DNA of 64,000 nucleotides, taken from Eledone cirrhosa. Lineage: Eukaryota. The DNA lies in the NCBI GenBank assembly GCA_964016885.1, contig OZ024740.1:118234001-118298000 (forward strand), in the 5' to 3' direction. Below, one piece after another: positions 1-64,000 of this stretch. Position 1 is the stretch's first letter, and every line of letters begins with the position of its first letter. Under the pieces are notes generated by a model. The model saw nothing but the letters and a program-made list of their open reading frames with translations. It did no database searches and had not been told where the DNA came from. The position numbers and the translations under genes are program-made.

Positions 1-14012: not shown

Positions 14013-14920
14013 TTTCTATTTATTTACCACGAGGGCACAAAAGAAGGGGACAAATACAAGGGGGGGAGGAGTTTACATAAAGGTACGAGTAAAAAATAAA
14101 TAACAAATATAAAATTAACAATACAGTCCTCAATAGGGAGGAGGCGTTTTGGGGGTTACACACACCCCCGAAAAAGTGTGCAACCCTTTTCCTTAGGAGC
14201 ACAGAGAGGGGATGCTCGTTTGCACTTCCACCTTTCCACCTACAGGCTGATAAAGAGAGGAAGCCTATTCACACGGCACATTCTCGCTACTTTCACCCAC
14301 CTTTCATAAAACTTGCTGGGGTAGCGCGCCTCTCTCTCCATTCTGATACTTCTCTTAAAATGGTATTTAAAGAAAAGGACCAGTTGTTTGCCGGAGAGAA
14401 AGGTGTCCGACCTCAGCCCTTTCAAACGTGTCCACCATATCACCTCTTTCACCATGGCTATTACACAGGGGAAGGCCGCCTCTCTTTCATTTTTGAAGGG
14501 GGGAGGCGGCTTGATCGTTACAATGGACTCAGTGGTCATCCGGATTGGTCCCACTCGTGACAGCAGTCGTTCGACACAGCCCCACAGATCGGCACGCCCG
14601 AGCAGTGTACCAATGCGTGCGCAACGGTTTCCTCATCGCGCACGCATCTGGGACATATTTTTTTCGAGGGCGCCCGTGTCTGTAGAGCTTTTCTCGAACG
14701 GACAGAGCCCCTCGATAGCTCTGCCAGGCCAGGGACTTATGGAAATTGTCCATCGGTCCCTGGCCAAATGTCCTCCCGAATAGGCTGGCCAGTTCGTCTT
14801 CCTCCATGCCTAGGGCTTGTCCGAGGGCGTTGTCGCACCTACTAACCACCAGCCCTATATAGAATGACGAGGTGGAGTCTCCACCGATAGCCGGGTCCGC
14901 CTGCCAGAGAGCCATGAGCA
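14011..14920 (-). mobile_element. 5'-truncated L1/Tx1-type LINE 3' fragment (zf-RVT region)
   Basis: Joined frames give LAWQ..RGALSVREKL...CPRC..EETVAHALVHC (CCHC zf-RVT) and VIAMVKEVIWWTR. GC-rich, ends AATAAATAGAAAC, flanked by (TA)n on both sides. Confidence 0.8.
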
Positions 14921-15845
14921 TATATATACACCTAGTTAGCAGGGAAAATGGACATTAAATGATGATGATGATGATGATGATATAAACGTATATTCATTGC
15001 CACTATACATATGTTATATAAATACATACATACATTCACATATATATCTATAAATACACAAGTACATTGATATCTATAGTCACATACATTTATGTATGTG
15101 TATGAAATTTGATGAATCATGAGATTATAGCTTGATTCAACAGATATATATGTATGCATATATAAGTGTGTATCTCTGCATAAGTTTGTAAGTGTGCATA
15201 TGAGTGAATATCAATGTGCATATATGTTCATAGAAGCACAAAACAGCTATTTATTTAGTCCATTTTATTATCAATTATTCGTGTGTACCATGAAGGTGAG
15301 TAGCTTAATGGTTTGGGTGTTCAGCTCTAGATGGTAAGCTCTTCAGTATGATTTCCAGAAATGTGTTTACTCCTTGAGTGAGGCATTTTATTTCACATTG
15401 CTCCAGTCCATTCAGCTGCAGAAAAACAGCTGTACCACAGGGAATTCCCCTAATAATTACATTAATATTATAAGCCAGTCATACTGTTGTTGAAACAAAT
15501 GGAACATGTTATTGTAACCGATAGAGATTCACCAAGAACATTCTAGATTTTTATTCACATTTCTTTCGCTTACTTCCCTCAATCCACTGCCCATTCACAG
15601 CCAAGCATGATCTATCTGACGTCAGATCAAATGAACAATTTAATTAAAATTGATATCTTTGCATAAACTATTGATGGTATTCAATTTATTTTATTTTAGA
15701 ACTTCTTTCTTCGAATTTTACAAACATATATGTATGTGTCTATATATAAACAAGCACACAAATGCACGCAAACACACATATATATATACCTACATACATA
15801 CGTATGTTTACATTTACATACAAACATATATATATATATATATAT

Positions 15846-16033
15846 AATTGTTTCTACGTTAGGCACAAGGCCAGCAATTACCCAGTGCATTACTGGTACT
15901 TTATTTTATCGACCCCGTAGGGATGAAAGGCAAAGTTAACCTCAGCGGGATTTGAACTCAGAATGGCAAGGGCCGTAACTCTATACGTCAAAGCATGGCG
16001 TCCGACCCTCTCCCAATACTGCCAATCCGCCGG
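15846..16033 (-). mobile_element. tRNA-derived SINE with Nin/Deu-like central domain
   Basis: A box TGGCAGTATTGG, B box GAGTTCAAATCC, CTTTGCCTTTCATCC..GGGGTCGATAAAATAAAGTACCAG, tail GTAGAAACAATTA. Confidence 0.85.
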
Positions 16034-16296
16034 CACATACATATGAATGCAATTATGTAGACACAAATGCATAGACACATACATATGAAGAATGTAATTT
16101 GAAATTTCCCTTGGTCTTAGTCATTTAAATGCAAAGACATGTTCTTCAAGTGTTGCACATTATATGCATGAACACATATATATGAATGTGCATGCGCTTG
16201 CACATATATACATACGAATACACAGATACGTATAAAAATATCACTCGTCTCAAATACACACACACAGATACCACATATACTCAAAAACATACATAT

Positions 16297-16351
<55 letters not shown>

Positions 16352-16704
16352 AATACAACTTTATATTGACTAATAACATGTAAGTGTAATTTTGTAGGTG
16401 GAAATTATTCAGAAGCCTGTTGTATAATAGTTAGGAAAGCAGAAAATTGCTTATTGTAATCCAGTTCGTGGTTAATCCAGTTTCTTTGACGGTTTCCGAC
16501 GTACGGTTAGAGGTAACTCCGCAAGTTTGCAAGAATGTGGTTAGTAAATCACGTTCAATCTTGGAGTATAAAGAATAAAAGAGAAAACACAGGTAAGCAT
16601 TAAAAGAAGGATTTTATCCAGGTATTCACGACCGTTTCATTGGTAAGCGCAATCTTATATCGCTATACTGCAAATAGCAGCCACTCGATAATAACTGTTA
16701 TTCA

Positions 16705-18465
16705 CCTCCAAATTTCTCTCCCTTATTATGAAGCATTTCCCTCCAGCACATAAATATAGTAACATTTTTAATAGAAATACCATTAACATTTTTTACTCTA
16801 CGAATCCTAACCTTGCACATAACATCACAGCTTCAAATTTAGCTAAATTACCTATCTGTAGGAACACGTGCAACCCTGTAGCTAGTACTAACCGTAATTG
16901 TAAGAATAGGGTTGATTGCACCCTGTCCGGGAAATGATTCTCTAGTAAAATTGTCTACAAATGTAGGGTTGAAACACCCACGTCCCGTAGGGCCTACATA
17001 GAGTTAACCGCCAATAGATTCAAGCAGCGTCTTTACATGCATACCCATTCTTTTCTTAACCCTTTAAGAAGGAATATGACGTCACTTTCAGCTTATATCT
17101 GGAGTCTAAAAGGCAACCACACACAATATAATTTACACTGGGAGATCCTAGCTACGGCTAGATCGTATAACGGAAATAAAAGACCATGTGACCTCTGCGC
17201 CGCCGAGGCCCTGGAAATACTCTACGCCAAAGACCACATCTTAAACAAAAAATCTGAGGCAATTTCGGTTTGTAAACATAAATTGCACGAAATTTTCCTA
17301 TATTACAGACCTACATTATATCCTAACGGATATTACGAACTATACGCGGATATTTTACGTCTTGATGTGGTAGCTAAGTATATGTTATATTAATACCATT
17401 ACTTATTCGTATAAGTAAGTATATATTACCTGTATGTTTTGTGAAGGTACGTATACTTTCTCGAACGTATATTTGCTTGTATATATTATTGGCCTATATA
17501 TTATATATACTGGTACATATGCATTTTTTTATGTGTATACGTGAGTTTTGCGCCTGTGTGAGTATGCGGGTTCGTACGTATGTAGGGTGTGTGTATATGT
17601 GTACTTTGTGTTTTGGTTGACGTACGTCCGCGAACATATGTGTATTTACATGTAGGTGTGTGTGTACACGCGTTATATACGTATTTATGTGTGTATATTT
17701 ATATACGTTTATTTAATTATGTATACACGCACACACACACACACTAATGTATATGTATATATGTTTTTATAAATATTTTTAATTGTATTTGGTGTATACG
17801 TTCGTACGTGTGCGGGAACAGACGTTGCGTGGGTTCTGTATGTGCGTGCGTGTTATTTTTTGTTTTTTATCGTGTACGTGCTTGCATTTGCATACTCATG
17901 GAGAGTGTTTTCGCGTATGCTTGTGTATGTACGTATATGGATGCGTGTATGTATATATTTAATTTCAATTACCTCTGTATTTTATTTACTTTATTCTTAA
18001 CTCTGAAGCTGAGAATCATTTGGTTTCCTACTTAGAATTTTAGTCTACGACTTCAGTTGTACCATTTAGGTGGTTTTGTCTTTGCTTGTAATTGTTCTCA
18101 TTGGTCCACATAATGACGTATTATCTTCGTTTTTTCCGTTCATTGCCAGAGAACGTCTCCATGAACCACCTAATAGAATATTAGTCTACGACTTCATTTA
18201 TACCATAAACGTAGTTTTGTCTTTCCGTGTAATTGTTTTCCACCGCTCCAAATATTGACGTATTATCTTCGTTTTTTTTTTTGTTCTTTGCCAGGGAACG
18301 TTTCCACGAACCAAAGTATCGTCTTCCTGTCTTCCTTCGGCTGCAACGTCTTTTGAAATATTTACTTCTGCGTTCACAGATTGACTTTTTTAGTTTCAGA
18401 AGATTCCGTTAAGGGTGAAAGTAGCGATTCTTTGCTAAAACTTTAATCTGTTATTTTAATAAATA
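16705..18465 (+). mobile_element. 5'-truncated Hydra-like PLE (linker + GIY-YIG + long 3' UTR), same family as 33217-35338
   Basis: KHFPP.HKY..IFNRNTI, IVYKC..AYI.LTANRFKQR, LSAYIW, RPCDLCAAE..CKHK. The 3' UTR has a ~140-bp tandem duplication (18041-18315), then an HHR motif and AATAAA before (TA)n. Confidence 0.85.
18392..18442 (+). ncRNA. Type I hammerhead-like motif with a full stem III and CAGAAGA core
   Basis: AGTTT-CAGAAGA-TTCC GTTAA GGGT-GAA-AGTA GCGATTCTT TGCT-A-AAACT. Stem I is 5 bp, stem III 4 bp, cleavage triplet CUA. A truncated sister copy lies at ~12443-12490 (-). Confidence 0.55.
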
Positions 18466-18489
18466 TATATATATATATAGAGAGAGAGA

Positions 18490-18847
18490 GGTTATATTTA
18501 ATTTGTTGGCATACAACAGGCAAAATATTTTTATAACTCATATAAAGCACTCAACAAATTATTTCTTTTTTCCCTATTCCAACGGTTTAATTGAAATATA
18601 CTGTTATTTAAACCTTTTCGACACTAATTTGCATAATAAACCAACAATAAATCTAATAACTCCACTATCCACGAGATTCCAACCAGAATGCTTGCATTTT
18701 TTCAGGGTATGTCAATATTTATTTATAAAACTAAACTATATTATATTTTATCTGATGAAAGCTCATCATAGTTTGACTTGGTGGCCCTTGAAATATGTAT
18801 AATGAAATAAATATGGTTTTATAAATATAGTTTCCTTTTGTAAATAT

Positions 18848-18850
<3 letters not shown>
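18490..18850 (+). mobile_element. PLE pLTR/3'-end fragment with HHR-like motif at 18744-18809
   Basis: Aligns by eye with ~3340-3610; CTGATGA..GAAATATGTA..AATAAA; bounded by microsatellites. Confidence 0.65.
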
Positions 18851-18880
<30 letters not shown>

Positions 18881-18883
<3 letters not shown>

Positions 18884-20930
18884 GGAAAAATGTGAACAGG
18901 GACAAAACAGAGAGGCAGTACAATAAATGTTTATTAATTTCACGCTCAGGAGAGGGGGGGGTAGGTGGGGGACGACGTTTCGGGCATAAGCCCTTCCTCA
19001 GGTGAGAAGTGTGTGGGAACAGAGTTCAAAAGGCGTGTAGGGGAGTGGTGGAGAGACATATAGCGAAAGGAAACGGTGCGAATGAAAAATTAACAAATAA
19101 AGATAAAAAAAAAAATAAAGCATGATCAAAATACAAGGAATGAGAAAATTTAAAAATAAAGGCATGATCAAAATAAACTGAAATTAAAAGGGGGGTAAAC
19201 AGGTGGTGGAAGGGTGTGGGGTGAGTAGGGGTGGTGGCGGGTGGAGTGGGGAGAGGGAGACGGGGTGTCCGAGCGGGGAGGGCTGAAGGTGGTGTGTGTG
19301 TGTAGGTGTGCGTGTGTGTGTGTGTGGGTGAGTTATATAGGTGATGACGTAAGAGGATGGTTGAAAAATTGGTAAGTTCCAAGGATGTTTGAAGGATTGG
19401 TTATAAGTCAATTTCTGCGTGTGGGTAATCCATGAAGCGGTGGTCGGAAGAGGAGAGATGTGGGGTGCGCGCGCAACAGGAAGTGGTCAGCAGTGGGAGT
19501 GCTGTGGTCTGTTGGTGCTGGGAGGTGGTCAGAAGGGCATAGCAGCAGTCGGTGGAATGGTAATGGGGCGAGGATGGGTAGGTGTGAAAGTTGGAGTGAG
19601 GAGGGTGTGTGTGTGTGTGTGTGTATTAGTAGGGGTGTTAGTGGGATGAGTGAGTGTGGAGCGGGGGTGTGGGTGGAGCGGGGAGAGAAGGGTGTGTGTG
19701 GTTCTATGGAGGGAGTGTGGTGTACTGGTGTGTGTGTAGTTTGGTGAAGAGGTGTTAGTGGGTGTTAGTATACGGGAGGTGGGGAGGGGTTGAATGCAGG
19801 TGTGAGTGGGGGTTAGTGCTGGTAGGGTGTGTAGAGTTGGTGGTGTACGAAGGTGTGTGGGTACGTGTGCGTGGGGTTGGGGGGTGTTAGTGATGTTAGT
19901 TGCGTGTGGGGTGGGTGGTGTAAGTGGGTGCGTGTGTGCGTGTGATAAGGAGGGGGGAGGAGGAGAAGAGGGGAGGGAAGGGATGTTAGTATGTTAGCTG
20001 GGGAAGGGTGGTCAGATGAGGGGTGGAGTGGAGGTGTTAGTATTGTTAGTGTGGGGTGGGCGGTGAAAAGGAGGGGTGTGTTAGTGGTGTTAGTGGGGGA
20101 TAAGTGTGGGGGGAAGGGGGGCGGTCGAACGCTAAAGGAATAAGGGTGGGGAGTTCAGGCCGGGGGGAGTGTGGGTCTGTAAGATGAAGATAGTTCGTTG
20201 TTCGACCGTAAGGCGATGGGCGGGTGTTCCGTGGCACTGGAGTAGGCCACAGACTGTGAGATGGCGTGCGGAGTGTCCAGGGCCACCAAAGTGGCGGGCG
20301 ATGGGGGAACTGCCCCCGAGACGAATATCCCGGAGGTGCTCCGTGACTCGGTCCGCCAGGCGACGTCCCGTCTGTCCGACATAAGTCCGTAGACTAGGTT
20401 GGAGGAGGTGCAGCGGAAGGCATGCCGGACCGAGAGAGAGTGGCCGTTGGGACCCTGGAAGGTGGTGGTGTTGGTGATGTGGAGGCAGGTGTTGCAGCGG
20501 GGCCTAGAACAGGGAAAGGAACCGGGGGGAAACAGAGCGTGGGTTGGGGGGTAGGGAGCTGTGGACGAGGAGGGTGCGGAGATTGCGTGCGCGTTTGAAG
20601 GAGGGGAGTGGTGGGGTTGGGAAGATGTGGGAGGTGGAGGGGTCGGACTGGAGGCGTCGGATGGTGCGGTGGAGGGGTAAGGTGGAGGGGTGGTAGGTGA
20701 TGGGGAAGGGGAGACGGTGGGTGGGTGTGCGGTGGCGTGGGGTGAGGGTGGTGGAGCGGGGGACAGCACGGGCGCGGGTGAGAGCGGTGTAGACGAGAGA
20801 GGGGGGTAACCTCTGCGGATGAAATGCCTGACTATGGAAAGGGCCTGGGACTCGAAGTCAGCATCACGGCTACAGCGGCGGCGGATCCTGAGAAGTTGGG
20901 AGTAGGGAATGGAGTGTTTAGTGTGGGTAA
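18881..20930 (-). mobile_element. 5'-truncated Neptune-like PLE (RT thumb, Zn linker, GIY-YIG, C-rich 3' UTR)
   Basis: Minus strand THTKHSIPYSQLLRIRRRCS, PCSRPRCNTC, FRCTSSNLVY, YVGQTGRRLADRVTEH. GC-rich, flanked by (TA)n. Confidence 0.85.
18967..19006 (-). ncRNA. Penelope-type minimal hammerhead core
   Basis: CTGAGGA-A-GGGC TTAT GCCC-GAAAC GTC GTC. I could not find an adjacent 3' strand for stem I. AATAAA lies about 35 nt downstream. Confidence 0.65.
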
Positions 20931-20961
<31 letters not shown>

Positions 20962-21104
20962 AGAATTGAAATACTAGAGTGTGTTGGAGTTAAACACCCT
21001 CTTCGTATTATAGAAATGACAGTAAAGGTATAGCTCAATGTAATTAAACAGAGCCGAAGAATTATGAAAATAAACCAAAGAAGCCTTCAATACATCAAAA
21101 GTCT

Positions 21105-21154
21105 TTATTAGCCAACAATGTTTCGTCCTATTAAGGACTCATCAGGGCAATTAA
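21105..21154 (-). ncRNA. Minimal type I hammerhead ribozyme with canonical core
   Basis: GCC-CTGATGA-GTCC TTAATA GGAC-GAAAC ATT GTT-GGC then TAATAAA. All core nucleotides are intact. It ends an AT-rich PLE-like 3' UTR (~20960-22320). Confidence 0.8.
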
Positions 21155-23089
21155 AGCTATAAGAAGCACTATCAGCCAATACAAGCCGAAAACTCAGAAG
21201 GATATGGAGTGTACATAGATTAAATCATAGGAAAATAATCGGGTAAAAATTATCAAGTAAAAACTTATCAAATGAAAATTGCTAAGGAAGTAAGTAACAT
21301 TTTGAACCATATTACAAATATAGTCCAATGCAAAAACTAGAGCTAAAACAGAGGTGGTGATATAGAGCGGGAATTATTGTACTATATATAATATAATATA
21401 ATATAATATAATATAATATAATTAATAATGATAATAATAATAATGTTAAAAGGCCCAATATACATATATATATATATATACATATGTACACATATATACA
21501 TATATATCAATACACATTGCCATCAATAGAAGCACAAACTAACCCTTATTAAGAGTTTCAATATAAATAAGAATAAGAATAATAAAAATAAAAATAAAAA
21601 TACAAATGAAAATAAAATAAAAATATAATACATTTAATATTTACATTATAAAATGAAGAATAAATAATTAAAAGTAAGCATAAAATATATAATAAACTAT
21701 ATAATTATATAATAGATAATCTCAGGTTAATTTGCACAAACAATATAAATGTTACAATAACACTAAAATCACAATATTATAATATAATGGCAAATAACTT
21801 AACAAATCATATAGAGTTACAGTCAGGGTGAGAAAAAATATTGTACAGAACTAAATTATATTGGAAAAATTATGTTGGAAAAATATCAAAACCATTGCAA
21901 GAAAATAGATCAAATTTCTATACAGTTGGTGTAAATAAATATTATCCAAACATTACAAGAATTATAAAAATATAAACATATTACAGGATTTACAGAATTT
22001 AACATAACATAATGGTACAATTAATAATCGGTAAATAATAATGATCAGTAGTACGTTTACAAAGTGTGGAATGATATAAAATTTCAATATAAAATATTGA
22101 ACATAGTATAATATACATAATTACATGGTTGGTGGAGAGACATTTGTGAATAAGTGAATGAAAGCCAGACAGACAGACTACGCACGGTAGTATATATAAA
22201 TAAATACAATCAACCGGAAATCGAAAAACAAAAACAAAAGTATTTACTTAGGTGTCGCATGCAGTTAAGTAAAAAAATTAGGAAACAAACCCGGATAAAT
22301 GACTAGAAAACCCTATAATATACAAAAAAGGTTTTTAATCTCATTGCTGACAGTTGTTACTCTGAACTGGTAGGTCTAGAGATCGCTATTCGCTTGTTTT
22401 CACGTTACTCGATCGCCAATACAAAATTATAACCAGTCAGTTCTTCGGAGCATGCGAGAATGAAGAGGATATACAGGCCTGAAAGCAATATACAGGCTAC
22501 TATATGAAGTAGTAATGGCATTCAGTTAGAACAATAACAACAATTACAACAATGCTAGAAATAAATTATTTGAGGAGACCCTGACATTACATTTATTACT
22601 AGCATTGTTGTAATTGTTGTTATTGTTCTAACTGAATGCCATTACTACTTCATATAGTAGCCTGTATATTCCTTTCATGCCTGTATATCGTCTTCATTCT
22701 CGCATGCTCCGAAGAACTGACTGGTTATAATTTTGTATTGGCGATCGCGAAACGTGAAAACAAGCGAATAGCGATCTCTAGACCTACCAGTTCAGAGAAA
22801 CAATTATCAGCAATGAGATTAAAAACCTTTTTTGTATAGCAAACCATGTCAATTTTCTTTCCTGATTTATTATTACTCCAAGTGTTTACAACATAGGAAT
22901 TACAGCATACTCGCAACATCACTATGAAAACGCCTTGTTGAGTCAAACCAAGCCAAGCGTTTATATCATCCACTACCCGGAATACCATAACTGGACTACA
23001 CCTAAGTGGACTGCATATAACTATTATTTGTTACCCCGTATATTTAGCTCCCACCTGGTCGAGAAACACCATTAACGCACAGCAACAAC

Positions 23090-25493
23090 ATGGAGAAGCA
23101 CCGTATAGGAATGTCACTGAAAAACATACCAGTACCTACAAAAAAGGACTATACACTGGGCATGATACAACGGACTAATGATTTCATCCGCAGGGTCCGA
23201 TGGAAAGCTTACCATTTCGACAAGGGACCGAATACTAACGCAAGGGAATTTTCCAAGGAGAATTACGGGTTTAAATCCTGCAGAAACCCGCCTAACAACC
23301 CCGCACTCGATGCCTTCGAGCTAGACCTTATGAACATGATAAGTGAAACTAAATTCAAAAAAGGAACAAATCACAACAAATTACAAAAAGACATGAATAC
23401 ACTACTAAAAAAACTAAAAGACACTAACGGTATCATAGTAAAAGCAGACAAAACATCTAACGTATACTCTATGGACATTAACACATACAATAGCTTTATC
23501 CAGCGTGAACTACATAAAAAATACAAAAAAACAAATGAATCTACACTCACCAGCATTAACGCGGAGGGCCTCAATATAGTTAATAAACTCGGAATTCCCG
23601 ATAGGACCGAACCGCTAACCCCGTGCAACCCAACATTTAACCTGAAGGATCACAAAAATAATTTTGAAACAAACCCCACCATTAGATTAATATGCCCATC
23701 CAAGTCAGACATAGGCAAAATTAACAAGAACATTCTAGATAGGGTAATCGCACAAATAAAGGGCAAACTAGAAATCAATTTATGGGGTAACACTAACGAG
23801 GCAATTGAATGGTTCAATAAAATACAAAATAGGGAGACGTGTAACTTCATACAATTTGATATAGACGACTACTATGCATCCATATCCCCAGCTACCCTAG
23901 ATAAGGCGCTTATATTTGCCCAAAATAACTCCGATCTTACCCATGATGAAATTGAAATAATAATAGCGGCTAGAAGGACTATCATAAAATTTGAAAATAG
24001 CTACTGGGTAAGAAAAGATAGGATAAACAGCTTCGATATAACAATGGGATCAAATGACTCTGCGCAAATCACAGATATCGTGGGGCTATTCATAGCACAC
24101 AACCTACATAAGGAATTCAGTAACCTCCAAGGAGGAATTTATAGGGACGACACGCTACTTATAGCTAGGAACCTAAACAACCAGAGCATGGAAAGATTAA
24201 GAAAAAGCATTAGAATATCCTTCAAAAAACTAGGCCTAAGCATTTACCTACGAACTGAACCATAAGAAGGTAAACTCTCTAGATGTGCCTCTAAATCTAA
24301 ATACGGGATTAATAGAATCTTTCCACAAAAATAATGAAAATCTAGCCTACATTAGTTACAACTCAAACCACCCCAAATCCATAATCAGATCCATAGCACG
24401 TAGTATATCCCTCCGAATATCCCGCTTATCCTCTAACCTAGAAATCTTTAACGAACATGCTGACTATTATAATGCAGCATTACGTAGGACCGGTCATAAA
24501 GATAAACTACAGTATATAGCGAATAAAGACAACGTAAACAATCTTAATAGCAACTACACCAACCGCTCACACAATAATAGAAGTAACTGGACTAGACATA
24601 GGGTTAGGCACGTAGCACCTAGAGTGAACGGTCAAAACACTAATAACGTAAACCCAAGAAACAATAGAAGAATCAGACAAACAAAATACCTATGGTTCAA
24701 CCCAATCTTCAACTCCTCTATAAAAACTAGACTGCCTTCTACATTCTTTAAACTAATAGATAAACACTTCCCTATTTCACATAGATATCATAAAATACTC
24801 AATAGAATTACTATAAAACTATCATACTCGACAGCAGCAAATATAGAATCACACATACGCAAGATCAACCACAGAAATATCTCTAGTAAATCAGCCGCAC
24901 CTATGCACAACGTAGCACCAAATTATAAGCGTAAACACATCACAGTATCACAACCGCAAGCGCATACAAACGCACAGCAGCAAAACCCCAATGGGTATAT
25001 ATCACAACCCACTTATAACAGAGTACTAAACAGCAATGTAGAAGCTGCACAAAATTGCACCTCAAACTGTAACTGTCACCTACCGGATAGGTGCTCATTG
25101 GCGAACAAATGTCTCGATTCGAGCCTAGTGTACATGTGCACGGTCAACTTGGATAACACCACCTGGAATTACATAGGATCCACCGCGGGTTCTTTTAAAA
25201 AAAGATGGTATGTGCACAGGCACTCGATGAAAAACCGTGCACTTATGGGTTCCACAACCCTCGCCAAAAAAATATAGGAACTGAAGGACAACAACACTAA
25301 CTACAGTATTAACTGGTCGAAGTTGTCGGCTGCTAAAACCTATAGTACAGGTATGTCCCACTGCGGGCTATGTGATCTAGAACTAATGTATATCCTCAAA
25401 AATGTAAAAAGGCTACCTAACAATAAGTTAGAAAGATCTATCTTCTGCAGTCATAGAATTGCCACCAAATTCATAAGATTCAAACCTCCGTGA
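23090..25493 (+). pseudogene. PLE reverse transcriptase + GIY-YIG endonuclease (~800 aa) with one frameshift and one premature stop
   Basis: SLKNIP, RWKA, ADKT, QFDIDDYYASI, FDITMGSNDSAQITDIVG, GIYRDD; +1 frameshift near 24245; SNHP; CNCHLPDRC..NKC; LVY..YIGST..FKKRW..H; TAG in place of TGG at 25275-25277; then CGLCDLE..FCSHR to TGA at 25491-25493. Confidence 0.92.
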
Positions 25494-26347
25494 ATCGAAC
25501 CAACATAACATAGCTTTAAACTAGGATACCCACTACCCTGCATAAATCACCACAGAAATATACTCATTAAGTACACTCTAGCCTTCACAGTTCTATACCA
25601 CACAAATGTCTGTAAGTACCTCATCAACCCATAAACTTACTCCTTCTCAGCTGCGGCCATCACTTGATCCTAAATCCAAGAATTTCTCAAATCACTACTA
25701 CAATGTAACTTTACCTTCCTTTTGCCATACTTACAGTCAGCATGTTTATCTCTTTGCATGTATGTATGTATTTGTACGAGTGTATATTGATGTGTATGTA
25801 TGTGTCTATGTACACGTGCGTGTGTATATATATATATATATATATATGTGTGTATATGTGTGTATATATATATATGTATATATTGCCTCCTTAACCTCTG
25901 TATTAATTTGCCCATTGTTTAGCTTTGACAGTGTTGTCCCATACATGTATGTTATTGAAGGTGATAAGAAAGACTGTATTCTCATTTAATGTAGACCAGA
26001 CAAACTCTACTCAATGATAAATACTTCGTCGGTCAGATAAATACTGAACATTACGGCCACCTGACCTACATTGTTGATAAACACCGGCTTATCTCTAAAA
26101 TTGATATAATACACCCTACGACACTCCTTACACGCCAACCTTATACTTCTGCTTATGTCAGCTAGTTTTACACGCCGAAATCTTAGATACACTATACCCC
26201 ACACCTAATGTAATGTCAGGGTCTCCTCAAATAATTTATTACTAGCATTGTTGTAATTGTTGTTATTGTTCTAACTGAATGCCATTACTACTTCATATAG
26301 TAGCCTGTATATTCCTTTCATGCCTGTATATCGTCTTCATTCTCGCA

Positions 26348-26455
26348 TGCTCCGAAGAACTGACTGGTTATAATATTGTATTGGCGATCAAGTAACGTGA
26401 AAACAAGCGAATAGCGATCTCTAGACCTACCAGTTCAGAGAAACAATTGTCAGCA
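26348..26455 (+). ncRNA. pLTR hammerhead-like motif with CCGAAGA core and 81-nt stem II region (copies at 22705-22812 + and 22345-22452 -)
   Basis: TGCT-CCGAAGA-A CTGA CTGGT...ACCAG T TCAG A-GAAAC AATT GTC-AGCA. Stem I is 4 bp and stem III is the palindrome ACAATTGT. Confidence 0.7.
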
Positions 26456-26511
26456 ATGAGATTAAAAACCTTTTTTGTATAGCAAACCCATGTCAATCTT
26501 CTTTCCTGATT

Positions 26512-26567
<56 letters not shown>

Positions 26568-26592
26568 ATATATATATATATGTATATTTATA

Positions 26593-26900
26593 TCATTCAT
26601 TTCATTTTACGTCCGCTTTTTCCCTGCTTGCAAGGGTGGGACGGGAACTGATTCTGGCTTGATTTCTACAGCTGGATGCCTTTCCTAACACCAACCTCAT
26701 TTACAGTGAGTTCTGGGTGCTTTTTTGCCGTGGCACCTCCACGACCACTTTGCAGTGGAATGATATGGAACCCAGTCCCTATCATCTCATTTCTACAGCT
26801 GAGTAAACTGGAGCAATGTGAAATAAAGTGTTTTGCTCAAGGACACAACACATTACCCGGTCTGAGAATTGAACTCACAACCTTTCGATTGCAAGTCCAA
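26593..26900 (-). mobile_element. CORE-type SINE, head truncated
   Basis: Same family as 9856-10147. Confidence 0.85.
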
Positions 26901-26920
26901 TATATGTATATATACTCCTC

Positions 26921-28052
26921 TATGAATACACATGTACACATACATATACAAGCATGTGCACACATTTGTATCTGCTCACATGACACTCACATATCACATA
27001 CCACCAATCAGCTAGTCAATCAACCAGTCAGTTAATGACATTAAACAACTTCAAAAGACATAGTTTCAATGCAATGAATCAAAGATATTTTGTAAGGCGA
27101 GGCTATATATAAACATATGGCACAGTGTTTTGTGTGGACATATGCATGTATGCATTTGTATATCTTTATATTAAAATACATATGTGTTTTAAAGTGTCTG
27201 ATGTCGACAATTAGATTGTTAAATCCTAGGCTCTCCGTTCAAGACGCCCAACCTTACAATAGAGTCCAGCTGCATAAAGTCATTTGTTTCGTACAAAACA
27301 GAGTATTTATTGTAAAGACAGAGCATGAAAACCATGTAGATACATGAGCCATCCTTCATGAGACACACAGACGTAGAATAGTTCATTGTCACTTAATACG
27401 GGAAGCAGGGGGTGAACATTTGAACTATCAGACACACACACCAGTCACGTTCAGTCTTCTTCACATATTAGAAGGTGTTGTAGTTTGCTAGAAGTAGAAG
27501 TATTTTGTAAAATGTAGAAAATGGTATTTCATAAGAAGGTTACAGCAATAAGCATGAGGCATTAAATGATAAAAACTATATATCCAATCCCTCCTTTCTA
27601 TGGACCTATTGATAGATTAGAATTCAACAACCATTGGCTAACGTTGACATACTTAAAATCCTTCTTCATTCCATTTCAAAAAAAGATGCAAACATAGCTT
27701 ATATCAGAACATAGCTTAGATAGAACATATCACATCTATTCACCATTTCCAACATTGGAGAAAATAACCCACCACTTTCAAATTCAAAACTGGTGGCATA
27801 AGAACAATCAAAGTATCCAGTTCCAACATTGTCTCCATAAATATTCTTTTGATGAAATGATTTTATACTGACATATAAGGACTATTAAACAACTCAAAGA
27901 TAACATCCCAACATCTTTGTTACCAATATACTTTTAGCATTTGCATTGTTGTATCCTTCTAATAAAAGACTATTAAATATAGGTCCAACCCATACTAGCT
28001 GAGAAAACAGATATTAAATAATGATGACGTTGATAATGATGATGTATATATG

Positions 28053-28086
<34 letters not shown>

Positions 28087-28141
28087 CTTTTACTCTTTTA
28101 TCTGTACCAGCCATCTGGCTGAGGCCATGCTGGGGCACTGC

Positions 28142-28232
<91 letters not shown>

Positions 28233-28600
28233 TGTATATATGTATATGTATATATGTATAGATGTCTATGAAAAAGGCAAACAGAAATAACAAAGCAAAT
28301 GATTCTGTATGTTTATATATATATTTATGTATATGTGTACATATATTGTATGAATGCACATGTACACATACATATACACGTATGTGCACACATTTATATA
28401 TGCCACGTGACACTCACACATCACATACCACCAATCAGCCAATCAACCAACCAGTCAGTTAATAACATTAAACAACTTCAAAAGACATAGTTTCAATGCA
28501 ATGAAGCAAAGATATTTTGTAAGGAGAAGCTATATTTATAAATATGGTGTGTAGTGTTTTGTGAGGAGAAATGCATATGTATATGTGTTTGTGTATCTTT
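26921..28600 (+). repeat. Dispersed direct duplication of ~250 bp (26921-27170 and 28350-28600)
   Basis: Shared CACATACCACCAATCAGC..CAACCAGTCAGTTAAT..CAACTTCAAAAGACATAGTTTCAATGCAATGAA..GATATTTTGTAAGG. Confidence 0.85.
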
Positions 28601-29208
28601 ATATATATATCATTATATATATATATATATATGAAGTACAAAATCCAGAGAGGTCACCATAAAATGATATATTAATGCATATATAACTGCTGTACAGCAA
28701 ATACATATATATATATATACAGCAAATACAGCAGATATATATATATATATATATATGTAAGTTTAATTACACAACATATACTATCACACATTCAATGTAT
28801 TTTCAGAAACTGAGATATTCTAAAAAATGGGGATGCAGATATAAACCTTTGCAAATTATTACAGGTAAATATCATATTCAATATTTTGAAAGACAGAACG
28901 TTTAATAATTCATTTCTTATGTCTTTTCTATTTATGCCTATAGTATTACAAGAGTGTTTTCTACTTCCATGGTTTTTAGAATATCTGTTTCCGAAGATTC
29001 CTTGAAAAAGTGATAATAGAGATTCTATGCTTAAACTTATATTCTCTTTAAAACATATATTAATACATACATACATTTGCAAAACATTCTTGCAATTCAA
29101 GAGATGACAATTCCTTTTCTTTTACAGCCTTGACAACAGGAAGGTGGCCAGTAAATAATGTACTTGACATTAAGACAAAGAGAAAACATACATATATGTG
29201 TGTGCACA

Positions 29209-29314
<106 letters not shown>

Positions 29315-31339
29315 TATGCATGCGTATATTTTTCTAAATGTTTCTGTTTATATATATACTTCTTTGTATGCAGTTGTCTGTGTAAAAGTATATATGTTTA
29401 TATATGTATATATACATATATGTACAAGCCCGATTGCATTTTAAGTGTAAATATACGTGTTTAAATGTATGTCCTTTGTGTGTATTTAAGGGTATATCTT
29501 TGTTTTTGTTTGGTGATTTATATATCACAGGCAATAAGCAGACCGAAACGAAAGCCAAAATCAAAAACCAGAACTCAAGTTTCTCATAGAAGCAGGACTG
29601 ATATCATAATTAGTGACAGATATAAATTCTTGACAGGTCAGCAAATAGCAAAAGGATAGGTGAATTGAACAAGGATGCAAAGGTGCTGGGGAGTGTGAAG
29701 GTGTCTGTTTAAAAGTGAGAAAGGTTTGGCAGTGTGATCAGTGGTGGGAAACCAAAAAGATATTAAATTGCTTCCACATATATATATACATATGCGTGTG
29801 TGTGTGTGTGTGTGTATTTGTTTTATATAAATAAATAGATGTGAAGATAAAGACATGAAAATATATATATATATATATATACATAGATATATTGAAACAA
29901 AATGAAAACGAAATTTCATTTCTCACTCTTAGTATGGCACTTACTTAAATGCATACATAGATATAGGTTTTTACAAATAGCCTTATACTGCCATATATAG
30001 CTTGTAGCATAAAACCAGATGTTGTCTATAAGTGTGTGTGTATGTATATATATTCATTATCACCATTTAACAGATTTTCTCTGTGTTTAGATAAACAGAT
30101 TTTCATGTTATGAGGCTTGCTTATCTTAATGCCAACCCCAATACAGCATATACAGGATGAACTGGGTGCTTTTAAGTCTAGTATTAGCACAACCACCTGA
30201 CATGTTTGACTGGGGTTTTTCCTTGTGTTACTAATATGACCACTTCACAAGATGAACTGGGTGATTTTAATTGTTATGAAACCACAGCACAGTATAGACT
30301 GTTTATTTTTGTCAGGGTCTCATCATTGTGGGAGGTTAGATTTGGGGAATGTCCAGGTTTCCATCAGTGCAGGTTGTATAGACTGGAAGTCCCCCATCTT
30401 GAATCACTTCGGCTGGATGTCAAAAATAGCAAGTCATAATGATAGGAACGAATACTCCAAGCTTGCCTCCGCTACTCCTCTCTGCCTGGTAGTGGTTGTT
30501 ATAGTAGTAAAATAAGAATAAAATACATAAAGATAAATTAAAGTAAATTCAATTAAAGTATGATCAGAAACAAATATCTAAGGTTACAATATAATAAGAT
30601 ATAATGGGAAAATGAGAATGAAACATGATAAAAACTATTAAAATATTAAGAAATATAAGAATTACATAAAAAATAATGAATAAAAATTAGAAATAATGAA
30701 TAAAAATTAGAAAACAAACAGTGGATAACTTGTGATAATACATGAAGTAAATGAAAATGTACTTATAATAAATACAATAAATAAGCCTGAGATAGCACAC
30801 AAAGGTAACTAAACATAGATACAAATGTAAGTAAATATATTTAGAAATAAATAAAGAGAATGGAATGGGAAATTATTCATATAGTGAGGTGAAGATGGGG
30901 ATAAAAATATAGTTCATAGGGAGTTTTCTTACAGTTTGCTAGTTGGTGCTTAGCAGGGGTTAGGTTGTTTTTCCAAAAGTATCCCCATTTATGTGGATAG
31001 CTTCAGGTTAAATTCTGTAAAATGTTGTCTGCGGTAAGGGAACAATGTTACTTTGTCTGATCCACCAGTCTAGAGGGATAAAGTCTGTACTCTTGTAAGC
31101 TTTGTAGTCATATTGAAGTGGACTCTTTTTAGTCCAGTTTGTTGGTTAGTGTGCAGTGTACTGTGTGATTTGAGCAGAGCAGATGTAGCCATCTCTTATT
31201 TATTGTGTCAGCAAGGCATTCAACTTTAAAGGAGCATTTGTTTATCTTAATAGGAAGCTAATCCAATCAGGCATGTTCAAACCACACTCGAGATGGTTGT
31301 TTGTGATGCACTCAATGGCTAGTATAGATTTTACAAGCA

Positions 31340-31374
<35 letters not shown>

Positions 31375-31584
31375 AACAAAGTGTAGAAGTGGTCCAGTTT
31401 GGTTGTACAGAGAAGATGGAATATCAAGTAGAGAATAAAACAGTGAAGTCAGTAAGGAAGGCAAATGTATGGAAGATGTGATAGAATTGTCACAGCTAAG
31501 ATTGATGTCTGCTTCCATGTGGCACCCTTATTCTTCTTCCAGTGTTGTTTTCTCCATTTAGTCTGTAATTGGCTTCGAAGTTGT

Positions 31585-32407
31585 TGACTTTAAGACCTTT
31601 TGATTCAAAGCCATGCTTCCAGGTTTGGAATTTCTTCTCTAATTCAGCAATAGATTCAGCTATAAGAGTTAGATCATCTACATACTGGAATTCCCATGGG
31701 TAACCGGTTTTAAACCCTTTTGTTATAGCCTACAGGATGATAATAAACAGGAAAGGGCTAAAAAGTGAGTCCTGATGGACACCTACCTGAACACTAAATT
31801 CTTTGCTATAGTCATTGTTAATTCTGACCTTTCTGACTATTCCTCTATATGGCATGCACTGCCCTTACAAGTCACTCATCTACTCCTAGTTTTCTAAGAG
31901 CCCACCATATAATGGAATGGGGAGCTCTGTCAAAAGCTTTCTCCAGGTCTACAAAAGAGAAGTAGAGTGGTTTGCCTTTAGCTAGATACTTTTCCTGCAG
32001 TTATCTAAAACTGAAGAGAGCATCTGTGGTACTTTTGCCTGGCACAATTCCAAACTGCATCACATCTAGGTTAACTTGTTCCCTGATCAGCTGTGACCTT
32101 CATAACCTGGTCAACCAGCTTGATGCCTCTATAGTTTTCTTTGTCTAGAGCATCTCCTTTGCCCATGTAGCAGTTGCCAATGATATTGCTATGCCAGTCA
32201 TTGTGTATGGCACCATTTTGTTTTACCTGGTTTACAATGCAGGTGACTATAGTATGACCCATCATTCCTGATACTTTCAGCATCTCTGAGGTCCCTGCCT
32301 GTCTTCATATCCTTGATTGCCTTACTTACTATACTACTGCTGACTTGTACAGCCAGTTCCTCTGTTGGGTTGACTTGGGGCAAACTATTTTCATCCCATG
32401 CATTCTC

Positions 32408-32410
<3 letters not shown>
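31585..32410 (-). mobile_element. Degenerate RTE LINE RT fragment, same superfamily as 38040-39990
   Basis: GKGDALDKENYRGIKLVDQVMKV and DLEKAFD-like motifs with many stops. Confidence 0.85.
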
Positions 32411-32473
<63 letters not shown>

Positions 32474-32717
32474 AATATAATTTCAGCAAGATCGTATTTC
32501 AGCTGTGGCCAAAAACAAAGCGAAACGCAATTTTCGAGATATGCAGCAACTGCTCAATGGACTAAAAGAAGACCAGAGCAATTAACATACATTATAGAAG
32601 CCAGACAAAATGAAAATGGTGGTCGTGAAGCTATCAGCCACCGGAGCCAAAAAAACGAAGCAAGGTAAACAGGTTATATATATGTATATATATATGCATA
32701 TGTATATATGCATATAT

Positions 32718-33064
32718 ATCATCATCATCATCATCATTTCATTTTACGTCCGATTTTCCCTGCTTGCAAAGGTGGGACGGGAACTGATTCTGGTTTGATT
32801 TCTACAGCTGGATGCCCTTCCTAACACCAACCTCATTTACAGTGAGTGCTGGGTGCTTTTTTGCCGTGGCACCTCCACGACCACTTTGCAGTGGAATGAT
32901 AGGGACCCCAGTCCCTATCATCTCATTTCTACAGCTGAGTAAACTGGAGCAATGTGAAATAAAGTGTCTTGCACAAGGAAACAACACATCACCCGGTCTG
33001 AGAATTGAACTCACAACCTTTCGATTGCAAGGCCAATGTTTTAACCACTAAGCCATGTGCCCTC
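32718..33064 (-). mobile_element. Full-length CORE-type SINE
   Basis: Head GAGGGCACATGGCTTAGTGGTTA, B box GAGTTCAATTCTC, CORE-like block, RTE-like tail with (ATG)n. Confidence 0.9.
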
Positions 33065-33067
33065 ATA

Positions 33068-35382
<2,315 letters not shown>

Positions 35383-35416
35383 TATATATATATACACAAC
35401 AGGAGGAAAATATAAC

Positions 35417-35466
35417 ACCACTGACGATGTTGCAGATGTGCAACGAAAGATTTATGTAAATTATGT
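35417..35466 (+). ncRNA. Hammerhead-like motif with degenerate cleavage site
   Basis: CCA-CTGACGA-T GTTGCA GATG TGCAAC-GAAA-GATTTA TG TAAATT-ATG. Stem II is a perfect 6 bp. Confidence 0.5.
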
Positions 35467-35668
35467 AAACTATATATATATGTGTTTGTGTCTATATTGT
35501 ATCTGTATTATTTTTGACCGTCGGTCAGTCAATGGCAACATTGAGGACCGAGTAAGCTAGATTACAGATATAAAAGACAGCGGGAAGCGAAAACCAACCA
35601 AGAAGTGAGTGTGTTCTGTTATTAATTCTGGCAATATTACACAAATATGACCCTCCCCAAGTATAACA

Positions 35669-35738
<70 letters not shown>

Positions 35739-35799
35739 GTGTGTATGTATGTGTGTATGTATGTGTGTATGTAAGTATGTATGTATGTATATATGTATA

Positions 35800-35858
<59 letters not shown>

Positions 35859-35934
35859 AAGAGAAATAGAAAATGCACCTAGAGTCATTTTAAGAATATT
35901 TATATGTTTCTTTTACCCGTTTAATAGTTCTTAT

Positions 35935-36440
35935 GTTTTTCAAAAGTAGATTGTGAGGGATTGAGAAGCAGGTTATATGATGCCTGTGTGAGATGTGCGA
36001 TGCTGCGTGGTAGTGAGACATGGGAAGCAGCTGCAGGGGATATGCGACGGCTGGAGAGCAATGAAGCAAGCATGCTCTGTTGGATGTACAATGTCAATGC
36101 GCGTGAATGACCAAGCGTAGATAAGTTGAGATAGAAACTGTGTATAAGAGGGATAAGCTGTAGTGAGAGGGAGAGAAGACTGCAATGGTATGGACATGTG
36201 ATGTGCATGGAGGATGACCGCTGAGTAAAGAAGTGCCAAGAAATCCCAGTTGAAGGAAGACGCAGTAGAGGAAGATTATGAAAAACATGCGCGGAGATGG
36301 TGTGAGCAGACCTCAGATCACTGAAGTTCACAGAGGAGACGACGAAGGACTGTGACAAATAGAGATGCTGAATAGGACCTGTCCCACCCTTACAAGCAGG
36401 GAAAAGCGGATGTAAAATGTTGATGAGGATGATGATGATT
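35935..36440 (+). mobile_element. Degenerate RTE LINE 3' end
   Basis: RLYDAC..MLRGSETW..RRLESNEASML..RRLQWYGHV. Ends CCCACCCTTACAAGCAGGGAAAAGCGGATGTAAAATG followed by a (ATG)n-like tail. Confidence 0.85.
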
Positions 36441-36457
36441 ATGCTATACACATATAC

Positions 36458-36732
36458 TATTAATATATAAGAGAACAAAGAATAAGTATTGCATCATATA
36501 CATATGTAATTACATATTACAGGTTTTAGTGTCGATCAGCTAGTGTAATGATCTATTACTGATTGAACGTGACTCTGAAATTGGGGAGCTCGTTAGTTAT
36601 GTTTTAACATGTGAGTCAGGTTCTATCATTAATAGATTGTTCCTCGAGCTGATCAACAGTGAAATATATGTAATATGTAATTAAATATGTATTTGATGCA
36701 AAACTGATTCTTTGTTTTCTTACATATTAATA
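36458..36732. repeat. ~275-bp imperfect hairpin (diverged inverted repeat)
   Basis: Outer arms 36458-36521/36669-36732 and inner arms 36531-36575/36614-36658 are reverse complements with mismatches. Confidence 0.85.
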
Positions 36733-36829
36733 CTATTGATACTCTGCTCCCCAAGAGCATTGAATGCTCATTCGGCATACTGCCTATGAATGCAATTAAC
36801 TTGCACCTTAACACCCATATGTACATATA

Positions 36830-37171
36830 TCATCATCATCAACATCATCATTTCATTTTACGTCCACTTTTCCCTGCTTGCAAGGGTGGGAGGGGAACTG
36901 ATTCTGACTTGATTTCTACAGCTGGATGCCCTTCCTAACACCAACCTCATTTACAGTGAGTGGTGGGTGCTTTTTTGCCGTGGTACCTCCACAACCACTT
37001 TACAGTGGAATGATAGGGATCCCAGTCCCTATCATCTCATTGCTACAGCTGAGTAAACTGGAGCAATGTGAAATAAAGTGTCTTGCTCAAGGACACAACA
37101 CATCACCCGGTCTGAGAATTGAACTCACAACCTTTCGATTGCAAGGCCACTGTTCTAACCACTAAGCCATG
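36830..37171 (-). mobile_element. CORE-type SINE
   Basis: Same family as 32718-33064. Confidence 0.9.
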
Positions 37172-37874
37172 AGAGAGAGAGGGAGAGAAAGAGAGTGAGA
37201 CATTAAATGGTGATGAAGATATATATATATATGTGTATGTATGAAGTTTTCAACTTAATTTATAATTACCATATATATATGCGTGTGTGAGAATATAAAG
37301 CTGATAACCACTTTCATGATGGTTTAGTAATCTAAAGTCACAAATTATGAATTCCAGTATCAGTATGGTGATTCAAATCAGAATAAACCATATATTTATG
37401 CAGATAATCAAAATATCCATAATGAAATTCAGTTTGTCACATTAAGTCATAAACAATACTAGAAAAACAATTGAAAAGTCAAAATATATGGTAGTATTTC
37501 AGATAAGTTAATAATACAGATCAAATTTGTTCAATATAGAAAATAATATTATATTTATGCTAATAGATTATATAATGTTACATAGTGTCTTGTTGAAGGA
37601 TAGCCAACTAAATCTGGAAAATTTAAGCTAAACAGGAAACGGTTTCCTTTTTTGATTAGGTTTGGCTGCTTATATGAATATGGATAATATTGTTCTATCG
37701 ACAAATATTACTGTTACAAACAACATCGTTATTCAGATAAGTTGCACCATCTGAAATCTATATGTGCAGCCAACAATAACTTGTTCAGATTTAAATAGCA
37801 GAATCTCCTTTAAATAAAACCCTACTTTTTTTAAAAACAGAATATACAGAGTGTCCCAAAGGTTACAAGACAAT

Positions 37875-37905
<31 letters not shown>

Positions 37906-37934
37906 TATAGTAATAATAATAATAGTAATAATAA

Positions 37935-38025
37935 TAATTGTTTCTACTTTTTGGCACAAGGCCAGCAATTACCCAGTGCATTACTGGTACTTTATTTTAT
38001 CGACCCCGTAAGGATGAAAGGCAAA
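37935..38025 (-). mobile_element. Nin/Deu-like SINE 3' half
   Basis: TTTGCCTTTCATCCTTACGGGGTCGATAAAATAAAGTACCAG..GTAGAAACAATTATT on the minus strand. Confidence 0.85.
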
Positions 38026-38039
38026 ATAATAATAATAAT

Positions 38040-39988
38040 ATCATCATCATCATCATCATCATCACCGTTTTACGTCCGTTCTTCCACGCTAGCATGGGTT
38101 AGACGGGTTGTCCTGTTGTGGGCAGTGTCTGGTCGGCTGACCATGCCTTGCTCATACAGGAACTGATCTGGCTTGATTTCTACAGCTGGATGCCCTTCCT
38201 AACACCAACCTCATTTACAGTGAGTGCTGGGTGCTTTTTCGTGGCGCCTACACGTCCACTTTACAGTGTGGGCTGGGTGCTTTTTTGCCGTGGCACCTCC
38301 ACGACCACCTTGCGGTGGGGGGGGGGGGCATATTGTTTATATGCTTCAGCATGTACCCATGGGAGGTCGGGTACCCTGTATTACTGCGTGACGCCAGAAG
38401 TCACGGTCGTGTGTCATTGACTTTGAGAGGTGTAGTTGGGTAAGGTCGGCTTTTATCACCTCATCCCAAGTCATCTTGGGTCTCCCCACTCCGCGGTTTC
38501 CATCAACTTCTAGTGCTCTGCACCTTTTTATGCAGCTGTCATCCTTCATACGCATCACATGTCCATACCAGCGTAACCGCCTCTCCTGCACGCAGCATTT
38601 GATTCCTCTTATGCTCAGTCTCTCTCTCAATTCATTTATGCTTTGTCGTTCACGTATATTACTGTTACACATCCATCGGAGCATGCAGGCTTCGTTTCTC
38701 TCTAATCTACGTAAGTCTTCCACCTTCAGCGCCCAGGTCTCACTACCATGCAACATCGCTGTTCGGATACACGCATCATACAGTCTGCCTTTCATTCTGA
38801 GGGAGAAGCCTTTTGCAGCTAGCAGTGGTAGTAGTTCCCTAAACTTCTTCCATCCCGTTCTTACCCTAGTTATTGTACTTTCTGAGCACCCACCTCCGTT
38901 GCTAATTCGGTCACCTAGGTAGCAGAAGCTGTCTACTGTTTCTACAGGGCCCTCCCAGAGATTGGTGGTACTTGTTTCCTGTGGCTGTTTGCTTGCTGTT
39001 TCAGCACAGCTGCTGCATGTGAATCCTACATTCTTAATTAAGCTTCCTGAGATCCCGCTACATCTCTTGTGTACCCATTGTTTGCATTTGGGGCAGAGAA
39101 TGGAGTTCCTACCTACACCTTTCCTACATACTGAGCAAGGCCATTTCCCTGAGGGGATCTGGGTTCTGTTTTCTCGTCTACTTATAAGGACCTTAGTCTT
39201 TGTCATGTTGACTTTGAGGCCCTTTCTCTCTAGTCCCTGCTTCCAGGTTTGGAATTTATTCTCTAGTTCTACCATAGATTCAGCTATGAGTGCGAGGTCA
39301 TCAGCATACAGGAGTTCCCATGGGCATCCGGTCTTAAACTCCTCCGTTATTGCCTGCAGGACTATGATGAACAGGAGAGGGCTAAGAACAGAGCCCTGGT
39401 GGACCCCAACCTGTACGCTAAATTCCTCGCTATACTCATTGCCAATCCTAACTTTGCTGACTGCTCCCCTATACATGGCTTGTACCGCTTTCACAAGCCA
39501 TTCATCTACTCCTAGTTTTCTAAGAGCCCACCAGATTACTGCACGTGGAACTCTGTCAAAGGCTTTCTCAAGGTCGACAAATGCCAAGTAGAGTGGCTTA
39601 CTTTTAGCTAGGTACTTTTCCTGTAATTGCCTCACAAGGAAGAGCGCATCAGTGGTGCCTTTCCCTGGAACAAACCCAAATTGCATCTCGTCTATATTCA
39701 CCCGGTCCCTAATCAGCTGTGCTATAACTCTTTCTGTTACTTTCATGACCTGGTCCATCAACTTTATACCTCTATAGTTTCCTCTATCTAGTGCATCGCC
39801 TTTACCTTTGTAGCAGTTGACAATGATGCTACTGCACCAATCTTTTGGTATGGCCCCCTCTAGTATTACCTGGTTAACGATACGTGTGGTTATAGTGTGA
39901 CCTACAGACCCAGATGCCTTCAGCATCTCGGCAGCTATACCCGATGGACCGGTTGCCTTCCCTATCTTCATATCTCTTCCCTATCTTC

Positions 39989-39990
<2 letters not shown>
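38040..39990 (-). mobile_element. 5'-truncated RTE LINE with open RT-PHD frame, 3' UTR and (ATG)n tail
   Basis: Contains ORF 38346..39971; the 5' junction is in (TA)n. Confidence 0.95.
38346..39971 (-). CDS. RTE-clade reverse transcriptase with embedded PHD finger (APE endonuclease lost by truncation)
   Basis: 541 aa with no stops: [39 protein letters not shown]4HC3 finger, [21 protein letters not shown]. Confidence 0.9.
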
Positions 39991-40022
<32 letters not shown>

Positions 40023-40027
40023 GTATA

Positions 40028-40109
<82 letters not shown>

Positions 40110-40169
40110 AGCGTGGAAGATGGACGTTAAACGATGATGATGATGATGTATATATATATATATATATAT

Positions 40170-42765
40170 ATCATCATCATCATCATCAACGTTTAACGTC
40201 CGTGTTCCACGCTTGCATGGGTTTGGACGGGGGTTTTCCCACTTGAGGCAAGAATGATTGTCTTGCTCGCATAGGACTGTCTGGCAGGTTTTCTACAGTT
40301 GGATGCTCTTCCTAACACCAACCACATTTACAGTGTGGGTCTGGCAGGTTTTTACCGTGTTGCCTACATGGCCACATTACAGCGTGGACTGTGTGTTTTT
40401 TTGTCGTGACACCTACACGATCTCATTTGTTTCGGCCTGGATGGTGTGGCACCAACATAATTTTACATAGAAGGGGGCGGTGTGGATGGGGTGGGGGTGT
40501 ATTTTGTTAGAGATGCCTACTGACTGTAGTAGGTTTTACTATGTATTTAGGTAAGGCGGGTCTTCTCTATTACTGAGTACCGCCAAAGGTCTCGGTCCAG
40601 TGACATTGTCTTGGAGAGGTGTAAGTGTGTGAGGTCGGAGTTTATCAGCTCGTCCCAGGTTTTTCTGGGTCTGCCTATTCCGTGGCTACCGTCTATCTTT
40701 ATTGCCCTGCACTTTGTTATACAGCTATCGTCTTTCATGCGCATCACGTGTCCATACCAACGTAGCCTTCTCTCGAGTAAACAACATCTGATCCCTCTTA
40801 TTTCTAATTTTTTCCTTAGTTCGTTTATGCTTTGCCGTTCACGTATATTACTATTACACATCCAGCGGAGCATGCAAGCTTCGTTCCTCTCTAGTCTGCG
40901 TATATCCTCTGCACACAATGCCCAGGTCTCACTGCCATGCAACATTGCTGTTCGTATGCAGGCATCATACAACCTGCCTTTCATTTTTAGGGAGAACCCT
41001 TTAGCGGCTAATAGTGGTATAAGCTCTCTGAACTTTTTCCATCCAGTTCTGACTCTAGCTACTGTACTTTCAGAGCACCCTCCCCCACTGCTGATTTTGT
41101 CACCCAGGTAACGGAAGCTGTCCTCTATTTCTATAGAGCCCTCTGTGCAGTTGAAAGAGCTAGTATTTTGTGGGCACTTGCTGCTACTTATTGCACCAGA
41201 GCACCAGCCACATGTGAAATCTATGTTCTTAGTTAGCTTACCTGTGATCCCACTACATCTTTTATGCACCCATACTTTACATTTCGGACACAAAATGGAG
41301 TTTCTACCTACGCCTTTCCTACACACTGAGCATGGCCACTTCCCGGAAGGGACGACCGCCTTATTTTCTTTCCCACAAACTAGAACTTTGGTCTTAGCCA
41401 GGTTAATTTTAAGGCCTTTTGATTCTAGGCCGTGCTTCCATGTTTGGAATTTCTTCTCTAGCTCGGTCATTGATTCAGCTATGAGTGTTAGGTCATCTGC
41501 GTATAGGAGTTCCCCTGGGCAGCCGGTCTTGAACTCCTCTGTTATAGCCTGAAGGGCAATAATAAATAGTAGGGGGCTGAGAACAGAGCCCTGATGGACG
41601 CCAACTTTTACGCTAAACTCTTCACTATATTCGTTGTTAATTCTAACCTTGCTGACTGTTTCTTTATACATGGCTTGTATAGCTCTCACAAGCCATTCGT
41701 CAACACCTAGTTTTCTAAGAGCCCACCAGATAATGGAATGGGGAAGTCTGTCGAAGGCTTTCTCCAAGTCGACAAAAGCTAAGTATAGGCGTTTACCTTT
41801 AGCTAGGTACTGCTCCTGTAGTTGTCGTACAATGAAAAGAGCGTCTGTGGTACTTTTGCCTGACACAAACCCGAACTGCATTTCATCGAGGTCAATTCTC
41901 TCTCTGATTAGTTGCGCTATTACTTTTTCCATGACCTTCATCACCTGGTCGATTAATTTAATGCCTCTATAGTTACTCCTATCTAGGGCATCTCCTTTAC
42001 CCTTATAACAGTTAACGATGATGCTGCTACGCCAGTCCTTCGGAACAACCCCATTCTGTACGACTTGGTTAACTATCCGGGTGACCATGGTGTGTCCCAC
42101 CGTGCCAGATGCCTTCAGCATCTCAGCAACTATTTCCGAAGGCCCAGGTTGCCTTACCTGTCTTCATATCCTTGATTGCCTTACTTATTATACTACCCTC
42201 GACTAACACTACTGGTCCCTCTATTGGGTCGATGTGGGGGAGACTGTCTTTCTCCCATTTATTCTCCTCATTTAGTAGCCTTTCATAGTGACACTTCCAA
42301 GCTACCTTCTCATCAGCGTCGGTGATGGCAAGTACGCCGTCATCATTAAGTACACATTTCTCCCCGACAATATCACTGTTTTCCTTGACACATTGCCTAG
42401 CAATCCTGAACACCTCACGTTTTTGGTCCTCGCGTTGTAGAACATGCTTGAACTTTCTTTCCTCTGCTTCCCTTCTTGCGAAGAACACTTGTCTCCTAGC
42501 TTCCCTCCTGGCCACTTGATAGTCTTCTCTACTTCCCCCATCCCGCCATACTTTCCAAGCCTGCTTTTTGGCCTTAATTGACCCCTCCACCTGACTGTTC
42601 CACCACCATGTTACTCTCCTCCTGCCTACAGGCCTGCTCCAGCCACAGACTCCGTCTGCCGCCATCATCAGGTTTGCTTTCAGGAATTCCCACTGCTCCT
42701 CTATATTGTACGACTCTAATTGCTCTTCCTTACTGTCGAAAGCATCAAGTAGTATGCTTTTAAAT
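40170..42765 (-). mobile_element. 5'-truncated RTE LINE of a second subfamily with RT-PHD; one frameshift near 42150
   Basis: ORF 42123..42668 (TWWWN linker) and ORF 40547..42121 (RT, YADD, PHD); 3' UTR with GGTGTTAGGAAGAGCATCC and (ATG)n tail. Confidence 0.95.
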
Positions 42766-42982
42766 TTATATGTGTATGTTTAATGGTAGCTATGATGCTT
42801 CAGTAGGCGGTATGCCAGTTGTGCACTCTATGTTCTTACAGAGCAGTGTGTGATATAATATAAAACGAAAAACCAGTGATGCATCTGGACTCAATTTATT
42901 GTGTGTTACAATTGTTTCGTCAGCAGTGTATATGAGAGTGTGTGTGTATATGTATAAGGGTGTGTATATGTACATGTGTGTG

Positions 42983-43044
<62 letters not shown>

Positions 43045-43281
43045 CGTGTGTGCGTGTATGTGTGTGTATATGTGTGTGTGAGTGACTTGTGAAATACCAA
43101 ACCCACCATGAATTCATTGAAGTGTGTCGGACGGAGAGTAGCTGATGGACAGTATGGCACCAAATATTGGCCAGAATTTTTGATGACGTAGAAAAACAAC
43201 AGCCAACAGCAGGACAAGCGAGGAAGATGTTTTTTGAAGCAAAAAACCCCAGTGAGAAAATTTGTTCTCTAATTATTGCAA

Positions 43282-43369
43282 GTGTCTGACGAACCTACAG
43301 TTCTAGAATCAGACAGATCCATACAATGATCGTGTCTCGAGCTGTCTGTCAGCGAAACAATTGTAACAC
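43282..43369 (+). ncRNA. Type I hammerhead ribozyme with canonical core and 61-nt stem II region
   Basis: GTGT-CTGACGA-[61 nt]-GAAAC AATT GTA-ACAC, AATAAA at 43372. An inverted copy of the 3' half lies at ~42858-42920. Confidence 0.75.
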
Positions 43370-43486
43370 ACAATAAATTGAGTCCAGATGCATCACTGAT
43401 TTTTCGTTTTATATATATATATATGAAATGGTGTGGTGACTGTTGGGCTATGCTGTATATTAAAAAACTAATATACAACATCACAA

Positions 43487-43668
43487 ATAATTGTTTCTAC
43501 TTTTGGCACAAGGCTAGTAATTAGCCAGTGGATTACTCGTACTTTATTTTATCGACCCCGTAAGGATGAAAGGCAAAGTTAACCTCGGCGAAATTTGAAC
43601 TCAGAGAGCAAGGGCCATAACTCTATGTGTCAAAGTGTGGTGTCCGACCCTCTACCGATACTGCCAAA
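43487..43668 (-). mobile_element. Nin/Deu-like tRNA SINE
   Basis: Same family as 15846-16033. Confidence 0.85.
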
Positions 43669-44304
43669 GAAAAATCATGTTCATATATTTCAGATATTAT
43701 TTTAGGTTAGATCTCATAAAACCAGCGACCTAAAATTCAAGCCAATGTCCAACAATGGAAAATGCTGGAAAACAGAAATTGACCCCTAATGTGAATTAAA
43801 TGTTAAAGTTTCATCGAGCCAAATCTTATCTCAGTTTCATTTACCTTAAGGGACTGAGAATACAGGACTCTTCCACATATGGGATGCTACTCTATTGCAA
43901 CTGGTACTCATTTTTTAAGATGAGTAGACTAGAGTAATGTAAAATGAAGTGGCCTCCTCACAAACACAGCAGACCTTTCAGTCTGGGAACCAAATTCATG
44001 ATCTTATAATCATGAGTCCAATACTCTAAACTTTAGGTTTTGTAGTTTTGTAACGATAGCCTCTAGTAAACAGTCTTCTCTTGTTATCTATATATATCTA
44101 CATCTTGCATATACACTGCTGTCTTACTAAAGTTAATCATGTATATGTACATGAATTCTGTATGCTAGGAATACACTGAAACATATTTATTTCATGCAGT
44201 CACAATGTTCTTATATTTTATTCCATAGACAAGTAGTGCAATGTTTGCATCAGTAACAATTACGAAAATTGAAATTGAGCCCATTCGCAATAAAACATAA
44301 TGAC

Positions 44305-44306
<2 letters not shown>

Positions 44307-44378
<72 letters not shown>
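44307..44378. repeat. (GA)n microsatellite
   Basis: Seen directly. Confidence 0.97.
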
Positions 44379-44382
<4 letters not shown>

Positions 44383-45569
44383 CATAAACTGACTTTACAT
44401 AACTGAAAGATAGAAAATCTTAAAGAATAATTGACAAATATGCAAAGAAAGCTGATGAAACAAATAAATGAAACAAAGAACTACATATAAAAATTACAAA
44501 ATCAAAGAACATAACTGAAATACAATTGATAGAGAAATTTCAAAGGATGACAAAACTTCAAAAAGACAAACAAGGAATAAAAAATGTAAAAAAAATATAC
44601 AAATAAACAAAAATAACAACAGAGAATTAAATGGAAAGAAGACATAAGTTGAAAAGCTTACTTCAAAAAGAAATAATGGTTCACTTCTTGGAAGAAAAAA
44701 AAAATGGAAAAGATAGAAATGTTACAAAACACACACTGATTAACTCCATTAAAAATAAAGTGGTTAAAATTGATAGTCTCAGATCAATGTCAGAAATTAT
44801 TTGTTTATTTGTTTATCTATGAGTGAGCTGGATTAGTAGAATTGTAGTGTCAGACCTTGCAATTAACTATAGTAAATCAAAACAGTGAAATAAGTGCTAC
44901 CAATATTTAATGGACTGAGCAAGATAACTTTAATTAATTGTGACTATATTTGTACCAAGCAGAGGTAAACATTGTTGAACCATGCCTAACTAAACCAAAT
45001 TTAAGGGAGATAACTTAACAGAACTGGTTTATGCTCTTTCTTGTTGTATTGATTTAGTTTGATAAATTTGTTTCTGTTTAGCCTCTAGTATATAACTGAT
45101 ATGTGAAGGCATTCTAGTTGTGATCATTCTGTCTTTTTCGCCAAGTTGAGTGTATCTAGTGAAAATGATGTGCCTTGCTTAAAGATCCAACTCACTGACT
45201 AGTCTGAGAATTGAACCCATGCACCTTCACATTAAAACAAAAGATTGAATTATTGCACATATATAATCCAAATAAAATGGATACAGTTCACAGTTCACAG
45301 TTCACTTCCAGCCAAGCATTGTATTTTATATCGGATATTTGGTAGGCAAAACTAACAATATTCTACCGAGAGTCTAGGCATCATCAAAGATCAAATGAGC
45401 AGTCTATTTGAAGGAACCTTTAATCTGGTAATCAAGGTAATACTATATCTATTAAATTCCTTGCTTCACCTAGAAGTGGCTGTCCCTCTATTAAAGTGTT
45501 TTATTTTATTCCTTTTTTAATACTGATGTTCTCGTCCCACCCTTGCAAGCAGGGAAAAGTGGACGTAAA

Positions 45570-45611
<42 letters not shown>

Positions 45612-48179
45612 CTTTTATTTTTTTCATAATTGATGCAACATAAATCCTTCCTAGCTTTTTTTTGTGATTTCTCATTTTGTGATATCTCATTTGTACTCCT
45701 TGTGGTAAATATAAATCATTGTTTTGTTGTGTCTTGTTTGTAGCCAAAATAAATATCATTTATTCAATTAAAATATACTGGCATTATGTGGTGCTAGCAG
45801 AATAAATCCGTGACATGCTTTTCATTCCTAGCTAAAGAAATTTTACATTTTTACTGATAGTTTTAGTTGAATCATGAATGTTATGGAATCTATAAGGGAG
45901 CTTCTAAGTAGATGCTCACCTACTAGAAATAGCAGTCAAATCTTTCTCAAAGTGCTGTCTACTATCTTAGAAAAGGAAATAATACCCAATACATTTTAGT
46001 TCTATCTAATAAAAACAAAGATGGGAAGATTACGGATGAAATGTATTTAATCATAAATCTGTTTGATCAGGGTTAACATGGGACTAATCATCAGCAATAG
46101 CAAAATCAATGTCACAATTTTCTATCCCTTTCTACGCACGCATACATTCCCTTCCCCAAAGAATTTTACAGGGTTTAGATATAGTAAGAAACAATTTTCA
46201 CTAATATTTTTTCTAACATTCCTAACTATTTTATGTTGAGAATATATTTTATTTTGTATTTTTAATATCTTTTTTATGAATTTATTTCTACTTATTTCTA
46301 ATTTGGGCTTTAGATGTATTTCTTTATAAACCTAAGTGGGAAATAATATACATTCTAAAAATAAGCAAGAAATCTTCAACAAAGCTAAAAGCTTTCTTAA
46401 TATGCTAACCTATTCATAGAATAAAATAATCTGCAGCATTTCTTCTTTACCTTCAACATGCATTAAGTATTTAGTATATATAGTTTCTGTGTGCTTGCTA
46501 CTGAGTATTATTTAGTAAATAGCATTGGAAGAAGTAAATTTGATTCTAGAGGTTGAGAAGTACTAGATAATTTAGAGTATCTAGTTATTTTCCTAACTTT
46601 TCAAGTTCAATTTTGATCACTTTTGAGATATATTGCCTCTCAATTGTTGTTGTTGTTATTTCAGTTTAACCACAGGTCTACATTGATTGAGTTGATCTAG
46701 TATCAAATACATTCCAGTCGTAACTATCCCTTTATTTGTCTTTCTAGAACAACATTATCTAATGTGTCATTCCTTTTAGTTTGTACTGAGTATTAATCAG
46801 AACATATCATTGAAAGATATCAATTTGGATCTAAAGATTGGGCTGTATTAGATAACTTATTGTGACCATCTCACCGTTTTGTATAACAATAACTAGTTCA
46901 ACAAATCCCTTCCAATATTTTATTCAGTAGGTGGGAATTTAAGAGAGATTAAACTGATGTTTCTAGCAAGTTGGAAGGCCATGTCAAGGCTTCTGCATTG
47001 GCTCATTGCTAGCCTGGTTGATAATTTAATTTTTTGAAATTTGCTGGGCTTAGTATCATTTACCTACTTTCCAATTTCTTAAAGAAATCTTAATAACTAT
47101 ATATTGAAAATAAGCCCACATATAAATAAATAAATGATGTTTTATATTGGCTGAAAGTCATAAATTTATTGTGGAAGAGTATAGTTGATTGAATCAATGA
47201 CAGTATGTTAGTGGAACTTATCAAACCCCAGAAGTGAAGTAGATCCCAATGGGATATGACTTAGAATACAATAATGTATTTAGTATGCTGTTCTACTATA
47301 TATGTCAATTCAGTGCCTTGGAAATGACTGATCAATAGGAAAAAGTGTGTAAATATTGTTTGGATAGCACGGTGAGAAGGAAATATCTTCACCTGTGTTA
47401 TACATGTTTGCTTTTGTCTTATCATCATTAATGTATGTCTGTTTCCCATACTGCTATAGTATTAGTTATATGAGTTTCATTGGGTATGCATTTTGGGCAG
47501 TGGTTGTCCTGTTTGAGCTGTTGTTATACTGTAACTGATGAGTTAAGGAAACTCAGAGGAAATGACTTCTGGTACTGCTATGATCAATGGAAAAAAACGT
47601 TGTGACTTCCCAAAGGGCATATTTTGAAAAAGGTAACTTCTACATCTGATATACATTTAAATAAAATATTAGGACCTTTACTTTTTGGAGAAACCTCATA
47701 TATGTATCAACGATTGCAGTACAAGAGTTTATTGCTTAGATAGCATAAACACTCTGTAAACATGGTTTTTCACGTAACCTTTTTCAATATCAATTCTTTG
47801 TTTATGATCAGATCAGTTATCTGAACACACTTAGTTATCTGAATTAGATGCTCCTAGTCACATAATGAAGCTTTAACTGTAGCTGTCATTAATCCAGTCA
47901 AATGACAAATAAACACTTTCAACTTTTGTAAATGATCTGATGGTACTAACAATAGAGCTGTAATTTTCATTCTATGGATCATGCTCCAATTTGGGTTGAA
48001 AAATAATTCTTAAAAGAGCATGAAAATATATTGCATTACATTTGATAAAATGTAAAATATTCAGCCATAGATATGAGGGTTACAACATAACATGTTCTGA
48101 AAACAAAATCTGAGAAATATTTCCCCCAAAAATTTAACGAAGTCTAATTTATAATATTTTAGGAAAATGGCTTTTGATT

Positions 48180-48520
48180 TAAAAAGCACCTAGTCCAACT
48201 GGTCAGTTGATCATGTTGGTGACACAAATGAAAAGTACCCTATCCACTGGGTAAAGTGGTCATGTTGGTGACACAACAAAAAGCACCTAGTCAGCCCTGT
48301 AAAATGGTCATGTTGGTGACATGACAAAAAGCACCCAGCCTATATTGTAAATGAAGTTGGTATTTGGAAGGGCATCCAGCTACAGAAACCAAGTCAGAAA
48401 CAGTTCTAGATGAGCAAGACATAGTCATCTGATCTGACTTGTCTCACAATGAGACAACTCATCTAACACATGCTAGCTTGGAAAAATGGACATTAAACAC
48501 TGATGGTGGTGATGATGATG
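48180..48520 (+). mobile_element. Old RTE 3' UTR with about four tandem ~47-bp units
   Basis: Repeated AAAAAGCACCTAG..GGTCATGTTGGTGACA, then GGAAGGGCATCCAGCTACAGAAA and an (ATG)n-like tail. Confidence 0.75.
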
Positions 48521-48919
48521 TGTAGCAGAGGATTAATGCTCTGACAAAATGGGTAATAATGATTAAAAGTTGAAAATTGCTAACCTAGATAGTAATGATT
48601 GTGACATGGCTTTCTTTCAGTCTTGAATATCATATGCAGCTTAAAACCATACAACCTTTGCCCAGACTGAAAAATATGTGTAGTCTTTACAAAAGTGTGA
48701 CTGAAACTGTACATCAACACAAGTTTTATATCTTATTTTCTATGCTGCAATGTGTTGGATGGGACTTTTAGAGGAAATGTTTTATAGCCAGATGCACTCC
48801 CTGGCACTGATTATTTTATACCGCTCAAAGATTGGTGTACCTATTCTACATCAGCGACAAACACAGTATAAGTTACTATGAAACAAAATGATATTAACAG
48901 AAAAAAATTGATTACAAAG

Positions 48920-49027
48920 ATAATTGTTTCTACTTTAGGCACAAGGCCAGCAATTACCCAGTGCATTACTGGTACTTTATTTTATCGACCCCGTAAGGAT
49001 GAAAGGCAAAGTCAACCTCGGCGGGAT
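48920..49027 (-). mobile_element. Nin/Deu-like SINE 3' part, flanked by a direct repeat
   Basis: Family motif present; AAATTGATTACAAAGATAAT occurs on both sides (~48905 and ~49031). Confidence 0.8.
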
Positions 49028-50252
49028 TACAAATTGATTACAAAGATAATGGTGATAATTAATATTGTTTAAGAGAAGGAGGAGCCACTTTTGTTTTGCT
49101 ATTACTTTTAATTGATATCATAAAATAGATACATCTACATTAAATTCCTATATGTAGTTATTCAGAAAACTAAAGTAAAATTATTAATAGTTATAATATA
49201 ATGAAATTTACTAATATAAAAATTATAGTTACCATATGGAAATGTATATTTCTTAATAATAAATATGAATTAAGTATGGAAACAGCTGTGCTTTACTGAT
49301 AGAGCTATTTTGACTTTTGAAAGATATAAACATATTTCATATTGTTCTTATATTGATTGACTAACTTTTTCACAATGCTACATTTCGTATAATATGTACT
49401 GTGGTACCAGTGAAACTAAAAATGTTACCAGCTTGATGGTAAATACAAGCTAATTCAATGAAAAGAAAAAACATTCATGTCTGTCTGCAGTTATAATGAT
49501 TCACTTGTATAATAACAGTAGCTCCTTATTTAGTTTCCTCATTCCTTATGGCCATATAAATCACAAATCACTAGAAAATGATAAAAGCTTTTGGGACAGT
49601 ATACATATATATAGCATGATTTGTATCTGAAGTTACACCTCTGTTAAAAACAATAGCTATACAGTATTCTATCTATAGCACAACATTCACATCATATCTA
49701 AGGTCATCTGAAGTTTTTAACAATGGAATTTATCTTATTTCTGGCCAACATTTATAAACTACAATATGAGTTCAGATATATTGACAAATACATAAAACTT
49801 ATTCCTATACTTCCAATGTGACCATGTATACAATAATCATCATCACAGTATCTACCATATTTTGATTTCTAGAACGGCTATTTATTTTGTATTTCTATTT
49901 CCCTAGTTTAGACAGTATGTCTATAATACCTCTAAGGAGATGTGCCTCACTTTTTCAATGCTTTAACTTGTTCAAAAAAGGTCAAAAATCTCATTCTGCT
50001 TACAGATGGGTTTCAAAGTGAACACTGAAAGATAAATTAATCATAACAATGTAATAGAGAACTAAATTTTATTCAGCAATATGAAGGATTTTATCACCAG
50101 TGGTTTTAGGAAACAGATGACTGAATTCCTCAGACTGATGGTCTGTTGCTAATGATAAAGTATACATATATTAATGAGGCAAAATTCTTGTTCACTCGCT
50201 AACTGATTACACACACACATACATACATATACATATATATATATATAGATAG

Positions 50253-50289
<37 letters not shown>

Positions 50290-50290
<1 letters not shown>

Positions 50291-52075
50291 GGGAAACAGA
50301 AATAACAACACAATGGAAGAAATATATTAGGTTAATGCTTGAAATAGCAGGAAGCGCCTCTTAATGTTTCAGATGCTTGTCCTTCATCAGAAGAAAGAAT
50401 GAGATATAAGATAGATTGAGGGACGGGCGGGGTGGAATTGGAATAAAATGTTTTTAGATAAAAATAACAGGTCCATTCATGTTGACATCTCTTGGAAAAC
50501 TGTTGATGCTGGCGTTTTGTGTATGATTTATTTTTTTAGAAACGTGGAAGATGGAGCGCGTCTACCTGAAATGGAAAAAAAATGTATAAAGAGCTATACT
50601 TGTGCGCATGCATATGGATGTGCGTGTGTGTTATATGTCCATATGAAGCTAAGAAGATATGTATGTAAGTAAAAAAGTGTGTGTGTGCTTGTAAGTATGA
50701 AGCTATGAGCAAAAGTATGTTAATATAAGGGTGTGTATCTGTGTATACAGAGCTGTGAAGGAGGATAAGTGGAGTGTGCATACTTTGTCGGTCTGTATTA
50801 GTTGTAAGAATATATGTTTCTGACCATAAGAGAGCCATAGAGCGTCCTGTTTGTTCAATGTAAAAGGACCCGCAGAGTGACACAGGAGGGCATAGACACA
50901 TGGGTGGATGTGCAGGTGAAGGAGTGGCGGATATGGAATGACACGTTAGGGCCTGTGAGAGTGGTGAGGGTGGAAATGAAAGGACAAGTTTCAGCTGGGA
51001 CGAGAACAAGGATGAGAGCTGGGTGGAGTCATAGGAGAGGACGAGAAAGAACTGCATACTAGGAAGTCACGGAAGTTGCGGGGATGCTTAAATGGGGTAA
51101 TAGGTGGGTTAGGAAAAAAACGAGAAGTGACGGGGCTCAGAAGAGAGGGTGTGGAAGAAACGGAGGATATATCGCCGGAGTGGTAGGGTGATGGGGTGGT
51201 AGGTGAGAGGGAAAGAAAGGCAGGTGTTGGGAGGGCGCTGGTGAGATGACAGGGCTGTGGTACGGTCAGTTTCACAGGCGTGGGTGAGAGCAACTTGGAT
51301 CAGGGTGGGGGAGATATCCATGCTGGATGAAGTGGGCAGCCATGTGAAGGGAATGGGTTTGGAAATCGTTGTCCTGGTCACAGAGCCAAGAAGATGGAGG
51401 AATTGCGAATAGGGTATGGAGTGTTTGGTGTGGGTTGGATGGGAGGAGGTGAAGTCGAGGTGGGAGGAGGTCAGTTTATAGAAGATGGAAGTGGAGAGGG
51501 TGTGGTGAGAGTGATTGATAGATAGAGAGATATCGAGAAAAGGCGCATAAGAATCAGAGATGGAGGCAGTGAAGGTGAGAGCGGGATGGAAATATTGGAC
51601 AAAAGACAGAAAGAAGTCGAGCTGTTCTCATATTAGAGAGGTGGCGCCAATACAGTTGTCAATATAATGGCTGTATAGCTCAGCAATAGGTCCAGTGTAC
51701 TGGGAGAAGATCTGGGCTTTGACTTAGCCAACAAACAAGTTTGCATAGTTTGGTCCCATTCTGGTTCCCATCGCTACCACAGAGACCTGCTGATAGAATT
51801 CACCCCCAAAAATAAGCCATTGAGGGTCAAAACAAGCTCAGCCAGATGGGAAAGAGTGATAGTGCTGGGGAAAGGGGTAGAGGGTAAGTCAAAAAAGTGT
51901 CAGAGAGTGCGGAGGCCATCATCATGAGGGATGACGGTATAGAGAGAGGTGATGTCTAGAGTAAAGAGAAGGCGAGAGGGGCCAGGATGGAAGGAGAAGG
52001 AGTTAAAGATCTAAGGGCATGATTGGTATCACGGATGTGGGAGGGGAGGTTGACGATTCACTGGGCGAGGATGGT
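50290..52075 (-). mobile_element. Degenerate Neptune-like PLE (RT to GIY-YIG to 3' end)
   Basis: Minus strand FTLDITSLYTVIPHDDGL, AMGTRMGPNYANLFVG, YIDNCIG, HTKHSIPYSQFL, CSLCGSFYIEQTGR. An HHR-like CTGATGA-AGG..TCT-GAAACATT lies at 50357-50397. Confidence 0.88.
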
Positions 52076-52114
<39 letters not shown>

Positions 52115-52849
52115 TAGTGTAGTTAATATGAAACATTTTGACATATGCAGTAGATGGCAATAATTTTCAAAAACCTGGTACAAAGTAATGTTTTACCCAG
52201 TGTATTCTAACATAATATTTTGGATCTAATACACTCTTTTCAAATACAGAGCTGAAACATTCAAAACAAAACAGAATGAACAATCAACGAATTCTTCCCT
52301 AACTGGTCTACATGTCTGTAATATGCATGGGATAAAATAAAGTACCAGTAATGTACTGGGGTTAAGTTAATCAACTTCCCCTCGCCAAAAATTGCTGGCC
52401 TTGTGCCTAACTCAGAAAGTATAATATATTACATTAAAATAAATGTGATATGGTCATATGATTCTGTCTGTATGAGCTTTTTCAAACAACTGTATTTCTC
52501 TCCGAGGAAATCACTGGATATATATTTAGGTTTATATATAAATATATATATATATATACCAGTCATATATTGGTATTGATATAATAAACTATACACAAAA
52601 GTAGTTCCAGCATAGTCACAATGACAAAAACTTATAATATAATGTGTGTGTGTGTGTGCGCGCACGCGCGCGCGTGTGTGCTTGTGTATGTGTGTGAGCA
52701 TGCATAATTAGTTAAGATGCTAGGGTATGTGATATCAATTGTTATACATTTGAAAATTATTTGTTTTATTGAAAGAAAAGATAACAAATTGACATACAGA
52801 AATCATGCCAGAGGTATTTTGATTATTTACCAAACCAGGCCCGCTTCCT

Positions 52850-53235
52850 CTGGTACTTTATTTTATCGACCCCGTAAGGATGAAAGGCAAAGTCAACCTC
52901 GGCGGGATTTGAACCCTTTACGATCTGAGTTCAAATCTCGCCGAGGTTGACTTTGCCTTTCATCCTTACGGGGTCGATAAAATAAAGTACCAGTAATGCA
53001 CTGGGTATTTGCTGGCCTTGTGCCTAAAGTAGAAACAATTATTAATTTGAATTGGCAGTATCGGTAGAGGGTTGGACGCCATGCTTTGCAGCAAAGAGTT
53101 GCATCTCTTTATGGTCTGAGTTCAAATCCCGCCAAGGTTAACTTTGCCTTTCATCCTTACGGGGTTGATAAAATAAAGTACCAGTAATGTACTGGGTAAT
53201 TGCTGGCCTTGTGCCAAAAGTAGAAACAATTATTA
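52850..53235. mobile_element. Cluster of Nin/Deu-like SINEs: inverted pair 52850-52993 followed by a full copy 53050-53235 (+)
   Basis: ~65-bp arms with a 14-bp spacer; family motifs as above. Confidence 0.88.
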
Positions 53236-53639
53236 ATTAAAGGAAGAGGCTTAACTATGTGTAACAAATTAGCTGAGAAAATTTTGAAATGGAATATGTA
53301 GGGAGTTTGTTGTAGAATGTATTACAAAAGATAAACCTTTCTGGCTTAATTTGAATAGGGGAGCTGTATATTCTGGATGATAGAAATGGTAGACAAGAGA
53401 AGCACATGCAACGCAGTCAGAAATGGAACCAACTTCAAGATAGAATGAATCATTATACTAGTCTTTGGGGATTATTTATTTTTTAATGAATTTATCACAT
53501 TAGAAAATAGGCATTACAATCTCTACTAGAGAGTAGTGTGTTTGGCATTTACAGAATCAACCAGTTCTAAGTATTTTTCTTCAATTATTCATATAGATAT
53601 TTCAATTTGTAGTTATTATGTACAATCTATGTTGGCCTT

Positions 53640-53775
53640 TGAAGATGCATAACTTAGTGGTTAGGGTGTTCAGCTTGTAATTGTATGGTCATGAGTTCCA
53701 TTCTTGGTGGCATATTTTGTCTTTGAACAAGATATTTTCTTTCATGCTGCTCCAGTCTACCCAGCTGGGAAACAA
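53640..53775 (+). mobile_element. Old degenerate CORE-type SINE (a similar copy lies at ~15290-15430)
   Basis: CTTAGTGGTTAGGGTG..GAGTTC..CTTTGAACAAG..TGCTCCAGTCTACCCAGCTG. Confidence 0.6.
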
Positions 53776-55190
53776 CAAGCTGTACCCGAGATTAAAAGGA
53801 CCAGATTTACCACACATAATGTCCCACTGAATCTCCCTGACAATTAAATTAAGAAAAAATTATGTCTGTGGAATGCTCAGCCACTTGCATGTTAATTTCA
53901 TGAACAGACAGTCCCATTGATCAAACAGTTGGAACACACATCTGTAGAACCAATAGCAGCCCATCACAAAGTTGGTATAAAGCAAAAATAAAAGCAATAA
54001 TGAACCAATTTGGAATCTTCCACAGTGTCACTCAAATATCGCAGAGGAGAGGAAGATAATCAAATACCAGGGCCTGACCCATCACTTCCTATTTGCACTG
54101 GTTTCGATTGAGACTGATGTCATCCTTTGTTCTTACACTGTTGATTTCCTCCACAAAGTCAGAAAAACGGCAGCCCATTTAAAGAGGGTTTCCATGAGGT
54201 GGTGTGGCTGCTGCAGGTGTCTCTGCAGGTGTCTCTGGCCATTCACCATTGTAACGCTTTTGCCATTTTGCCCACATAGCACAGCCAAGGCACTGTTCTG
54301 ACTGGGATGTAGTGACTGTCCCTCCCCCTCCCTTGTCACTTGATCTTTCTTTCTTTTTCTCTTTATTAATTTCCTTTTCTCTTTTCTCTTTTTCTTTTTC
54401 CTTTAGTGGTGTCAATATTTTTATATAATGTCAATGTCCTTTCATGACATTGTGAAATTTTGTATATGGAGAAAAATTATCCTCAAACCATGCCCAAATG
54501 TCTTAACAGAAAATGGGCATATAGTTAGGCAATTCAGATCGTGATGTATTAAAATGTAGGATGAACTCCTTTAATAATACATCTGCCAAATTAAGGCAGA
54601 TCTGATGATAGGAACAAAAACAGACATGAAGAATGTGACTTGTTTATGCATTACATCTGTTTCATATATGTAAAACCATCTAGCTCCTTTGGGTGCTTTT
54701 AAACAAGTTTGTACCCTTACATAAGGTTTGTTTTCTTCTGAATTTGTGCAAATCCAAAGCTTGATTCTCCTTAGGTGCCTCTGTTCTCTTTTATCTCTCT
54801 ATATGAGCATTTTCACTGAATCCCTCATCTATTATTTACAGAGAAAAATTCTCGCTTACAATTATTTTTTGTGTTCAGAATTTTTGCATCTTCATATATA
54901 TATACATTATACTGTGTAAATTAACATAATATAATCTTATTTTCTAGATCTTAACCAAAAAGAATATAGATTAAAAATCCCAAACTTGTTTTGTCTTCTT
55001 CTTTTCCTTTTAAGCATAGCCGAGAATATTATTATTGCATATGTCATTATTTTGAAAAAGCGTGAATCTTGTTGTGTAAAGTTTATCTCTTCTCGTTAAC
55101 ATAGTATATATAACATTATTTTCCGTATCTTAGCCAAAAGTAATATAGATTCAAAATCTAAAACGCAATTTTCCTTTTAAGCATAGCCTG

Positions 55191-55570
55191 GAGATTGAAT
55201 GGCTGTTCCAGCGCATCTCCCTTACCATCCTCCGGGGAAACGTCTTCTCCATTCTGTCCACTGGGGTGGCTAGCATGCAGGACCCCATTTGTTCATAATA
55301 GAGAAAGATGGGGAGGGTGAGAGAGATGGTGGTGATGACAGTGGGAGTACGGCTCATCTGTGTTCGGACCTGGTGTACAGCATCAGTTATCTGTAAGGTG
55401 GTAGTGACTTTTAGTTAGTTATTAAATATATCTCATCTCCTCTCGTCACAGTTAGAAAGAATTTAATTGTATATATATATACGTCTAGAATATCATTATT
55501 GCTTTCATTGTTATATGTGTGTAAACATGTAGTATACTTGTAGTTAGTTTCCTGACATACAGATTTTGAA
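55191..55570 (+). mobile_element. 3' fragment of a CRE-type (restriction-like endonuclease) non-LTR element
   Basis: Translates EIEWLFQRISLTILRGNVFSILSTG, resembling the L.QRIS..I.RGN C-terminal motif of CRE-clade ORFs. The 3' boundary is uncertain. Confidence 0.55.
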
Positions 55571-55579
55571 CATTTTATA

Positions 55580-57200
55580 TGCTCTTATGACTGGCCATAA
55601 AATCCAACGTGGTAACATTCTTGGCTAGTTTGTAGCTATTTAGTGCTACCCTGCTTCTCAATCGTGGTGGGTACTTCCTTCTGCACCAGCTATCATGCTT
55701 CTTCCAATTCTGTCTGAACAACGGTGCTACTCCAGAACAGTAGAAAACTGTCAGTGTCATTCCTCTGATCAAAAAGGGTGACTGCACATCACCTGTGAAC
55801 TATCGTCCAGTCAGTCTTACTTGCTGCCTTGTCAAACTGATGGAATCCTGTGTCAGAGAAACACTTTGGAACTTCTGGAGCTATCACAGTCTTATCCGGC
55901 CCTCGCAATTTGGATTTATCCCTAACACCAGCTGCTGTGATCAAATTATTGAGTTTCTTTAAGACATCACCCGTATCATTGATGGCGGCTCATGGATGGA
56001 TGTTGTTTACCTTGACTTTGCTAAAGCTTTCAATTCTGTGCCACACAAAAGACTTATGGCAAAACTCTCTGCAATGGGTGTGAAGGAGGATCTTTTTAAC
56101 TGGTTGAAGTCCTTCATTCTCAGTTGAAGAGAGGTAGTCACGGTTCTAGGACAGCATTCCTCACTGTATGAGATGTCATCTGGTGTACTACAGGGATCTG
56201 TTTTTGTTTGTGGCATATATTAATGACATAGATGCCAACTTAAAGACAGATGACATCAGGCTATACCTTGAGATAAAAAGGACAGATCCTGAACACTATA
56301 GATCTTGCCTGCAACCTGACCTGGACACAATGCAACAATGGATTACAGACTGGCAACTCAAGCTGGCTGTGGACAAGTGTACCACCATGCATTTTGGGAG
56401 TAAAAACCCAGCATCCACATACTCCCTCCACAACATTAATATCAAGAAGTCTTCTTGTGAACATTACTGTCAGCAGCGATTTGCGTTGGACGAAGCACGT
56501 ATCTAAAATTTTCAAGAAGGCGGAGGGTGTCTTAGCATCACCCAGCAAGACCTTTGTCAGCCACTCACCAGCTATCTATTTAAAGCTGTATATAGCTATG
56601 GTTCAGCCACACTTAGAATTTGCATCACCAGTCTGGAACCCCTATCTTGCTCAAAACATTGACTGCCTAGTAATGGTTTAGAGACATGCAACCAAGCGAA
56701 TACTCCCCATCAGGCATCTACCATACTCTGAAAGCCTTGCTTCCCTGGGCTTGGATACATTGAAGCTCCGACGTCTGGCAACTGACTTGGTAAACAGCCA
56801 CACAATTATTAACCAGCTTGCCAAGAACAACACTGAGTACTTTTTTGATTTCCATGTGTCTAACGCACGTGGGCATGCCAACAAAGTCAGAAAACAACAC
56901 AGATCCCATGACTTTCGGAAACATTCTTTCACACTCAGAGGTGCTGAAGCAGGGAACAAACTACCTGCATCAGTTATTAGCTTTCGAGACACTGCATCCT
57001 TTAAAACCTGCATGCTTCCTGAGATTCGCCAACACTACACCTAATATTCCCCCCTCCATGCGCACGCACACATGTATATCATGACTCATACACTATTGAC
57101 TTCCCTGACATTTGTATATTATCCTATGTACTACCTTCGATGAGTTGTAGTGCACCTGAGTACTGTACACAATAATTTCATTATTATTATTATTATTATT
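55580..57200 (+). mobile_element. 5'-truncated CR1-type LINE with (ATT)n tail, decayed
   Basis: VIPLIKKGD..NYRPVSLT, DVVYLDFAKAFNSVPH, SGVLQGSV, WQLKL..KC, PHLEFASPVWNP, L..RRL..DL, RGH..K; ends ATTTC(ATT)n. Confidence 0.9.
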
Positions 57201-57499
57201 TTATACGCAAGCAACCAGAGTTTGAACTATTATGGAATTATGTATGAGAAATGTCTAGTAGAAGTTACCAATCAGTCGAAAGTATGTAGCAACAAACTTT
57301 TTAGATTTAAAACTAAATTTTACTGAGTAAATTAACAGTTGAATTATATTTTCTAGATCTTAGCTAAAAAGAAAATCTAAAACTATTCAAAAATCTAAAC
57401 TCATTTTTTCTTCTTCCTTGCCTTTAAGCATAACCTGGAATATTATTAACGCGTAGATCAATATTTTGTAAAGGCGTGAATTTTATTGTGTAGAACATC

Positions 57500-58250
57500 C
57501 TGAATGCCATTTCCCACCTTCCGCTGAGACATAATGCCTTGATGGTTGGACGGATGGGGAAGCTAGCCAACTGAAACAAGACCCTCCTCCACATTGTCCA
57601 CTATAGTAAACACGGTAACAATGATATCAGAAATACATGGGTACCTTATGGATTTAGTGACTGGCTGTGGCTTCAGCTGGCGATGGTACTGGTGGTGACA
57701 AAAGATGACAGATTGTAACATGCCTATGGACCACCTAATGATCACCAAACAGTCGTGCGGTCCCACCTCTGAAGCCCAGGAAGAGAGAAAGACATTCATG
57801 CAGTCCCTTCCTCCTTCCCATCAAGCACAGAACCTCAGATTTGCCACTATAAATGACAGAACAATGATAGGTAAGTGTGATGAGATTGTGGAGATGCTAG
57901 AGGGGAGACTATTAGATGTATGCTGTGTGCAAGATGTGAGGTGGTGGAGGCACTTTGGCCATATTTGTCATAGGAAAGGTACACTATTACAAATTCTTCA
58001 GGGTGGATAGCACAGATGGGGTGCATGGGGTAGGTATACTACAAACTGAGTGATGGGTAGACCAGATATTTTGAGTAGTCAGAGTGTGTGATAGAATAAT
58101 TAAAATTAGTCTAGCCTTTGTTAATACAACAGTCACTATATTATCCATGTATGCTACACAAGCTGGACTAGCAGACGAGCAGAAGAACTGCTTCTATGCG
58201 GTCCTATTACAGACTCAAGGACAAATTACAGTGATCTCATTATCGCAGCT
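57500..58250 (+). mobile_element. Degenerate RTE 5' region / APE endonuclease fragment
   Basis: LRFATIN..TM.GK..EIVEML..R.LDVCCVQDVRW, DRI, ILSMYATQAG. Confidence 0.75.
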
Positions 58251-59042
58251 TGTAGCTACTCTCTTCACCCCTATGCACTTCACTCATGCCGACTCCACTA
58301 TCACTCCATAGCTGTTCTGTCCATCACTACACCTCCTCTTCTCGGCACTGGTGAGTGCCATCGCCATCCACGCTATTGAACAAACCATCTACGTCCCTCC
58401 CGCCTACAACCACCACTTTCTTGCTTTTGGTATTCTCACCACCGCATTCCCTCCCCCTATACTATCAAAATCACTCCTTCTACTTCCCCACTCAATACCC
58501 TTTCAAATCGTACCACACTTGCTCTAACTTCCTACGTATCTCCCTTTTACCATTCCCATTCTACCTCCTATACAGCAGGGAGGCCTCTTCCATTGAGCCA
58601 AGAACCAACAACCTCTCCATCGTTGGTCCCACGAAAATGCACCTGGTTCACCTTGCACGGTAGTTGCTGACGAGAAGGGCACACCATTGTATAAAGCATG
58701 CCTAAAAAGGATTGAAAGAACCCTTCAATTGTGTCATGGCATGCAAAGCTTTCTAGTGTAGGTGATCTATTAGATACACACCCAGTTCATGCTGGTAAAC
58801 GTGGTTTGAGTTAGGAAGGGCATCCAACCATAGATATCTTCCCAAACAAATAGTCGGGTGGATCCTTCAGTTGTGTCAAAGACATAGCAGACTCTTTTAT
58901 GAACTGGATAGAATGTGAAACCATACATAAGAGATGATGATGAATATATATATATATATATCACGATAAATTAACTGAGCCATAGACTCTCGTTAGTCCC
59001 TGTCAATAATTTGCTCAAAAGAAAAGGAATCCTGAACTCTTT

Positions 59043-59497
59043 AAAAGGTAACACACTAGAGAGAAATAGTGCACCATCAATAACACAGGGAAAAACCACC
59101 AGTGTATGGAATCTATAACCTATGAAAGGCAGGGTAGACACACAATAATTAAAAATATAAATTAAAATGTATATACGCACCTCTATAACTATATAACACA
59201 TGCGTACAAATCCAAAGAGATCTGTTTCATCAGGAAGTTGTTGACTGAAATGGAATAGCCTATGGTTCATCAGCGCGTGCAAAGCTATACATTTCAGACA
59301 ACTCTAAGAGAATCTAAAGTGATCGTCCAGCTGTACGCGTGTGGCATATAGTTATAGAGGTGCATATATTCATTTTAATTTATATTTTTAATTATTGTGT
59401 GTCTACCCTGCCTCTCATAGGTTATAGATTCCATACACTGGTGGTTGTTCCCTGTTTTATTGATGGCGCACTATTTCTCTCTAGTGTGTTACCTTTT
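59043..59497. repeat. Inverted repeat with ~165-bp arms (PLE pLTR inversion)
   Basis: 59043-59208 matches the reverse complement of 59332-59497. Confidence 0.92.
59199..59280 (-). ncRNA. Type I hammerhead ribozyme with stable stems I and III
   Basis: CACGCG-CTGATGA-[38 nt]-GAA-ACAGATC TCTTTG GATTTGT-A-CGCATG. The other arm of the inverted repeat has the perfect CGCGTG. Confidence 0.7.
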
Positions 59498-59586
59498 CAA
59501 TATATTATATTTTATATATATATATATAATAGAAAAAAAACGAGGAAGTTTCGTTTACATACAAAAGATATTTATTGTGTATTGAA

Positions 59587-59674
59587 CTGTTATGCGTGTT
59601 TCACAGAGGATTGGCTCAAGGTGACCCATAGGAGTTATGGGCCCGACCCCATTATCAATCTACTCCTCAAACTG
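59587..59674 (-). ncRNA. Degenerate hammerhead-like motif with long stem II
   Basis: CAGT-TTGAGGA-..GATTG..CAATC..-GAAAC ACGC ATA-ACAG, then AATAAA. Confidence 0.4.
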
Positions 59675-60519
59675 ACGATGTGACTTATATAAATATAGAC
59701 TTAAGAAAATTAACAAAGAAAGGACAAGAAAATGAATGGAAAGAAAACAAAATAAAAAACAATGTTTGAAGGAGGACCTTAAAAGATCATTTTTTAAAAA
59801 TAAATATATAAACTATGGACACAGAATTCCATGTTCATTGGCTGTTGAGAATGACTTGAGCAGCTTCGACTCCTACAATGGTACTGCCGGTCAATTCGAG
59901 GTCGCAGCATCTGATATAAGCCAAATGCTGTCCAAAAGAGAAGAGATGAAAGATAAAACAGTAATTTATAGCTGTTAAGTTACAAAACATACAATTTTGT
60001 GTGACGTTAGGGAAAATGTCTGGTACCTCACATTGAACGTGAAAACATGTGAAACAAAGAAAAAAAAAAGAAAGAAGAAAAAAAACAAGAAGAAGAAGAA
60101 AGTAAGATATCGTGTTGAAAAATGTAAGCCATTACAATAAATGGTGGAGAAGAGAAAAACAACTGCCTTCTAAAAATACTGCCTAAATAAATGCCTGGAG
60201 TTTTTCATTTGATGCCCGCACAAAGCAAAATTTGTTCTAGATAAATAGTCGAGACTAGACTTATAGTTTAGACTTTTTAAAATAACTCGTCTCTTTGTTG
60301 AACACAAGTTATCTATCCTTTTTGAATTAGAATTATCCCCCTTAGTTTTATAAGGTTTAATATATATATTTAACTAATAAATATGTTCAGGATTACCTGC
60401 CCATAGAACTCTCCTATGCTATCAAGAATCTCCCTGGAAGGCTAAATTATTTGGGCTAACAACTGAACAAAACTTAAGTACTTGCTTATGCTACTGTTGT
60501 AACTGATTATATCTACATA

Positions 60520-60920
60520 TTATCAACTGGTAGAATGTCGGTCACCATGCTTTGTGACATAGAGTTACGTCCCTTTTCATGCTGAATTCAAACCCAGCAG
60601 AGATTAGCTTTGACTTACAGGGTTGATAAAATAAAGCACCAGTAAAGAACTAGGTGGGGTCGATATAATCGACTTTTCCCTCCCCTTCAAATTGCTGGGC
60701 TTTTGCCTAAAATAGAATCAATTATCATTGGTGAATTGGCAGTATCAGTAGAGGGTCGGACGCCATGCTTTGATGCATAGAGTTACGGCCCTTGCCATTC
60801 TGAGTTCAAATCCCGCCGTGGTTAACTTTACCTTTCATCCTTACGGGGTCGATAAAATAAATTACCAGTAATACACTGGGTAATTGCTGGCATTGTGCCA
60901 AAAGTAGAAACAATTATTAT
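60520..60920 (+). mobile_element. Two tandem Nin/Deu-like SINEs (older 60520-60722, younger 60730-60920)
   Basis: A and B boxes, GGGGTCGATAAAATAAA..CCAG, GTAGAAACAATTATT tail. Confidence 0.85.
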
Positions 60921-61239
60921 TACTATTACTTTTGTTACCAGTACTACAACAAAGCCATACGAGGAATGTAAGTTTCGTTGGTTAGAAGGACCAACTTTTC
61001 ATCCCCTCCCGACGCATGTTAAAAATTTGGTCCTTGTAAGCAATGAAATGTACATTCCTGGTATGGCTTCATTTTAGTACTAGTAATAACATTATATTAA
61101 AAATCATCCTTGAGTTGCCCTCTGCCTTAGATATTTCTACCAAGTTATAACCACTATGTGTGTGTGTGTGTGTGTGTGCATGTGTGTGTGTGTGTGTGTG
61201 TGCATGCTCATACATATATATTGCACCAAGTAATAAATT

Positions 61240-61825
61240 TAATATTTGTTTCAGACCTAATGCGTATCCCGAGACCCCAAAGTGATTCTGAAAGGGGGCA
61301 AACTGTGACAATTGGAACCTGGAGCAGCACAACCCTTGCAGGTAAGGAGCAGAAACTAGTGGAGGAGACTAGATGCTACTGGCTAGATATAGTCAGGGTT
61401 TCCTCAAGAAAGTTCCATGGCTCTGATATTGTAGATTTGGATGGAGGATGGAAACTCCACTATTCAGTTGTGGCACCAGAAATGACTGCACAGGCGGGAG
61501 TAGTAATACTCAAACCCCCAGCTGTCAGAATATGTTATGAACGGGATCCCATTAATAGGGAGGATTCACCTCGTGAAGCTTAAGCTGAAAGATTGGTCTC
61601 TGTGGGTGGTGCAAGTTTATGCATCAGACAAGGAATCCAAATACAAGTCCTTCCTTGATAAAGTCACTGCAGCATTAGTTGTAGTTATGACTGAGTCATA
61701 TATCCTGATGGTAGACTTCAATGTACATATTGGCTCTGACCAGCTCACATAGAAAGGAATGATGAGAAGGAATGGCGACCCCAATCTAAATACAAATGGA
61801 GAGGCCTTATTAGACTTATAGCTAA
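61240..61825 (+). mobile_element. Degenerate RTE APE endonuclease fragment
   Basis: TIGTW..TTL.GKE..LV.E...LDIV, GWKLHYS..AQAGV, VQVYA, ILMVDFNVHIG, N.NGE.LL. Confidence 0.8.
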
Positions 61826-62774
61826 AAGAAATATCCTTTACTTTCAGATTTTTCAACTTTTAATTTACTTTACAACAATATGATTCATTATTTTGTAACA
61901 CTACATTTCAAGGTATTCTATATTTACATAATTAGTTTTATGAATATAGCACTAATAGCATCAGAACTCTTTAATATTTCATGTTCTAAATAATATTTAA
62001 GAAAATAAATAAATGTCCAAATAATTTTTAGAAACCAGCAAGAACCACCACCAACGAAAATAACACAACATAAAATAAAAATTTAATACGTGTCACTTTT
62101 GATGAATCTTACTGACGTAATTATTTTTGAAAGGTAGTAATTTTTAAATTATTTATGTATTATATATCACTATGGGTGATATATTATTATATATAGCACC
62201 ATAGGTATTTTTAAAGAGTTGCTGTATATCTGGTATCTCTGAAGAAAATTATTAATTCATTTATTACTTGAAGTTACTGATAAACCTTATGCATTTAATT
62301 AACTGCTTCAATATTTTCCTGTCACTGTAATTTTGAAATCTGTTTTCTTTTGTCTAATGTTTATATCTGCTTTTAGCTATTTCACTTCGGCTACTGTATA
62401 CATTTATAACATGAAATACCAGAAAAACCAATCAAATCAAACATTAATACATAATAATAATGTTTATATTTATTCATATAGAGTTCTTGTTTCTTTTGAA
62501 AGAGAAAATAATATATTTGATATAAAGTTTCTTACTTTGACCACAGTGGAATTCAAAGTTAACCTGGCATCAATGAGAGTCAAATACAAGGTCATAATAT
62601 AACTTAACTATTCTTAATGCCACATGTAAGAACATTAACAACAGCACATCAGCTTCCTCTCCAAACCTTCCTACCCAACAAAGGAAAATAAGGAGAATAA
62701 TATGTTTTCGTTTTACTTTCATCATCATCATAATTATCATTGTTTAACGTCCATCTTCCATGCTAACATTATTT

Positions 62775-62967
62775 ATCGGTGGATTGGCAGTATCGGTAGA
62801 GGGTTGGACACTATGCTTTGACGTATAGAGTTACGCCCCTTGCCATTCTGAGTTCAAATCGCGCCGAGGTTAACTTTGCCTTTCATTCTTACTGGGTCAA
62901 TAAAATAAAGTACCAGTAATGCACTGGGTAATTGCTGGCCTTGTGCCAAAAGTAGAACCAATTATTT
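62775..62967 (+). mobile_element. Nin/Deu-like tRNA SINE
   Basis: Same family as 15846-16033. Confidence 0.88.
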
Positions 62968-62980
62968 ATATATATATATA

Positions 62981-63349
62981 TCATCATCATCATCATTGCC
63001 ATTTTACGTCTATTCTTCCACGCTAGCATGGATTCGACGGGTTGTCTTGTTGTGTGCAGTGCCAGGTCAGGTGACCTTGTCCTGCTCATATGGCAACTGA
63101 TTTTGGCTTGATTTCTACAGTTGGATGCCCTTCTTAACACCGACCTCATTTATAGTGAGTGCTGGGTGCTTTTTCCGTAGTGCCTACATGACCACTTTAC
63201 AGTGTGGGCTGGGTGCTTTTTTGTCGTGATACCTCCATGACCACTTTACACTAGGACGGGATGACGGCATATTGTCTATATGCAGTACCTGTGTGAAGTC
63301 GGGTCTTCTGTGTTACTGCTTGATGTCAGAGGTCATGGTCCTGTGTCAT
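62981..63349 (-). mobile_element. RTE 3' end (same subfamily as 38040-38420)
   Basis: Aligns by eye to the 3' UTR and last codons of the 38346..39971 element; (TA)n on both sides. Confidence 0.85.
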
Positions 63350-63449
63350 ATATATATACTGAAGTAAAAGTTAAGTGGAAATATCCAAGAGAAAGAGCAC
63401 TCAGTCCATAGGACGAGTTTAGTATAAATAATTACAACAGTGACATAAA

Positions 63450-63497
63450 CAGGTGCTCAAGTTTCGTTGGGTTCTGGGCCCCAATTCATTCAGCCTG
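63450..63497 (-). ncRNA. Hammerhead-like motif with 8-nt CTGAATGA core (sister copy at 60438-60484 +)
   Basis: CAGG-CTGAATGA-ATTGGG..CCCAAC-GAAAC TTGA GCA-CCTG. The sister reads AAGG-CTAAATTA-..-AAAAC TTAA GTA-CTTG. Confidence 0.55.
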
Positions 63498-63534
63498 CCA
63501 TGAGAAAAAAGAAAATATATATATATATATATAT

Positions 63535-64000
63535 GACCCTGCTCAGTGATTAAGAAAAAAAGTGTGCGTAGAAATTCCATCCTTTGTCCCAAATGCAAAT
63601 TATCGGTACAGAAGTGATGTAGCGGGATCTCAGGTAGGCTAGCGACTAACATAGGTTTCTACATGTGGTCATTGCACAGGGGCAGTAAGCAGCAAACCCC
63701 CGCATGAAACAAGCTCCATCAAATTCTTAGAGAGTTCCTTAGAAGTAGTTGACAACTATGATACTTAGGTGACCAAATTAACAGTGGGTGTTTGAAAGAA
63801 CATTAGCTAAAGTGAAAATGGGATGGAAAAAGTTCAGAGAGCTACTACCACTGCTAGCTACAAAACGTTATTCCCTCAAAAGGAAGAGCAGATTCTATGA
63901 TGCTTGATATACGAACATCAATGTTATGGGAATAAGATCTGGGCACTGTGTGTATAGGATCTACGTAGATTGAAAAGAAATGAAGGTTGGTGACACAACA
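63535..64000 (+). mobile_element. Degenerate RTE RT-PHD fragment running off the window
   Basis: [36 protein letters not shown]. Confidence 0.85.

What the first reader, a model, noticed from the sequence alone, without database searches (positions are those of the whole stretch)
22320..26515. Near-intact Hydra-like PLE whose three pLTRs carry a non-canonical hammerhead (CCGAAGA core, 81-nt stem II)
Seen: each pLTR copy (22345-22452 -, 22705-22812 +, 26348-26455 +) has TGCT-CCGAAGA-[81 nt closed by CTGA/TCAG and CTGGT/ACCAG]-GAAAC AATT GTC-AGCA. The best copy is at 26348; each of the other two has its own point changes. The U4>C change in the CUGANGA box is present in all three. Known: PLE pLTRs commonly carry minimal type I HHRs with palindromic stem III that cleave as dimers, and U4 is normally near-invariant. 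Inference: U4C was already in the transposing template, so either this variant is active or the element moved without cleavage. The long structured stem II insert would evade standard HHR descriptors and may be an extra functional domain, such as a tertiary stabiliser or RT-binding site.
Basis: partly seen in the sequence, partly recalled or inferred. Interest (0 to 1): 0.75.

Follow-up and report, generated by a model that had tools for sequence, protein, structure and literature searches.

The report
Recurrent U4C hammerheads in Hydra retrotransposons
Thousands of copies of Penelope-like jumping genes in this animal genome carry a hammerhead RNA motif with one normally fixed core letter changed (U to C), probably a slowed but still working self-cutting RNA, and the change separates sister lineages at least three times, which gives ready-made natural pairs for testing what these motifs do.

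Summary
Observation confirmed. The window holds a Hydra-clade Penelope-like element (ORF broken by one frameshift and one stop) with three pLTR copies of a type I hammerhead whose box reads CCGAAGA. C4 is the subfamily consensus (269 C versus 5 T exact genome matches).

- U4 sister subfamilies (about 200 matches) and a sister family carry the same or a similar 81-85-nt rod.
- A second Hydra family (6,573 matches, 96 of 100 listed C4) has a 20-nt stem II.
- A third family has both C4 and U4 subfamilies.

The rod is under selection for pairing: 17 of 35 unpaired versus 2 of 46 paired positions differ between subfamilies, and both changes keep the pair. The other ten core positions never change. 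Insertions end 62 or 238 nt downstream of the predicted cut, and no 5' end maps to it, so the template is intact there.

Best reading: a slow, likely dimer- or protein-assisted ribozyme; cleavage is untested. Natural U4C is known from a viroid; I found no report in PLEs, though one key paper was unreadable. Earlier scan notes already saw long stem II Hydra hammerheads elsewhere in this genome.

The parts
22319..22574 (-). Inverted, 5'-truncated pLTR copy; its hammerhead (22345-22452) has A13>T and is predicted dead; ends about 29 nt past the cut site, shorter than the usual end
22591..22873 (+). Upstream pLTR (partial tandem unit); hammerhead 22705-22812 with C4 and a stem III G>A change; predicted cut between 22808 and 22809
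22809..23046 (+). Leader after the cut site; its 3' end (+238) is the second fixed insertion end of the family, a likely second RT start site
   Evidence: 56 of 133 copies end at +235 to +238
23090..25493 (+). Hydra-type RT plus C-terminal GIY-YIG ORF (RWK, DKT, YRDD, CxCx5C, YIG); 1-nt insertion near 24243, stop at 25275-25277; 92% nt identity to an open 808-aa copy (L066)
26234..26515 (+). Downstream pLTR, 3,643 nt after the upstream one; ends at the first fixed family end (+62) and runs into (TA)n
26348..26455 (+). Best hammerhead copy: stem I 26348-26351 / 26452-26455, box CCGAAGA 26352-26358 (C4 = 26353), GAA 26440-26442, stem III palindrome 26443-26450, C17 = 26451
26359..26439 (+). 81-nt stem II: a rod of 23 predicted pairs with bulges, internal loops and an 8-nt terminal loop, conserved as structure across 7 subfamilies
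26516..26556 (.). (TA)n microsatellite target at the 3' end
   Evidence: 115 of 122 copies at the two fixed ends are followed by TA-rich sequence

Best explanation
This is the pLTR hammerhead of a Hydra-clade Penelope-like retrotransposon in which core position 4 is C throughout several successive subfamilies, and it likely still cuts after GUC, slowly and probably as a dimer or with help from the element's protein. SHOWN: C4 is the consensus of subfamilies A, A2, B, C1 and C2, including the youngest one with open 808-aa frames; U4 sister subfamilies share the same 81-nt stem II; the other core letters and the rod's pairing are conserved while unpaired letters drift; insertions end 62 or 238 nt downstream of the cut site and often read through an upstream site. 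INFERRED: reverse transcription starts at those two internal sites on an RNA that is intact across the cut site (uncut tandem transcript or religated circle), so fast cleavage is not needed and may be costly; a slowed core is therefore tolerated and has become fixed more than once. INFERRED: the long stem II is an older feature, independent of U4C, kept as a base-paired arm whose length is free to vary.
For: C4 269 vs T4 5 exact matches for subfamily A; 1,702 family matches with 91 of the 100 listed C4. Among 7 subfamily consensuses 0 of 10 invariant core positions, 0 of 6 stem I and 2 of 46 paired stem II positions vary, against 17 of 35 unpaired ones (P=3e-6), while N4, N7 and N17 vary; private mutation rates in paired and unpaired columns do not differ (p=0.39). 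Family G (43% aa identity, its sublineages only 59-76% alike) has C4 in 43 of 48 fetched copies with N7, N17 and loop 2 free; its stem III centre runs A-T, G-T, G-C (14, 7 and 6 C4 copies), which keeps pairing only in a dimer. U4C is described as lowering activity in vitro yet sufficient in vivo for a viroid (PMC3088659, passage). A PLE hammerhead was protein-assisted and dispensable for insertion in vitro, with two internal RT start sites (PMC11167929). 122 of 133 copies end near +62 or +238; 8 of 46 endonuclease-selected copies cross the upstream cut site and none starts at it.
Against: No cleavage was measured. In a mutational scan of another hammerhead all single changes in the CUGA turn gave low activity (PMC9901934, passage). 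Within this family alone 0 of 10 core changes is not significant (about 20% of flank positions vary), and there is no two-sided covariation among the subfamily consensuses (1 single-copy case). The youngest subfamily B has an A-A mismatch in the stem III palindrome (predicted duplex -0.7 vs -6.4 kcal/mol), although published Hydra motifs also have such central mismatches. The lack of 5' ends at the cut site fits a non-cutting RNA equally well. The direction of the U/C change in this family is unresolved: three trees root it differently and C4 monophyly is not rejected (p-AU 0.24).
Confidence: 0.62

Rival explanations
1. The C4 motifs no longer cut; the hammerhead fold is kept as a structural signal (protein binding, template folding or RNA dimerisation), and cleavage is irrelevant to transposition.
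For: Hammerhead mutants did not affect insertion in vitro and no RNA reads began or ended at the cut site for the anole PLE (PMC11167929). No 5' ends at the cut site here. CUGA-turn mutants have low activity. PMC4209133 does not exclude functions other than cleavage.
Against: Catalytic letters G8 and G12 and a cleavable N17 (C or A, never G as a consensus) are kept in all C4 lineages across 43% aa divergence. A purely structural role need not preserve them.
Confidence: 0.22
2. U4C is a damaging change that hitchhiked in successful master copies; the motif is decaying and nothing selects on it in C4 lineages.
For: Few changes separate the subfamilies, so a short history can look like conservation; subfamily B has lost a stem III pair; the core test is weak within this family alone.
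Against: The paired/unpaired contrast in stem II (P=3e-6, with a neutral control) includes the C4 branches; family G has kept core and stems over deep divergence with pair-preserving changes; CpG sites in copies decay about four times faster than other sites in the older subfamilies, which would favour return to U.
Confidence: 0.08
3. One reading: the 81-nt stem II is an added domain that stabilises or rescues the C4 core, so the two are a co-adapted unit.
For: The rod is under structural selection, and a short bulged-A helix and the basal helix recur in family H with two apparent compensatory pairs (read by eye from two folds). Two of the three C4 lineages have long stem II.
Against: Long rod with U4 in D1, D2, H and J2; short stem II with C4 in G, the most abundant C4 family.
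Confidence: 0.08

Closest known systems
Hydra clade of C-terminal EN+ Penelope-like elements and their hammerheads (Craig et al. 2021, PMC8557442; section 11, passages, supplement parts 1, 2, 52, 53 read)
   Same: RWK and DKT motifs, CxCx5C linker, no CCHH, (TA)n targets, inverted 5' copy; type I hammerhead with an unpaired letter on each side of stem II and a short palindromic stem III.
   Different: All 26 Hydra rows of their File S2 have U4, a 3-7-bp stem II and a 3-10-nt loop 2; here C4 and an 81-nt stem II. Unit length is 3.5-3.6 kb against 'generally <3 kb'.
Minimal hammerheads of metazoan PLEs (Cervera and de la Pena 2014, PMC4209133; parts 1-2 of 4 read)
   Same: In pLTRs, extra nucleotide after A9, palindromic stem III, predicted dimer action, low activity expected; core variants (U3-A8) exist.
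   Different: No U4C is described in the parts read; the G10.1-C11.1 pair is not kept here; stem II is far longer.
Natural U4C viroid hammerhead (Ambros and Flores 1998; not held, known only from its citation in PMC3088659)
   Same: Same core change, reported to lower activity in vitro yet allow infection.
   Different: One variant of an RNA replicon; here it is the fixed state of whole retrotransposon lineages with thousands of DNA copies.
PAc Poseidon element of the green anole (Frangieh et al. 2024, PMC11167929; part 1 of 4 and passages read)
   Same: Two fixed internal RT start sites giving a 'tail'; hammerhead next to them; unprocessed RNA as template.
   Different: Different PLE clade and canonical core; here the two ends are 176 nt apart and lie upstream of the ORF.

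Membership tests
Hydra-clade PLE | Single ORF with RT and C-terminal GIY-YIG endonuclease | tested here: met
   Open 808-aa copies with YRDD and YIG; GIY-YIG Pfam hit just under cut-off in sister family H, none for the 808-aa protein itself
Hydra-clade PLE | RWK motif; DKG changed to DKT | tested here: met
Hydra-clade PLE | CxCx5C linker; CCHH absent; CxxC and CxH near the C-terminus | tested here: met
   CNCHLPDRC, CGLC and CSH read from the translation; no CCHH seen by eye
Hydra-clade PLE | Insertion into (TA)n | tested here: met
   115 of 122 copies at the two fixed ends
Hydra-clade PLE | Groups with published Hydra proteins in an RT tree | not tested
   Published Hydra sequences were read but not put into a tree; my trees hold only genome copies and unnamed database proteins
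Hydra-clade PLE | Canonical hammerhead in the pLTR (described as universal in the clade) | tested here: not met
   C4 core and 81-nt stem II; canonical U4 in sister subfamilies D1/D2. This is a description of the clade, not one of its protein-based definitions
Type I hammerhead ribozyme | Three helices around the core, stem I open | tested here: met
   stem III is stable only as an intermolecular duplex
Type I hammerhead ribozyme | C3-G8, G5, A6, A9, G12, A13, A14, A15.1-U16.1, H17 | tested here: met
   0 of 10 positions vary among 7 subfamily consensuses; N17 is C or A
Type I hammerhead ribozyme | U4 in the CUGA turn | tested here: not met
   C in 269 of 274 subfamily A matches; U in D1/D2
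Type I hammerhead ribozyme | Covariation in the helices | tested here: inconclusive
   Only one-sided pair-keeping changes within the family; apparent two-sided changes against family H and in the family G stem III; no R-scape-type test
Type I hammerhead ribozyme | Self-cleavage after position 17 | not testable with these tools
   Needs an in vitro assay or RNA end mapping

The most novel reading that the evidence does not exclude
Hydra-type PLEs have repeatedly been selected for a rate-lowered hammerhead: U4C became fixed independently in at least three lineages, against CpG mutation pressure, because the RT must copy through the uncut site, making cleavage rate a tuned parameter of PLE transposition that CUGANGA-based searches have hidden.
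Probability: 0.22. Interest if true: 0.75.

Novelty: new variant of a known kind. Interest (0 to 1): 0.52.

Why it matters
What hammerheads do for Penelope-like elements is an open question. This genome holds sister lineages that differ at one core letter (U4 in D1/D2 against C4 in C/A/B; J2 against J1), and the C4 lineages include the most abundant and the intact young families found here. These natural pairs make it directly testable whether cleavage rate matters for PLE spread. The result also shows that descriptors fixed on CUGANGA and short stem II miss thousands of motifs (over 8,000 exact-pattern matches in three families, mostly C4), so statements on hammerhead presence or absence in PLE clades may be biased.

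Tried and rejected
- Rfam scan found no hammerhead at the three copies. Unconstrained folding of the 126-nt stretch was not better than shuffles and mispairs the 3' end of the box.
- Pfam and PDB sequence searches did not name the 808-aa protein.
- No RNA holder was listed for the pLTR. The four runs laid were contigs, cannot show RNA ends and may include the source sample; they gave T at 26353 in 3-4% of depth in X1-X3, which I do not count as independent support.
- A candidate fourth C4 family (L128/L188) had 1 exact match in the genome and was dropped.
- The U4 copies of family G looked like CpG-decayed C4 copies, not a subfamily.
- Rooting of the family failed: on D, near C1, near A.
- A partner position covarying with N4 was looked for by eye: N7 is A, U, G or C with C4, so none was found.
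- Automatic alignment of family H to the family misplaced the rod and held one stray 10-nt row; I used separate folds instead.
- A sarcin-ricin-like AGUA/GAA motif in the rod (recalled consensus) is not kept outside subfamily A.
- Papers not held: Ambros and Flores 1998 and Lunse et al. 2016 on PLE hammerhead variants; the latter could already describe U4C.
Full report
1. Observation. The stretch 22319-26515 is an inverted 5'-truncated pLTR (22319-22574, minus), an upstream pLTR (22591-22873), a leader, an ORF (23090-25493), a 3' UTR with an internal microsatellite, and a downstream pLTR (26234-26515) that runs into (TA)n. All three pLTRs hold TGCT-CCGAAGA, 81 nt, GAA, the palindrome ACAATTGT, C, AGCA. 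Only the 26348 copy has an intact core; the 22705 copy has G16.2>A and the minus copy A13>T. The ORF has a 1-nt insertion near 24243 and a stop at 25275-25277, so this copy is not autonomous. Rfam misses the motif and the 126-nt stretch folds no better than shuffles. The case rests on comparison, not on this copy.

2. The element. The protein has RWK, DKT, YRDD, CxCx5C and YIG and lacks CCHH, the features by which Craig et al. define Hydra elements (PMC8557442 section 11). Open 806-808-aa copies exist elsewhere in G000. The 65 database relatives are unnamed or hypothetical and 29-41% identical. I did not determine the host and did not place published Hydra proteins in a tree.

3. C4 is the consensus. 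Exact patterns over the 3.0-Gb genome give 269 C against 5 T for the window's subfamily A. A wider pattern gives 1,702 matches, 91 of the 100 listed with C. Copies picked by endonuclease similarity, blind to the pLTR, had C in 24 of the 26 rows aligned, the window's own copy (L031) among them. From 182 distinct copies I resolved seven subfamilies: A, A2, B, C1 and C2 have C4; D1 and D2 have the canonical CTGATGA with the same 81-nt stem II (201 T4 pattern matches, some of them CpG-decayed C-type copies). The samples are biased by how they were fetched (T4 copies were sought on purpose; A copies were top hits). C2 and D2 look oldest (3% non-CpG divergence, 13% CpG decay); B has the open frames and no CpG decay. 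The unrooted order D-C2-C1-A-A2-B is stable, but three trees root it in three places and a clade of all C4 copies is not rejected (p-AU 0.24). So one U/C switch lies on the C2-D branch and its direction is open.

4. U4C recurs and is independent of stem II length. The nearest family, H (55-66% aa, copies 98-99% alike), has U4 and an 85-nt stem II. Family G (43% aa, an open 832-aa copy) has a 20-nt stem II and 6,573 pattern matches, 96 of the 100 listed with C4. Family J (42% aa, linked through one locus, L277) has a 93-105-nt stem II, 237 matches, and splits into a CCGAAGA and a CTGAGGA group; my hand count of the 100 listed is about 55 C, 40 T and 5 other. Families E and F have canonical short motifs. 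With U as the ancestral state this needs three switches; if D is a reversion, four changes, as many as with one early gain and three losses. Support at the deep nodes is below 90. A descriptor scan of 1.1 Mb fetched around these elements gave 37 motif groups; of the 30 outside this family and G, 17 have stem II segments of 45-101 nt, one of them probably chance; the backwards control gave 3 hits against 288. All 26 Hydra rows in the published table have U4 and loops of 3-10 nt.

5. Selection on the fold. The single-sequence fold of the A consensus is a 23-pair rod, matched by RNAalifold. Across the seven consensuses 17 of 35 unpaired and 2 of 46 paired positions vary (hypergeometric P=3e-6); both paired changes are C-G/U-G. 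Private mutations in copies fall evenly (0.0046 paired, 0.0058 unpaired, p=0.39), so composition does not explain the contrast. Core 0 of 10, stem I 0 of 6 and stem III 1 of 6 vary, while N4, N7, N17 and both letters flanking stem II change; flanks vary at 15 of 74, so the core result alone is not significant. No two-sided change is fixed within the family. The H rod shares the basal TGGT/ACCA helix and a bulged-A TTGG/CTAG helix, each with one apparently swapped neighbouring pair, at different spacing; this is read by eye and only suggestive. In G, C4 copies show stem III centres A-T, G-T and G-C (14, 7, 6 copies), which keep pairing only between two motifs. Against this, subfamily B and family H have a central mismatch in the palindrome, as do several published Hydra motifs.

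6. Insertion ends. Of 133 distinct copies followed downstream of the cut site, 66 end near +62, 56 near +238, 7 continue into the ORF and 4 end elsewhere; 115 of the 122 are followed by TA-rich DNA. Among 46 copies chosen by endonuclease match and long open frame, 8 extend upstream past the next cut site and none begins within 10 nt of it. The template is therefore continuous across the site: an uncut tandem transcript or a religated circle; these data cannot tell which. This parallels the anole PLE, where RT starts at two internal sites, the hammerhead needs the protein, and hammerhead mutants still insert (PMC11167929).

7. Mechanism. Shown: items 3-6. From the literature: U4C lowers activity in vitro but sufficed in vivo for a viroid (cited in PMC3088659; original not held); CUGA-turn mutants are weak (PMC9901934); metazoan PLE hammerheads are slow and act as dimers (PMC4209133; PMC6765202 passages). 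Inferred: the C4 motif is a slowed ribozyme kept by selection; because RT must pass the site, slow cutting is harmless or useful; the long stem II is an older paired arm and not a rescue domain. I give this 0.62, a non-cutting structural role 0.22, and decay or a co-adapted rescue domain 0.08 each.

8. Novelty. Seven keyword searches of the held library found U4C only in the Perreault passage and no report of C4 or of long stem II in Hydra PLEs. Lunse et al. 2016 and most subscription papers are not held; supplements of PMC4209133 and PMC3088659 were not read and may list such variants. PMC6155905 and PMC7461866 (passages) and one bioRxiv preprint (part 1 of 5) added nothing. Earlier scan notes on this genome already describe long stem II Hydra hammerheads and fixed ends; none held all my search words, U4C among them, and a search by sequence found nothing. 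Verdict: a new variant of a known kind, interest 0.52. Both oddities have precedents or are common here, but recurrent lineage-wide U4C with natural U4 sisters makes the role of PLE hammerheads testable.

Noticed in passing
window 21107-21151 (-): A canonical U4 hammerhead with a 14-nt stem II (weak Rfam Hammerhead_1 hit, 29.1 bits) in another repeat just left of the element; the repeat also occurs in L038, L241, L010 and L071.
   Followed up: partly
window 18752 (+): Another U4 hammerhead with an 8-bp stem I and an A/T-rich stem III palindrome, of a type seen many times in fetched loci.
   Followed up: no
window 2-1618 (+), 16707-17330 (+), 33281-34405 (+): Three further broken Hydra-type ORF pieces of other families; no hammerhead was found for the first one's family.
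   Followed up: partly
window 22319-22838: The inverted and upstream pLTRs form a 248-bp inverted repeat; a transcript through both would pair them and mask the upstream hammerhead.
   Followed up: no
window 22874-22900 and 23047-23060: Both fixed insertion ends are followed within a few bases by CTCC; the same holds after the end of family H (L256). Possibly part of the RT start signal noted in earlier scan findings.
   Followed up: no
window 26340-26347 and 26456-26461: Stem I is extended by a 5-bp distal helix that appears to switch register between subfamilies (read by eye).
   Followed up: no
L068:6061 (+): A U3-A8 core variant hammerhead with a 59-nt stem II (4 hits).
   Followed up: no
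L188:4672 (-): A single-copy C4 hammerhead with a 60-nt stem II; 1 exact pattern match in the genome.
   Followed up: partly
L276-L295 (family J): Two diverged subfamilies with 93-105-nt stem II rods whose inner hairpins differ in sequence but both pair; good material for a covariation test.
   Followed up: partly
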